From the NCBI GenBank assembly GCA_963810935.1, contig CAWEPK010000008.1, forward strand, positions 288,001 through 352,000: a stretch of DNA of 64,000 bases. The letters run 5' to 3'. Position numbers and translations under genes: made by a program. The notes under the pieces are model-generated. The model was not told where the DNA came from and did not search any database. It saw only the letters and a list, made by a program, of their open reading frames with translations. The first letter of the stretch is position 1. Each line of letters starts with the position of its first letter. Positions 1 to 64,000 of the stretch are shown here, piece after piece. The stretch is from an uncultured delta proteobacterium (GTDB lineage: Bacteria > Desulfobacterota > Syntrophorhabdia > Syntrophorhabdales > WCHB1-27).

Positions 1-1
1 G

Positions 2-811
2 GCCAGGATCATAGCAGGCGGGACCGATGTCGTAGTGCAGGCCAGGGACGGCTCAAGGGCCGAAAAGGTCCTGGTCGATATCACCCGCATCAAGGGCCTG
101 GGCTACATCAGGAAAGATAAAGAAACGGTCCACATAGGCTGCCTCGCAACACATGCCGAGGTGGCTGCGTCCGGGATCGTCCGGGAGAAAGGGTCTGCAC
201 TGGCCGAAGGCGCCTCGCGTCTCGGCTCTCCACAGATAAGGAACATGGCGACCGTTGCGGGCAATATCGTCAACGCCCAGCCGGGCGCGGATACGGTGAT
301 CCCCCTGCTCGCGCTCGATGCGCAGGTCCGCATCGTCGGCAGCCGCGGCGAGCGGTGGGTGCCGCTAACGAAGCTCTTCACCGGCGTCGGACAGTGTCGC
401 GTGGACAGCACGCGCGAGTTGCTGACGGAGATCGCCTTCGCCGCCCACAAAAAAAGCGAGGGCAGCGCCGCCTTCAGGCTCGCCAAGCGCGCGGCCCTGG
501 TGCTCCCCATCCTTACGGCGGCGGCGTTCGTTGCGATAGACCCTAAGGCAGGCACGTTCCTGAAGGCAAGGATCGCGGTCGGCCCCGTTGCCCTCACGCC
601 GCTGCGCTGCACTGCGGCGGAGAAGCTGCTTTCGGGCGCGCCGGCCGGCGAGGAAGCCATAAAGAAGGCGGCGAGAGAGGCGGCCGCCGCCGCGCAGCCG
701 AGGAGCAGCCTTATCCGGGGCACCAGGGAATACCGGCAGGCGATGGTCGAGGTCCTGGTCGAAAGGGCCCTGAAGACTGCGCTCAAAAGGGCGGAGGGGC
801 AAAATGGCTAA
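2..811 (+). CDS. Xanthine dehydrogenase/CO dehydrogenase family FAD-binding subunit (5' truncated by window edge)
   Basis: Frame is open from base 2 (ARIIAGGTDVVVQ, FAD-binding AGGTD motif); SPQIRNMATVAGNIVNA motif; overlaps the start of the 2Fe-2S subunit. Confidence 0.9.
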   Translation, partial: ARIIAGGTDVVVQARDGSRAEKVLVDITRIKGLGYIRKDKETVHIGCLATHAEVAASGIVREKGSALAEGASRLGSPQIRNMATVAGNIVNAQPGADTVIPLLALDAQVRIVGSRGERWVPLTKLFTGVGQCRVDSTRELLTEIAFAAHKKSEGSAAFRLAKRAALVLPILTAAAFVAIDPKAGTFLKARIAVGPVALTPLRCTAAEKLLSGAPAGEEAIKKAAREAAAAAQPRSSLIRGTREYRQAMVEVLVERALKTALKRAEGQNG

Positions 812-1280
812 GGAAAAGGTGAGGCTGACCGTAAACGGGAAAAGCACGGCCATTGAGGCGGAGCCGGGTGAGATGCTCGTAGACGTGCTGCGCGACAGGC
901 TGGGGCTGATGGGGACCAAGGCCGGATGCCGCACGGGCGAATGCGGGACGTGCTCGGTCATCATGAACGGCGTACTCGTCGCCTCCTGCATCGTCCCTAT
1001 AAAGAAGGCCGACAGGGCGAGCATAACGACCATAGAGGGTCTCGAAAAGGCGGGCGAGCTGCACGCAGTCCAGAAGGCGTTCATCGAAAAAGGGGCCATA
1101 CAGTGCGGCTTCTGCACACCTGCGATGGTGCTGGCGGGAAAGGTCCTGCTCGATAATAACCCTAACCCTACGAGAGAGCAGATACTGGAGGCTATATCGG
1201 GCATACTTTGCAGGTGCACCGGTTACCAGAAGATCCTCGAGGCGATAGTCTGGGCGTCGCAAGCCCAAGGACCGAGGTGA
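804..1280 (+). CDS. Mo-hydroxylase small subunit with two [2Fe-2S] clusters (CoxS/XdhC-like)
   Basis: GCRTGECGTC, QCGFC and LCRCTGY motifs. Confidence 0.95.
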   Translation: MAKEKVRLTVNGKSTAIEAEPGEMLVDVLRDRLGLMGTKAGCRTGECGTCSVIMNGVLVASCIVPIKKADRASITTIEGLEKAGELHAVQKAFIEKGAIQCGFCTPAMVLAGKVLLDNNPNPTREQILEAISGILCRCTGYQKILEAIVWASQAQGPR

Positions 1281-1283
1281 CGT

Positions 1284-3641
1284 ATGAGCCAGGAGAAAGC
1301 CGGAAGGAACGGTCTGAAGAAAGCGGGCGAATTTTCCGTCATCGGCAAATCGATGCTGAGGATGGATGGCCGGGATAAAGTTGCGGGCACGTTCAAGTAT
1401 ATAGGTGACTTCGAGTTCGCGCGCCTGCTCCACGGTGCAGTGCTGCGCAGCCCCCACCCGCACGCGCTCATAAAGAAGATCGACACGTCGGTAGCGAAAG
1501 CCCTGCCGGGCGTCGTTGCCGTGCTTACCGCCAAAGACGTGCCGGGCAGGAACGGCTTCGGCGCGATCACCCCGGACCAGCCCGTCATCTGCGGCGACAA
1601 GGTGCGGTTCGTGGGCGACGCAGTGGCCCTCGTCGCCGCGGAAGATGAGAAGACTGCGATAAAAGCGCTGCGCCTCATAAAAGTCGAGTACCAGGTGCTG
1701 CCGGCCGTCTTCTCCCCCGTTGACGCCCTGGCGCCGAACGCCCCGAAGGTCCATGACGCGGGCAACCTCATCACTACGTCGAGAGTGCAGAAAGGCGACG
1801 TGGACGCAGGCTTCAGGGAGGCCGACGTAGTGCTCGAGCGCACGTATGAGGTGCCCTTTCTGGAGCACGCATACCTTGAGCCGGACGTCACCGTGGCAGT
1901 ACCCGGAGGCGACGGGACAATGGCGGTATACGGCCCGATGCAGGCGCCCTTCACAACAAGGAGGAACGTCGCGCCCGTGCTCGGCGTCCCCGTAAACAAG
2001 GTCAGGTGCGTGGCGGTCTCGCCCGGCGGCGGGTTCGGCGGCAAGGAAGACTCGCCCGTCGATACGGCAGTGCGGGCCGCTGTCCTCGCCTGGACGTGCG
2101 GAAGGCCCGTGCGCCTGGAATATTCGCGCGAAGAGATCATGCTCTCCACGTGCAAGCGCCACCCCATGATACTCAAGTGCAAGATCGGCGCAAAGAAAGA
2201 CGGCAGGTTCACGGCATTCGCAGGGACGATCTACGACGAGCAGGGTGCGTACGCGTCGCTGGGGCCGGTACTGCCGCCGGCCGGAGGCGTCCATGCCCAC
2301 GCGGTAATCATGCTCGCCGGCCCCTACCAGATACCGAACGTGGCCGTCGAGGGCCACCTCGTCTTTACGAACCACCCGTATGGGGGCGCAATGCGCGGCT
2401 TCGGCGCGCCCCAGGCGAACTTCGCGCATGAATCGCTCGTGGACGAGCTGGCCGGCATGCTGCAGATGGACCCTTACGCCCTGCGGATGAAAAATGCCTT
2501 CGCCCTAGGCTCGGTCACAGCCACAGGCCAGGTCCTCGACCAGAGCGTCGGCCTGCGCGAGACCATGGAAGAGACCCACAGGACCTTCGGATGGCCGGAG
2601 AAAAGAAAGGCCGCAGCCGAACGCGCGGGCGGGGCCGGATCGGACAAGCGTACCGGCTACGGCATGGCGATAGGCTGGTACAGGACGAGCATAGGCACTT
2701 CCTTCGACGGGTGCGCAGCCAACGTGCACCTCATGGAAGACGGCTCGGTCATCATTTACCAGGGCCTCGTCGAGATGGGCCAGGGCATGCATACGGGCAT
2801 CTCACAGATAGCGGCGGAGGCGCTGGGCGTAGCGCTGGAAGACGTCAGGGTGATCACGCCCGACACGGACAGCGCCCCCGAATCGGGGCCTACTGTCGGC
2901 TCGCGCTGCCTTACGCTCATGGGGAACGCAATACTGCTTGCAATACAGCCGATAAAGGAATCGCTGATGCAATCGGCCTCGGAGCTTCTCGAAACGCCCG
3001 TCGCCAGGCTCGCCGCAGCAGACCGCTGGATCTACGACAGGGAAAACCCGGAGATGCGACTACAGGTCAAAGAGGCGGCCCGCCGCTGCATGGCCCTCGG
3101 CAGAAGGATGATGGGACAGGGCTGGTACACGCCGCCCAAGGCGACGCTCGACCCGAAAACAGGCCAGGGCAACCCCTACTTCGTGTATACTTATGCCACG
3201 CAGATGGCGGAGGTAGAAGTTGACACGAGGACCGGCGAGGCGCAGGTTAAAAAAATCGTCGCTTCTTTCGACATCGGCAAGGCGATCAACCCCATGCTGC
3301 TCGAAGGTCAGATAGACGGCGGCATCGGCATGGGCCTCGGTTACGCACTCACGGAAAAGGTCGTGATCGACAAAGGCGTCATACAAAACCTTGGGCTGAA
3401 AGATTATCTTATCCCAACGTCCCTCGACATTCCGGAGATAGCATCTACAATGATCGAGAAACACAACATCCACGGTCCCTTCGGGGCGAAGGGCATCGGC
3501 GAGATGCCAAACATACCGACGCCCGCGGCAATCAACAACGCCATCGCCGACGCCATCGGCGCGCGCCTTTACAAACTGCCTCTGGATTCGGAATCCGTCT
3601 GGAGGGCAATGCGAGACGCAAAAGAAAAGAGAGGGAGGTAA
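1284..3641 (+). CDS. Xanthine dehydrogenase family molybdopterin-binding large subunit
   Basis: HAYLEP, GGGFGGK, AMRGFGAPQ, EMGQG and GAKGIGE motifs. Confidence 0.95.
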   Translation: MSQEKAGRNGLKKAGEFSVIGKSMLRMDGRDKVAGTFKYIGDFEFARLLHGAVLRSPHPHALIKKIDTSVAKALPGVVAVLTAKDVPGRNGFGAITPDQPVICGDKVRFVGDAVALVAAEDEKTAIKALRLIKVEYQVLPAVFSPVDALAPNAPKVHDAGNLITTSRVQKGDVDAGFREADVVLERTYEVPFLEHAYLEPDVTVAVPGGDGTMAVYGPMQAPFTTRRNVAPVLGVPVNKVRCVAVSPGGGFGGKEDSPVDTAVRAAVLAWTCGRPVRLEYSREEIMLSTCKRHPMILKCKIGAKKDGRFTAFAGTIYDEQGAYASLGPVLPPAGGVHAHAVIMLAGPYQIPNVAVEGHLVFTNHPYGGAMRGFGAPQANFAHESLVDELAGMLQMDPYALRMKNAFALGSVTATGQVLDQSVGLRETMEETHRTFGWPEKRKAAAERAGGAGSDKRTGYGMAIGWYRTSIGTSFDGCAANVHLMEDGSVIIYQGLVEMGQGMHTGISQIAAEALGVALEDVRVITPDTDSAPESGPTVGSRCLTLMGNAILLAIQPIKESLMQSASELLETPVARLAAADRWIYDRENPEMRLQVKEAARRCMALGRRMMGQGWYTPPKATLDPKTGQGNPYFVYTYATQMAEVEVDTRTGEAQVKKIVASFDIGKAINPMLLEGQIDGGIGMGLGYALTEKVVIDKGVIQNLGLKDYLIPTSLDIPEIASTMIEKHNIHGPFGAKGIGEMPNIPTPAAINNAIADAIGARLYKLPLDSESVWRAMRDAKEKRGR

Positions 3642-3645
3642 GCTC

Positions 3646-4452
3646 ATGCTCCGTTTCAGCGCGAATCTCACCATGATGTTTAACGAAGTCGAGTTCCTCG
3701 ACAGGTTCGGGAGGGCGGCGGCGGCCGGCTTCAAGGCGGTCGAGTATATGTTCCCCTACCCTTACGAGAAAGACGTACTCGCTGACAAGCTGCACGCCTT
3801 CGATCTGGAGCAGGTGCTCATCAACCTTCCCGCAGGCAACTGGGAAGGAGGCGAGAGGGGCATCGCGCTGCTGCCCGACAGGGTGGGCGAGTTCGAAGAC
3901 GGGGTCGGCCGCGCCATCGATTACGCAGTTGCGCTCGGCTGCGACCGCGTCAACCTCCTGGTGGGACTGACGCCTTACGACGTGCCGGCACAGACCGCGC
4001 GGCAGACGCTCGTGCGAAACGTACGCTTCGCGGCTACAGCCTTTGCCGCAAAGAAGATCAGGCTCCTCGTCGAGACGATCAATACCCGCGACATGCCGGG
4101 CTTTTATCTCTCCACTACAGATGCATTCCTCGCGCTCTGTAAAGAGGTGGACCATCCGAACGTCTTTTACCAGTACGACGTTTTCCATATGCAGGTAATG
4201 GAAGGGCGCCTGGCCGAGAGGATACGGGCGAATATCGAGAAGATAGCGCATATCCAGGTGGCCGACGAGCCGGGGAGGCATGAGCCGGGGACGGGCGAGA
4301 TCAACTATCCGAACATGTTCCGGTTTATCGAGGAGGCGGGATACAAGGGCTTCGTGGGCTGCGAATACCGCCCGGCAGGAAAAACCGAGGACGGGCTGGA
4401 CTGGCTGAAACCTTATTTGAAAGGAAAACAGCAAACTAACTCAAAGAGATAA
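3646..4452 (+). CDS. hyi: Hydroxypyruvate isomerase
   Basis: MLRFSANLTMMF start, YDVFHMQ and PGRHEPGTGEINY motifs. Confidence 0.9.
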   Translation: MLRFSANLTMMFNEVEFLDRFGRAAAAGFKAVEYMFPYPYEKDVLADKLHAFDLEQVLINLPAGNWEGGERGIALLPDRVGEFEDGVGRAIDYAVALGCDRVNLLVGLTPYDVPAQTARQTLVRNVRFAATAFAAKKIRLLVETINTRDMPGFYLSTTDAFLALCKEVDHPNVFYQYDVFHMQVMEGRLAERIRANIEKIAHIQVADEPGRHEPGTGEINYPNMFRFIEEAGYKGFVGCEYRPAGKTEDGLDWLKPYLKGKQQTNSKR

Positions 4453-4468
4453 ACCAGGAGGCGCTTAA

Positions 4469-5365
4469 ATGTCTAAAATAGCATTCGTCGGACTGGGCAT
4501 CATGGGCAAGCCGATGGCGGCAAATCTGATAAAGGCGGGACATGCGCTCTTCATCTACGACGTAATGGAGGCGCCTGTCGCGGAGCTTGCGGCCAAGGGC
4601 GCAACGCGGTGCGCGAGCGCGAAAGAGGCGGCGGAAAAGTCGGAGATCGTGATCCTGATGCTGCCCGACACGCCCGACGTGGAAGCAGCCATCTTCGGTC
4701 AAAACGGAGTGGCCGCAGGCGTGCGTGCCGGCTCCGTAGTCGTCGATATGAGCTCCATCTCACCCATCGCCACCCGCAGGTTCGCAGAAAGCCTAGCGGC
4801 AAAGGGGGTGGAGATGCTCGACGCCCCCGTCTCCGGCGGCCAGGTCGGCGCCGAGAACGCGACGCTTTCGATCATGGTCGGCGGCAAGGAAGAGGTATTC
4901 GAGAAGATCAAGCCGATCTTTGAAAAAGTGGGAAAGAATATCGTCCGGATCGGCGGCAACGGCGACGGCCAGACCTGCAAGGTAGCAAACCAGATCGTCG
5001 TCGCCCTCACCATAGAGGCCGTCTCCGAGGCGCTGGTTTTTGCCTCAAAGGCCGGGGCCGACGTAGCCAAAGTCAGGGAAGCCCTTCTCGGCGGTTTCGC
5101 CCAGAGCAGGATACTCGAAATCCACGGCCAGAGGATGATCGACCGCAATTTTCAACCGGGATTCAGGGTGCGGCTCCACCAGAAGGACCTCAACCTGGCG
5201 CTCCAGGCAGGCCGGGAGCTGGGCGTGGCCCTTCCCAATACGGCAACCGCGCAGCAGCTTTATACAGCGCTTGTTGCCGAGAAAGGGGGAGACCTGGACC
5301 ATTCGGCAATGATCGAGGTGATCGAGAAGCTGGCGGCCCATGCCATCGGGCCGTCCGGGAAATAG
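4469..5365 (+). CDS. glxR: 2-hydroxy-3-oxopropionate (tartronate semialdehyde) reductase
   Basis: GLGIMGKPMA Rossmann fold, DAPVSGG, CKVANQ, FQPGFRVRLHQKDL; adjacent to hyi. Confidence 0.88.
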   Translation: MSKIAFVGLGIMGKPMAANLIKAGHALFIYDVMEAPVAELAAKGATRCASAKEAAEKSEIVILMLPDTPDVEAAIFGQNGVAAGVRAGSVVVDMSSISPIATRRFAESLAAKGVEMLDAPVSGGQVGAENATLSIMVGGKEEVFEKIKPIFEKVGKNIVRIGGNGDGQTCKVANQIVVALTIEAVSEALVFASKAGADVAKVREALLGGFAQSRILEIHGQRMIDRNFQPGFRVRLHQKDLNLALQAGRELGVALPNTATAQQLYTALVAEKGGDLDHSAMIEVIEKLAAHAIGPSGK

Positions 5366-5390
5366 GCGGTTTTCCACCTGCGTCCGATGG

Positions 5391-6488
5391 CTAGGCGCGT
5401 TTTTTCTTCGTCACGCAGTGGACGCCCTGTCCTGCGAAGCCCGGCTTAAAGCAGAGGCTGTCCGACTTGCAGAACGCCGGCCGCCTGTCCCCTTCCCTCC
5501 ATCGGTTCACCAGGTCCGGCTCCGCGATCAGGGGGCGGCTCAGCGCGATATAGTCGGCCGTCCCGTCGGCGACCAATCTTTCCGCTGCTTCATAGAGCCG
5601 TATGCCGCCCACAAGCATCAGCGGCACCCGGACCTTCTCTTTGTACCGGCGGGCTGCCGCCAGGTAGTAGGCCCCTCCCTCCGCAACGGCCGCCTTCCCC
5701 GTCCTCGACGGGCCGTAAGCGCCGTACGGCGTGCCCCCGCTCATCTCTATCGCGTCCACGCCTCCCGCCTCCAGCATGGTAGAAACGGAAAGCATGTCAT
5801 CGACGGTAAAACCGCCGTCTTCGTAGTCTTCGGCGTTGATCTTGACGGTAACGGCAAAATCCGGACCGACCGCCGCCCGCACGGCAGCGACCGTCTCCAG
5901 GAGAAGCCTCGCCCTGCCCTCTACGGCGCCGCCATAGCCGTCCTGCCTTTTGTTAATGCGGGGCGAAAGGAACTGGCTCAACATGTAGCCGTGGGCTGCG
6001 TGCACCTGCACGCCGTCAAAGCCGGCTTTCTTCGACCTGGCCGCCGCTGCCGCGAAGGCTTCTACCGTATGCCGCAAGTCATCGGCGCTCATAGCGCATG
6101 AAGCGCTCCCGTCCGGCGCCAGGTCGGAAGGCCCCTTGGCCGTCATGCCGGTCAGCTCCTTGTTGGCCCTGCTCCCCGCATGGGCAAGCTGCGCCATGAT
6201 TACTCCGCCCGCACCGTGCACCGCGTCCGTCAGTCCTTTAAGCGGCCCGATGTAGTCGTCGCTGTATATCGCCTGCTGCCACCTGCCCGCCTGCCCCTCC
6301 GGGCTTACATACGTATGGCCGGATATGATGATGCCCACGCCGCCTTTCGCGAGCCCGACGAGAACATCCTTCAGGGCGTCCGTAGGATAGCCTTCCGGCG
6401 TCGCCATGCCTTCCCACGTGGCCGACCGTACAAACCTGTTCGCTACCTTTATGTTGTTGAGCTTCGTTGCCTCAAAAAGCTGCGCCAT
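5391..6488 (-). CDS. NADH:flavin oxidoreductase (Old Yellow Enzyme family)
   Basis: NRFVRSATWE, QLAHAG, GFDGVQVHAAHGYMLSQFLSP, RQDGYGG. Confidence 0.92.
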   Translation of the reverse strand: MAQLFEATKLNNIKVANRFVRSATWEGMATPEGYPTDALKDVLVGLAKGGVGIIISGHTYVSPEGQAGRWQQAIYSDDYIGPLKGLTDAVHGAGGVIMAQLAHAGSRANKELTGMTAKGPSDLAPDGSASCAMSADDLRHTVEAFAAAAARSKKAGFDGVQVHAAHGYMLSQFLSPRINKRQDGYGGAVEGRARLLLETVAAVRAAVGPDFAVTVKINAEDYEDGGFTVDDMLSVSTMLEAGGVDAIEMSGGTPYGAYGPSRTGKAAVAEGGAYYLAAARRYKEKVRVPLMLVGGIRLYEAAERLVADGTADYIALSRPLIAEPDLVNRWREGDRRPAFCKSDSLCFKPGFAGQGVHCVTKKKRA

Positions 6489-6499
6489 CTCTTCCTCCT

Positions 6500-7195
6500 T
6501 TATTCCAGCAGAAGCAGGGGATTGAAACGCGTCTCACGGTCATAGACGTCGACCCCCTCGTGCCGCTTCAGAAAACCGACCATCCAATAGGTGAACGGAG
6601 TAACCACCGCCTCGTAGACCGACTTGAACATCCATTGGGTAACGATCGTCCAGCCCAGGACCGCAGGCGGCATCACACCATAAAAGGCAATGGTTATGAA
6701 CACGGTCGAATCGAGGGCCTGCCCCACGACGGTCGATCCTATCGTGCGCGTCCAGAGCCAGCGGCCTTCGGTCGCTATCTTCATCTTGGCCAGGACGAAG
6801 GAGTTTGCAAACTCGCCCACGAGGTAGGCGGCGAAAGACGCGGCGAGGATCCTCGGCGTGCAGCCGAGTATCCGCTCGTAGGCAGACTGGCCGTCCCAGA
6901 AAGGCGCGGAGGGCATTGCCTGTCCTGCCAGTATGGCGATAACGGCAATGAAGTTGCAGAAGAAGCCGAGCCAGATCACCTGCCTCGCCCGCCGGTAGCC
7001 GTAGACTTCCGTGAGGACGTCGCCGAAGACGTAGCTCAGCGGAAAAATCACTATGCTGGCGGGAAGGACAAGCCCCCACACGCGCACGAGCTTCACCGCC
7101 ATTATGTTCGCCGTGATGAGGCACGTCGTGAAGACAGCCGCAATGAAGACGAACCACGCCGAATATCCCTTTTGCCCGCTGTTATTTTGGACCAT
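6500..7195 (-). CDS. yhhQ: Queuosine precursor transporter (YhhQ/VUT family)
   Basis: FPLSYVFGDVLTEVYG, RILAASFAAYLVGE, RTIGSTVVGQALDS; hydrophobic. Confidence 0.88.
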   Translation of the reverse strand: MVQNNSGQKGYSAWFVFIAAVFTTCLITANIMAVKLVRVWGLVLPASIVIFPLSYVFGDVLTEVYGYRRARQVIWLGFFCNFIAVIAILAGQAMPSAPFWDGQSAYERILGCTPRILAASFAAYLVGEFANSFVLAKMKIATEGRWLWTRTIGSTVVGQALDSTVFITIAFYGVMPPAVLGWTIVTQWMFKSVYEAVVTPFTYWMVGFLKRHEGVDVYDRETRFNPLLLLE

Positions 7196-7206
7196 GACCT
7201 ATAGAT

Positions 7207-7234
7207 ACTATACCGCGACCTGCCCCGATTTCAA
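7207..7234 (-). promoter_or_regulatory. sigma70-like promoter of yhhQ
   Basis: Minus strand TTGAAA-16-TATAGT, 11 nt upstream of the ATG. Confidence 0.5.
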
Positions 7235-7246
7235 CTCCCCGTCTCC

Positions 7247-7275
7247 TTGCCGCATCCGCGCCTCTGCACTATAAT
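7247..7275 (+). promoter_or_regulatory. sigma70-like promoter of the rubrerythrin-like gene
   Basis: TTGCCG-17-TATAAT. Confidence 0.6.
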
Positions 7276-7318
7276 TAAGAAAACTACGCGATGCCGCATC
7301 GGCCGAAAGGGGGCAAAA

Positions 7319-7801
7319 ATGGACGTGTACGATTACGCCATGCAGATGGAGAAAGATGGAGAACAGCTTTACAGGGAAGGGGCGCGCCTGTCCGGGCACA
7401 AGGGCCTCGCCTCGATAATGACGATGCTCGCGGACGCGGAGATCGCCCATTACAACCTCTTCAAGCGCATGAAGGAGCACGAGGGCGGGCGCCTGCCTGA
7501 GACAAACCTGCTCAAGGACGTCAAGAATGTATTTGTGACGATGAAGGAGCAAGGCGGCCTTGAGTCCATCGGCGTGTCGGAGATAGACCTTTACAAAAAG
7601 GCCCAGGACATAGAAAAGAAGAGCGAGGACTTCTACCGCGAATCGGCGTCAAAGGTGGACGGCGCCGAGCGCGAGTCATTCATCCAGGTGGCCGACGAGG
7701 AGAAGAAGCACTACTTCATTCTTCAGCAGATAATAGACTTCGTCTCCCGGCCGCAGCAGTGGCTTGAAAACGCGGAATGGTACCACCTGGACGAATACTG
7801 A
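7319..7801 (+). CDS. Rubrerythrin/ferritin-like diiron protein
   Basis: Duplicated E...ExxH motifs (AEIAH, EEKKH); SD AGGGGG before ATG 7319. Confidence 0.88.
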   Translation: MDVYDYAMQMEKDGEQLYREGARLSGHKGLASIMTMLADAEIAHYNLFKRMKEHEGGRLPETNLLKDVKNVFVTMKEQGGLESIGVSEIDLYKKAQDIEKKSEDFYRESASKVDGAERESFIQVADEEKKHYFILQQIIDFVSRPQQWLENAEWYHLDEY

Positions 7802-7811
7802 CGCCTAAGCC

Positions 7812-7997
7812 TTATTTTTCGATCTTCTTCTTACACCGCACGCACTGAAGGGAACCGGTGTCGTGGATGACGTCTTCCGCGTACACCTTTTCGGAACCCG
7901 GGTCCGCCTTCTCCTCGTCCGTAGCGCATACTGCACAGACGTACTCTTTCCGCTTGGTATGGTAGGCCCTCAACTTCTTCTCGTCGAGCATGGGCAT
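7812..7997 (-). CDS. Small putative zinc-ribbon protein
   Basis: 61 aa with two CxxC pairs (CAVC, CVRC); SD AAGGAG upstream. Confidence 0.7.
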   Translation of the reverse strand: MPMLDEKKLRAYHTKRKEYVCAVCATDEEKADPGSEKVYAEDVIHDTGSLQCVRCKKKIEK

Positions 7998-8109
7998 CGC
8001 GCAACTCTCCTTTCGTTTTATTCGCTCTATTGATGTGACGTATTTAAGATAGTGTAATCACGGATTGGGGGCGGCGCAATGTAAGCCGGGGGAGTCTGTC
8101 GGGGACGGC

Positions 8110-8796
8110 CTACCGAAGCTCGACGCGCTTTATGCCTTCGATGCCCGAAACGTATGTTACGATATCCCGATCGAGGGGCTGGACCGTATGGAAACGGAGC
8201 TTGAATTCGACGAGAAGCTCCTTCCTCTCGCGGTTCTTGCTCAGGGCGAAGCTGCTAATCCTGACGCCGTGCCTGTCGAGCACGTCATGCACCCGGTCGA
8301 GCTGGCCCTCGACGTCGTCCGAAAGAATCAGCAGGTCCCTGAACCAGTCCCTTTTCAACCTTCTCTCAAGCGACTTCAGGCTGACAAGCGAGCCGACTGC
8401 AATAGCCGAGACGGCGGTGCTGAAAAGATAGTAGCCGGCCCCCGCTGCCAGCCCTACGGAGCAGACGACCCACATGCAAGCCGCGGTGGTCAGCCCCCTT
8501 GTTGAGTTCCTGTACCGTATGATGGCCCCCGCGCCGAGGAAGCCGATGCCGGTGATCGCCTGCGCTGCTATGCGCGCAGGGTCGAGGCCGATGTGAAACA
8601 GGGCCGCCGCCTGATACTTGTAGACTATGGACTCGGAAAGGACCATAGCCAGAGCCGAGCCGAGCGAGACGAGCAGATAGGTCCTTATGCCCGCTTCCCT
8701 GCCGTGCACCTCCCTCTCCAGCCCGATAACCGCTCCGAGAAACGATGCCAGAAACAGCCTTGCTACTATCTCGGTTTCGCCTGCCATAGTCATCAC
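8110..8796 (-). CDS. MgtC/SapB family membrane protein with C-terminal ACT-like domain
   Basis: IGLERE..GREAGIRT, DPARIAAQAITGIGFLGAGAI, GLTTAA. Confidence 0.92.
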   Translation of the reverse strand: MMTMAGETEIVARLFLASFLGAVIGLEREVHGREAGIRTYLLVSLGSALAMVLSESIVYKYQAAALFHIGLDPARIAAQAITGIGFLGAGAIIRYRNSTRGLTTAACMWVVCSVGLAAGAGYYLFSTAVSAIAVGSLVSLKSLERRLKRDWFRDLLILSDDVEGQLDRVHDVLDRHGVRISSFALSKNRERKELLVEFKLRFHTVQPLDRDIVTYVSGIEGIKRVELR

Positions 8797-8924
8797 CTTC
8801 CTTGCGTCCGGACGTGATACCCATTATATCAGGTTAGGCAGCGGCCCGGTCGATTTTTTGAAGGCGGCCGGGCAAGTCGATTGTCCCCGTTTCGGGACCG
8901 GCAGCGTACTATCGGAGGCGCCCA

Positions 8925-8951
8925 TAAGTTTTCGGCGTTTACATCCGATAA
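8925..8951 (+). promoter_or_regulatory. sigma28 (FliA)-like promoter upstream of the mla/pqi operon
   Basis: TAAG(TTT)-N15-TCCGATAA versus consensus TAAA-N15-GCCGATAA. Confidence 0.5.
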
Positions 8952-9003
8952 ACTCAGGATGGTTGAGAACGGAAGTTCCTTTGAAGGGCTGGACGGCCGG
9001 AAG

Positions 9004-10170
9004 ATGAAAATTGAAGTGAAATCCGACAGACCCGGGCGCGAGCTGAAGGTTGCTCGTCTCGACGTTTCCGGCTCGTCCGACTCCCTGACGCTCTCCCTTT
9101 CGGGCGATTGGAGGCTATCCAACTCCCTTCCTCCCCGGGACGCCCTCAAACGGGAAATCGCGAATAATCCTTCTATACATACGATAGAGTTCGAGGCAGC
9201 CCGCCTTGCCGGCTGGGACAGCGGCCTTCTTGCCTTTCTACGGGACATCATGGCCTTCTGCGCGAGCCGCAATATAGAGCTGCGCCTGGACGGCCTGCCT
9301 GCCGGTGTCCGGCGCCTCATGACGCTCGCTGCGACGGGCCCGGGGCACGCGGAGGGCCAACACGGCCGGACGACTGCGCAGCCCCTGGAGCGCCTGGGCG
9401 GACTCTCCGTCGCGGGGGCGAGCGCCGTCACCGAAACGCTCGGCTTCCTCGGAGAAGTGATGGCAGCTTTTTTCAGGATGCTGAAGGGCAAGACCCGCTT
9501 CCGCGGGCATGACTTTTTGCGGTTCATTCAGGAGTGCGGCGTGGACGCCCTCCCCATCGTATCGCTCATCTCCATCCTGGTCGGCCTCATCCTCGCCTTC
9601 GTCGGCGCCATCCAGCTCAGGATGTTCGGCGCGCAGATATATATCGCGAACCTCGTCGGCATCTCGATGGTGCGGGCCATGGGCGCCATCATGACGGGCA
9701 TCATCATGGCGGGCCGCACCGGCGCCTCCTTTGCCGCGGCCATCGGCACCATGCAGGTTAACGAGGAGGTAGACGCCCTTCGGACGTCCGGCATACCGCC
9801 CATCGATTTCCTAGTCCTGCCCAGGGTGCTCGCCCTGGCGGTCATGATGCCGCTCCTGACGCTCTACGCAGACCTCATGGGCATCCTGGGCGGCCTCATC
9901 GTGGCGGTCGCCGGCCTGGACATAAATCTGTTCGAGTACCTGAACCAGACAAAGCTTGCGGTTAACCTGACGAACGTAGGCATAGGCATTTTCAGCGGCC
10001 TCGTTTTCGGCGTCCTCGTCGGGCTTGCGGGCTGCCTGCGGGGCGTGCAGTGCGGCCGCAGCGCATCCGCAGTCGGGAGCGCTACCACGTCGGCCGTTGT
10101 TTCCGGCATAGTGAGCATTATCGTCGCCACCGCCATAATCACCGTGGTCTGCGACATGCTGAGGATATAA
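9004..10170 (+). CDS. mlaE: MlaE family ABC permease with N-terminal STAS-like domain
   Basis: WDSGL STAS motif, AGRTGASFAAAIGTMQVNEEVDAL, VGSATTSAVV; start uncertain (8959 or 9004). Confidence 0.9.
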   Translation: MKIEVKSDRPGRELKVARLDVSGSSDSLTLSLSGDWRLSNSLPPRDALKREIANNPSIHTIEFEAARLAGWDSGLLAFLRDIMAFCASRNIELRLDGLPAGVRRLMTLAATGPGHAEGQHGRTTAQPLERLGGLSVAGASAVTETLGFLGEVMAAFFRMLKGKTRFRGHDFLRFIQECGVDALPIVSLISILVGLILAFVGAIQLRMFGAQIYIANLVGISMVRAMGAIMTGIIMAGRTGASFAAAIGTMQVNEEVDALRTSGIPPIDFLVLPRVLALAVMMPLLTLYADLMGILGGLIVAVAGLDINLFEYLNQTKLAVNLTNVGIGIFSGLVFGVLVGLAGCLRGVQCGRSASAVGSATTSAVVSGIVSIIVATAIITVVCDMLRI

Positions 10171-10182
10171 GGCAAAAGGAAC

Positions 10183-11006
10183 ATGAGCACAGGGGACCCA
10201 CAGATCGTAGTAAAGGACTTGACCATGGCTTACGGCAGCAGGGTCGTGCAGCGGGACCTCACGTTCACCGTCCACGAAGGTGACGTCTTCATCATAATGG
10301 GCGGCAGCGGCTGCGGCAAAAGCACGCTCATGCGCCACCTCATCGGCCTCCAGAGGCCCGCGAAAGGGTCAGTCCTGTACGGGAGCGTCAACTTCTGGAA
10401 CGAGCCGGACGAGCGGCGCGAGGCCATGATGCGCCGCTGGGGCATACTTTATCAGAGCGGGGCGCTGTGGAGTCTCGATGACGCTCGCCGAGAACATCGC
10501 CCTGCCCCTGGAAGAATACACCACGCTGTCTCCCGGCCGGGTAAAGGAGATAGTCTCCCTGAAGCTCGCCCTTGTCGGCCTTTCAGGTTTCGAGGACTAC
10601 TACCCGGCAGAGATCAGCGGAGGCATGAAGAAACGGGCCGGCCTGGCACGCGCGATGGCCCTCGACCCGGAAATCCTGTTCCTCGACGAGCCGTCGGCGG
10701 GGCTCGACCCGATAAGCGCGAGCCTCCTCGACCAGCTCATTGTCGAGGCTGAAAGACAGCCTGGGCACGACCGTAGTCGCAGTCACGCACGAACTGGCGA
10801 GCATACTTGCCATAGGCACCGATTCCGTCTTCCTCGACAGCGATGCCAAGACCATGATAGCGTCCGGACCCCCGGCGAAGCTGCTGGCGGAATGCGATAA
10901 CCTCACCGTCCACACCTTCCTGACCAGGGGCCGTGAGATAAGACCGGACGGGGCGAGCGTCCCAAAGCAGCAGCAAGGGGCGTCACGCCGCAGGGAGATA
11001 CCATGA
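10183..11006 (+). pseudogene. mlaF: MlaF family ABC ATPase broken by two +1 insertions (about 10474 and 10748); likely intact if these are sequence errors
   Basis: Walker A GGSGCGKS in frame 1, ISGGMKKR/FLDEP in frame 2, VTHEL in frame 3; removing one base at each junction restores GALWSSMTLAEN and IVELKDSLG. Confidence 0.85.
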
Positions 11007-11971
11007 GCAAACCGGCGAGCAAGACATTGATCGGCGCTTTTACCGCGGGGGCCGTCGTACTGGCCGTCCTTGCGGTCGTAATCTTCGGGTCCGGCCGTTT
11101 CTTCAAGAAGACCTTCGTTAACGTCATGTATTTCCACGGCTCGGTCAAGGGTCTCAGCGTCGGCAGTCCCGTCACATTCCGCGGGGTCCGCATCGGGTCG
11201 GTAAAGGATATAGAGCTTCGCTACGACGCGAAGGACCTCTCCTTCATCATCTGCGTATACGCCGACTTCGACCCGGACAGGATAGTCTACGTCGGCCACC
11301 GGCCAGGCACACAGCATACCGAGGAGCTGATACAGAAGGGCTTGCGCGCGCGCCTCGAGGCCCAAAGCATCGTCACGGGCCAACTCGTGATAAACCTCGA
11401 TTTCTGGCCGGGAAAACCCGCGACAATCATGGGGCTCGATAAGCGATACCCGGAGATACCAACCATAGCCTCCGAGATAGACGAATGGCTCAACCTGGCG
11501 GAGCAAATCCCGGTCAAAGAGCTTTCGGCAAAGGCTATGTCCGCGCTGGAAAAACTCGATAAGCTGATAAGCTCGCCTTATGTATCTTCGAGCCTGAAAT
11601 CGATGAGCGAAAGCATGAAGGAGACGAGGGCGATCGTCATCAAGATAGGCAGCCAGATAGACCCCATAGTCGCCAACATCAAGGAGGGCACCGGCGAGCT
11701 GCGCGACCTGGTCCGCAAGGGGCAGAACGTCCCTGAAAGGCTGGACAGCACGCTTACTGCGGCGGAAGACGCCATGAAGCAGGCACAGAAGACGCTTGCC
11801 TCGGCGCAGGAAGTCGCCTCCGAAGATTCGTCGCTCGTCCGCGATCTGGGGTCCACCCTCGAGGAAGTCTCGGCAACGGCGCGCTCGCTGCGGTTCTTGA
11901 GCGACTACCTCCAACGCCACCCGGAGGCGATCATGCAGGGAAAGAAAACCGATAAAGGAGACAGGCCATGA
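11003..11971 (+). CDS. MCE domain protein (MlaD/PqiB-like)
   Basis: N-terminal TM, GSVKGLSVGSPVTFRGVRIG, helical C-terminus ending YLQRHPEAIMQGK. Confidence 0.92.
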   Translation: MSKPASKTLIGAFTAGAVVLAVLAVVIFGSGRFFKKTFVNVMYFHGSVKGLSVGSPVTFRGVRIGSVKDIELRYDAKDLSFIICVYADFDPDRIVYVGHRPGTQHTEELIQKGLRARLEAQSIVTGQLVINLDFWPGKPATIMGLDKRYPEIPTIASEIDEWLNLAEQIPVKELSAKAMSALEKLDKLISSPYVSSSLKSMSESMKETRAIVIKIGSQIDPIVANIKEGTGELRDLVRKGQNVPERLDSTLTAAEDAMKQAQKTLASAQEVASEDSSLVRDLGSTLEEVSATARSLRFLSDYLQRHPEAIMQGKKTDKGDRP

Positions 11972-12609
11972 AACACGTGCCCATCCTTATAAGGACAGCC
12001 TGCCTGGCCCTTGGCCTTCTCGTGCTAGCCGGATGCGGCAGCTCGCCAACGCCCAAGTTCTACACGCTCCATTCGGTCGCAGCAAAAGCGGCCGACCCGG
12101 CGCCTGCCGGTCCGCAAATAGAGCAGCCGGCCGCGCCGGTGGTTATCGGGATCGGCCCGGTCGAGATACCCGACTACCTCGACCGGCCGCAGCTCGTCAC
12201 CCGGTCCGAGCAGAACCGGATGCGCCTTCTGGAGTTCGACCTGTGGACCGGCTCCCTGAGGGCGGACGTCGGCCGCGTCCTGATGGAAGACCTGTGCGCC
12301 CTCCTCCCGCCCGACCGTTTCTCGGTCGTCTGGTGGAAGCAGGGGGCGGCGATGGATTACAGGGTGGCCCTCCACATCCACCGCTTCGATGCCGGACCGG
12401 GTGAAGTGCTCCTTTCCGCCCAATGGATGGTCTTCACGAAAGAGAAAAAGGGCGCATCGCTAATAGCAACCTCCCGTTTAACGGAAGCCTCGGGCGCGGA
12501 CCCCGGCGAGACGGTCGCTGCCATGAGCAGGGCCCTCGCCAGGCTGAGCAGAGAGATCGCGCAAAAAGTGCAGGGATCGACGTTGCGCGAGCCGGGCGGA
12601 CAAAACTAA
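11968..12609 (+). CDS. pqiC: PqiC family lipoprotein
   Basis: Lipobox LAGC, GPVEIPDYLDRPQLV motif; last gene of the MCE operon. Confidence 0.88.
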   Translation: MKHVPILIRTACLALGLLVLAGCGSSPTPKFYTLHSVAAKAADPAPAGPQIEQPAAPVVIGIGPVEIPDYLDRPQLVTRSEQNRMRLLEFDLWTGSLRADVGRVLMEDLCALLPPDRFSVVWWKQGAAMDYRVALHIHRFDAGPGEVLLSAQWMVFTKEKKGASLIATSRLTEASGADPGETVAAMSRALARLSREIAQKVQGSTLREPGGQN

Positions 12610-12695
12610 ACGGCCTTTGGAAGAAGGGCCTCATCGCCTAAACGGACGGCGCGATGCGACGCTCGCCTCACCAGAATATGCACGCCGTGTTTCTA

Positions 12696-12723
12696 TTGAC
12701 AAATAGCTGGAGTCGTATATACT
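12696..12723 (+). promoter_or_regulatory. sigma70-like promoter of the PAS kinase gene
   Basis: TTGACA-16-TATACT. Confidence 0.6.
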
Positions 12724-12775
12724 TGCGAACAGGGGGCGCCGCTGTACAACGGCGCCCTCCGTATACAGGGAGGGC

Positions 12776-14557
12776 ATGGAAGAACAGGTCCAGATAGAAG
12801 AAGCATTGCAGTGGGCGGAGCAAAGGTACAGGCATATCTTTGAGAACGCCACTGAAGGCATTTTCGAAGCGGGCATCAACGGCCGGTTCGTCAGTGCAAA
12901 CCCCGCCCTCGCCCGTCTCCACGGCTACGACTCTCCCGCAAAGCTAATAAGCGCGATCGACAACATCCGCGACCAGCTCTTTATCGACCCCGACCGCCAC
13001 AGAAATATGATAGCCCTTCTGAAGGAGCACGACGCGGTGCGCGACTTCGAAGCCCGGATGAGGGCAAAGGACGGCAGCGGGCACTGGGTTTCCATAAACG
13101 TGCGGGCCTTCAAGGATGAAGACGGCAAAATCCTCTTCTACGAAGGCACGATGACGGACATAACTACGCGCAAAGAGGCCGAGCAGGCCCTTGCGGAGAG
13201 CGAGGAGCGGTACAGGACGGTCATCGAGCACTCGAACGACGGCATCGCCATAACAAAGGACGGCATGCACGAGTACGTCAACTCGCGGTTCGTGGAGATG
13301 TTCGGCTATCAAAGCCCGCAGGATGTAATCCACAAGCCTATCACGATAATAGTCCACCCGGAAGACAAGCAACGGGTCATGGCGATGCACAGGCGGAGGA
13401 TGGAAGGTCAGCCGGTGCCCCCAAGGTACGAGTTCAAAGGGATCACGGCCTCCGGCGGCATCCTTTTCATCGAGGTCTCCGCTGCGGCCACCACATTCAA
13501 GAACGACCCCGTCATTCTCATCTTTCTGAGGGACGTGACCGAGCGAAAGCGCGCCGAGCAGGTCTTCCTCGAGTCGCACAGGGAGCTTGAGCAGCTCAAC
13601 CGCGCGAAGACGAAGGCCGTAAACCACATCTCGCACGAGCTGAAGACGCCTCTTGCAGTCGTCCATGGGAACATCCGGATATTGAGGCGCAAGTTTGAGG
13701 GCGTCTCCGGCAGTGAGACCGTCACGCCCCTTCTCGACACGATGGAGCGGAACGTAGAGCGGCTTTCCCGGATGCAGAGAGAGGCCGACGAGATCCTCCG
13801 CACGTCGCAGGAACTGGAGGCGGAAAGCCTGGTAGGCGAGATAGACAAGCTCCGTGAGCGGTTGTCCGATTTCGGGGACATACCGGCAGAGATAGGCCCG
13901 TGCCTGGACACCGTAAGAGAATGGGTGGACGGCCAGGTGCCGCGCGCCACGGATGCCTTCCAGCCCCTCGACCTTCACCCCTTCCTGCAGCAGGCTGCGG
14001 AAAGGGCCAGGCACGCCGCCGGCGACAGGAGCATACAGGTGGGCATCGAGGGCGACGCGAGCGCAAGCATATGGATCCTCACCGAGCCTTCCGTCCTCAG
14101 GGAGGTAATCGACGGCCTCTTGCGGAACGCGATAGAAAATACCCCGGACGGCGGGAGCGTAACCGTTTCCATCGAGGAGAGGGAGGAAGACGTGCTGGTG
14201 CACGTGACGGACACGGGCGTCGGCATCTCGGAAGAGAACCAGCAGTATATATTCGACGGCTTCTTCCACCCGAAAGACACGGAGATATACGCCTCGAAGC
14301 AGCCCTACGATTTTTTTGCGGGCGGTAAAGGCTTAGACCTGCTCAGGATGAAATATTACGCCGAGCGCTTCGGTTTTGCGCTCTCCGTAAAGAGCACCCG
14401 CTGCCCCAACCTGCCTACCGACGCCGACGTCTGCCCCGGCAGCGTCACCCGCTGCCATTATAATCAGGCAACGGGCGACTGCCAGAAATCGGGCAGCACC
14501 TTCACGGTCACATTCATCAGGAACCCGGAGAAACCGGGTAAACCCGCAAAGGCATAA
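12776..14557 (+). CDS. Cytoplasmic PAS-PAS sensor histidine kinase
   Basis: Two PAS/PAC repeats, SHELKTPL H-box, NAIENTPDGG N-box, DTGVGI G1 box, atypical GGKGLDL G2 box. Confidence 0.92.
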   Translation: MEEQVQIEEALQWAEQRYRHIFENATEGIFEAGINGRFVSANPALARLHGYDSPAKLISAIDNIRDQLFIDPDRHRNMIALLKEHDAVRDFEARMRAKDGSGHWVSINVRAFKDEDGKILFYEGTMTDITTRKEAEQALAESEERYRTVIEHSNDGIAITKDGMHEYVNSRFVEMFGYQSPQDVIHKPITIIVHPEDKQRVMAMHRRRMEGQPVPPRYEFKGITASGGILFIEVSAAATTFKNDPVILIFLRDVTERKRAEQVFLESHRELEQLNRAKTKAVNHISHELKTPLAVVHGNIRILRRKFEGVSGSETVTPLLDTMERNVERLSRMQREADEILRTSQELEAESLVGEIDKLRERLSDFGDIPAEIGPCLDTVREWVDGQVPRATDAFQPLDLHPFLQQAAERARHAAGDRSIQVGIEGDASASIWILTEPSVLREVIDGLLRNAIENTPDGGSVTVSIEEREEDVLVHVTDTGVGISEENQQYIFDGFFHPKDTEIYASKQPYDFFAGGKGLDLLRMKYYAERFGFALSVKSTRCPNLPTDADVCPGSVTRCHYNQATGDCQKSGSTFTVTFIRNPEKPGKPAKA

Positions 14558-14600
14558 GAGACACCCGGCCTGTATTTTTTATCCACGAATTCAGATGGAC

Positions 14601-14627
14601 TTAACAATTTACCCTCCCGTCCGATAA
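14601..14627 (+). promoter_or_regulatory. sigma28 (FliA)-like promoter of the MCP gene
   Basis: TTAA-N15-TCCGATAA about 45 nt upstream of the start; typical context for a chemoreceptor gene. Confidence 0.6.
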
Positions 14628-14673
14628 TAGAACCAGGTGTCAAAACATACCGACCTTTTTGGGGGGAGATAGC

Positions 14674-16335
14674 ATGAAGCTGAGTAAAATTCAGCTCTAT
14701 TGTGGGAAAGCGATCAATCTCAAAGAGATGAGCATCACTGGTAGGCTCCGTATCGGACTCGGCCTGATCATCTTTTTTCTTGTGGTGCTGACAATTACGG
14801 GCATAAGGTCCCTGACTATGATGAACGCCGACATGGGCCGCATCATGCAGGACAACTACCGCAAGATCGCCGGCGCTCAGACCATGAGGAACGCCATAGC
14901 CGATATCGACAACCACATGTACAATGCGGCCCTCGCCAATGACGCCGAAACAACCAGGGCGGACACGGGAAAAATAAAGGAAGCCCGTGACACATACAGC
15001 GCGGCCATGGCCGACCTCGAAAAACTTGAGCTTAACCCAAAGGGTAAGGAGATCCTGGGCATTATCAAGGACAACTTCAGCATCGTGCAGAACGCGCATG
15101 ACCGCGTGCTCGAGCTGATAACCACAAACAACATGAGCAACGCCACCAATACGCTGATGGCCAGCCGCGAGATATCGAAGGGTTTATCGGCGGCTTCCGA
15201 AGACATGGTGCGCTACCAGCAGCAGCGGGCGGTCGAAAATGCCGAACGGGCGGAAGCCACTTTCGTGCGCACGCGCTATTTCCTGATCGTACTGGGCGGC
15301 TCGGTCCTGCTCTTCGCCCTTTTCCTGTCCCGCTTCTTGTCCAGCAGCATCACCGTCCCTTTGAGCGAAGGCGTCGCAGTAGCGAAAAGGATAGCCGAAG
15401 GCGACCTTACGGCCCGCATAGATAACCCTTCGACCGACGAGACCGGGCAACTGCTTCAGGCAATGTCGAATATGGTGGGGAACCTGCGGCGGATCATCGG
15501 CGAAGTAAAGACCGCGGCGGGCAACATCGCCTCCGCAAGCCAGCAGCTTAACGCAAGCTCGGAGCTTATGTCGAAAGGCGCGGGCGACCAGGCGACCAGG
15601 AGCACCCAGGTTGCAACTGCATCCGTCGAGATGTCACAGACAGTGCTCGACATCGCCCGGAACGCTTCATCGATAGAGACCTCGGCCACGGGCACGGCCG
15701 GAATGGCGAGGGACGGCGAAGGCGTAGTGGAAAGGTCCGTAGAGAAAATCAGGGCCATTGCGAAGACCCTCGGCGAATCGGCGGAGCTGATAAAACTCCT
15801 CGGCGAGCGGTCTAACCAGATAGGCGCAATTATAAATGTAATCAACGAGATAGCGGACCAGACGAACCTGCTCGCCCTTAACGCGGCGATCGAGGCGGCC
15901 CGCGCGGGAGACGCGGGGAGGGGTTTTGCGGTGGTCGCCGACGAAGTGAGGAAGCTCGCGGAGAGAACGGGCAACTCCACGTCAGAGATAGGCGGCATGA
16001 TAAACGCCATCCAGGCGGAGGTTCGCAGGGCCGTCCTTTCCATGGACAACATCACGAAGGAAGTCAACGTGGGCGTCGACCTCTCGAACGAGGCGGGCGG
16101 GGTCCTGCGCGATATCGTGGCAGCCGTCGAGCAGCTTCACCTTATGGTGCAGCAGATCGCCTCGGCTACCGAAGAGATGACGACCAGCTCCGACGAGATC
16201 CACAAGGACATCGAAGGCATCGCATCCGTGTCGCGCGACGCGTCGGCCAGCTCGGAACAGATAGCGCAGGCAAGCCAGGAGCTTGCGAACCTGTCATTGG
16301 GACTTGAAAAGGTTGTGAGCGGGTTTACGGTTTAG
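14674..16335 (+). CDS. Methyl-accepting chemotaxis protein (4HB-type sensor, HAMP, signalling domain)
   Basis: Two TM segments, HAMP, IADQTNLLALNAAIEAARAGDAGRGFAVVADEVRKLAERT. Confidence 0.95.
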   Translation: MKLSKIQLYCGKAINLKEMSITGRLRIGLGLIIFFLVVLTITGIRSLTMMNADMGRIMQDNYRKIAGAQTMRNAIADIDNHMYNAALANDAETTRADTGKIKEARDTYSAAMADLEKLELNPKGKEILGIIKDNFSIVQNAHDRVLELITTNNMSNATNTLMASREISKGLSAASEDMVRYQQQRAVENAERAEATFVRTRYFLIVLGGSVLLFALFLSRFLSSSITVPLSEGVAVAKRIAEGDLTARIDNPSTDETGQLLQAMSNMVGNLRRIIGEVKTAAGNIASASQQLNASSELMSKGAGDQATRSTQVATASVEMSQTVLDIARNASSIETSATGTAGMARDGEGVVERSVEKIRAIAKTLGESAELIKLLGERSNQIGAIINVINEIADQTNLLALNAAIEAARAGDAGRGFAVVADEVRKLAERTGNSTSEIGGMINAIQAEVRRAVLSMDNITKEVNVGVDLSNEAGGVLRDIVAAVEQLHLMVQQIASATEEMTTSSDEIHKDIEGIASVSRDASASSEQIAQASQELANLSLGLEKVVSGFTV

Positions 16336-16817
16336 GGACCTTCCGGCTTCTTGTCGAGGTCCTGCAAGGCTGCGTCGGACAGCTTTTTGACGACATCACT
16401 AGAGGCGCTTCTGTTCACTTCAGAATATAGGCGCCTTGCTTCTTCTTTCGAACCCTTCAGCAAGGCAATCCTGGCGAGGTAGAGCCTGGAGATATCCCGC
16501 ACGCCTGCCGGGCCGGCCTTGGCCGCCTCCTGGAAGGTGCGTTCCGTTCGGGCAAGCGCGTCGCCCTGCGGGTTGCCCACGTATTCCTGGTAGCTTCTGA
16601 TCCCCTGTGCCAGAAGGAATTGCGCCTTTTCGTCCCTGGCGGACCGATAGTAGCCGTAGCCCCACCCTGCGCCGCCGACAATGACGGCGATGATCGCGAT
16701 AGCGATGCAGCGGTTCCTGTTCTCGCGGACCCAGTCTATCGTGTCGGTGAAGAAAGACTGGATTGGATCGGGCCTTCTGATCTCGTCGCGGACGTTCTTT
16801 TTAACTTTCATCGGCAT
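16332..16817 (-). CDS. YfgM-like TPR membrane-anchored protein
   Basis: IRRPDPIQ..WVRENR, single TM helix, helical TPR-like tail. Confidence 0.7.
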   Translation of the reverse strand: MPMKVKKNVRDEIRRPDPIQSFFTDTIDWVRENRNRCIAIAIIAVIVGGAGWGYGYYRSARDEKAQFLLAQGIRSYQEYVGNPQGDALARTERTFQEAAKAGPAGVRDISRLYLARIALLKGSKEEARRLYSEVNRSASSDVVKKLSDAALQDLDKKPEGP

Positions 16818-16864
16818 GCCAGTATTCCAACACAGGCGGTTCTAAATGTCAACGCCGTCTCGCT

Positions 16865-16953
16865 GCGCTGAAAAAAAGGCTAAACCATTGCTTTGTGCGG
16901 CTGGACTCGCACCCGAGAAAACGACGCGAAAGGCGCGGAAAGATCCCGCCCCC
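16865..16953. repeat. Intergenic repeat family member A (intact copy)
   Basis: GCGGCTGGACTCGCACCCGAGAAAACGACGCGAAAGGCGCGGAAAGATCCCGCCCC aligns by eye to 47895-47911 joined to 48924-48974, and to 41787-41834. Confidence 0.65.
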
Positions 16954-18154
16954 CTACCTCCCGGCGGCGGCCCGCGCCGCTGCCAGATATACTCTGACCC
17001 GGCGCATGTTGGGCTCATCCAGGATGCTCGCCAGTCTCCTTTCGCTCAATGACGCCAGGGCATTAATATTGTCGATCCCATGATCGTCCAGCTTCTGAAC
17101 ATTCGCCAGTCCCAAGCCCTTAAGGTGCATCATGGCCAGCTCTTCCCGCTGGTCTTTGTCGAGCATTTCCGGATCAATACCATAGCTCGTCTCCACCCCC
17201 TTTGCTTCCAGCCGGTCCCGCGTTGCCTCGTCGATAAAGAACAGCTCGCTGACCGGGGCGGTATAGGAGAAAACCGTGTAGCGGTCGATCAGGAAGAACG
17301 TGCCGAAGGCAAGGACAAGGGCTAAAAGGCAGGCCATTAATTGCTGCCTGCCTGGTCGGATGCCCTGGAGCAGGGTCACGCAGGCCATCGTCTCGATGCC
17401 GAAGGCCGCAAAGCCGACATAACCCAGGGCGGGCATTTCGAAGAGTTTCACGCTCTCGAAGAATGGGACCGTATAGACCCACTTGGTGACGGACCAGTAA
17501 TTCCAGAATTCCCACAGCACGCCGCAGGCAAGGCCCGCCAGCACGGCCGCGAGCATCGGCTTCAGGCGGCCCTCTTCCAGGTCGCGCAGGAAAGAGGCGC
17601 GTCGTGCGCGGTAGTTTATGCCGTCCGCCACAAGGGCGAAAAAGCCCCAGGCAAGGCCGAAAAAGTACGTGGGGAACACCAGGCAGAGGACAAGCAACAG
17701 GAGGCCGAAAGGCATTTCATAACGGCCCCGGCGCCCGGCTGCAAGCGGTGTGCACTTTGCCTCGGGGAGGATGCGCAGGAAAAGCTCGTTCGTCAGGTAG
17801 ACAGCCGGGATGACCGTGCCGAACGCCAGGAAGTACCCGCCGAACCGGACGACGGGGTACGGCGTCACGTTGATGTAGAACCAGTTTTGCAGCCGCAGGT
17901 TGAGAAGCTCGAAGAGGCACCAGAAGCCCGCTGAAAATACGGCGAGCCGGAACAGCCTGCTGCCCGGTACGCGCCTGCTACCGTCTCTTAAAGCCCAGTA
18001 TCGCGTAGATAAGGACTATGTACGACCACCAGGCTACCAGGTAAAACTGGTACATCACCGGCTCGATCTTTTTTATCAGCGTGTAGTAGCCCAGGAATTG
18101 AAACAGGATGGCAAAAACGACCAGAAGCGTGGAAACGCTTTTAGCTTTCAGCAT
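16954..18154 (-). pseudogene. Polytopic membrane protein with C-terminal helix-hairpin-helix-like (DUF4332-like) region; +1 frameshift near 17995
   Basis: ATG 18154 gives MLKAKSVSTLLVVF..AWWSYIV then a stop at about 17980; the other frame continues FWCLFELLNLRLQNWFY..LWEFWNYWSVTKWVY..HLKGLGLAN. Confidence 0.7.
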
Positions 18155-18203
18155 TCACGCCCCCGAAGGCGCACCCGGACATCGGGACCTACGGGGTCGA
18201 CGG

Positions 18204-19172
18204 CTACCGGTGGTTACTCGCAGACCTCGGCGGCTCCTGGTCCGTCGCCTCTGTAAAATCGTCCGATTGCGGCGGCGCCATGACCCTGACCGCCCCCATA
18301 TAGTGTCTCTCGAAATAACCGCCGCCGAGATGATCGACTTTTACGCCTCTTTTGAAGACGGAAGAAGCGTGTATGAACGTGCCCTCGCCGATATAGATGC
18401 CCACGTGGCTCGGGTAGCGGGCCAGGTTCTTGGTCCTGAAGAAGACAAGGTCGCCGGTGGCCAGCTCGTCCTTCTCCACTCTTGTGCCGGTGCAGTACTG
18501 TTCCTTCGCGCTGCGCGGCAGTTGGACCTCGAAGATCTCATACATTTTTTTGACAAAGGCCGAGCAATCGAGCCCCCTCACGCTGTCTCCGCCGTATCTG
18601 TAAGGCGCGCCTGCGAAGCTCTTCGCCACCTTAACCAGGATACCGCGCTCCTCCTCGCTCTTCCAGGGCTTGAGCGGCTTGTTGCTGAAAGCGATCGGGA
18701 CCTCTGCATCGTCGTCAGCGGCCTTCGGGATGAATACGGTCGTTCCGGGTTTCAGGCGCTTTCTGGCGAGCTTGTTGAGGTCGATGATATCCTGTTTGTC
18801 TACGCTGAACCGGCTCGCGAGCTTATCGAAAGTGTCGCCCTTCCTGGTCTGGTATTCTATGTATTCGTTCTCGTCTTCCCCTGCGGCGGGCTGAACAGCC
18901 GGGATTGTCCGGGGAGCGGCTTGCTTTACGGGCTCTTTCGCCTTTACGGTCTTTACAGGCGCGTTTCGGTCCGCCTTCCAGCGGCCCGAGGCGCCGCGGC
19001 TGTGCTTCGCCCTGGCAGACCTGTACTTGTTAGCCGTACCATGCTTCTTTGAAGTCTTTCGATGTTGATCCCCCGACCAGTCCCTGTTATTCCGGACGGC
19101 CGGATAACCCTGCGAAGAAAAAATGACCAGAACAAAAAGCGTAAAAAAGGAGACTAAAAATGTTCTTCTCAT
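18204..19172 (-). CDS. LysM + NlpC/P60 peptidoglycan endopeptidase
   Basis: Signal peptide, KGDTFDKLASRF LysM, PYRYGG..GLDCSAF, HVGIYIG, FIHASS. Confidence 0.92.
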   Translation of the reverse strand: MRRTFLVSFFTLFVLVIFSSQGYPAVRNNRDWSGDQHRKTSKKHGTANKYRSARAKHSRGASGRWKADRNAPVKTVKAKEPVKQAAPRTIPAVQPAAGEDENEYIEYQTRKGDTFDKLASRFSVDKQDIIDLNKLARKRLKPGTTVFIPKAADDDAEVPIAFSNKPLKPWKSEEERGILVKVAKSFAGAPYRYGGDSVRGLDCSAFVKKMYEIFEVQLPRSAKEQYCTGTRVEKDELATGDLVFFRTKNLARYPSHVGIYIGEGTFIHASSVFKRGVKVDHLGGGYFERHYMGAVRVMAPPQSDDFTEATDQEPPRSASNHR

Positions 19173-19338
19173 TATCCGCCTCTTACCCGGAGTTCCTTTT
19201 TTATCAGAAGCGGAAAAATCAGTCAAGCACTTTTTTACGAACAGAATGAGACTTGAAAGGCAAGTCTGCGACTTTCATAAGGAAATATTTTTTGAGCAGG
19301 CGCGCGCCTAAACGACGCAGCCCCACCCGGCGGCCTTA

Positions 19339-19367
19339 TTGACCGGAAGACCGGTTTCGGCTATAAT
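19339..19367 (+). promoter_or_regulatory. sigma70 promoter of aspS
   Basis: TTGACC-17-TATAAT, followed by SD AGGAGG. Confidence 0.75.
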
Positions 19368-19393
19368 AAAGGGCCTTTAGAGGAGGGCCGACC

Positions 19394-21157
19394 TTGAGAA
19401 ACGTGTATTGCGGCGTGCTCACAGCAGCCGATGCGGGAAAGACTGTCGAGCTTGCGGGATGGGTCTACAGAAGGCGCGACCATGGCGGCCTGATCTTCTT
19501 CGACCTGCGTGACGTGACGGGTATCGTCCAGGTGGTCTTCTCGCCTGCGATAGCACCCTCCGCCCACGCACAAGCACATGAGATCAAACCGGAATACGTC
19601 GTCACCATCAAGGGGACGGTCTCGCCGAGGCCCGAAGGCACGGAGAACCCGAACATCCCCACCGGGCAGATCGAGGTGCTCGTCTCATCCTTCTCAGTCC
19701 TGAACACGTGCAAGCCCCTGCCCTTCCAGCTCGACGAGCCGGCAGGCGACGAGGAAGCGCCGAACGAGTCGCTGAGGCTGAAGTACCGCTACCTGGATAT
19801 GCGCAGGCCGCAGGTGCAGGAGCGTTTTCTTGCGCGCAGCAGGGCCTCCCAGGCGATACGCAACTACCTGACCACAGAGGGGTTTTACGAGATAGAGACG
19901 CCGTTCCTCACCAAAAGCACACCCGAAGGCGCGAGGGACTTCATCGTGCCGTCGAGGCTGAACATAGGGCAGTTCTATGCCCTGCCCCAGTCGCCGCAGC
20001 TCTTCAAACAGATATTGATGGTGGCCGGGTTCGACAAGTACTTTCAGATAGTCCGCTGCTTCCGTGACGAGGACCTGCGGGCGGACAGGCAGCCCGAATT
20101 CACCCAGCTCGACCTGGAGATGAGCTTCGTCGACGTGGACGACGTAATAGCGGTGAGCGAAGGCATAATGGCTGTCCTTTATGAATCCATAAAGAAAACG
20201 CCGCTTTCCGGCCCATTCCAGCGAATGGACTTCAGCGAGGCCATGGAGCGCTACGGGACGGACAAGCCTGATTTGCGGTTCGAGCTTCCCATGGAAGACC
20301 TGACGCCGCACTTTTCGTCCACGCAGTTCGGTGTCTTCAAAAAGACGGTCGACGCCGGCGGGGCCATAAAGGGCATCGCCCTGAAAGGCAGGCAGCTTTC
20401 GCGCAAAGACCTCGATACGGCCGTCGATACGGCCAAGTCCCTCGGGTCCGGCGGCCTCATCTGGATGCGTAAAGACGAAGGCAAGCTCGTCTCGCCCATC
20501 GTAAAATACCTCACCGAAAACGAGACGCAGGCAATAGACGCGGCCTTCGCCCTCGAAAACGGGGACGTTGTCTTCATAATGGCCGACGCACGCGCCAGGG
20601 TCAACGAAATGATGGGGCGGTTCCGCTTGTATCTCGGCGAACGGTACGACCTTATCAGGAAAGACGAGGACCGCTTCCTGTGGGTCGTCGATTTCCCGCT
20701 CTTCGAATACAGCGAGGAGGAAAAGAGGTACGTTGCCCGGCACCACCCGTTCACGTCGCCTAAAGGACGCGTCTCGGATTTCTCCGGCGATTACGACACG
20801 ATGCGGGCAAGGGCCTATGACCTCGTTCTGAACGGAGTAGAGATAGGCGGCGGCAGCATCAGGATACACGAGAAAGACGAGCAGATGGCGATGTTCAGGC
20901 TCCTCAACATCAAAGAAGAGGAGGCGGTCGTGCAGTTCGGTTTCCTCCTCGAGGCCCTCGAAATGGGCGCGCCTCCGCACGGCGGCATAGCCTTCGGCGT
21001 GGACCGCATACTCATGATGCTGCTCCACGTGGAAAGCATAAGAGACGTGATCCCCTTCCCTAAGACGCAGAAAGGCGCCTGTCTGCTGTCGGGTGCGCCC
21101 GCGCCCGTTAAGCCGAGGCAGCTTGCCGAGCTGCGCCTGCGGATCACTAAGGAGTAG
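19394..21157 (+). CDS. aspS: Aspartate-tRNA ligase (probably non-discriminating Asp/Asn type)
   Basis: RRDHGG, STPEGARDF, FRDEDLRADRQPEFTQ, GAPPHGGIAFG. Confidence 0.97.
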   Translation: MRNVYCGVLTAADAGKTVELAGWVYRRRDHGGLIFFDLRDVTGIVQVVFSPAIAPSAHAQAHEIKPEYVVTIKGTVSPRPEGTENPNIPTGQIEVLVSSFSVLNTCKPLPFQLDEPAGDEEAPNESLRLKYRYLDMRRPQVQERFLARSRASQAIRNYLTTEGFYEIETPFLTKSTPEGARDFIVPSRLNIGQFYALPQSPQLFKQILMVAGFDKYFQIVRCFRDEDLRADRQPEFTQLDLEMSFVDVDDVIAVSEGIMAVLYESIKKTPLSGPFQRMDFSEAMERYGTDKPDLRFELPMEDLTPHFSSTQFGVFKKTVDAGGAIKGIALKGRQLSRKDLDTAVDTAKSLGSGGLIWMRKDEGKLVSPIVKYLTENETQAIDAAFALENGDVVFIMADARARVNEMMGRFRLYLGERYDLIRKDEDRFLWVVDFPLFEYSEEEKRYVARHHPFTSPKGRVSDFSGDYDTMRARAYDLVLNGVEIGGGSIRIHEKDEQMAMFRLLNIKEEEAVVQFGFLLEALEMGAPPHGGIAFGVDRILMMLLHVESIRDVIPFPKTQKGACLLSGAPAPVKPRQLAELRLRITKE

Positions 21158-21166
21158 AGACCAGCA

Positions 21167-22981
21167 TTGCCTAACAAAAAGAAGAAAGGCTTCATTTTCA
21201 AAAACATCGTAAAGAGCAGCCAGTTCCCCCTGGTGGATGAAGAGAAACCGGAGCTGTTCAAGGGGGTCTTTCCGTACTCGGAGATGGTGCGGGTCAATTT
21301 CGACCACAAGATAGAGTTGATCGACCCGCCCGAAGAGATCTTTATAACGGACACTACCTTCAGGGACGGCCAGCAATCGAGGCCCCCTTTCACCGTAAAG
21401 CAGATCGAGGACCTCTTTAGCTTCCTCCACAGGCTGTCCGGGCCGAACGGCGTAATACGCCAGTCCGAGTTCTTCCTCTATACGGAAAAGGACAAGGAGG
21501 CGGTGGCCAAATGCCTTGAAAAGGGTTACCGCTACCCGGAGATTACGGGCTGGATTCGCGCCAATATAGACGATTTACAGCTTGTCCGCGATTTCGGCCT
21601 GAAGGAGACGGGCATGCTCACGAGCATATCCGACTACCACATCTTCTACAAGTTCAAGAAGACACGCTCCCAGGTGTTCAACGAATATATAAAGATGGTC
21701 GAGGCGACCCTCGAGGCAGGCATCGTACCCAGGTGCCACTTCGAGGACGTGACAAGGGCCGACATCCACGGCTTCTGCGTCCCCTTCGCACAGGCGCTCA
21801 TGGCGCTCTCCGAAGAGGCGAAGATGCCCGTGAAAATTCGCCTCTGCGACACCCTGGGCGTTGGCGTCACTTACCCCGGCGCAGCCCTGCCCCGCTCCAT
21901 AGGGAAGATCATCAGGGCGATGATCGACGACGCGGGCGTGCCGTCCGAGTACCTGGAGTGGCACGGGCATAACGATTTTTACAGGGGCGTCGTGGGAGCG
22001 GCGAGTGCGTGGCTGTACGGCTGCACCTTCGCGAACGGCACGCTACTGGGCATAGGGGAACGGACAGGCAATACCCCCATCGAGGCACTCCTGATGGAGT
22101 ATATCTCGCTCATCGGGGACGACAACGGGGTGGACACGAGGGCGATTACCGAGGTGCGGAACTACTTCGAGAAAGAGGTGGGAATGCACATCCCGAGGAA
22201 CCAGCCGTTCGTCGGCTCCGATTTCAACGCCACGTCGGCGGGCGTCCATATCGACGGCCTCGCGAAGAACGAGGAGGTCTATACATCCTTCGATACGAAG
22301 AGAATCCTCGACAGGCCGATAGCGGTAAATATAACGGACAAGTCCGGCCTTGCGGGCATAGCCCACTGGATCAACGCCCATTTCGCCCTGACCGGCCAAA
22401 ACGCGATAGAGAAAAGCAACCCGGGCGTGGCGAGGATCAATAAACGCATCCTGAAGACATATGAGGAAGGCAGGGTGACGGCCATTTCCGACGAGGAGAT
22501 GGAGCACATGGTCCGCATATACCTGCCCTCCGTCCTGCCTTCGGAATTCGAGGCGTTAAAGAAGCGCGCCTACGACATGGCCGCCCACCTGATAGAGCGC
22601 TGCATCGAGGAGGGCGATCTGAAGAGCATGGCGCCGGAGCGGCAGGAGCTTGTGCTCAACAAGCTCGTTTCCGATTATCCTTTCATCCAGTTTGGCTACG
22701 TAGTCAATGTCGAGGGTGTGAAAGTCACGAGGAACATCACCCAGGCCGTGGATAAAGCAAAGTACGCCAAGATCGACCTGCACGAGGACTTCTCCGGCAG
22801 GGATTGGTTCATAGAGCCGCTGAAATCGGGTAAGATATGGGTCACGGACCTCTATTCGTCGAGGATCACAGGCGCTCTTTGTATAACCGTCTCCGGCCCC
22901 ATCGCAGACGAGACCGGCGAGATAGTGGGGATCCTGGGCCTGGATATTAAGTTTGAGGACTTGACCAAGGCTGAGGAGTAA
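21167..22981 (+). CDS. Re-citrate synthase-like DRE-TIM metallolyase (LeuA/homocitrate synthase superfamily) with C-terminal Cache/PDC-like domain
   Basis: DTTFRDGQQ, RCHFEDVTRADIHGF, WHGHNDF, GERTGN; tail RDWF..TDLYSSRITGALCITVSGPI..VGILGLDI. Confidence 0.8.
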   Translation: MPNKKKKGFIFKNIVKSSQFPLVDEEKPELFKGVFPYSEMVRVNFDHKIELIDPPEEIFITDTTFRDGQQSRPPFTVKQIEDLFSFLHRLSGPNGVIRQSEFFLYTEKDKEAVAKCLEKGYRYPEITGWIRANIDDLQLVRDFGLKETGMLTSISDYHIFYKFKKTRSQVFNEYIKMVEATLEAGIVPRCHFEDVTRADIHGFCVPFAQALMALSEEAKMPVKIRLCDTLGVGVTYPGAALPRSIGKIIRAMIDDAGVPSEYLEWHGHNDFYRGVVGAASAWLYGCTFANGTLLGIGERTGNTPIEALLMEYISLIGDDNGVDTRAITEVRNYFEKEVGMHIPRNQPFVGSDFNATSAGVHIDGLAKNEEVYTSFDTKRILDRPIAVNITDKSGLAGIAHWINAHFALTGQNAIEKSNPGVARINKRILKTYEEGRVTAISDEEMEHMVRIYLPSVLPSEFEALKKRAYDMAAHLIERCIEEGDLKSMAPERQELVLNKLVSDYPFIQFGYVVNVEGVKVTRNITQAVDKAKYAKIDLHEDFSGRDWFIEPLKSGKIWVTDLYSSRITGALCITVSGPIADETGEIVGILGLDIKFEDLTKAEE

Positions 22982-22993
22982 GGTCAAACATCA

Positions 22994-23028
22994 CCCCTCA
23001 CCCCGCCCTCTCCCCCAGGGGGCGAGGG
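22994..23028. repeat. BoxC-like pyrimidine tail plus hairpin element
   Basis: CCCCTCACCCCGCCCTCTCCCCCAGGGGGCGAGGG. Confidence 0.65.
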
Positions 23029-23085
23029 AATAAAAGAACGGTACGGCAACATTAAAGGCCGGTACTGTGAAGGAATTCATTAATC

Positions 23086-24205
23086 ATGCTTGACGACATA
23101 AAGGCACGAACCGACGTCCTTGTCGAGCGTATGGCGGCGCTCCGAGGTTATCTTTGACGCCCCTTCCCTCAAGACGCGCGTAGCCGAATACGACCAGACC
23201 CTGGCCCAAAAAGATTTCTGGACGGACCAGGAGCGGGCCCAGAAGCTGCTCAAGGAGCGGGCCAGGCTCCAGGACGAGCTTTCCCGTTGGGAGGGGAAGG
23301 AGAAGGAGCTTGAGGAGATCCTTATCCTGAGCGATTTCGCCAAGGAAACTGAGGACCAGGAGGACGTCTCGGAGCTTGAGCGAAGGGTCGAGGCCTTAGA
23401 CGGCGAGCTGAACAGCTACGAGATAGAGCGGATGCTGGCGGGGGAGAACGATAAAGAGAACGCCATCATCTATATAAACGCCGGGGCGGGCGGCACAGAG
23501 GCCCAGGACTGGGCGGAGATGCTCCTGCGGATGTACCTCAAGTGGTCGGAAAAGAAGGGGTTCGAGACCCAGGTGGTCGATCTTTTAGCGGGTGAAGAGG
23601 CGGGGATCAAGAATGTCACGTTCATTGTCACAGGGCCTTACGCTTACGGCTACATGAAGTGCGAGAGCGGCATCCATCGCCTGGTGCGCATCTCCCCTTT
23701 CGACGCGGCCGCCAGGAGGCACACGTCTTTCGCGTCCGTCTACGCTTACCCTGAGCTGCCTGAAGACGTCCCGGTGGAAATCAAGGAAGAAGACCTGAAG
23801 ATCGATACCTTCCGGGCAAGCGGCCCCGGAGGCCAGCACGTCAACAGGACGGATTCGGCTATACGCATCACCCACCTGCCCAGCGGCATCGTCGTCCAGT
23901 GCCAGAACGAGCGTTCCCAGCACAAGAATAAGGCCATCGCCATGTCCATCCTCAAGGCCAGGCTTTACGAGCTTGAGAAGAGGAAGCAGGACGAAAAGAT
24001 GAACCAATTAAACAAAGAGAAAAAGGAGATCGCCTGGGGAAGCCAGATACGCTCCTACACCCTCCACCCGTACAAGCTCATCAAAGACCACAGGACAAAA
24101 CTCGAGACACACAACAATGCCGCGGAAAACGTGCTCGACGGAGACCTCGATCAGTACATCAAAGCGTGCCTTTTGTACTTGACTTTCGAGCAAAAAAGAG
24201 ATTAA
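23086..24205 (+). CDS. prfB: Peptide chain release factor 2 with programmed +1 frameshift at CTT-TGA-C (23152-23158)
   Basis: ATG 23086 frame ends at GAGGT TAT CTT TGA C; the +1 frame contains the SPF and GGQ motifs. Confidence 0.97.
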
Positions 24206-24214
24206 GTATTGGTA

Positions 24215-24452
24215 ATGGAAGAGCTATTTGAAGATAACAAGCTGGGCGAGGCTGGAGGAGAAAATTGACATCCTCCTTAAGACGTATACAGGTGTAAGGG
24301 AGGAAAAAGCGGACCTTGCGGGCAAGGTCGCCTCCCTGGAGACAGAGAACAGGGAGCTAAAGGCACTGGTTGCCAAGATAGAGACTGAAAAAGAAATGGT
24401 CATGCAGAAGGTAAAGGGCATTCTGGACAAGATCCAGAAGATGGAAGCGTAA
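24215..24452 (+). CDS. zapB: ZapB-like coiled-coil cell division protein, apparently broken by an extra G at 24244-24246
   Basis: MEELFEDNKL (frame of ATG 24215) joins ARLEEKIDILL..KVKGILDKIQKMEA after deleting one G; lies upstream of zapA. Confidence 0.7.
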
Positions 24453-24549
24453 GCTGGTGACCGGAATGGGTCTTACCCGCCTGACAAGCTCCGACCGGGC
24501 GTCCGCCAGTCCGGACAGTGACGAGCGGCCCGAAGATGAAAGCGTGACC

Positions 24550-24837
24550 TTGCAGAAGGTAGAAGTAACTATACTGAACCAGGCATTCACGTTCATGTGC
24601 GACGACGAGAAGCGCATCAGGAGGATTGCCGAGCTCGTCGACCGCGAGATCAGTCAGGTAACGAAGGACTTTGGAATAGTTAATACGTTGAACTCCGTGA
24701 TAATGGCCATGATGAAGATGGCCGACGATTACATCGAGATTAAGGACCGGATAGCGAGGGTCGAAGATAAAACCCTAAAACTTTTGAAAAAGGTTGAAAA
24801 CGTCGAGATTCCCTGCGGTGTGCGTGATGAATGGTGA
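24550..24837 (+). CDS. zapA: Cell division protein ZapA
   Basis: KVEVTILNQAF..RIAELVDREI..MAMMKMADDY; zapA-ssrS-rny synteny; start uncertain (24457-24550). Confidence 0.8.
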   Translation: MQKVEVTILNQAFTFMCDDEKRIRRIAELVDREISQVTKDFGIVNTLNSVIMAMMKMADDYIEIKDRIARVEDKTLKLLKKVENVEIPCGVRDEW

Positions 24838-24986
24838 CCTTAGAACCAACACCTCTTTATCGGGGGCTTATACTTGCTGTGGAGCTGCATGCCCGCCTTG
24901 TTGCGGGACGCATGAAGCAGCAGAAGGGTTCCCACTTGAAACGAGAGGTTCGAGCTCTTACCGTTTACACGGCATTCGCGGGGTCT
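24808..24986 (+). ncRNA. ssrS: 6S RNA
   Basis: 5' CCCTGCGGTGTGCGTG pairs with 3' CACGGCATTCGCGGGG, TGAATGGTGA pairs with TTACCGTTTA, GAACC/GGTTC stems flank a central bubble; about 180 nt; directly after zapA. Confidence 0.88.
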
Positions 24987-25128
24987 TTTCATAGGGGTAG
25001 TACCGAGGATACGTGAGATAAACATAAATAATACGCTGATTTTTGGGAGGTTGAGTTTCAAGATCGGCCATTAACGAAAACAATATAATCCTCGTGCTGC
25101 CCCCTAAAGGAAGCTCTAAGGGGGGACC

Positions 25129-26679
25129 TTGAATATAATAGTCACAGTCGTAATCTGTATAGCAGGTATACTTGCAGGTTACATCGCGTCAAAATTGATC
25201 CAAAAAAAGAAGGTCGGCGAATACCAATCGGTAGGCCGGCAAATACTTGAAGAGGCTAAGAAAGAGGCCGATGTCGTCAAGCGGGAAGCCTCCATCCAGG
25301 CAAAGGATATCGTCATACAGGCACGCAACGAACTGGAACAGGAGGTAAAGGCCAAAAAGGGCGACCTGCAGAACGTGGAAAGGCGCCTCTCCCAGAAAGA
25401 ATCAAACATCGACAGGAAGATGGAGACCCTCGACAAGAAGGAAGAGGACCTCGGTAAGAAGGAAAGGCACCTGGTTAACCGCGAGGGGTTCCTGGAGAAC
25501 AGGATCGGCGAGGCCGAGAAGACCATAAAGGAGCAGCGGGACAAATTGGAGCAAATCGCCGGGATGAGCTCCGATGAAGCCAAGAAGGTGCTCATGCAGG
25601 CCATGGAGGACGAGGCGCGCTACGAGGCGACCAAGGTGGCCCGCAGGATAGAAGAAGAGGCGCGCGAGAGGGCGGACAAGAAGGCCAAAGAGATACTGGC
25701 CATCGCCATCCAGCGCTATGCGGGAGAGTACGTGGCCGAGGACGCGGTCTCCGTGGTCGCCCTGCCGAACGAAGAGATGAAGGGACGCATAATAGGCAGG
25801 GAGGGCCGCAACATAAGGGCCCTGGAGGCGGCTACAGGCGTCGATATCATCATCGACGACACGCCGGAGGCCGTAATCCTTTCCTGCTTCAACCCGATCA
25901 GGAGAGAAGTAGCCCGCGTTGCCATAGAGCGGCTCATCTCGGACGGCAGGATACACCCCGCCCGCATCGAGGAAATCGTCACCAAGGTCGCCGAAGAGCT
26001 GGAAGAGAAGCTGAAGACGACGGGCGAGCAGGCGGTATTCGACGCAGGCGTGCACAACGTCCACCCGGAGGTAGTCAAGCTCCTGGGCAGGCTGAAGTTC
26101 AGAAGCAGTTACTCCCAGAACGTCTACCAGCACTCGCTGGAAGTGGCCTTCATCTGCGGCATAATAGCGGCCGAGCTTAAGCTCAACGTGCAGGAAGCCA
26201 AGCGGGCCGGCCTGCTCCATGATATAGGAAAGGCCGTAGACCACGAGATAGAAGGGTCCCATTCGGCCATAGGCGCAGACCTCGCCAGGAAATACGGAGA
26301 GCCCGAGGACATCGTCCACGCCATACTGGCCCACCACGAGGAGACGGAGCCCGCCAACCTGCTGGACATAATCGTGCAGGCGGCTGACGCCCTCTCCGGC
26401 GCAAGGCCGGGGGCCCGCCGCGAGATGCTCGAATCCTACATCAAGCGGCTTGAAGAGTTGGAGCGCATCGCGTCGAGCTTTTCGGGCGTCGAGAAGTCAT
26501 ACGCCATTCAGGCGGGCAGGGAGATCAGGATCGTCGTGAGCAGCGACAAGATGAACGACGACGGCATCTTCCTCCTGTCGAAGGACATAGCAAAGAAGGT
26601 CGAGGCGGAGCTGTCCTATCCCGGTCAGATCAAGGTGGTCGTCATACGGGAGACAAGAGCGGTCGAGTATGCCCGATAA
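25129..26679 (+). CDS. rny: Ribonuclease Y
   Basis: N-terminal TM, coiled coil, KH ([13 protein letters not shown]), HD (LLHDIGK). Confidence 0.97.
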
Positions 26680-27448
26680 CGTCCTGACCGTTCTCTTCCT
26701 GGGCGACGTCATCGGCAAGCCGGGGCGCTTGGCCGCCGTGCAATTCCTCAAGGATGCCCGCGCGGACTTCAAGATCATAAACGGCGAAAACATGGCCGGC
26801 GGGCTGGGCATCACCCCTGCCCTCGGCATAGAGATGATAGAGTCGGGGGTGGACGCGATAACGACAGGCAACCACGTCTGGAAGAAAAAAGAGGTCATCC
26901 CCTACCTGATGGCCGAGCAGCGCGTTATCAGACCCCTGAATTACCCTCCGGGCGCGCCCGGCTTCGGCACAACGATCGTCCGCAAAGGCGACAAAGCGAT
27001 CCGCCTGGCAAATATCGAGGGCAGGACGTTCATGGGCGCCCTCGACTGCCCTTTCCGCGCTATGGACGACTTCCTGGCCGCCGCAGGCGACGGGCCGCCC
27101 ATTATAGTCGATTTCCATGCCGAGGCGACCTCGGAAAAGGTCGCGATGGGCTGGTATCTAGACGGCAGGGTGGCCTGCCTCGTCGGCACGCACACGCACG
27201 TGCAGACGTCGGACAACGTCGTGCTGCCCCAGGGCACGGGTTACCTGACGGACCTCGGCATGACCGGGCCCTTCAATTCCGTCATAGGCATGGACAAAGG
27301 GGCGGTCATCGAGAGGTTCCTTACGCAGTTGCCGCAGAAATACGAGGTGGCGAAGGGCGAGGTCGAGGTGCAGGGCGCCATGATAACGATCGACGCCGTC
27401 ACGAAGCGCTGCCTGAAGATAGAAAGGATCAGAGAAAGGGTGGAATAA
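26669..27448 (+). CDS. ymdB: YmdB/TIGR00282 metallophosphoesterase
   Basis: [28 protein letters not shown]. Confidence 0.93.
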
Positions 27449-27451
27449 GCG

Positions 27452-28696
27452 ATGGACCTTGAGCGCGAGATGGAGATCATCCGGCGCGGCGCGGTTGAGC
27501 TCGTAAGCGTCGAGGAGTTGAAAAAGAAACTGACCCGTGCAAAGGCCGAGAAAAGGCCCCTGCGCGTTAAGCTAGGCATGGACCCGACCGCTCCCGACCT
27601 GCACCTCGGACACACGGTTGTACTCCAGAAATTAAAACAGTTCCAGGAGCTTGGCCACACGGCGATCTTCCTCGTCGGCGACTTCACGGGCATGATCGGC
27701 GACCCGACCGGCAGAATAGAGACGCGGCCAGTCCTCTCGCGCGAGCAGCTCATGGAGAACGCCGAGACGTACAAACGGCAGGTCTTCAAGATCCTCGACC
27801 CCGAAAAAACCGAGATACGCTTCAACAGCGAATGGATGGAGGCGATGAACGCAGCCGACATGATCAGGCTGTGCGCCAAATATACGGTCGCACGCCTGCT
27901 GGAGCGCGACGACTTCAGGAACCGCTACCAGAAAGGCCTGCCCATAAGCGTCCACGAGTTCCTCTACCCCTTCGTCCAGGGGTATGATTCCGTAGCCCTC
28001 AAAGCGGACATCGAGCTCGGCGGCTCCGACCAGATATTCAACCTACTCGTCGGCAGGGAGATCCAGAAAGGCTACGGGCTGGAGCCGCAGGCCGTACTCA
28101 CAGTCCCGCTCCTCGAAGGCACCGACGGCGTCAACAAGATGAGCAAGAGCTACGGCAACTACGTGGGCATAGACGAGCCGCCGGACGTTATTTTCGGCAA
28201 GCTCATGGCCATCTCCGACGAACTCATGTTTCGCTATTACGAGCTTTTGAGCGATATATCCCTGGAAGAGCTGCAAGCCCTGAAGGAAAGCATAAAGAAA
28301 GGGACCGTCCACCCGATGGACGCCAAGATGTGCTTCGCCCGCGAGATGGCCGCCCGCTTCCACAACGCTGACGCCGCAGCGACAGCCGAAGAGGACTGGA
28401 AGAAGGTCCACAGGCAGGGGGAGATACCCGAAAACGTCGAGACTATAACGATCAATATCTCACAACAGACGGCAGCCTCAACAGACGGCGTCTGGCTCCC
28501 CGGCATCCTAAAAGACGCCGGCCTTCTCAGCTCCACGTCCGAAGCCAAGCGCACGATAGGCCAGGGCGGCGTCTACATAGCCGACGGCGGCGACTTCGCC
28601 AAAATCACCAAAGAACACCTACCCGTAGTCACGGGCAAGCCATATACCTTCAAAGTAGGCAAAAAGAAATTCAAGACGGTGGTATTCGAGAGCTGA
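27452..28696 (+). CDS. tyrS: Tyrosine-tRNA ligase
   Basis: [26 protein letters not shown]-terminal S4 domain. Confidence 0.97.
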
Positions 28697-28728
28697 ATCG
28701 AGCCAGCCTCCGGTGCTATTGGCCCATT

Positions 28729-29052
28729 TCAATGAATGCCCAGTTGCACCTTGATCGCTTCCTCAACCTTGCGCATATCTTCTTCCGTCAGGACGCCTGC
28801 CCGCTTGAAAAGCCTTTCCTTGCTGACGGTCGCCAATTGGTCCGCCATCCCCTTGCTTTCTTTGCCTTCGAAGGCTACTGCCGCTTCGCTCGGGTATAGT
28901 CGGTCCACGTTGCTGGTAAGGGGAACGACCTGAACGCGGTTAAGAAACCTGTTCGAGGCATCGTTACTCACGATAACAGCCGGCCTCTTCTTCCTGATCT
29001 CTCCCCCTATCGAGGGTTCAAAATTGACCCACCAAACCTCACCGCGTTTCAT
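28729..29052 (-). CDS. mazF: PemK/MazF family mRNA interferase toxin
   Basis: [40 protein letters not shown]. Confidence 0.95.
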
Positions 29053-29269
29053 GGGCTATATCCTTAAAAGTCGCTTCGGCCCATTCCATGGCCTCTTTCT
29101 CTCTTTTCTTGTCCTTCGCCATGTCGGCATAGGATGACTCCAGGTCCGGGCGGACCACGTGCGGCCGAACCAATTCCTGTATGAACCTGCTTATCTTACG
29201 CGGGCCGATTGTTCTGTTCAGACCCTCGTACACTTCCTCGTCTATGGTTATAGTCAATTTCTTCTGCAC
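29039..29269 (-). CDS. Cognate antitoxin (RHH-type) of the MazF toxin
   Basis: GTG start 29269, [28 protein letters not shown]; overlaps the toxin start. Confidence 0.85.
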
Positions 29270-29280
29270 CTCGCACCTCT

Positions 29281-29319
29281 CTATACGTGTACTATACGTG
29301 CAGTGGGGAAAGATGTCAA
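29281..29319 (-). promoter_or_regulatory. TA promoter with tandem operator
   Basis: Minus strand TTGACA-17-TATAGT; 11-nt tandem repeat CTATACGTGTA/CTATACGTGCA covers the -10 box and start site. Confidence 0.75.
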
Positions 29320-29378
29320 CAGCCAATAAGGGGTATGCCTTTATCCAGGGATAACGCAACGGACGTTGCGGGCGATGA

Positions 29379-29873
29379 TCAGCAGCCCATGTAGAACGGC
29401 GCCTCTACTATCTCGAACTCCGACTCCCCCTCTTCCGCCTTGCGCGCAAGCACTTCAAGGAGCCTCTGAAAGCTGTATATATGCCATGGCCCGATGGACC
29501 GCACCTTCTGCTTATTCTCCCAATCCCACGCACTCACCTCGTCGAGGGTCACCCTCTTCTTCTCCCCCGTCTCTTTGTAAAGAACCGTGAGGGCTATCTC
29601 GTACCTGCCGTCTTTCTTTTCATCGCCGCTCTCCTTCTTCCTCTGCGGCCGCGGCGTCCGCGTCTCGAACACTTCGATGGAGACGTCTTCCTCTTTACTC
29701 TTTAATACCTCTTTGAAATTCGCCTGCCAGTCATACTCGGGTCTCTTCAGTACCTTGTGATCGGGCGTCTCTTCCCCGTCCTGCGGGACAATGTAGTTGT
29801 GCCTTCCCCGGTAGATAGGGCAATTCCTGCATCCGGCTTTTGAGAAAGGGCACTTGTTAACGTTTTCCGGCAT
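29379..29873 (-). CDS. Hypothetical protein: N-terminal Cys/His motif plus C-terminal domain ending in -MGC
   Basis: CPFSKAGCRNCPIYRGRH; SD GAAGGA upstream. Confidence 0.75.
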   Translation of the reverse strand: MPENVNKCPFSKAGCRNCPIYRGRHNYIVPQDGEETPDHKVLKRPEYDWQANFKEVLKSKEEDVSIEVFETRTPRPQRKKESGDEKKDGRYEIALTVLYKETGEKKRVTLDEVSAWDWENKQKVRSIGPWHIYSFQRLLEVLARKAEEGESEFEIVEAPFYMGC

Positions 29874-29978
29874 CGCTGTTCCTTCGGTGGTGGAATAAAT
29901 GCACTTGTATACTAATATATGCCCACCTCCAAATCAAGTGAGGGCGGACGTGCAAGCACAGCGGGAACGTCTGTGGAG

Positions 29979-30201
29979 CCCCGATTACTGCCGCAGCGAG
30001 CGCCGAGCGCGGCAGTAATAAAGCGAGCGAATGCGAAGCGCCGAGCAGGGAGGCTCGCCGGGCTATACCCGGTGGAGAGGGTGCTTAACCCCGATTACTG
30101 TCGGAGCGAGTGCCGAGCGCGGCAGTAATAAAGCGAGCGAATGCGAAGCGCCGAGCAGGGAGGCTCGCCGGGCTTTGCCCGGCGAGGGGGCGCTGAGCCC
30201 C
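29979..30201 (+). repeat. Two tandem copies (110/109 bp) of a multi-hairpin element; candidate structured RNA or REP/BIME-like unit
   Basis: Units start at 29979 and 30089 (CCCCGATTACTG...), with identical central blocks and three hairpins per unit. Confidence 0.9.
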
Positions 30202-30211
30202 AATGATAGAT

Positions 30212-30264
30212 GCCCGTCCGTCCTGCCTTCGGGCAATGCTTCCGGCCGGACGGACGGGCCTTTT
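30212..30264 (+). terminator. Branched hairpin with short U-tract (plus-strand terminator-like)
   Basis: 12-bp stem GCCCGTCCGTCC/GGACGGACGGGC, inner TGCC-TTCG-GGCA hairpin, followed by CTTTT. Confidence 0.55.
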
Positions 30265-30270
30265 GGAGGG

Positions 30271-32349
30271 CTAGTTAGTGTGCCTTTTCCTGCCGCGCGC
30301 CAGACCTGCTGCGGCCGGGATTGCGACGGGGAAGAGGAAGAGCAGCGTCATCGGATATTTCACTCCGTAGACAATGGGAGTCAACGCGTACCGGGTCAAA
30401 GTGCGGAGCGCCTCGTGGCGCCTTATATGTTCAGCCACGGGCGGTGAAAGCCGGTAGTACATGTGGACGAACGCCGCGCCGATGGGGTTTGTAAGCAGGT
30501 ATTTGTCCCTGAAGCCCCGCAGCACCATGACCTCGGGCGCAAGGTAGCTGCCGTAGGCCGCAGTGGCGATGAAGCACCCGCCGCCGCCGCCGCCGCCCGA
30601 CCCGCTGCCGGGGTCGGCCGATGCAGAAGCCGAGCCGGGAGCCCCGCCGCTGGTGCTTATTAAGGGCATACCGTTAGCCGGGGCAGCAGAGCCGTTATTG
30701 AATGCTCCCATGTCCCATGCGCCGGACGACGGCCGAGCGTTTCCGTTGAAATCGACTGGAGCGATGCCCCACGTGTTCTGCATAATCGAGAAGACGTTGT
30801 CCGGCACGGCCGGCGGCGTTGCCGCCAGGTTAAGACCCGTACCGATGGCAGAGGAGCCGCCCCCAAGGGTAAAGTCCGCGTTCGCGGAGTTATTGAAGTT
30901 CGCGTGCCAGCCTTTGGTAGCGCTGTCGCCCGAATGGCTGTCCTGACCGCTTGCGGCTACCCAGGAAGCCAGATTGGGCGGCGATGTAGAGTAATTGTAA
31001 ATGATAGTCGCGCTGCCGGATGCTATCGGCGCGATATAGTTGTATGCGAGCAGGGCCTCGGAGCCGCCGCCCTGGTCGAACCCGTTGTAGTCGCCGACGT
31101 ACATGGGCGCCAGCGGGTTGCCGTTGATGCTCGGATTTCCCAGGAGCAGGTCCGCATTCCCCGTGCCGTTCTGGTTCTGATAAAAGATCGTGTTATCGCT
31201 GTAAATACGCGTCGGCCTGGTCGGTGCGTTGTCCCCGTCCTGGTTACAGAAGCTATAGATCCCATCGCCGTTGTTGAGGGCAAAAACGCAGTTGTAGAGA
31301 TATACGCTTACCCCCATATAGATCCACATGCCGTCGTGATAGTTGCCATAGCTGATACAGTTTACGTAGTACTGGCGGGCATTCGGGTTACCCGCGTTGT
31401 CCGTGGCGTAATCGTCCGCGTTCGCACCGAATCCGGAATAGCTCTGTGTAGCAACGCAATTGAGATAAAGGATATTGTCCGCATAGCGTCCCGGCGGCTC
31501 GCCGACGCAGCCCGTGTCGAAACCCCTTCCGGTGATCGCCCATGCACTGCAGTTGACGTAGGCAATATTCCAGGAGTTCGTCGTCCAGAACCCCATATTG
31601 ACATCCGTCCCGCCTTCCTGCGTGCCCGGCGCGTTTCCGATGTTGTGGGCGCTGCAATTCTGGTAAACGCCCTGGGTGCAGCCGAAGCTCTCGTCCCCCG
31701 TGTAAAAACCGCCGTTATTGGCACGCGAGTTTCCGTCGCATTCGACATTGTAGATGTAAAAACTACCCTGGCAATGCAGATAGAATGAATACGAGGCCGC
31801 TGAATAGACCCTCATGTTCTTGACGTTGAGGCCCTGCATCGGGTTCGATTCGGACGGGCCGTCCGCCTCGAATCCCCTGTTGGTGCTGTTCTGCACGTCG
31901 AACCCCTGCGCGCTCGCGCCGTCCAGCGTCACATAGTTCGTGTTCGTAACCTGGATCAGCGCGCTGTACTGGCCCAGGCCCGCGCCGCCGCCGTTAAAAA
32001 CGACGTTGCCCGAGCCCCATGAAGCGAGCCGGGCTATTGTGATGGGGGCCGATGCGGAGCCGCCCGCGTAATGGCCGCTGTCGATGCTGAGCTGCCCTGT
32101 CAGATTGAAGCTCGCGCCCGACTTGACGTAGATCGTGTCGCCGCCGTTGATTGTCGGGAAGCTGCCGCCTGCCGGGTCCCCCGGGATGTGGGCCCAGGGC
32201 GATGCCTGGCTCGTCCCCGGATTGCTGTCGTTGCCTGTCTGGGGGTCCACGTAATATGTCGATGCAGCCGCAAGGCCCGGCAATACAAGGCACGCGAGGC
32301 CCATGCACGACATAATTACGAAGACTTTCAGACCGCTGGAAAATCTCAT
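30271..32349 (-). CDS. Secreted right-handed beta-helix (pectin lyase-like) protein with C-terminal CFI-box-CTERM sorting domain
   Basis: Signal peptide, [15 protein letters not shown], Asn/Cys-rich beta-helix repeats, [47 protein letters not shown] and basic tail. Confidence 0.85.
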
Positions 32350-32629
32350 AGATACATCCTCCTGACTTTTTGACCGTCCGGTGTTGTTCCCTATTCGTTT
32401 CAGAGAGGTTTGTGGACGACTTGCTTTAGGCGGTTAGTTTTAATACGTATGGCCAGTACTTGTCAACAACTTTTTTACTACCGGAGGCCAACGGAGGTAG
32501 ACATCGCCCTGCTGGCGGGCAAATACGGAGAAGCAGAAAACTCTCTTGGCATAGAGAGGAAGGGGCTAAGGAGAGGCGCCGGTCTCTTTTGCGGGACCGG
32601 ATAGAAGATGCTGATATAAGGCCCCGTAA

Positions 32630-33082
32630 CTACCTGGAGGCAAGCAGGATACGCACGGCCCAGCCTTTCGGCAGCCTGTAGACGTGCTCCGCCGGGACTG
32701 CCGGCCCTTCATACTCCCGCGCCTTAGCCCGGCCGGTGCGCGTATCAAGCTGCACGATGAGGCGGACCTGTTTTTTGCCGTCAAGCTCGACCTTCTCTTC
32801 CAGGACCGGAGGAAGACCAGTGCCCTCCCAGTTGATCTGGATAAACCCCGCCGAGCGCTCCCCTGTCAGGCCATCAAAGACCGGGCGGTGGATGAGCGCC
32901 TTATAAGTGCCGTGATCGCTGACACGTACCACCTCTCCCCCGGTAAGCCTCGCGGACGGGGTGACGCCGGCCGCAGAGGCAAGCTTGCGGCTGAAATAGT
33001 CATTCCCCACGAATGTGGCGATCACGATAAAGACGGCAAGGACCGCCCAGATATATCCGAGTATCGCTTTCAACCTGTTCAC
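32630..33082 (-). CDS. Hypothetical membrane-anchored protein
   Basis: GTG 33082 after SD AGGAGG; N-terminal TM; last gene of the PadR operon. Confidence 0.7.
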   Translation of the reverse strand: MNRLKAILGYIWAVLAVFIVIATFVGNDYFSRKLASAAGVTPSARLTGGEVVRVSDHGTYKALIHRPVFDGLTGERSAGFIQINWEGTGLPPVLEEKVELDGKKQVRLIVQLDTRTGRAKAREYEGPAVPAEHVYRLPKGWAVRILLASR

Positions 33083-33096
33083 GCTACCCTCCTTTT

Positions 33097-34290
33097 TTAC
33101 CCGATTATGTGCCCGGTCGCGACCAGCTTTATGACCCTGAAGACAGCATCCCTCACCATGCCCCCGCCCATGGTCGCAAGGAAGAGAAAGGCCGGGTAAA
33201 GAAAGAGAAGCCTTTGCGCGCCGCCGTGCGCACAAGGGTCCGCACCCTTCACATGGTAGGAGAGCGCGCCCCTAGGGCAGATATCGACGCACTTACCGCA
33301 CTTCATGCATGTCATCCTGCTCCCGCCCGCCTCTATGCTTTCCGCGTCTATCGAAAAAGTAGGGCAATTGCGGGTGCAAAGACCGCACTTTACGCACTTC
33401 TCCCTGTCCGCCCGTATCGTGAACACACTCGCCTTGTTCGTGAAAGACTGAAAAGCTCCGAACGGGCAAAAAAGTCCGCACTGCGTGCGCCGCTTCGTCA
33501 GGAAAGGCAGTACTATGACAAGGCCCGCAAATAGCATGATAAATATGATCGTTTGTATAAGGGTCTTGAGAGAAATGACCTGCACGTACTCCGTGACGGC
33601 CTTGAAGGGGCACAGCCAGTAGCAGTACGTCGGCGACAGGGTGGCTGCGGCGGTAAGGACGACCATCAGGAGGACCGCAAACGGGAGATATCTCCAGATT
33701 CCGCCGGCAAACCGCAAGATGGGTTTCTTTAAGATGCGCGAGAAGCCGTCTTCCAGGCCGCCGAAGAAGCAGACCCACCCGCAAAAGCCGCGGCCGAGCG
33801 TGAGAGAGGCGCCGATCCAGATAATGAACATAGTGGCGGCGGAGTGGAAGCCCCCGATGATCGACGCGGGGAATATGAGCGTCCTCGTGAGGGCCGCCGG
33901 GATAAGCGTCATGGGGATAACGATGTGGCAGAAGGGCGCCTCCGCCCGCAGGATATTCGCCTCGGTCAGCGCCATCGTCCCGCGCACCTCGACCACCTGA
34001 GAAATGAAAGAGATGACGAAGGCAACGGCGTAGACTATGAAGAGCACGGCCCGGTAGCGGTCCGTCCTGCCTTTGTACACCATCAGGAAAAACAAGAGGT
34101 TGAAGAAGACGAAGGCGATCGCCACCGACGCAGCATGCGCCGCCCCGGCAGGGCCGTGCCTGCCTGCAATCGTAACGAACGTGACGACCATCATGGGCAG
34201 GGCGATTAAGAAGGCCTTAAGAGGGCTGCGGCCGGCAGGCCGGGCCTCGACGACTTGGGGAGCGAAATCGGGCCGTGCTTCGTTTTTCAT
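33097..34290 (-). CDS. Membrane polyferredoxin (NapH/MauN/YccM-like 4Fe-4S binding protein)
   Basis: GRGFCGWVC, YCYWLCP, CGLFCPFG, two CxxCxxCxxxCP motifs. Confidence 0.88.
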   Translation of the reverse strand: MKNEARPDFAPQVVEARPAGRSPLKAFLIALPMMVVTFVTIAGRHGPAGAAHAASVAIAFVFFNLLFFLMVYKGRTDRYRAVLFIVYAVAFVISFISQVVEVRGTMALTEANILRAEAPFCHIVIPMTLIPAALTRTLIFPASIIGGFHSAATMFIIWIGASLTLGRGFCGWVCFFGGLEDGFSRILKKPILRFAGGIWRYLPFAVLLMVVLTAAATLSPTYCYWLCPFKAVTEYVQVISLKTLIQTIIFIMLFAGLVIVLPFLTKRRTQCGLFCPFGAFQSFTNKASVFTIRADREKCVKCGLCTRNCPTFSIDAESIEAGGSRMTCMKCGKCVDICPRGALSYHVKGADPCAHGGAQRLLFLYPAFLFLATMGGGMVRDAVFRVIKLVATGHIIG

Positions 34291-34928
34291 AACCCCTTAA
34301 TACCTCCTGCAAATATTATTAGCCCCGAGAAAAAATAATAGACGCCCATGAGCCCCGCCGCGAGCCGTCCCACCATTCTCACGGCCGGATAGACTCGAAG
34401 CAGGCCCAACAGAGGCGCAGGGATCAGAACAAGAGACGTACCTGCAAAGAACATCAGGAAAAAGAAAAGGCTGTAAGGGAGGCTGCCCTTCTCCGCCGAC
34501 CCCGCCACGGCCAGCAAAAACGGCGGACACAGGCTTAAGCCCGTAGCCAGCCCGGCGCCGAAGGGCGCGAGGGCTGGAAGGCGCAGGCGGCCGGCGGCAG
34601 CCGCCAGGCGGGATGACCACCTGCACGAGACGCCGGAACACCGGCCGATATCGAAGAAGCCGTAAAGGACGAGAGCAACGGCTATCGCCATGTAGGCGAA
34701 GCCTATGACCGGCGCCCTGTAGGCGTCTTTGAGGAGCGACGCGCTGACTGCCCAGGCGGCTACCCCGAAAATAAGATATCCGGCCAGCCTCCCGCAGAGG
34801 AACCGGAGGAGCACGCCGGTACTTGCCGCCGCTCCGCCGCCGCCGGCCATGACGCAGGGCACGAGGACCGGGGCGCAATAAGCGAGGCAAATGCCGCCGT
34901 TGCTAAGACCCAGGATAAAGGCTTCCAC
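34287..34928 (-). CDS. DsbD_2/TauE-SafE-like membrane protein
   Basis: GICLAYCAP, GRLAGY, GLSLCPP, FFAGTS; about six TM segments. Confidence 0.7.
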   Translation of the reverse strand: MEAFILGLSNGGICLAYCAPVLVPCVMAGGGGAAASTGVLLRFLCGRLAGYLIFGVAAWAVSASLLKDAYRAPVIGFAYMAIAVALVLYGFFDIGRCSGVSCRWSSRLAAAAGRLRLPALAPFGAGLATGLSLCPPFLLAVAGSAEKGSLPYSLFFFLMFFAGTSLVLIPAPLLGLLRVYPAVRMVGRLAAGLMGVYYFFSGLIIFAGGIKGL

Positions 34929-34935
34929 CGCCCCC

Positions 34936-35493
34936 TTACCTCTCTTTTCTCGCTTCCTTCATGCGCTCCAGCACGGCGTCGCACCACTCGACGGTCATCT
35001 GTGACTGCCTGCGGCCGTAATCAAGCGTCATCTGCCAGAACAGGACGTCGTCTCCATCATTCATCGCGCGCGCCCGCCGTTCCATCTCGGGCTCAATTTC
35101 CTTTTTGTATTTATCGAGGAGGCGCTCGTGGAACGCCCTTGCCCTGGCGATGTGCTCCAGGAAACGCTTACGGGGAAGGCGGGCCCCGAAGAAGACCTTA
35201 ACAAACATGGGCGAGCGCGGGGCCGGCGCCTGGGGGGCTTCAGCCAGCCAGCGCTCGAACTCTTCTTCCCCAGATTCGTTTATGCGGTATACCTTGCGGC
35301 TCGGCTTGCCGTCCTGGTGCTCGACGGTCGATTCGATCCAGCCTTCCGCCTCCATCTTTCCAAGCGTCCGGTAGATTTGCGGCAGCGTGGCGTTCCAGAA
35401 GAAGTAGATCGACTTATTGAACGCCGCCTTAAGGTCGTAGCCCGTTGCGGGACCGTACTGGATGAGGCCGAGAAGCGCGTGAGGCAGGGACAT
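34936..35493 (-). CDS. PadR family transcriptional regulator (with C-terminal AphA-like domain)
   Basis: HALLGL..GYDL..FFWNA..QIYRTL..RKVYRI. Confidence 0.93.
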   Translation of the reverse strand: MSLPHALLGLIQYGPATGYDLKAAFNKSIYFFWNATLPQIYRTLGKMEAEGWIESTVEHQDGKPSRKVYRINESGEEEFERWLAEAPQAPAPRSPMFVKVFFGARLPRKRFLEHIARARAFHERLLDKYKKEIEPEMERRARAMNDGDDVLFWQMTLDYGRRQSQMTVEWCDAVLERMKEARKER

Positions 35494-35519
35494 GATCGCT
35501 CCTTAGATGCGTTGTACTA

Positions 35520-35564
35520 TATGTGTCTATGCACATAGTAATGCAGACATATATGGCATGTCAA
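35520..35564 (-). promoter_or_regulatory. padR promoter and PadR-type operator
   Basis: Minus strand TTGACA-18-TACTAT; ATGT-N8-ACAT palindrome at 35521-35536. Confidence 0.7.
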
Positions 35565-35607
35565 TACATTTTTTATTTTTTTTCGATTTAATGAGTGCTG
35601 ACGATTA

Positions 35608-37260
35608 CTACGCCTTTTGTTTTGTTTTTACTCGTTTTCCGAGACCCTGTGAGAGCCGCTGCAAGGCGCGGGATTGGTCCGCCGGGTCCAGGTGGACGTC
35701 GAGGATGCAGAAACACTCCGTGCACTTTCCCGCTTCCCTCAAAGCTGCCTCTAACTGGTCCTCGGTTGTGACGTCGAACCCCCTGCCCGCCCCCAGAATG
35801 TCCGGGATGCGGCTGTAATTCCAGAGCGGAATATCGTTGAATGCGCCGTCGAGCATGGGGCGCTCCGTCCCGTAGCCGCAATTGTTCAGGACAATGACGA
35901 TCGGGTTGAGCTTGAACCTGGCTATCGTGCCCAGCTCCATCCCCGTCATTTGGAAAGCGCCGTCGCCGACAAGCACCAGCGGGCGCAGCTCCGGCCGGGC
36001 CATCTGCACACCAAGGCTCGCAGGCACGGCGAAACCGAGAGAGGTGTAGTACGCCGGTGCAAGGAATTCGGTTTCGCTATGGATCGTCATATCGGCCGCT
36101 GCGAACATGGCGTCACCGGGGTCCGCTATAACGACCGTATTGTCGCTCAGAAATGCGTTCAACCTCTGAAAGAGGTACTGAACTGTCACCTGCCTCCCCG
36201 GAACCGCGGCCCGGCGCTCAAGCGCGGGTGGGTGGGGTATCTCCACCGCCTCCCTCCGGCGGATATCGGCCTTGAGAAGACCGGATACGAAGTCCTTCAC
36301 CGTAACGTCCTCGTACCCGTGATAGCGCACGAGCAGCTTCTCGGTGCTGGCGTAAATGGAGCGCGCCTGTTCCAGGCGGGCCGTGAAAGCCCCCAGGTCG
36401 ATATCGGTCAGCAGGGCCCCCAGCAGGATAAGGCAATCGCTCGACTCGACGTACTTGCGCACGTCCCTGCGCCCCACGGCCCCCTCGTACAGCCCGATGT
36501 AGCGCGGGTGGTTTTCGCGGATTACCGACTTGGAAAGGAGCGTTGAGGCCACAGGGATATTCGTCTTCTCGACGAGCTGCAAAAGGGCATCCTGAAGCTC
36601 GAACCTGTGCAACTCCACCCCCGCTATGATGAGCGGCTGCTTAGCGGCATTTATGATGGCGACCGCTTCTTCCAGCGCCTCGCCGAGTGCCTCTCCTTTG
36701 GACGGCCTTACCGCCTCGCGCCGCTGCCTGTACGGCTCAACCCGGGCTGACAGCATGTCGCGCGGCAGCTCTATATAGACAGGCCTTTTGTGCCTCGCCG
36801 CCTCGGATAGTACGCGGTCGATCTCGCGGCAGGCTGTCTGGGCGTCGTCGATCACGGTGGAGGCCACGGTGATCTGCTCGAATATCTTGAGCTGCGTATC
36901 GAAGTCCTTGACTCTGTGATGCAGCAGGGCCGTTTTTACGCGCTCGTTCTTCCCCGGTGCTCCGCTGATCACGACGACCGGCGACTTTTCGGCAAACGCC
37001 TGAGCCGTCGTGTTGGCCACTTTCAGGCCCCCCACGCAATAGGTGACGCAAGCCGCGCCCATGCCGCTGACCCTGGCGTAAGCGTCTGCGGCAAAACCGG
37101 CGCTCTGCTCGTCGCACGTGTTTATCAGCTTCAGATCGCTCCCTTCGAGGTCGTGGAAAAAACCGAGCACGTAATCGCCCGGCACGCCGAAGATATGGCG
37201 CACACCGCGCGCCTGTAGCTGCTGGATGAGATAGCTGCTCACCGTATGGGGGACTGCCAT
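35608..37260 (-). CDS. ipdC: ThDP-dependent alpha-keto acid (indolepyruvate/phenylpyruvate) decarboxylase
   Basis: FGVPGDY, AGFAADAYAR, LLHH, GDGAFQMTG..NN motif. Confidence 0.88.
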   Translation of the reverse strand: MAVPHTVSSYLIQQLQARGVRHIFGVPGDYVLGFFHDLEGSDLKLINTCDEQSAGFAADAYARVSGMGAACVTYCVGGLKVANTTAQAFAEKSPVVVISGAPGKNERVKTALLHHRVKDFDTQLKIFEQITVASTVIDDAQTACREIDRVLSEAARHKRPVYIELPRDMLSARVEPYRQRREAVRPSKGEALGEALEEAVAIINAAKQPLIIAGVELHRFELQDALLQLVEKTNIPVASTLLSKSVIRENHPRYIGLYEGAVGRRDVRKYVESSDCLILLGALLTDIDLGAFTARLEQARSIYASTEKLLVRYHGYEDVTVKDFVSGLLKADIRRREAVEIPHPPALERRAAVPGRQVTVQYLFQRLNAFLSDNTVVIADPGDAMFAAADMTIHSETEFLAPAYYTSLGFAVPASLGVQMARPELRPLVLVGDGAFQMTGMELGTIARFKLNPIVIVLNNCGYGTERPMLDGAFNDIPLWNYSRIPDILGAGRGFDVTTEDQLEAALREAGKCTECFCILDVHLDPADQSRALQRLSQGLGKRVKTKQKA

Positions 37261-37456
37261 GTTCGCCCTCCGTGAATTGTCGGCCTCCCTCTATTCTCCT
37301 GCTATTTCTGATCGTCTGCAAGCCAAAAAACCCGGAGCCTCTCTTTTGACGTGGAAGCACCGCCCCGAAACGCCGTATCAGGCCGCCCTTCTTGCATTGT
37401 TCCGCCCCGATGGTGTATATTTTGCCCTGTTTTCGGCGCACAAGCCGCGAGGAAGT

Positions 37457-38632
37457 ATGCTTCTTTCCGACATCGATAAAGAAATAGCTTCGCTCAAAAA
37501 GAAAGGGCGTTACCGGTACCTACGGCCGTTATCGACGGCCCAGGACGCGCTCATCTCCATTGACGGGAAGCAGCTCATCAATTTCGCCTCCAATAATTAC
37601 CTGGGCCTGGCCAACCACCCGGAGGTCGTCGGAGCCCTCACGGCCGCAGCCGCGCGCTACGGCGTGGGCTCGGGTGCGTCGCGCCTGATCTGCGGCCACA
37701 TGGACGTCCACGCGGAGCTGGAGGCGGCCTTAGCCCGGATGAAAGGCACGGAGGCCTGCCTGACCTTCAGCTCCGGGTACCTCGCCAACATGGGTATCCT
37801 TGCAACCCTCGGCGGACCGGGCGCTGTAGTCTTTTCCGACGAGCTGAACCACTCTTCCATCATCGACGGCTGCCGCCTGTCCAGAAGCCGGGTGCAGATT
37901 TACCGCCACGCGGATGCAGACCACCTGGAATCGCTGCTGCGCACATCGAAGGCGCGGCGCAAGATCATCGTGACCGACAGCGTCTTCAGCATGGACGGCG
38001 ACGTAGCCCCCCTGCCCGACTTTGTCTCCCTGAAAAGCAGGTACGGCGCGGTCCTCGTCGTTGATGACGCCCACGCGGTCGGCGTGCTCCCTCCGCGCGG
38101 CCGGGGCTCTGCCGAATATTTCGGCCTGCCGCACGATGCGATAGACGTGCAGATGGGCACACTCTCGAAGGCCCTCGGCACGTACGGCGCCTACATCTGC
38201 GCATCGGAGAAGATAATCGATTATTTTGTCAATACGTGCCGGACGTTTATTTACAACACGGGCCTGCCGCCCGCGCTGGCGGGGGCGGCGATAAAGGCGG
38301 TTGAAATGCTGTGCGCCGGGACGGACCTGCCCGGCAGGCTCTGGAAGAACCAGGAGCTTTTCGCCGCCGGGATGTCTGCGCGCGGACGCCGGATAACGAG
38401 CCCGAGCGCCATCATACCGCTGGTCACGGGCGGCGACAAGGAGACTATGGCCATATCCGCGGCCCTTTACGACAGGGGGCTTTTCGTCCACGGCATACGG
38501 CCGCCTTCCGTCCCCGAAGGGAGCGGACGCCTGCGGCTCACCCTCATGGCAACTCACACGCCGGAGATGGTGCGCACGGCAGCCGAATGCATCGACGAGC
38601 TTTTCAAGGAGGCAGGCATTGGATCGCACTGA
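37457..38632 (+). CDS. bioF: 8-amino-7-oxononanoate synthase
   Basis: SNNYLGL, GSGASRL, SGYLAN, VFSMDGD, DDAH, GTLSKA. Confidence 0.93.
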   Translation: MLLSDIDKEIASLKKKGRYRYLRPLSTAQDALISIDGKQLINFASNNYLGLANHPEVVGALTAAAARYGVGSGASRLICGHMDVHAELEAALARMKGTEACLTFSSGYLANMGILATLGGPGAVVFSDELNHSSIIDGCRLSRSRVQIYRHADADHLESLLRTSKARRKIIVTDSVFSMDGDVAPLPDFVSLKSRYGAVLVVDDAHAVGVLPPRGRGSAEYFGLPHDAIDVQMGTLSKALGTYGAYICASEKIIDYFVNTCRTFIYNTGLPPALAGAAIKAVEMLCAGTDLPGRLWKNQELFAAGMSARGRRITSPSAIIPLVTGGDKETMAISAALYDRGLFVHGIRPPSVPEGSGRLRLTLMATHTPEMVRTAAECIDELFKEAGIGSH

Positions 38633-39989
38633 AGAGCTGCAGCGCCTCGATAAATCCGCCGTCTGGCACCCATTCACGCAGATGGCCGACTGGGAAAAGG
38701 AGGCGCCCCTCGTCATCGAGTCCGGCGAGGGCAATTATCTCATCGACACAAAGGGGCAGCGCTATTTCGACGGAGTTTCTTCGCTGTGGGTCAATCTCTT
38801 CGGCCACCGCAGGAAGGAGATCGACGACGCAGTCCGGGCGCAGCTTGACCGCGTCGCCCATTCGACGTTCCTGGGCCTCTCGCACGTCCCCGCGATAGAG
38901 CTTGCCGGAAAGCTCGTCGCCCTCGTGCCGCCCGGCCTCTCCAGGGTCTTCTATTCGGACAACGGCTCGACCGCGATGGAGATCTGCATCAAGATGGCGT
39001 ACCAGTACTGGCAGCTCAGGGAAGGGACCGCGGCCAAGAAAGAATTCCTGACCCATACGGAGGCCTATCACGGCGATACAATCGGGGCCGTGTCGGCGGG
39101 CGGCATCGACCTGTTCCACAAGATTTTCCGGCCCCTCCTTTTTACGACGCACCGCATCCCTACCCCGCACTGCTACCGCTGCCCATACGGCCTTGAGCGG
39201 CCGTCGTGCGCGATGGCATGCGCGGACAGGATGGAGGAGACAGTGCGCGGACTTGCGGACAGGCTCGCGGCCTTCATCGCCGAACCGCTGGTACAGGGTG
39301 CGGCAGGGATGCTCATGATGCCCGAGGGCTACCTTGGCCGCCTGCGCAAAGTGACTGCCGAATGCGGCGTCCTTCTCATCTGCGATGAGGTGGCTACGGG
39401 CTTCGGCAGGACGGGGACGCTTTTCGCCTGCAATCAGGAAGGCGTCTCTCCCGACCTGATGTCCGTAGCGAAAGGTCTCACCGGCGGCTACCTGCCGCTT
39501 GCCGCCACCTTCGCAACCGAAGAAATCTATGCAACCTTCCTCGGGCGCTACGAGGAATTCAAGGCGTTTTTCCACGGCCATTCATATACTGCAAACCCGC
39601 TCGCCTGCGCAGCCGCGCTCGCCACGCTCTCCATCTTCGAGGGTGAGCCGGTCATTGAGCGCGTTAGCAGCCTCGCCAGCACTATGGCCCGAGAGTTGTC
39701 CGCCTTGCGCGACCTCCCGCACGTCGGAGACATCCGTCAAAAAGGGCTGATGGCAGGCATCGAAATTGTCGCGGACAAAAAAACGAAAGAGCCTTATCCG
39801 CCCGAAAAGAAGATCGGCCAGCGCATTGTCAGCAAGGTGCGCGAGAAAGGCGTGATCCTCCGCCCCCTGGGCGACATCATTGTCTTCATGCCGCCCCTTT
39901 CCTCGACCGAAACAGAGATCGAGCACCTCGTCCGCTCCGCCGCCTGTGCCATGGACGCCGTCCTGAAAGAAGAGGCAGCCAATGGATAG
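38619..39989 (+). CDS. bioA: Adenosylmethionine-8-amino-7-oxononanoate transaminase
   Basis: WHPFTQM, SSLWVN, YHGDT, DEVATGFGRTG, AKGLTGGYLP. Confidence 0.95.
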   Translation: MDRTEELQRLDKSAVWHPFTQMADWEKEAPLVIESGEGNYLIDTKGQRYFDGVSSLWVNLFGHRRKEIDDAVRAQLDRVAHSTFLGLSHVPAIELAGKLVALVPPGLSRVFYSDNGSTAMEICIKMAYQYWQLREGTAAKKEFLTHTEAYHGDTIGAVSAGGIDLFHKIFRPLLFTTHRIPTPHCYRCPYGLERPSCAMACADRMEETVRGLADRLAAFIAEPLVQGAAGMLMMPEGYLGRLRKVTAECGVLLICDEVATGFGRTGTLFACNQEGVSPDLMSVAKGLTGGYLPLAATFATEEIYATFLGRYEEFKAFFHGHSYTANPLACAAALATLSIFEGEPVIERVSSLASTMARELSALRDLPHVGDIRQKGLMAGIEIVADKKTKEPYPPEKKIGQRIVSKVREKGVILRPLGDIIVFMPPLSSTETEIEHLVRSAACAMDAVLKEEAANG

Positions 39990-40695
39990 GCGGACCGACG
40001 GCCGCATAGCCGGGATATTCGTCTCGGGCACGGACACGGAAGTCGGCAAGACGTATGTGACCTGCCTGCTCTGCAAGCGGCTGCGCGAGGAAGGGAGAAT
40101 CATCCGGCCCTTCAAGCCCGTGGAATCGGGCTGCGAGAAAGACCGAAACGGAAGGCTAATCCCCGCCGATGCAACCGCGCTACGCGATGTTGCGGCCCCG
40201 GGTCTTGCCGTGGAAGACGTCTGCCTTTACAGGCTGGTTGCGCCCGTCTCGCCCCACCTGGCTGCCAGAATGGAAGGCGTCGAGATCGACACGGAGAAAA
40301 TCAAACGCGCGATACATGCGGGCGAGCGGGGGGCTGACCTGGTGATAGTAGAGGGCGCGGGCGGCATAACCGTGGAGCTGCGCGAGGGCTATTCCTTCGC
40401 CCAACTGGCGGCGGATCTGGGCTACCCGGCACTGCTCGTAGCAGAGAACCGCCTGGGCATACTCAACCAGGTGGCGCTCAATGTACACTACCTGGCGCAG
40501 CGGGGTGTTCCGCTGCTCGGCGTGATACTGAATGACCGCACGGCGGATGTATCACCAGCGGCGCAGACGAATGCAGCGGAGTTACAACGTGTGTGTGGGG
40601 AGGCGTACCTCGGACGCGTTAGCCACTCAGCCACAACAATTCCCGACGAAGTCTATCGTTCTTTCGTCTCCCTGATATCTTCATCGGCCTATTAA
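39982..40695 (+). CDS. bioD: Dethiobiotin synthase
   Basis: GTDTEVGKT, KPVESG, VEGAGG. Confidence 0.95.
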   Translation: MDRRTDGRIAGIFVSGTDTEVGKTYVTCLLCKRLREEGRIIRPFKPVESGCEKDRNGRLIPADATALRDVAAPGLAVEDVCLYRLVAPVSPHLAARMEGVEIDTEKIKRAIHAGERGADLVIVEGAGGITVELREGYSFAQLAADLGYPALLVAENRLGILNQVALNVHYLAQRGVPLLGVILNDRTADVSPAAQTNAAELQRVCGEAYLGRVSHSATTIPDEVYRSFVSLISSSAY

Positions 40696-40798
40696 CCGAC
40701 CCGGCAGGATACATTTCCCCCCTACCGCCTCCAAATGTTGACAACGCAGCAATAAGGTACTATTTTCCGCACATAATCTTTTTATATTGAGGGGTAAA

Positions 40799-41155
40799 AT
40801 GTCAAAATTAAAGCCAAATGATATCAAGGAGGAGGTTAAGCAAGTCTTGAAGGGAGCGCCTATCAATGACCGAGGTCGAGGTCGTTCCTTTCAAACTGCC
40901 TACCAAATACTTCTGCGATTACCAGAAAAGTTGAGAAACCAACTTATAGAAGAACGGGGGAAACGAGAATCTGGGGAACGCAAGCACTACACCGCAGCAA
41001 CTGTCGTCGCCCAAGCTGCGACGATGCTGGGACCTGCTGAGGTCGACACCGAGTTTCTTGACAGATATTCTCTCAGCATAAAGTTGGAGGGCGCATTGGA
41101 CGAGGAGATTGAGCCGGGCAGTCAGAATGTCGGGCTATATCGGCTAAGAATGTAA
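40799..41155 (+). CDS. Hypothetical protein in an AT-richer islet
   Basis: SD GAGGGG; TTGACA-17-TATTTT upstream; codon usage visibly different from neighbours. Confidence 0.65.
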   Translation: MSKLKPNDIKEEVKQVLKGAPINDRGRGRSFQTAYQILLRLPEKLRNQLIEERGKRESGERKHYTAATVVAQAATMLGPAEVDTEFLDRYSLSIKLEGALDEEIEPGSQNVGLYRLRM

Positions 41156-41179
41156 TGAGATTTCCTTGATAGCGGGCGC

Positions 41180-41470
41180 TCAGACATAGATCAAATCTTT
41201 CTTGATAAGTTTTCGATGCCGGGTATTTATAGCACGCGAGGAGACGACTTCCGTGCGCAGACCAAGGTGCTTTTCAATTCTGTCGGCAAGGGTCACAAAG
41301 TCCAAACCGATGGACGGATCGACTTCAACGAGTACATCTACGTCGCTGTCTTTGCGCTGTTCCATGCGGGCGTATGATCCGAAAAGGCCTATTCTGCGGA
41401 CTTTAAACTCTTTCTGCAACTCCGGCTTTGCATCAGCCAGAATCTTCAGGACTTCTTCGCGGCTCTTCAC
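41180..41470 (-). CDS. Minimal nucleotidyltransferase (MntA-type antitoxin)
   Basis: GLFGSYAR..DSDVDVLV motif, 96 aa. Confidence 0.9.
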   Translation of the reverse strand: MKSREEVLKILADAKPELQKEFKVRRIGLFGSYARMEQRKDSDVDVLVEVDPSIGLDFVTLADRIEKHLGLRTEVVSSRAINTRHRKLIKKDLIYV

Positions 41471-41479
41471 GTCAAACCT

Positions 41480-41632
41480 CTATATCGGCTCCAGGTAGAG
41501 TTCTATAGCTTCTCTTATGTTCCTAATCGCATCTTCCATGTCGTCGCCTTCGCTCAGGCAGCCCGGCAAAGCGGGAACGGATGCGACGTATCCGCCTTCT
41601 TCGCTGGGCTCCAGTACGATTTCCAATTGCAT
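41480..41632 (-). CDS. hicB: HicB-like antitoxin (50 aa, absent from the ORF track, possibly 3' truncated)
   Basis: MQLEIVLEPSEEGGYVASVPALPGCLSEGDDMEDAIRNIREAIELYLEPI; SD GAGGTGG. Confidence 0.88.
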   Translation of the reverse strand: MQLEIVLEPSEEGGYVASVPALPGCLSEGDDMEDAIRNIREAIELYLEPI

Positions 41633-41708
41633 AGCCCACCTCTGTCAGAAGTATATACCATTTGCAGATTAGGATGATAAGGATTATGGCTCGCTTACGG
41701 CCTTGCTT

Positions 41709-41834
41709 CGGCCGGGGTAGTTTCGATGGATTTTCCGTTGTTTTTCGACGGCGCCCGACGAGGCTGTACAGTTGGAGTACGCCGAGGAGGCGCGCCGAGA
41801 AAACGGCGGAAAAGGCGCGAAAGGACCCCGGCCG
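41709..41834. repeat. 126-bp imperfect palindrome (MITE/REP-like), repeat family member D
   Basis: Terminal CGGCCGGGGT/ACCCCGGCCG, TTTTCCGTTGTTTT/AAAACGGCGGAAAA, central GTAC-N7-GTAC. Confidence 0.8.
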
Positions 41835-41868
41835 CGTGACCACCGGGGCCGCGCCGCCTAACGCTCAC

Positions 41869-42765
41869 CTATACTACACTCGCAATAGCTTCCTGTATTT
41901 CCGGATACCGAAATGCGAAGCCGCTGCTGATCAGGCGGCGCGGAATGACCCTTTGCCCCTTTAATACCACCGAACCGAATTCTCCCAGAATCAGGCGGAC
42001 CATGAAGGCCGGGGCCGGCAGGAAGGATGGGCGGTGAAGCGCCTTGCCCAATGCCCGCGCAAGGTCCCTGTTCCTTACGGGGTTCGGCGCGCAAAGGTTC
42101 ACCGGTCCGGTAATTTCGGGATGAAGGAGGAGAAAAGCAAACGCCTCCGTCAAATCATGCATATGTATCCACGAGAACCATTGGCGCCCGCTGCCTATCG
42201 GCCCGCCGACGAACTTCCTGAAAAGGGGTATCATCTGGCCGATCGCCCCGCCTTTCGGGCCGAGAACGATACCGAACCGGGTTGTCACTACCCTCGCCCC
42301 CTTCTCGCGCGCTTTTAGAGCTTCCGCCTCCCAGTCGACTGCCAGTGTAGCGAGAAAGTCGTCTCCAGGCGGCGACTCCTCGGTCAGTACCTCGTCTTCG
42401 TGGAAACCGTAGTATCCCACGGCCGACGTGCTGAACAGGGTAAAAGGCTTTTCGGCCGGGATACCTTCCACCAGATGTCTCGTCGTCGCGAGCCTGCTCT
42501 CTCTTATCAGTTTCTTCTGCTCAGGCGTCCACTTCGTAAATATGGACGCCCCGGCAAGGTTGACGGCCGCATCGTGCCTGCCGACGACCTCCTGCCAGGG
42601 TCCGCGTCGGGTCGGGTCGGCCTCAACGAAGACCAATCCGGGCAAATCCGCTCTGCCCCGCTCGCCGGGACGTTCCAACACAGTTACCGTATGGCCGTCC
42701 TTCGCGAAGCGGGCGGCAAGGCTTGTGCCGACAAAACCCGTTCCCCCGGTCATCAGGATTTTCAT
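41869..42765 (-). CDS. TIGR01777 family NAD-dependent epimerase/oxidoreductase (YfcH-like)
   Basis: TGGTGFVG, NLAGA, SAVGYYG, GPIGSGRQWFSWIH. Confidence 0.92.
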   Translation of the reverse strand: MKILMTGGTGFVGTSLAARFAKDGHTVTVLERPGERGRADLPGLVFVEADPTRRGPWQEVVGRHDAAVNLAGASIFTKWTPEQKKLIRESRLATTRHLVEGIPAEKPFTLFSTSAVGYYGFHEDEVLTEESPPGDDFLATLAVDWEAEALKAREKGARVVTTRFGIVLGPKGGAIGQMIPLFRKFVGGPIGSGRQWFSWIHMHDLTEAFAFLLLHPEITGPVNLCAPNPVRNRDLARALGKALHRPSFLPAPAFMVRLILGEFGSVVLKGQRVIPRRLISSGFAFRYPEIQEAIASVV

Positions 42766-42845
42766 GGATTGCCCTTCCTGTCTGTAATCGTTACCTTTCA
42801 TATAATCACTTTTTCTGTCGCGGAGAAGACGGAGGCTGCCTCACT

Positions 42846-43346
42846 ATGCGAAAGGTTATCGTCAACGACACGATGCAGCGCAATTACACATACGTCCTGA
42901 GCGAACCGGAAGGCAAGAACTTCCATCCCGGTTTCACGCCCGATTTGACGCCCGGCGAGATCCTGCGGCTTGGCGTTTTCGGCGGCAAATATATGACCGA
43001 CTGCCGGAAAGAATTCCCGGAGGCATGGTTCAAGAGCGCTAAGTTGTGTCATGAGCGCCACGACCCGGTATTGAACTTCTTCGGGGTGAACGCTTCATTG
43101 CCACTTTCCGAATGGAGGAAGCGGGGGTGGATCTATCACGAGGACCCGAGGGGCTGGTTCCAGTGGTATTGCAGGTACTACATTGGACGAAGATGCACCG
43201 ATGACGCACGTCAGATCAGGCGGTGGAGGGCGATCAAAAGACACATAAGTCAGATCGTCCGTAATTGCCGCCCCGGCGACCTCGGCTGCCGCAAGAGGCA
43301 GAGACAGGCTGTCCTTCATTGGGCCTACGACAGCCGGAAAATATAA
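42846..43346 (+). CDS. Conserved hypothetical protein (Trp/Arg-rich)
   Basis: FTPDLTPGEILRLGVFGGKY, DPRGWFQWYCRYY.GRR, RQAVLHWAYD; SD GGAGG. Confidence 0.8.
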   Translation: MRKVIVNDTMQRNYTYVLSEPEGKNFHPGFTPDLTPGEILRLGVFGGKYMTDCRKEFPEAWFKSAKLCHERHDPVLNFFGVNASLPLSEWRKRGWIYHEDPRGWFQWYCRYYIGRRCTDDARQIRRWRAIKRHISQIVRNCRPGDLGCRKRQRQAVLHWAYDSRKI

Positions 43347-43441
43347 GAATCTTCAGACGCCACGCGTTCGAGCCGGCCGCAAGCCCCCTTGTTTCTGCGC
43401 CGATCGTAGGGTAAAATAGGCGGACGGAAGGCAAGGGAGAT

Positions 43442-45409
43442 ATGGGCAAGAACATCGTAGAGAAAGTATTTCAGGCACATTTGAAAGACGGTGCATATGT
43501 GCCCGGCCAGACCATAGGCATAGCAATCGATCAAACCCTCACCCAGGACGCGACCGGCACTATGACCTATCTGCAATTCGAGGCGCTCGGGGTGGACCGC
43601 GTCCGCACCGCCCTCTCCGTCAATTACGTAGACCACAACACGCTCCAGGTCGGCTTCGAGAACTCGGACGACCACCTATACCTGGAAAGCGTTTGCGCCC
43701 GGTTCGGGGTCGTCTACTCGCGGGCTGGCAACGGCATTTGCCACCAGGTCCACCTGGAGCGCTTCGGCAAGCCGGGCACCACGCTCCTCGGCGCAGACAG
43801 CCACACGACGACGGGCGGGGGCATCGGCCAAGTCGCAATCGGCGCAGGTGGGCTCGACGTGGCGCTCGCCATGGCGGGCAGCCCATTCTATTTGACGTGC
43901 CCAAAAGTCTGCCTTGTCAGGCTTTCCGGCAGCCTCCCTGACTGGGTGACGGCAAAAGATATCGTGCTCAAGGTGCTCTCCATCATCACGACGACAGGTA
44001 ACGTAGGCGTGGTCCTCGAATACGGAGGGCCGGGCGTAGCGGGCCTTTCCGTGCCCCAGCGCGCGACGGTAGCGAACATGGGCGCGGAGACGGGCGTCAC
44101 CACGTCCGTCTTCCCTTCAGACGAAGTGACGCGGGCCTTTCTGAAAGCCCAGGGCCGCGAAGCCGACTGGCAGCCCCTCGCGCCGGACGCTGACGCCCGG
44201 TACGACAGCGTCATCGACATCGATCTGTCCGCGCTTGAGCCGCTCGTCAGCCTGCCCCACAGCCCCGGCAACGTAGCCAGGATATCGGACGTCGGCCCCA
44301 TGCCCGTCGATCAGGTCTGCATCGGGTCGTGCACCAATTCTTCTTACCATGACCTTATGGTCGCCGCCGCAATCCTCAAAGGGCGCAGGGTCCACCCACG
44401 CGTCAGCCTCGGCATCGCGCCGGGCTCCCGCCAGGTTCTCCGGATGCTCGTGCGGGACGGTGGACTGGCCGACCTGATAGCTGCGGGCGGACGCCTCATG
44501 GAATCTGCCTGCGGCTTCTGCGTGGGCAATCACTTCTCGCCCAGGAGCATGGGTGTCTCCGTGAGGACGTCGAACCGCAACTTCGAGGGGCGCTCCGGCA
44601 CCAAGGACGCAAAGGTCTACCTGGCAAGCCCGGAGGCAGCAGCAGTCGCAGCGGTAACGGGGCAGCTCGCCGATCCGCGGGCCTTCGGCATGCCATACCC
44701 GAAGATCGCGGAGCCGGAAACCTACCTGATCGACGATTCCATGTTCGTATTCCCTACGCCGGAGATGGCGGATACGCCCATCGTGCGCGGGCCGAACATA
44801 GGCGAGCCGCCGAAGAACGGCGCAATGCCTCCCGACCTGGACGGCGTGGCAGTGATAAAAGTGGGCGACCGCATCACAACGGACCACATCATGCCTGCCG
44901 GAGAACGGCTGAAGTTCCGCTCGAACGTCCCGAAGTACGCCCGCTATGTCTTCGAGAACATCGACCCCGGCTTTGCCGGCACCTGTATGGAGAACAAGGC
45001 CCGCGGAGTGCACAACGTGATCGTGGCGGGCGACTCCTACGGGCAAGGGTCGAGCCGCGAGCACGCGGCGCTTTGCCCCATGTACCTGGGCGTCAAGGCG
45101 GTCATAGCAAAGTCGTTCGAGCGCATCCACGCTGCAAACCTTGTGAACTTCGGCATAATACCGATGGTCTTCGCCGACGCGGCAGATTACGATAAAGTGC
45201 AGGCGGGCGACCGGCTTACGGCCCCCGGCTGGCGCGATGCAGTCGCGAAAGGTGCGCCGGTCATCGTGCGGAATGGGCGCACGGGCGAGACGTTCGCCTG
45301 CATCTGCCAGATCTCCGAAAAACAACGCGCCATCGTCGCTGCGGGCGGCCTGCTCAATTACGTATCGGCCAGCAGAGACGCGGGAGACCCTGCATATGTC
45401 GAAGATTAA
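43442..45409 (+). CDS. acn: Aconitate hydratase (short, Aquifex/deltaproteobacterial type)
   Basis: [51 protein letters not shown]. Confidence 0.92.
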
Positions 45410-46592
45410 GGTAAAGACCCCGATAGTCGAAATGGACGGCGACGAGATGACGCGCGTCATCTGGGGCCTCGTCAAAGAGCGCCTGATCCTGCCGTTCTTC
45501 GACATCCCCCTCGAATATTACGACCTCGGCATGAAAGTGCGCGACGCCACGGACGACCGGGTGACCCTGGAGGCGGCAAACGCCGTGCGGCGGCTTGGCG
45601 TAGGCGTGAAGTGCGCGACCATCACGGCCGACGAGCAGCGCATAACGGAGTACGGGCTCAAGAAGGCATGGCCTTCGCCGAACGGGACGATACGCTCGGT
45701 CCTCGACGGCACCGTGTTCCGCAAGCCCATTATCGCCGGCAACATCGCGCCTGCCGTCCGCTCGTGGAAAAAACCGATCATTATCGGCAGACACGCTTAC
45801 GGAGACATTTACAGCGGCGTAGAGATGAAGATCGACCGGCCCGGACGCGTCGACCTTGTTTACACCGATTCGGAAGGCCGGGAGAGCCGCCTGCCCGTCC
45901 ACGACTTCAAAAGCGCGGGCGTCGTAATGGCGATACACAACCTGGAGCCGTCGGTGCGCTCCTTCGCGAAGTCCTGCATCAACTACGCCCTCGACGAAGG
46001 CACGGACCTCTGGTTCTCGATGAAGGACACGATCAGCAAGAAGTACCACGCCTTTTTCAGGGACGTCTTCGCGCAAGAGGTGGCGGTCCGCAAGTCCGAC
46101 CTCGACGCGGCAGGCATCGCATACAGCTACATGCTCATCGACGACGCGGCCGCACGGATGATGAAGCAGGAGGGAGGCATCCTCTGGGCAGTCAGCAACT
46201 ACGACGGCGACGTCTTCTCCGACGTTATCGCCGCGGGGTTCGGCAGCCTCGGCATGATGACCTCCGTGCTCGTCTCGCCGGACGGTAAATACGAGTTCGA
46301 GGCGGCCCACGGAACGGTGAGACGCCATTATTACGAGCACCTGAAAGGCAGGTCGACGAGCACGAACCCCGTGGCGTCCATCTTCGCCTGGACCGGCGCA
46401 ATCAAAAAGCGCGCAGAGCTCGACGGCGACGCAGAGCCGGCCGCCTTTGCCCGCAAGATCGAGGCGGCAGTGGTTGCCTGCGTCGAGGCAGGCATTGCCA
46501 CGAAAGACCTCACCCCGTTAATAACGCCCCAGCCGGACCGCCCCCGCACGACCGAAGAATTCATCGACGCAGTAGCAGCGCGCATCATCTAG
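45396..46592 (+). CDS. icd: NADP-dependent isocitrate dehydrogenase (eukaryote-like type II)
   Basis: [37 protein letters not shown]. Confidence 0.95.
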
Positions 46593-46632
46593 CGTATCGT
46601 TTCAACAATAACTTTACCCTGAGCCCAGTGGT

Positions 46633-46699
46633 CGTCATTCCGGCGAACGCCGGAATCCAGGCGAAAAAGACTGGATGCCGGATCCAGTCCGGCATGGCG
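46633..46699. repeat. CGTC-type REP-like inverted doublet
   Basis: CGTCATTCCGGCGAACGCCGGAATCCAG ... CTGGATGCCGGATCCAGTCCGGCATGGCG. Confidence 0.8.
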
Positions 46700-46788
46700 T
46701 AATTGCGGAGTTATCCGGCCAGTGTACTGTCTCGGTGGGCCTGCCGTTTTTGGCTGCTTTTTTGCCCTCCCGTGTTATACTACGATTC

Positions 46789-47841
46789 ATGAGAAAGAGG
46801 GAGCCGAGAAGGAAAGAAATCCGTGTCAAGCGCATGGTCCTCATTATCGTCGCCATCATCTGCGTCGGGACCATCGGATACAGGCTTCTCGGGAAACCGA
46901 ACACTACCCTTCTCGACGCCCTTTACATGACGGTGACCACCCTCACGACGGTCGGCTATGAAGACCACGTGGGGGTCCACAACTCGACGGCCGGCAAAGT
47001 CTTTTCGATTGTCTATCTCTTCGTCAGCGTCGGCGCGATGTTCTACCTCTTTACGGCCCTGGCTGCTTACATGGTCGAAGGAGAGGTAAGGAAGGTCTTC
47101 AGGAGGAGAAGCATGGAGAAACGCATCGAAAAGCTGAAGGGCCACTATATTGTCTGCGGGATCGGCATGGTGGGCCTTTACATAGTCCACGAGCTATATG
47201 AGACGAAGAGGCGGCAAGTCGCCCTCGATTCCGACCCCGCCCAGCTCGAGGTCCTGAGTACGCGCAACATCGACGTCCCGATGCTCGTCGGCGACGCGAC
47301 GGAAAACGAGGTGCTCGAGAAAGCGATGATAAGGGAGGCAAAGGGCCTCTTCGCCACGACCAACTCCGACAACGACAACATCGTCATCGCCCTAACGGCC
47401 AAGCAGTTGAACCCTTCCCTGCGCGTAGTCTGCAGGTGCAACGACACGAAGAATATCGAGAAGATAAAGCGCGCGGGCGCAGATACCGTAGTCGCCCTCA
47501 ACTACATCGGCGGCCTCCGCATGGCGTCCGACATGACGAGACCCCACGCGACCGATTTCCTTGAATCGATGCTGCACGACAGGGAACAAGCATTACGCGT
47601 GGAAGAGGTCCGTGTGCCTGAAGACTCGAAATACATGGGCAGGCTCGTCGGAGACCTGGACTTCACGAATATGGGCAACATGCTCCTTCTCGCAGTGAGG
47701 AAAGAAGGCGGCAAGTGGATATACAACCCACCGGCGACACTAGCGCTCGAAAAAGATATGCACCTGATAGTCCTGGCGACGCCGGAAGAGCGCAAACTCC
47801 TGCAATACGAGCTACAATCGACGGAGGGCGGGCAGGCGTAA
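46789..47841 (+). CDS. Two-TM potassium channel with RCK (TrkA-N/TrkA-C) domains
   Basis: TLTTVGY filter-like motif, CGIGMVG, GDAT, C-terminal YNP. Confidence 0.9.
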   Translation: MRKREPRRKEIRVKRMVLIIVAIICVGTIGYRLLGKPNTTLLDALYMTVTTLTTVGYEDHVGVHNSTAGKVFSIVYLFVSVGAMFYLFTALAAYMVEGEVRKVFRRRSMEKRIEKLKGHYIVCGIGMVGLYIVHELYETKRRQVALDSDPAQLEVLSTRNIDVPMLVGDATENEVLEKAMIREAKGLFATTNSDNDNIVIALTAKQLNPSLRVVCRCNDTKNIEKIKRAGADTVVALNYIGGLRMASDMTRPHATDFLESMLHDREQALRVEEVRVPEDSKYMGRLVGDLDFTNMGNMLLLAVRKEGGKWIYNPPATLALEKDMHLIVLATPEERKLLQYELQSTEGGQA

Positions 47842-48156
47842 GCCGGCGGGGGCTGGGGACCGTTAGCGCAGAAACAACGGAAAGGCGGTTTTCAGCGGCT
47901 GGACTCGCGCCTACTGCAGAATCGCGCCTATCACGATTTCTTGAGGCGATCCTCCGGGCCGCTGCCGCCGCAATCGAATAAAGAGCACCCGTTGGGCGGC
48001 GGCAAAAGTTATTTTAGACCTCACGGCCGGAAGACACATCCCGACGTACTTCCAAGACTGCAGAGATGCGGGCGTAGCGACGCCATAATTCATTAATTAG
48101 TAATGATCGCCCGCACTGGCCAGCCCGTTGCCCACCCAGATGGATAGAACAATTTC

Positions 48157-48197
48157 TTGACAATTTAAGATATATAAGATAGCCTTCTTATATATCT
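48157..48197 (+). promoter_or_regulatory. sigma70 promoter with perfect 12-bp inverted repeat operator
   Basis: TTGACA-17-TAGCCT; AGATATATAAGA/TCTTATATATCT arms flank the -10 hexamer exactly. Confidence 0.75.
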
Positions 48198-48218
48198 ACC
48201 AATATTAAGGAGGACATC

Positions 48219-48797
48219 ATGTTGACCGCGGGCTCTGTTGAGGAAATTCTTAGAGTCATTAAGAAAACGAAAGAGTATTACGTAGGCGGGGAGTCGGTAG
48301 GTAAGGCATACATTTTGGCTTGTAGGCTCGTCAGTAAGAATAGGAAGTTTTACCAAACGGTTGCTGATGGATGCACAAGACGGCTTGGTTTTGTTGGCCG
48401 TGGGGCGACAGCAGCATTTCAACGAGTTCTTCGTGAGTGGATCGATGGTGACGGAAACAACTTGAAAAAGATTCTTCTAACGAAGGCTGACAAAACGGCC
48501 TCGGGGATGATATTGGCGTTCTTTGATGAGAAGGCAGCCAGCAGTGGGATCAAAGAAACAAAGGTGGGTGCAAACACAAGTCAGGATACGGAAATCATAT
48601 CCTTTCGTCTCCCTGTGTCACTCGTGCAACAATTGAAGGTACTTGCGGAAGCTAGGGGACAATCACCAGTTGAATGGGTTTCTAAGACCGTGATCGCTGC
48701 TATAGATGCCGAGCTTCACGATCTCCTATCAAAGATGATCAAAAATATGCCTGATGAAAATAGGCAGAAGTTTCTGAAAGAATTACAAAAGCAATAG
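48219..48797 (+). CDS. Hypothetical protein with C-terminal ribbon-helix-helix-like DNA-binding domain
   Basis: SD AAGGAGG; IISFRLPVSLVQQLKVLAEARGQSPVEWVSKTV. Confidence 0.75.
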   Translation: MLTAGSVEEILRVIKKTKEYYVGGESVGKAYILACRLVSKNRKFYQTVADGCTRRLGFVGRGATAAFQRVLREWIDGDGNNLKKILLTKADKTASGMILAFFDEKAASSGIKETKVGANTSQDTEIISFRLPVSLVQQLKVLAEARGQSPVEWVSKTVIAAIDAELHDLLSKMIKNMPDENRQKFLKELQKQ

Positions 48798-49004
48798 CTC
48801 AGTGGGGAGTTTGGAAAAGGGCCGGGAGATTTTCGACGGGCCACCTGCCCGACGTAAGGATAGGAGGGTTGTCCGCGTTCGTTTTGTAGGAAGAGAGCCG
48901 GAGGATACGTTCTGTGTATTAAAGGACTCGCGCCCGAGAAGACGACACTAAAGGCGCCAAAAGATCACGGCCCCATCCCGGCCCCTCCCCCACCCCACCA
49001 ACGG

Positions 49005-49033
49005 TTGACACACACCCCCGCTAATGGTAATTT
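49005..49033 (+). promoter_or_regulatory. sigma70 promoter of the cooC-plsC-ftsK cluster (predicted leaderless)
   Basis: TTGACA-17-(TGn)TAATTT, 5 nt before the ATG, no SD. Confidence 0.65.
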
Positions 49034-49038
49034 TTAGC

Positions 49039-49815
49039 ATGAAAGTAGCTATATCAGGTAAAGGCGGAGTGGGCAAGACGACGCTGGCGGGCGTTATGGC
49101 GCGGGTGCTTGCCGCTCACGGCCATAAGGTCCTCGCTATTGACGCAGACCCCGACGCCAATCTCGGAAGCGCCATCGGCATACCCGCAGAAGACGTGCAG
49201 CGGATGAAGCCGCTGGCTCAGATGCGCGATCTGATAGAAGAGCGGACCGGGGCCAAGAAGGGCGCTTATGGGGCGTATTTCACGCTCAATCCGAAGGTCG
49301 AAGACCTGCCCGACCGGTTCTCTTTATCCAAAGAGGGCGTCAAGCTTATGGTCCTCGGCACCATCCCCCAGGGCGGCGGCGGCTGCTTCTGCCCGGAGAA
49401 CGTGGTGCTCAAGAGCCTGCTCGCCCACGTCTTCGTCGAGAGGCAGGAATACCTCATCGTCGATATGGAGGCGGGGCTGGAGCACCTCGGCAGGGGCACC
49501 ACGGCCTACATGGACGCCCTCATCGTCGTGGTCGAGCCGGGCAGGCGGAGCTTCCAGACGGCCCGCCAGGTGAAGGAGCTTGCGGCAGACCTCGGCATCC
49601 GCCGGGTCTTTGTCGTTGCGAATAAGGTGGCGGGCGACGCGGACCTTGCCATGGTAAAGGAGCACCTTCCCGACATGCCGCTGCTCGGCTCTATGAGCTA
49701 TAACGAGAAGGTGATCGAGGCGGACAAGCTGGGCGTCTCTCCGTACGATACGGACGCCGCGATCAGGGTTGAAGTTGAAAAGATCATAGCAGCCTTCGAA
49801 CAAGCGGCGGCATGA
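49039..49815 (+). CDS. cooC: CooC/AcsF-type nickel insertion ATPase
   Basis: GKGGVGKTT, DADP, GGGCFCPEN, DMEAGLEHLGRGT. Confidence 0.9.
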   Translation: MKVAISGKGGVGKTTLAGVMARVLAAHGHKVLAIDADPDANLGSAIGIPAEDVQRMKPLAQMRDLIEERTGAKKGAYGAYFTLNPKVEDLPDRFSLSKEGVKLMVLGTIPQGGGGCFCPENVVLKSLLAHVFVERQEYLIVDMEAGLEHLGRGTTAYMDALIVVVEPGRRSFQTARQVKELAADLGIRRVFVVANKVAGDADLAMVKEHLPDMPLLGSMSYNEKVIEADKLGVSPYDTDAAIRVEVEKIIAAFEQAAA

Positions 49816-50513
49816 GACGCGTCCTTTCCCGGCTGAACCTCGTTTTCACGACGATCTTCCTCGCCCTCATCGCGCTCGCCATAGCGCCTTTCGACCGTAA
49901 GGGCGACAGGGTGCACGCCATGGCATGCTTATGGGCGCGCACCATCCTTGCATGTGCCGGGGTCTCCGTCTCCCTCGAAGGCACGGAGTCGCTGGGCGCG
50001 CCGCCGTTCCTTTTTATGTCGAACCATTCAAGCGGCCTCGATATCCCGGTCCTTCTGGCCGCCATGCCCCTGCCCTTCAAGTTTGTAGCTAAGCGCGAGC
50101 TTTTCCGCATCCCCCTGTTCGGGTGGGCGATAAAAAAAGCGGGCTACATCAGCATCGACAGGGAGAACCCGAGGGAGGCCCTCAAGGCCATTGAAGAGGC
50201 AGTGTCGAAGCTCGCGGAAGGCACGAGCGTGCTCATCTTCCCGGAGGGGACGAGGAGCAAGGACGGACATCTCCTTCCCTTCATGAAGGGCGCGTTCTCC
50301 CTGGCGGCGCGCGCCGGGGCGCCCATCATCCCGCTTGCCATGGTCGGTACGTACAACCTCCAGCCGCCGGGGCATGCCGTGCCCCGCGCGAAGGGGCGCG
50401 TCGAGATCCGTATGGGCAAACCTATACCGATAGAAGGAAAAGGTTTATCCTATAAAGCGGAGCTTATGGAGAAAGTCCGCAGGTCGATAGAGGGTTTGAG
50501 AGATGTCGGATGA
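49812..50513 (+). CDS. plsC: 1-acyl-sn-glycerol-3-phosphate acyltransferase
   Basis: NHSSGLD, FPEGTRS. Confidence 0.92.
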   Translation: MRRVLSRLNLVFTTIFLALIALAIAPFDRKGDRVHAMACLWARTILACAGVSVSLEGTESLGAPPFLFMSNHSSGLDIPVLLAAMPLPFKFVAKRELFRIPLFGWAIKKAGYISIDRENPREALKAIEEAVSKLAEGTSVLIFPEGTRSKDGHLLPFMKGAFSLAARAGAPIIPLAMVGTYNLQPPGHAVPRAKGRVEIRMGKPIPIEGKGLSYKAELMEKVRRSIEGLRDVG

Positions 50514-52578
50514 GCTGAGGAAGGAGATCATAGGAATAGGGCTGGCCGGCCTTTTCCTCTTCATTTTCGTCAGCCTCCTCTCCTATTATCCTTTCGACCC
50601 GTCCCTCAATAGCGTGGCCGCCGGCGGCGCAGTGAAGAATTTTTGCGGGAGGGCGGGTTCCTACACGTCCGATTTCCTCATCCAGCTCTTCGGTATAATG
50701 AGCTACGCCCTGTGCGGGTTCATCCTCGTCTTCGCCGTCATTTTACTGCGGAAGAAAACGGTCGCCCGCCTGCCCATCCTCGCGGCAGGCTTCATCCTGC
50801 TCTTCTTCTCACTGTCGTCGCTTTTGCAGATCGCGGTAGGCACCGTGCACCTGAGGGGCGTCTCCATACCCTTCTCGGGTTTCGTGGGCGACCTGCTGGG
50901 GCGCGGCCTCCTCCATGCGTTCAGCTATTTCGGGAGCCTGCTGCTCTCAATAGTGCTCTTCCTCATATCGCTCTTCCTCATCGCCCAGGCGCCGCTTTTC
51001 TCCATAGTCGGCGCGCGTTTCGCCAGATGGAAAAAGACCGAGGCGTCCGCGCCCCCTGCCCCCCGGATAATCGACGACGCTATGAGGGAGGAAGAGAAGA
51101 AAGAAGAAAAGCAGAAAGGGAGGGAGAAGGAGCGGAAGGAGAAGAAACCCGTCCAGGAGTTTTTCGACTTCGTTAAAGATATCGGCCCGTATAAGCTGCC
51201 GTCTGTCGCGCTCCTCGACCCCGTTGAAAAGGGAGAGGTCAAAGTCGATAAAGAGAGCGCCCAGCTCAATGCGCGGATACTGGAGAAGAAGCTTAAGGAC
51301 TACGGCATAGACGGCCGCGTGCTTGAAGTCAGGCCCGGCCCGGTCATCACCATGTACGAGTTCGAGCCTGCTGCGGGCATCAAGGTAAGCCGCATCGCCA
51401 ACCTGTCGGACGACCTCGCCATGGCGCTCTCCGCCGTCTCCATCAGGATAATCGCCCCTATTCCGGGGAAGGCCGTCGTCGGCATCGAGATACCGAACAA
51501 GTCCCGCCAGACGGTCTACCTGAGGGATATCATCGAGTCGGACGAGTTCACCACTTCAAAAGGCCTCCTCACCCTGGCCCTCGGAAAGAGCATAAGCGGG
51601 GAACCCTTCACTGCCGACCTGGCCAAGATGCCGCACCTGCTGGTGGCCGGCTCTACAGGGTCCGGCAAGAGCGTCTCCTTGAACACGATGATATGCAGCA
51701 TCCTGTTCAAGGCTACGCCCCTTTCAGTCCGCTTCATGATGATCGACCTGAAAATGCTGGAGTTGTCCTTTTACGACGGCATCCCCCACCTCCTGCTCCC
51801 CGTCATAACGGACGCAAAGAAGGCGAAGACGGCCCTGCGGTGGCTGATCGACGAGATGGAGAGGCGCTACCAGTTAATGGCCGAGAAGGGCGTGCGGAAC
51901 ATCGAGAAGTTCAACCAGAGGACGCACAGGGAGGAGGGCGACGACCCGCTGCCCTATATCGTGGTCGTCATAGACGAGCTTGCCGACCTGATGATGGTCT
52001 CCTCCAGGGAAGTCGAGGAATATATCGCGAGGCTCGCCCAGATGGCGCGCGCCTCCGGCATACACCTTATACTCGCCACGCAGCGGCCTTCCGTCGATGT
52101 TCTTACCGGCATCATCAAGGCCAATTTTCCGGCCCGCATCTCCTTCCAGGTGACATCAAAAGTCGATTCACGTACTATATTAGACATGAACGGCGGTGAG
52201 AGCCTGCTGGGGTCGGGCGATATGCTCTTCATGAGCCCCGGACTGGGAAGGATCCAGCGCATACACGGGCCTTTCGTTTCGGAGGGGGAGATAAAAAGGA
52301 TTGTCGAGTTCCTCAAGAACCAGGGGCAGCCGCAGTACAACGAGGAGATCCTGGTAGAGCAGGAAGAAGGCAACGGGGACGGCGAGGAGCTGAGCGACGA
52401 GAAGTACGAGGAGGCGGTCAGCTTCGTCTCTGAGAGGGGCGAGGCATCGATAAGCATGGTGCAGCGGCGGTTCAGGATAGGCTATAACCGCGCCGCCCGT
52501 ATCATAGAGAGGATGGAGCGCGAAGGCGTAGTGGGCCCGTCCACGGGGATCAAGCCGAGGGAGGTTTTTAAGCGATGA
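50503..52578 (+). CDS. ftsK: DNA translocase FtsK
   Basis: N-terminal TMs, AGSTGSGKS, IDELADLMM, ATQRPS, gamma domain IGYNRAARI. Confidence 0.97.
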   Translation: MSDELRKEIIGIGLAGLFLFIFVSLLSYYPFDPSLNSVAAGGAVKNFCGRAGSYTSDFLIQLFGIMSYALCGFILVFAVILLRKKTVARLPILAAGFILLFFSLSSLLQIAVGTVHLRGVSIPFSGFVGDLLGRGLLHAFSYFGSLLLSIVLFLISLFLIAQAPLFSIVGARFARWKKTEASAPPAPRIIDDAMREEEKKEEKQKGREKERKEKKPVQEFFDFVKDIGPYKLPSVALLDPVEKGEVKVDKESAQLNARILEKKLKDYGIDGRVLEVRPGPVITMYEFEPAAGIKVSRIANLSDDLAMALSAVSIRIIAPIPGKAVVGIEIPNKSRQTVYLRDIIESDEFTTSKGLLTLALGKSISGEPFTADLAKMPHLLVAGSTGSGKSVSLNTMICSILFKATPLSVRFMMIDLKMLELSFYDGIPHLLLPVITDAKKAKTALRWLIDEMERRYQLMAEKGVRNIEKFNQRTHREEGDDPLPYIVVVIDELADLMMVSSREVEEYIARLAQMARASGIHLILATQRPSVDVLTGIIKANFPARISFQVTSKVDSRTILDMNGGESLLGSGDMLFMSPGLGRIQRIHGPFVSEGEIKRIVEFLKNQGQPQYNEEILVEQEEGNGDGEELSDEKYEEAVSFVSERGEASISMVQRRFRIGYNRAARIIERMEREGVVGPSTGIKPREVFKR

Positions 52579-53240
52579 AGATCATAACGGCAAAGACTCT
52601 CCTCACGGTTGCCTGCCTTTTGCTGTTCGGCGCAAGTGCGCTCCACGGCGAGACGCTCGACAGCCTGAAAAAAACATACAGCGGGATAACGACGGTGCAG
52701 GCCCATTTCCGCCAGCAGATATTCGTGTCCGCCCTCAAGAGACAGCGGGAGATGGAGGGGGATTTCTTTTACAAGCGCGGGAGAGGCTTCGTCTGGCGCT
52801 ATACGGTCCCGAAAGAAAAGGTATTCCTGTACGACGGGTCGGCCGTCTGGCAGGCAGAGGCCGACAAGCCCTACGTCACGAAGGACAAGGTTGACAGGCA
52901 GAAGCTGGAGGGCAGCTTCCTCGACCTCGTGGACGACGTGGCGCGCCTCGATACGATCTTCGACCTTAAAGGGTCGGTCAGGGAAGACGACATGGAGGTG
53001 CTGGAGCTTGCTCCCAAAAAAGAAGGCATGTTGAAATCCGCCCGCATCTGGGTCGATGCCAAAGGGATCGTGAAGCGGATAAAGATCGTCGAGATCACCG
53101 GCAACGTCAACATGATCGAGTTTTCCGCCATCAAGATAGGCGTCTCCCTGCCCGACAGCCTCTTCGTCTTCAAGCCGGACGGGAGGGAAGTGGTCGATTC
53201 CCACGGCAACAAAGTGATGAGACAGCCGGGAGCACAATAA
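52575..53240 (+). CDS. lolA: Outer membrane lipoprotein carrier LolA
   Basis: Signal peptide, AHFRQ, WRY..P, YDG, LFVFKP; follows ftsK. Confidence 0.8.
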   Translation: MKIITAKTLLTVACLLLFGASALHGETLDSLKKTYSGITTVQAHFRQQIFVSALKRQREMEGDFFYKRGRGFVWRYTVPKEKVFLYDGSAVWQAEADKPYVTKDKVDRQKLEGSFLDLVDDVARLDTIFDLKGSVREDDMEVLELAPKKEGMLKSARIWVDAKGIVKRIKIVEITGNVNMIEFSAIKIGVSLPDSLFVFKPDGREVVDSHGNKVMRQPGAQ

Positions 53241-53247
53241 TATTTAT

Positions 53248-53994
53248 ATGGCTCTCCACAAGGATCAGGCAATCATCCTCTCAAGCAGGGTGTTCGGAGA
53301 ATCCGACAGAATCCTCCGGTTCCTGACCCTCGGCTCGGGCAAGCTCTCCGGCATCGCCAAAGGGGGCAAGAAAAGCCAGAAAAGGTTCATGAATACCCTG
53401 GAGCTGTTTAATTGCGTGAATATCGAATACTTCGAAAAGCCGGGCGCCGGGCTCGTACGCATCGACAGCGCAGACCTGCTGACTGCGAACGCCGGCATCG
53501 ACGCGAGCTTAAAAAGGATGTGCATCGCCAGCTTCTTCGCCGAGTTCGTAGACAAGATGACCAGAGAAAAAGAGCGCAACGAGCAGCTCTTTGCGGTGCT
53601 CAAAGAAGGGCTGGAAGAAGTCAAAAACCTTGAATTTACATACTTCCGTATATTATATTATCAACTTCGCATGCTCCATCACCTTGGATACATGCCGAAT
53701 TTCAGGACGTGCATCCAATGCGGAAAAGACGTGGCCCCGGACGAAGCAACGTCCTTTTCTAACGAGAGGGGCGGCGTGGTCTGCCCGTCATGCTCAAGGG
53801 GGCAGCCGCACAGGCAATATCCGCCGGGCCTTTTCGCCGGGCTCGCCGCCCTGACCGACACGCAGGGCGAGGCCAAAGAGACCGGCGCGCCCGGCTTCGA
53901 GCGCCACGCCAGGGAGTTGATGGAGGCGTTCACGTATTACCATTTAAATATCGAGCTTAAGTCTTACAGATTGCTTAGAGGGATGGCAGACTGA
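53248..53994 (+). CDS. recO: DNA repair protein RecO
   Basis: [20 protein letters not shown]; CxxC...CxxC zinc finger. Confidence 0.93.
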
Positions 53995-53995
53995 T

Positions 53996-54873
<878 letters not shown>

Positions 54874-54877
<4 letters not shown>

Positions 54878-56955
54878 GACAGCTACTGTTGGAGATAGGC
54901 TGCGAAGAGCTGCCCGCGCGCTTTATAGCCCCTGCAAAGGAAGGGCTCCTAAATCTCGTGAAAAACGGCCTCGCGGAGCTGCGCATTGAGCACGGAGCGG
55001 CCAGGGCCTTCGGAACGCCCCGGCGCATAACCCTTATCATCGACGACGTGGCCGATAAGCAGAAAGAGACGGTCACCGTGAAATTCGGCCCGCCGGCGGC
55101 GCGCGCATACGACGAGAAAGGCAACCCGACGTCTGCGGCTGTTGGCTTTGCACGCTCCCAAGGGGTCGACGTATCGGAGCTGAAGGTCGGCAAGAAAGAT
55201 GCGGCGGAGCTGCTCTGCGTCGAGAAAGTCGAAACAGGCAAAGAGACGGCAAGCGCGCTGGCGGCATTCCTGCCGGACGCCATTTTGCGGATCCCCTTCC
55301 AGAAGAAAATGCGGTGGGGCAGCGGGGCCTTCGAGTTCGCCAGGCCCATCCACTGGATAGTCGCCCTTTTCGGCCACGAGATAATACATTTCAACGTTGC
55401 AGGCATCGCAAGCGGCAACGTATCGAAGGGGCACCGCTTCCTGGCCGAGAGTGACCCCGTTATAAAGGAGCCCGCCGCCTACCTCGACGCTATGCGCGCG
55501 GCTTTCGTGATAGTCGATGAAGAAGAGCGCAAGTCGATGATGGCGGCGGACATCCGCGCCATAGAGGAAAGGACTGGCGCCCGGGGCGTTGCCGGGGCCG
55601 ACCTTTTGGACGAGATCATGTACATCACCGAGCAGCCTCACGGTCTCATGGGAAGATTCGAGGAAGGTTACCTGGCGCTGCCCAAGCCGGTGCTCGTTAA
55701 CGTGATGAAGGGCCATCAGCGCTACATCCCGCTAGAGAACGAAGACGGCTCGCTCGTCGCCGCCTTCATCTTCTTCGCGAACACGATACCTGCGAGCCCG
55801 GTCGAAGTCGTGCGGGGGAACGAGAAGGTGCTGGCTGCGCGCCTTGCCGACGCCCGGTTTTTCTTCGATGAAGACAAGGCTACGCGCCTCGATGCCCTCG
55901 CCGAGCGGCTCGACGCCGTCATGTTCCATAAAAAACTAGGCAGCCTCAAACAAAAAACCGAAAGGACCGAGCGCCTGGGCCTTATGCTCGCGGCCGGGCT
56001 TGGCTTCACCTTCAGGCCGCAGGTAGAGAGGGCGGCCATGCTCCTCAAAGCCGACCTGCTCACCCGCATGGTCGGGGAATTCCCCGAGCTTCAGGGGACG
56101 ATGGGCAGGATTTACGCGGAGCACCAGGGGGAGGACCTGGAAGTCGCTTCCTCCATACAGGAGCACTACTTCCCGATCGGGACCGATGCGACGCTGCCGA
56201 AGACCCCTCTGGGCGCAGTCATGGCCTTAGCGGACAAGATGGATTCCCTGATCGCCTTTTTCTCCGTCGGCATAACCCCTACGGGCAACCTCGACCCCTT
56301 CGCCCTGCGCCGACAGGCGATAGGCAGCATAAAGATCGTAATCGACAAGGGCTACCATTTGCCCCTCGCCGCTCTCATCGACGAAGGGTACGCAGCCCTT
56401 TCGGATGTGCCGGGCAGGGTTGCGCCTGAGACCCTTAAAGAAACGCTGACCGATTTCCTCGCTACGAGGTTCAAGTTCCTCATGATCGAAGAAGGACACA
56501 ACCAGGAGTTCGTGAATGCGGTCCTTCCCGCGCTGGGCGCGGATATATATGACGCCTACCTGCGATTGCGCGCGCTGGAGACGCAGGAGTCGATAGAAGA
56601 CTTCCGCAGGCTCCTGGTGGGCTTCAAGAGGGTTTACAATATCACGAAGACACTCAAAGACGAAAAGAGGATCGATACCGCGCTTCTGGCCGAGAAGCAG
56701 GAACGTGACCTCTACGAGTTGTTCGAGGCGCGTAAAGACGCCTTCGCTGCGGCGATGGCTGGGCGTCAATACGCCGACGCCTTGAAGATCCTCGTCGGAT
56801 TCAAGGAGACTATAGACGCGTATTTCGACAAGGTGTTCGTAATGGTGGATGACGAGGCCCTAAAGAGCAACCGGCTGGGCCTGCTGACGAAGATAAAAGA
56901 AATGTTTTTGCGTTTCGGCGATCTTTACAAAATACGTATCGAAGAGCTGCAATAA
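54874..56955 (+). CDS. glyS: Glycine-tRNA ligase beta subunit
   Basis: GTG overlapping the glyQ stop; [26 protein letters not shown]. Confidence 0.96.
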
Positions 56956-56985
56956 GGACCATTTCATTATAAAAGGGGAGTAATA

Positions 56986-59766
56986 ATGGCTAAACGTGTT
57001 TATTTTTTTGGTGGCAGCAAAGCTGAAGGCAACCGGCAGTTAACAAACCTCCTCGGCGGCAAAGGCGCGGGCCTCGCCGAGATGGTCAATATCGGCATAC
57101 CCGTACCGCCGGGGTTCACGATCACGACTGAGGTCTGCACGCTCTTCTACGAAGCGCGGATGAAGTTCCCCAAAGGCCTGGAGAAAGAAGTTATGGCCGG
57201 CCTTCGGCGCGTAGAAGACCAGATGAAGATGCGCTTCGGCGACACGAAGAACCCGCTGCTTCTGTCGATCAGGTCCGGCGCCAGGGCCTCCATGCCCGGC
57301 ATGATGGACACTGTCCTCAACCTCGGGCTCAATTCGAAGACGCTCGCGGGCCTTGCCCGGCTTACCGGCAACGAATGGTTCGCGTGGGACTGCTACCGCC
57401 GCTTTGTAGCAATGTACGGCGACGTTGTCCTCGGCCTCAAGCCGGAGAGCAAGAAAGAAGAGGACCCGTTCGAGGCGATCATCGACGCAAAGAAGAAAGA
57501 ACGCCGCATCAAGCTCGACACGGAATTCACCGTCAACGACCTCCAGGATCTGGTGGGCAGATTCAAGGCCCTTATTAAGAAGAAGCTCGGCGTGGAATTC
57601 CCGGAGGACCCGCTGGAGCAGTTGTGGGGCTCCATCGGCTCGGTCTTCAAATCCTGGAACAACGACCGCGCCGCCACGTACAGGAAGCTGAACAACATAC
57701 CCGCGTCGTGGGGCACGGCAGTCAATGTCCAGGCGATGGTCTTTGGAAACATCGGCCAGGATTCAGGCACGGGCGTCGCGTTCACGCGCGACCCGTCGAC
57801 CGGCGCCAATGTCTTCACCGGCGAGTACCTGCTGAACGCCCAGGGCGAGGACGTAGTCGCAGGGACGAGGACGCCGCAGCCTATCAACAAGGCGCAGAGG
57901 GGCGATGCTAAAGTCCCCTGCCTCGAAGAAGAGATGCCGCAGATATATAAGCAACTCATGAAAATACGCTCCATCCTCGAACGCCATTTCAGGGACATGC
58001 AGGACGTCGAGTTCACTATCCAGCGCGGGAAGCTCTGGATGCTCCAGACGAGGAACGGCAAGCGGACATCTTTTGCCGAGTTTAAGATCGCCGTGGATAT
58101 GGTGCACGAGCGCCTGATCGACAAGGAAGAGGCATTGATGCGCGTCAGCCCCGACGGCCTCAACCAGATACTGCGGCCCATTTTCGATCCGAAAGAAGTA
58201 CAGAAGGCGTATAAGGACGGCAGCCTGGTCGCAAAGGGCCTTAACGCAGGGCCGGGCGCGGCTACTGGCAGGGTCGTCTACAACGCGGAAGACGCCGAAG
58301 CCCTGGCTGCCAGGGGAGAGCGCGTCATCCTCGTCAGGATAGAGACGTCGCCTGAGGACATCAGGGGCATGAACGCAGCCCAAGGCATACTCACGAGCCG
58401 GGGCGGCATGACGAGTCACGCCGCGCTCGTGGCGAGGCAGATGGGCAAGGTCTGCGTCGCAGGCTGCGGCGAGCTGGACATCAGCTACCACTCGAAGACG
58501 ATAAAGATCAAAGACAAAACAATAAAGGAAGGCGATTACATCTCGATTAACGGCAGCACGGGCGAGGTCTTCGTCGGCGAGGTGAAGACAATACCGTCGG
58601 AGGTGCTGCGCGTCCTTGTCGATAAGACGATGAAGCCATCGCAATCGGAGATTTACAAAGATTTCGATTCGCTGATGAAGTGGGCCGACGACGCAAGGCG
58701 CCTCGGCATCAGGACGAACGCCGACCAGCCCGGGCAGGCGCAGGTCGCCGTCGCCTTCGGCGCGGAGGGCATCGGCCTTTGCAGGACGGAGCACATGTTC
58801 TTCGAGGGCGCGCGGATCGACGCGGTCAGGGAGATGATCGTCGCCGAGGACCTGGAGGGCCGCAAGAAGGCGCTCGCAAAGCTCCTGCCTATGCAGCGCG
58901 GCGATTTCGCCGGCCTCTTCAAGGTGATGCGCGGCCTGCCCGTAACGATAAGGACGCTCGACCCGCCCCTCCACGAGTTCCTGCCCCACGGCGAGAAAGA
59001 CCTGAAAGACCTGGCGGGAAAAATGGGCATCTCCTACGACCGGCTCGCGGCGAAGGTGGCAAGCCTCCAGGAAGCGAACCCCATGCTGGGGCTGCGCGGC
59101 TGCCGCCTCGGCATACTCTACCCCGAGATCACCGAGATGCAGGCCCGGGCCATATTCGAGGCAGCCTGCGAGGTAAAGAAATCAAGGATCGATGTAAAGC
59201 CGGAGATCATGATACCTCTGGTCGGGGACGTACGCGAGCTGCGCCTCCAGAAGGACGTTGTAGACCGGGTCGCCAAGGAGGTGTTCGCCGAGCGGAAGAT
59301 GGCCGTCGAATACATGGTCGGCACCATGATCGAGATACCCAGGGCCGCCCTCACCGCCGATGCCATAGCCGAGCTTGCCCAATTCTTCTCCTTCGGCACG
59401 AACGACCTGACCCAGACGACGTTCGGCATGAGCAGGGACGACGCAGGCGTATTCCTCCGCCCGTACGTCGAAAAGGACATCCTCGACTACGACCCATTCC
59501 AGAGGCTCGACGAGGCGGGCGTAGGCAAACTAATGGAGATGGGCGTCGAGCTTGGCAGGAAGGTACGGCCCAAGCTGAAGATCGGCATCTGCGGGGAGCA
59601 CGGGGGCGAGCCTTACTCCGTGAAGTTCTGCCACAGGGCCGGCCTCGACTACGTAAGCTGCTCGCCTTATCGCGTGACTGTCGCCAGACTGGCTGCCGCC
59701 CAGGCTGCGATAGAGGAAAAGAGGGCGAAGAAACCGGCTGCCAAAAAAGCAGCTAAGAAAAAATAG
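56986..59766 (+). CDS. ppdK: Pyruvate, phosphate dikinase
   Basis: [41 protein letters not shown]. Confidence 0.98.
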
Positions 59767-59794
59767 AAGTGAAAAGACACGGAAGGAGAACGGG

Positions 59795-60370
59795 GTGAAG
59801 GTCCTGCTCCACATCTGTTGCGGCCCCTGCACGGTCTATCCCTTGCGGGCGCTGCGGGACGAAGGGGCCGATGTGACCGGGTTTTTCCACAACCCCAATA
59901 TCCATCCGTACACGGAGTTCCGAAAGAGGCAGGAGGCGCTCGTGCAGTACAGCCGGGTCGCCCTCCTGCCTTTGATTATGGACGAGACGTACGACATTGC
60001 CGCCTTCCTTCGGGCGGCCCTGGCGGCAGGCGAAGACCGCTGCCTCGCGTGCTACACGACGCGGCTGACTGCCGCTTTTGAGAAGGCGGCGGAGCTGCAT
60101 GCGGACGCAGTGACTACGACGCTCCTATACAGCATCTACCAGAAACACGAGGTTATTGCGGAAGTCGCATCAGAGCTTTCGGCCCGCTACGGCATCTCCT
60201 TCCTCTACCGTGATTTCCGGCCCGGCTGGCGCGACGGGCAGGACGAGGCGGCAAAGCTCGGCATTTACAGGCAGGCTTACTGCGGCTGCATATTCAGCGA
60301 GTACGAGAGGTTCGGCCCCAAGGCCAAAGGCGGCAAAGGGGCACAGACCGGGGGAACGCGCAAGAGATGA
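59795..60370 (+). CDS. queH: Epoxyqueuosine reductase QueH (DUF208)
   Basis: LLHICCGPC, NPNIHP, RCLACY, YRQAYCGCIFS. Confidence 0.9.
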   Translation: MKVLLHICCGPCTVYPLRALRDEGADVTGFFHNPNIHPYTEFRKRQEALVQYSRVALLPLIMDETYDIAAFLRAALAAGEDRCLACYTTRLTAAFEKAAELHADAVTTTLLYSIYQKHEVIAEVASELSARYGISFLYRDFRPGWRDGQDEAAKLGIYRQAYCGCIFSEYERFGPKAKGGKGAQTGGTRKR

Positions 60371-60582
60371 TGCCGGCAGTCGGCAAGATGCTTATCATTC
60401 TGGGCGTAATCATTATCCTCGCCGGGGTGCTTCTCCTCCTCGCCAACAAGATCCCCTTCATAGGCAGGCTGCCGGGCGACATCCTCGTAAAAAGGGAGAA
60501 CTTCACCTTCTACTTCCCGCTCACGACGAGCATAATCATAAGCGTCGTGCTGTCGCTCATTTTCTGGATTTTCCGTAAGTAG
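60367..60582 (+). CDS. DUF2905 family small membrane protein
   Basis: GRLPGDI..FYFPLTTSIIISVVLS. Confidence 0.88.
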   Translation: MMPAVGKMLIILGVIIILAGVLLLLANKIPFIGRLPGDILVKRENFTFYFPLTTSIIISVVLSLIFWIFRK

Positions 60583-60600
60583 TAGGGAATTGTCCGTCAT

Positions 60601-60933
60601 ATGCAAATTATCCTGAAAGCGTTCCTCAGCCTCGTAGTAATCTTCGCGGCCACAGGCGCAGCGAAGAGGCTGCCCGCAGCAGGTGGGCTCATAGCCACTA
60701 TGCCGTTGGCGGGGGCTCTGGTACTGGTCTGGGTCTACCTGGAAAACAGCGGCGAGAAAGGTATCATGCAGGTCTTCTCGAAAGGCGCGCTATGGGGCAT
60801 ACTTCCCAGCATAGCCTTCTACCTCGTGGCGTTTATCTGCTTCAAGTGGGAGCGGTCGCTCGCAGTGACGCTCATCGCCGGCTTCGCTGCCTGGGGCCTG
60901 GCTGCGCTCATACACCAGTCTCTCATAAGGTAG
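60601..60933 (+). CDS. DUF3147-like small membrane protein
   Basis: AKR.P..GGLIATMPL; four hydrophobic segments. Confidence 0.65.
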   Translation: MQIILKAFLSLVVIFAATGAAKRLPAAGGLIATMPLAGALVLVWVYLENSGEKGIMQVFSKGALWGILPSIAFYLVAFICFKWERSLAVTLIAGFAAWGLAALIHQSLIR

Positions 60934-60952
60934 TAAAGGGCATAGTACCGGG

Positions 60953-62257
60953 CTATCGCATGTTCCTCGGCTGTCCGGTGAGAGCCAGCACGTTCTCCCA
61001 CAGCCATCCGTGTTCTTCGATCTTCTTGCGCTGCGACACCGCGAGCGGGATGGGCACGTGCGTAAACTGGTTGCGCCAGTGGCCTACGACCATGTTCGTC
61101 CTGCCGCTCATGGCTGCGTGGACGGCCTGAAACCCCAGCAAGAGGCAGTAACCCGAATCGTCCGCTTCCGCGAGCACGCTCCTGATCGTGTAGCTCGGGT
61201 CGATATATTTAAGGTTCAATGTCATGCCTATCTCGTTGAAGTAGTCCTTGATACGGTCGCGCAATACGATCCCCACGTCGCCGTACCGTATGTTCCCCGA
61301 GGCGTCGAGCTCCTCCTCTCCGGACATGATGTTACGGCCCGCGCCCTCCGCTACGACGACGACTGCATGGCCCCTGTTAACGAGCCGTTCTTTCAGTGCC
61401 TTGAGAAAAGCGTTCATGGTAAACGGGACCTCGGGGACGAGACAAAAATTGACCTCGCTGGCCGTGATCGCGGCGTATGCGGCGATGAAGCCCGCTTCGC
61501 GCCCCATGAGCTTCACTACGGCGACGCCGTTTCTGTATCCCCGCGCTTCGTTGTGGGCGGCCATGACAGCCTTCCTGGCCTCTGCCCCGGCCGTGAAGAA
61601 ACCGAACGAGCGGTCTATATATGAGATGTCGTTATCTATGGTCTTCGGGATCCCGATGACCGATATGCGCAGCCTTCTCCGCTCGATCTCTTCGCTTATG
61701 GTCCCCGCGCCCCTTAACGTGCCGTCGCCCCCTATGGTAAATAGTACGCCGATGCCCAGCCGCTCCAGCGTATCTACCATCTCGCCGACGTCCTGCGGAC
61801 CGCGCGAAGAGCCGAGGAACGTGCCGCCGACCCTGTTGATGTCTGCTACCATCTGGGGGGTAAGCCTGAGCGCCTCGGGCGCGTAACGGGCGGTAAGCCC
61901 CTCGTAACCGTTCATGAAGCCGTAGACCTCGGTGACGCCGTAATGATGGTAAAGGCTCAGGACGGTCGAGCGGATAACATCGTTGATGCCCGGGCAAAGG
62001 CCGCCGCAGGTCAGTATGCCGCACTTCAGACCGGCAGGGTTGAAGAAGATCTGTTGCCTCGGCCCCGCTGCCTCCATGGCCGGCGGCTCGAGCCCTGCAT
62101 CGATGTACGGCCTTAAATCCGCCGGGTCGCCATGGAAGAGCACGCGCCGGCTTTCCGATACGTACCTTTGTGTCGCGTGCGGCGATGGGATCTCGCACGG
62201 CCCCAACCTCTCCACGGCAAAATCCAGCGGGCTTACGCCTGTCAGCTTATCGGGCAT
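60953..62257 (-). CDS. pfkA: 6-phosphofructokinase, probably ATP-dependent clade X
   Basis: TCGGLCPG, GGDGT (Gly at the phosphoryl-donor position), PKTIDND, KLMGR. Confidence 0.92.
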   Translation of the reverse strand: MPDKLTGVSPLDFAVERLGPCEIPSPHATQRYVSESRRVLFHGDPADLRPYIDAGLEPPAMEAAGPRQQIFFNPAGLKCGILTCGGLCPGINDVIRSTVLSLYHHYGVTEVYGFMNGYEGLTARYAPEALRLTPQMVADINRVGGTFLGSSRGPQDVGEMVDTLERLGIGVLFTIGGDGTLRGAGTISEEIERRRLRISVIGIPKTIDNDISYIDRSFGFFTAGAEARKAVMAAHNEARGYRNGVAVVKLMGREAGFIAAYAAITASEVNFCLVPEVPFTMNAFLKALKERLVNRGHAVVVVAEGAGRNIMSGEEELDASGNIRYGDVGIVLRDRIKDYFNEIGMTLNLKYIDPSYTIRSVLAEADDSGYCLLLGFQAVHAAMSGRTNMVVGHWRNQFTHVPIPLAVSQRKKIEEHGWLWENVLALTGQPRNMR

Positions 62258-62524
62258 GAACTCTATCCTCTCCCTTTCCCCTCTTTATTATCGGACGACC
62301 CAAAGCCGGCTTTAGGTGGGGTCAGATGTGGTAATGTAAAATAAAAAGTGAATATTTTCAAATGAAGTCATGTTAGGCGATTCAAATAAGGCGAAACAAG
62401 CTCGAACACCCATCGGCGATTTCGGGGAAGTTTTTTCCGACCAGAAGGAAATAATTTCCCCTTTTACTGACTCGGCTCGTCCGAAAAACACGATCTTTCC
62501 GGCACATCCGATATCCGTACGCTG

Positions 62525-62540
62525 TGGTGCGCGGCTTGCA
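62525..62540 (+). promoter_or_regulatory. sigma54 (-24/-12) promoter of fliA
   Basis: TGGTGCG-CGGC-TTGCA (GG-N10-GC); candidate enhancer palindrome TCGG-N11-CCGA at 62422-62440. Confidence 0.6.
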
Positions 62541-62662
62541 TAGTCTCCCGCAACGGTTGAACAAGTGAGGACGGGGCTGTTCCTCGATTGACCGCTTCCG
62601 GTGCAGAAACAATCTGTTCCCGGCGGTCGGTCTTGTGAAAACAAGATAACGAGGAGACAGCC

Positions 62663-63412
62663 ATGCACGTATCGGGTACCTCTGCCAACTCTCACATTCA
62701 CACGGAAATCGAAAAAGATATCATCGAGGAGTTCCTTCCAGTCATCAAACACCTTGCATATAAAACAGCAAAAGGGCCTGAGCACGAGAACGTCCTGGAC
62801 GACCTCGTCTCTGCCGGCATAATCGGCCTCCTGGAGGCAATAGAGAAATATGATCCCGGCAGGGGGGCAAAGCTGAATACCTTCGCCTATCTGAGGATCA
62901 GGGGGGCGATGATAGACGAGCTGCGGTCGAGGGACTGGTTTCCCCGGAGCGCCAGGACCAAGGCAAAGAAGATACAAGAAGTCTCCAGGAAGCTCGCGCA
63001 CGAGATGGGCAGGCGCCCGGAGGACGAGGAAATGGCTCGGGAAATGAACATGGAGATAGATCCCTACCTTTCCATGTTGAGAAGCTGCCACAACCTCTCC
63101 GTAGTCAGCATAGAAGGCCTGAGCGATGAGGCCGGGGAGAGCAGGGACACGGTCATCGGTTACGTCCGCGAGGATGACGAGGATCCGGAGGAGCATGCCG
63201 AGTCGCACGAGTTGAAGAGGATACTCGCCGAGGAGCTCGAAAAGCTGTCGGAGAAAGAAAGGACGATCCTCGCGCGATATTACTATCAGGACATGAAGAT
63301 GAGGGAGATAGCCATGACGCTCGGGGTGACCGAGGCGCGCGTATGCCAACTGCACGCGCAGGCCATCGCCAACCTCAGGCCTTTGATGAGCAAATATTTT
63401 CAAGGTAGGTAA
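62663..63412 (+). CDS. fliA: FliA/WhiG family sigma factor (sigma28)
   Basis: DDLVSAGIIGLL, TFAYLRIRGAMIDELRSRDW.PRS, GVTEARVCQLHAQA. Confidence 0.92.
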   Translation: MHVSGTSANSHIHTEIEKDIIEEFLPVIKHLAYKTAKGPEHENVLDDLVSAGIIGLLEAIEKYDPGRGAKLNTFAYLRIRGAMIDELRSRDWFPRSARTKAKKIQEVSRKLAHEMGRRPEDEEMAREMNMEIDPYLSMLRSCHNLSVVSIEGLSDEAGESRDTVIGYVREDDEDPEEHAESHELKRILAEELEKLSEKERTILARYYYQDMKMREIAMTLGVTEARVCQLHAQAIANLRPLMSKYFQGR

Positions 63413-63413
63413 T

Positions 63414-64000
63414 TCAATTATTGATGATCTCGAATTTGTACCCAACTCCATAAAGTGAGTGGATGAGTCTCGCCTCGGGGTTTACGTTCTCGATCTTTCT
63501 ACGCAGCTTCTTGATGTGACTGTCGATGGTGCGGTCGCTCACGATGCGCCCGTCCGGATATATCTCGTCCATAAGCTCGTCCCGCTTGTATATCCGTCCG
63601 GGGCTATTGGTCAGGACCATGAGCAGCTTGAACTCCACGGCAGTCAGATCGAGTCTGCGGCCATCAAGCGTTGCCACGTAATTGAGCTCGTCCAGGAGAA
63701 GTCCGCATGCCGCCGGCGTGCGGCCGTCGAAGGTCCTGCGCAGGACTGCCTTGACGCGCGCGATCACTTCACGGGGGCTGATAGGCTTGCAGATATAATC
63801 GTCTGCACCGAGTTCGAGCCCGAGAAGCCGGTCGATCTCCTCGACACGGGCGGTTATAATTATGATGGGCACCTTCGAAAAGGTACGAATGTCTTTACAG
63901 ACCTCCAAGCCGTCGCGACCGGGCAGCATCAGATCAAGCAGGATGAGATCGGGCTGATGCTTGCGCACCCACGGCACGACCAGCTGCGCCGTTCTTAAGG
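63414..64000 (-). CDS. baeR: OmpR-family response regulator, BaeR-like (5' end outside window)
   Basis: DLILLDLMLPG, ARVEEIDRLLGLELGADDYICKP, VSDRTIDSHIKKLR. Confidence 0.88.
   Translation of the reverse strand, partial: LRTAQLVVPWVRKHQPDLILLDLMLPGRDGLEVCKDIRTFSKVPIIIITARVEEIDRLLGLELGADDYICKPISPREVIARVKAVLRRTFDGRTPAACGLLLDELNYVATLDGRRLDLTAVEFKLLMVLTNSPGRIYKRDELMDEIYPDGRIVSDRTIDSHIKKLRRKIENVNPEARLIHSLYGVGYKFEIINN

What the first reader, a model, noticed from the sequence alone, without database searches (positions are those of the whole stretch)
29961..30264. Candidate plus-strand structured RNA made of two 110-nt multi-hairpin units, between two minus-strand genes
Seen: two tandem units (29979, 30089), each with hairpin 1 ATTACTGCCGC/GCGGCAGTAAT, an invariant purine-rich linker (AAAGCGAGCGAATGCGAAGCGCCGAGCAGGGAGG), hairpin 2 CTCGCCGGGC/GCCCGGCGAG and hairpin 3. 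Differences between the copies mostly preserve pairing as plus-strand RNA: C to T giving U-G in hairpin 1, C to T giving G-U in hairpin 2, and a compensatory T-A to C-G swap in hairpin 3 (GGGT-GCTTA-ACCC versus GGGC-GCTGA-GCCC). Both flanking CDSs are on the minus strand. I do not recognise it as a known riboswitch or CRISPR repeat. Inference: an undescribed ncRNA or an ssDNA/RNA-folded mobile repeat.
Basis: partly seen in the sequence, partly recalled or inferred. Interest (0 to 1): 0.7.

Follow-up and report, generated by a model that had tools for sequence, protein, structure and literature searches.

The report
Hairpin repeat that duplicates gene tails
The supposed RNA gene is one copy of a hairpin repeat scattered over 100 times through this bacterium's genome; where such repeats land they often leave the host gene's tail duplicated, apparently with one copy brought in from another strain, by an enzyme not yet identified.

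Summary
The two 110-nt units are real, but they are not a unique RNA gene. They belong to an undescribed, modular, intergenic hairpin repeat family: 163 core units at 132 loci in this genome, also in 16 of 18 genomes of the same family. At this locus one relative carries a rebuilt array split by an IS110 element and another has none. Stems covary and one strand folds better, which fits single-stranded DNA as well as RNA. The surprising part lies outside the window. 53 of 283 terminal right ends are followed, mostly at one fixed base, by a copy of DNA lying just upstream (control 1 of 1000). The copy is usually a gene tail and often starts after GA. The two copies differ mainly at synonymous codons (49 of 62), so they look like alleles from different lineages, not a plain target duplication. 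Best reading: a REP/BIME-like element moved by one-ended single-strand transfer, with homologous recombination at the other end. No enzyme was found, and expression is untested. The scan noted similar tail-duplicating hairpin elements before, on other DNA.

The parts
29954..29982 (+). Collapsed remnant of a unit (linker and hairpin 2/3 fragments)
   Evidence: Read from the sequence; G002 has a longer version here. Boundaries are approximate.
29984..30019 (+). Hairpin-1 module, unit 1: a between-unit spacer whose 5' arm is the end motif of the preceding unit
   Evidence: 10 copies in the genome, each between a hairpin-3-like end and a linker
30020..30053 (+). Linker, unit 1: AAAG foot, mini-hairpin, G-rich run; holds the site where IS110 elements insert in other copies
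30054..30091 (+). Hairpins 2 and 3, unit 1 (imperfect copy)
30094..30129 (+). Hairpin-1 module, unit 2
30130..30210 (+). Core unit 2: linker 30130-30163, hairpin 2 30164-30186, hairpin 3 30187-30201, right end 30202-30210 (family consensus RRTRATTGY; here AATGATAGA). No flanking duplication was detected at this locus.
30212..30259 (.). Single-copy hairpin, not part of the repeat; lies behind the stop of the 692-aa minus-strand gene and is kept beside its counterpart in G002
29379..29873 (-). Flanking gene, 164 aa, no family match; orthologues in G001 and G002
30271..32349 (-). Flanking gene, 692 aa, CFI-box-CTERM domain; not at this locus in G001

Best explanation
The locus is a small array of a non-coding, modular, dispersed hairpin repeat that works like REP/BIME. 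SHOWN: high copy number, intergenic position, fast turnover, one-strand folding, a sharp right end, use as a target by two IS families, and long flanking duplications whose copies differ mostly at synonymous sites. INFERRED mechanism: (1) the repeat folds when its top strand is single-stranded; (2) a trans-acting HUH/Y1-type enzyme cuts exactly at its right end (TTGY|); (3) DNA from another lineage, carrying the same gene's tail plus the repeat, pairs with the recipient gene by homology; (4) the repeat's 3' end is joined to the recipient strand at a nearby site, often after GA, and homologous recombination resolves the left side. The product is gene + donor tail + repeat + resident tail, so the gene stays intact. 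Unequal exchange between the duplicated tails and recombination among copies then build and rebuild arrays such as this one. An excised single-strand circle (tail + repeat) re-entering by a single crossover gives the same product and is not distinguished here.
For: 163 units at 132 loci, 0 in the reversed genome; 126 of 132 overlap no predicted gene (my own gene caller). Of 27 relative loci syntenic with this genome, 12 have a core here and 15 do not, some with remnants; shared arrays differ in modules. Hairpin 2: 52 distinct arms in 93 copies, G.T 29 against A.C 4, P=1e-5; 7 of 19 pairs with two-sided changes in 20 sequences. Loops TTT or TTC in 69 of 81 copies, and 26 of 26 three-base linker loops are GNA, which recalls stable DNA mini-hairpins (recalled). 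Conservation stops about 3 nt after TRAT. Duplications at 53 of 283 terminal ends: 20/96 here, 16/101 in G001+G002, 17/86 in metagenome loci; control 1 of 1000. Of 35 distinct junctions, 29 lie in sense-strand coding DNA and 16 follow GA (background 6.9%); 49 of 62 differing codons are synonymous against 36% expected if one copy were dead from the start. In the cleanest pair the downstream copy matches the empty allele of G002 (5 differences in 53 nt) and the upstream copy does not (18 in 53). 5 of 5 IS110 copies and 4 of 7 IS200 copies sit in the repeat. TnpA-REP cleavage at a distance, strand transfer and capture of flanking DNA are described in PMC3333891 (passages).
Against: No enzyme was found. 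0 of 20 Y1 loci from relatives are flanked by the repeat; this genome's RAYT-like gene has its own different inverted repeats; its IS200 cuts at TAAT|, 3 nt from the repeat's end; no recurrent transposase-like neighbour was evident among 2468 open frames beside copies. Orientation follows genes (66 sense, 15 antisense) and not GC skew (46 against 33, P=0.18), unlike the lagging-strand bias of IS608. 230 of 283 ends show no duplication, including this locus. 19 of 35 junctions do not follow GA, and the start of the duplication wobbles by 0-6 nt. Only one filled/empty pair is clean; two lean the same way and others are ambiguous. Codon counts include related loci, so they are not fully independent.
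Confidence: 0.55

Rival explanations
1. A transcribed cis-acting RNA element: a 3'-UTR or intergenic hairpin set that stabilises, terminates or marks mRNAs for processing, kept by selection on RNA. Mobility is secondary. An orphan Cas6-like nuclease noted earlier in this genome could be a reader.
For: Sense bias 66:15 between co-directional genes; G.T over A.C 29:4 suits RNA as well as ssDNA; many copies lie just behind stop codons. The Cas6 lead is an unchecked AI note.
Against: This locus is antisense to both neighbours; arrays are gained, lost and rebuilt between close genomes; three-base loops dominate; an RNA role does not explain the fixed right end or the duplicated tails. It is compatible with the best explanation as a secondary role.
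Confidence: 0.15
2. No dedicated enzyme: hairpins stall replication or recombination, and host repair (template switching, homology-facilitated illegitimate recombination during transformation) makes the junctions and spreads the repeat.
For: No linked enzyme; ComEC present in 5 of 5 genomes checked, though also in 10 of 14 controls; some empty sites keep end motifs, as slippage deletions would.
Against: The junction falls at one base of the repeat in most cases (21 of 33 at +3) with no shared microhomology (TTGY against NNGA) and a GA preference.
Confidence: 0.17
3. An ordinary MITE moved by a DDE or reverse-transcriptase system that makes long, variable target duplications (IS1549/IS1634-like, recalled); the two copies drifted apart afterwards.
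For: Several duplications are identical and lengths vary widely. Hairpin-1-type spacers make the unit's start and end motifs short inverted repeats.
Against: 79% of codon differences are synonymous against 36% expected; in some cases the upstream copy runs on into a different C-terminus that is not part of the repeat (C5:179303); most single copies have no terminal inverted repeats; no RVT_1 match in this genome.
Confidence: 0.08
4. A stand-alone ~300-nt plus-strand ncRNA gene at this locus.
For: Plus-strand folding and covariation in the family; a hairpin followed by CTTTT closes the region on the plus strand.
Against: Locus not conserved, and IS-interrupted in G002; 131 other loci; no promoter-like match; the closing hairpin goes with the minus-strand gene.
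Confidence: 0.05

Closest known systems
REP / BIME elements with TnpA-REP (RAYT); PMC3333891, PMC8266576, PMC6006769 (passages read)
   Same: Over 100 intergenic hairpin copies, mosaic tandem arrays, polymorphism between strains, one folding strand, IS targets; capture of flanking DNA is predicted in the BIME model.
   Different: No GTAG/GGAG foot, units are head to tail and not inverted pairs, no REPtron found, ends TTGY| and GA| in place of C|T, and long allele-like tail duplications, which the passages read do not describe.
IS200/IS605 peel-and-paste elements (IS608); PMC3333891, PMC3201880 (passages read)
   Same: Same geometry: a short conserved site outside the left junction, a conserved end inside the right junction, top strand folded. 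Hairpin 2 has the same tip as the resident IS200 right-end hairpin.
   Different: No transposase gene; IS200/IS605 make no flanking repeats; no lagging-strand bias seen; the resident IS200 cuts at another position.
Class 3 TnpA-Y1 repeats with a CnGA foot (PMC6006769, section 27 read)
   Same: The G-rich core is usually preceded by CCGA, ATGA, TTGA or CTGA; high copy number.
   Different: No such gene found beside the repeat; the supplement search gave no sequences to compare.
IS91/ISCR one-ended transposition, and phage attachment sites inside protein genes (both recalled; the first also named in PMC3333891)
   Same: One fixed end with a variable captured flank; a replaced gene tail whose displaced copy differs at synonymous sites.
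   Different: No Y2 transposase match (whose control also rang nowhere); the element is about 55-300 nt, carries no gene and uses many unrelated genes.
Multicopy intergenic sequences of Geobacter (PMC2996986, passages read)
   Same: Palindromic, clustered intergenic repeat families in deltaproteobacteria.
   Different: Their alignments lie in supplements that I did not read, so identity with this family is untested.

Membership tests
REP/BIME | High-copy intergenic hairpin repeats, often in mosaic arrays | tested here: met
   132 loci, 126 outside predicted genes, 26 with 2-3 cores
REP/BIME | GTAG or GGAG tetranucleotide at the 5' foot of the hairpin | tested here: not met
   Feet are AAAG (linker) and GAGG/GTGG (hairpin 2); GGAG precedes hairpin 3 only as part of the hairpin-2 stem
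REP/BIME | Units paired in inverted orientation | tested here: not met
   Arrays seen are head to tail
REP/BIME | A tnpA-REP gene flanked by the repeat (REPtron) | tested here: inconclusive
   None at 20 Y1 loci of relatives or at this genome's RAYT-like gene; only part of the Y1 hits were fetched and the genomes are incomplete
REP/BIME | Target for IS110 and other IS elements | tested here: met
   5 of 5 IS110, 4 of 7 IS200 plus one mini-IS200
REP/BIME | Cleavage and strand transfer by the cognate Y1 enzyme | not testable with these tools
   needs biochemistry
IS200/IS605 non-autonomous element | No flanking direct repeats on insertion | tested here: not met
   53 of 283 ends have long flanking repeats
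IS200/IS605 non-autonomous element | Ends match the cut sites of a resident TnpA | tested here: not met
   Resident IS uses TAAT| and TGAT|; the repeat ends 3 nt further on
Classical MITE | Terminal inverted repeats and a short fixed-length target duplication | tested here: not met
   Duplications vary from 14 to over 100 nt; left ends are of several module types
Known structured RNA (Rfam) | Match at the gathering score | tested here: not met
Known structured RNA (Rfam) | Discrete transcript | not testable with these tools
   no RNA holder listed
CRISPR array | Constant repeats with unique spacers | tested here: not met
   The two units repeat whole, with no unique spacer

The most novel reading that the evidence does not exclude
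A gene-less homing element of a new kind: a ~55-nt folded single-stranded DNA end that spreads between strains and species to the same gene by cutting only at its own right end and letting homology place it, swapping in a foreign C-terminus each time. It would be a general route of 3'-end allele exchange in prokaryotes, driven by an enzyme not yet linked to any repeat.
Probability: 0.3. Interest if true: 0.82.

Novelty: new variant of a known kind. Interest (0 to 1): 0.57.

Why it matters
How REP-like repeats spread is still open: PMC8266576 calls their dissemination poorly understood (abstract start). This family leaves a readable scar of each event (a fixed end, a preferred target dinucleotide, donor and resident alleles side by side), so the step can be tested directly from strain comparisons and with short oligonucleotides. 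If the model holds, tiny repeats move gene tails between lineages and reshape C-termini. The two IS110 types, whose candidate guide sequences change with their site in the repeat, also give natural guide-target pairs.

Tried and rejected
Rfam: nothing credible. Expression: no RNA holder listed; 5 DNA runs from 2 studies. I laid 4 of the 5; all are contigs, no listed piece bridges the array, and no joint skips it, which is uninformative. Viral contigs: 2 loci on one contig, both with bacterial-type counterparts in this genome, so no sign of a phage origin. Enzyme searches in 5 genomes each: Y2 0 of 5 with a silent control; RVT_1 3 of 5, not this genome; GIY-YIG 4 of 5; I saw no link to the repeat and did not fetch those flanks. 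Y1/RAYT: 20 loci fetched from the hits, none flanked. Resident IS200 as mover: rejected on cut position. Replication-strand bias: not significant. The synonymy count (31 of 52) is superseded: it chose wrong frames at some loci and wrongly dropped three junctions; one search picks frames by hexamer score (49 of 62); one search had 31 of 37 on fewer loci. Rows dropped before the counts: ends followed directly by another module, and tandem re-copies. Idea not established: the invariant AAAG foot would predict a TTNC cut by the IS608 pairing rule (AAAG seen, rule recalled), and the commonest end is TTGC (47 of 107), but short-type copies lack that linker. Paper searches with no hit; the organism name was my guess. 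Listings only.

Full report
Observation. The two units are at 29979 and 30089, 110 nt apart and 95% identical over 94 nt, between two minus-strand genes. They differ by 12 substitutions and 1 indel over 119 nt. The region folds well on both strands (z -3.15 and -3.10). Rfam has nothing credible.

It is a dispersed repeat. A profile of the linker, hairpin 2 and hairpin 3 finds 163 units at 132 loci in this 4.06-Mb genome and none in the reversed genome. By my own gene caller 126 of 132 loci overlap no gene; between co-directional genes 66 are sense and 15 antisense, and this locus is one of the 15. Copies are mosaics of a few hairpin modules around a core of about 55 nt. The hairpin-1 module has 10 copies. 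The family is in 16 of 18 other genomes of the same family; among 151 genomes across the phylum only this genome (111 matches) and G021 (22) had more than 3 matches to a core pattern. An exact-pattern scan of genome contigs gave 31 loci from two uncultured deltaproteobacterial MAGs; these may overlap genomes held under handles and are not independent of them. A metagenome scan stopped at 120 loci.

This locus is not a conserved gene. G001 has neither the array nor the 692-aa neighbour here. G002 has an array with different modules, one more unit and an IS110 element inside it. Of the 31 loci, 27 are syntenic with this genome: 12 have a core here and 15 do not, some keeping remnants, and shared arrays differ in module order and number. 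The final hairpin at 30212-30259 is single-copy and stays with the minus-strand gene.

Structure is under selection, on one strand. Hairpin 2 has 52 distinct arms in 93 copies, with 29 G.T against 4 A.C pairs in the 44 symmetric arms. In 20 full-length cores 98.9% of cells pair and 7 of 19 pairs show two-sided changes (related sequences inflate this). Loops are TTT or TTC in 69 of 81 copies, and all 26 three-base linker loops are GNA. From memory these are DNA-type loops; the paper search for this found nothing. RNA folding is not excluded.

Two IS families target the repeat. All 5 IS110-type transposase genes sit in the linker. The two subtypes insert about 6 nt apart, and short sequences in a predicted loop upstream of the gene change to match, as target guides do in PMC11208160 (passages); this is my reading, not a test. 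Four of 7 IS200 copies and one mini copy sit at TAAT in the repeat's end, where 83 of 12,876 TAAT sites lie (P about 6e-8).

The main finding: duplicated gene tails. Conservation ends about 3 nt after TRAT. At 53 of 283 terminal right ends the next bases copy DNA lying upstream of the element: 20 of 96 here, 16 of 101 in G001 and G002, 17 of 86 in metagenome loci; shuffled pairs give 1 of 1000. For G001 and G002 I fetched most but not all pattern matches. The copy starts at +3 in 21 of 33 junctions. Of 35 distinct junctions, 29 are in sense-strand coding DNA, mostly near the stop, and 16 follow GA. Copies run from 14 to over 100 nt; the longest include repeat modules. 49 of 62 differing codons are synonymous and 53 of 69 base changes are at third positions; 36% is expected if one copy had been dead from the start. 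So both copies were probably under selection while they diverged, as alleles in different lineages. In the cleanest pair, the downstream copy and what follows match the empty G002 allele (5 differences in 53 nt, 6 in 120) and the upstream copy has 18 in 53. Two more pairs lean the same way and others are ambiguous. Tandem forms (tail, repeat, tail, repeat, tail) occur, as unequal exchange would give. The window's own array shows no such duplication.

Mechanism. Shown: fixed right end, GA preference, allele-like tails, strand-specific folding. Inferred: a cut at the right end of the folded single strand, joining to the recipient gene near its 3' end, and homologous recombination on the left. 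The geometry is that of IS200/IS605 chemistry, and TnpA-REP is known to cut at a distance, transfer strands and potentially capture flanking DNA (PMC3333891, passages; PMC8266576, passages). The enzyme is missing: no flanked Y1 gene at 20 loci, a RAYT-like gene with other repeats, no Y2 or RT match in this genome, no evident recurrent neighbour. Orientation follows genes, not GC skew. An enzyme-free route and an mRNA-level role remain open.

Comparison and novelty. It works like REP/BIME but fails three membership features (foot, inverted pairing, no REPtron found), and it fails IS200/IS605 and MITE tests on its duplications. I found no description of this family or of allele-like tail duplication beside REPs in searches; the library lacks most subscription papers, and the Geobacter supplements of PMC2996986 were not read. 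Papers seen: passages of PMC6006769 (plus section 27 and a supplement search), PMC3333891, PMC8266576, PMC2996986, PMC11208160, PMC3201880 and PMC3116915. Earlier notes of this scan report hairpin elements with duplicated gene tails in archaea and Betaproteobacteria. I had measured the duplications before reading them and did not check their claims.

Verdict. Not a new ncRNA at this locus; a new family of dispersed hairpin repeats with an unusual and testable insertion scar. New variant of a known kind; interest 0.57.

Noticed in passing
G000:C7:218207-219130, C8:756096-757019, C10:159333-160256, C18:9825-10748, C20:36-959; L017:1-1030: IS110-family elements, all inside the repeat; two subtypes whose candidate target-guide sequences change with the insertion point.
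   Followed up: partly
G000:C5:31473, C7:238548, C3:16772, C8:732035, C12:368507, C8:661833, C16:101391; mini copy at C12:417778-417836: 654-bp IS200-type element, target TAAT, end TGAT, hairpin feet TAAA and CAAA; two copies are frameshifted; a ~45-nt single-hairpin derivative exists.
   Followed up: partly
G000 genome-wide, e.g. C1:50634-50741, C3:114371-114650; window 16897-16948 and 48819-48972: Further modular repeat families, including a ~125-nt long imperfect hairpin; one module is shared between them and this family and sits inside hairpin 2 of many copies.
   Followed up: no
G000:C8:711982-713015: 322-aa RAYT-like gene between its own inverted repeats; 16 matches to that repeat's core in the genome.
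   Followed up: partly
window 28729-29359: MazF/PemK toxin and likely antitoxin directly behind tyrS; my gene caller starts the antitoxin at 29269, not 29359.
   Followed up: no
G000:C8:662341 and C10:308373; L124, L193: Two paralogous genes here and two loci in G001 carry the repeat at the same place behind the same gene tail; three show the duplication from the same junction.
   Followed up: partly
G000:C3:84535; L147: A copy behind a tRNA-like 3' end duplicates its last 17-25 nt, like an att scar; the tRNA call is by eye.
   Followed up: no
window 21167-22981; L158: In G002 the orthologue of this gene carries the repeat with a 35-nt tail duplication; this genome has no core there.
   Followed up: partly
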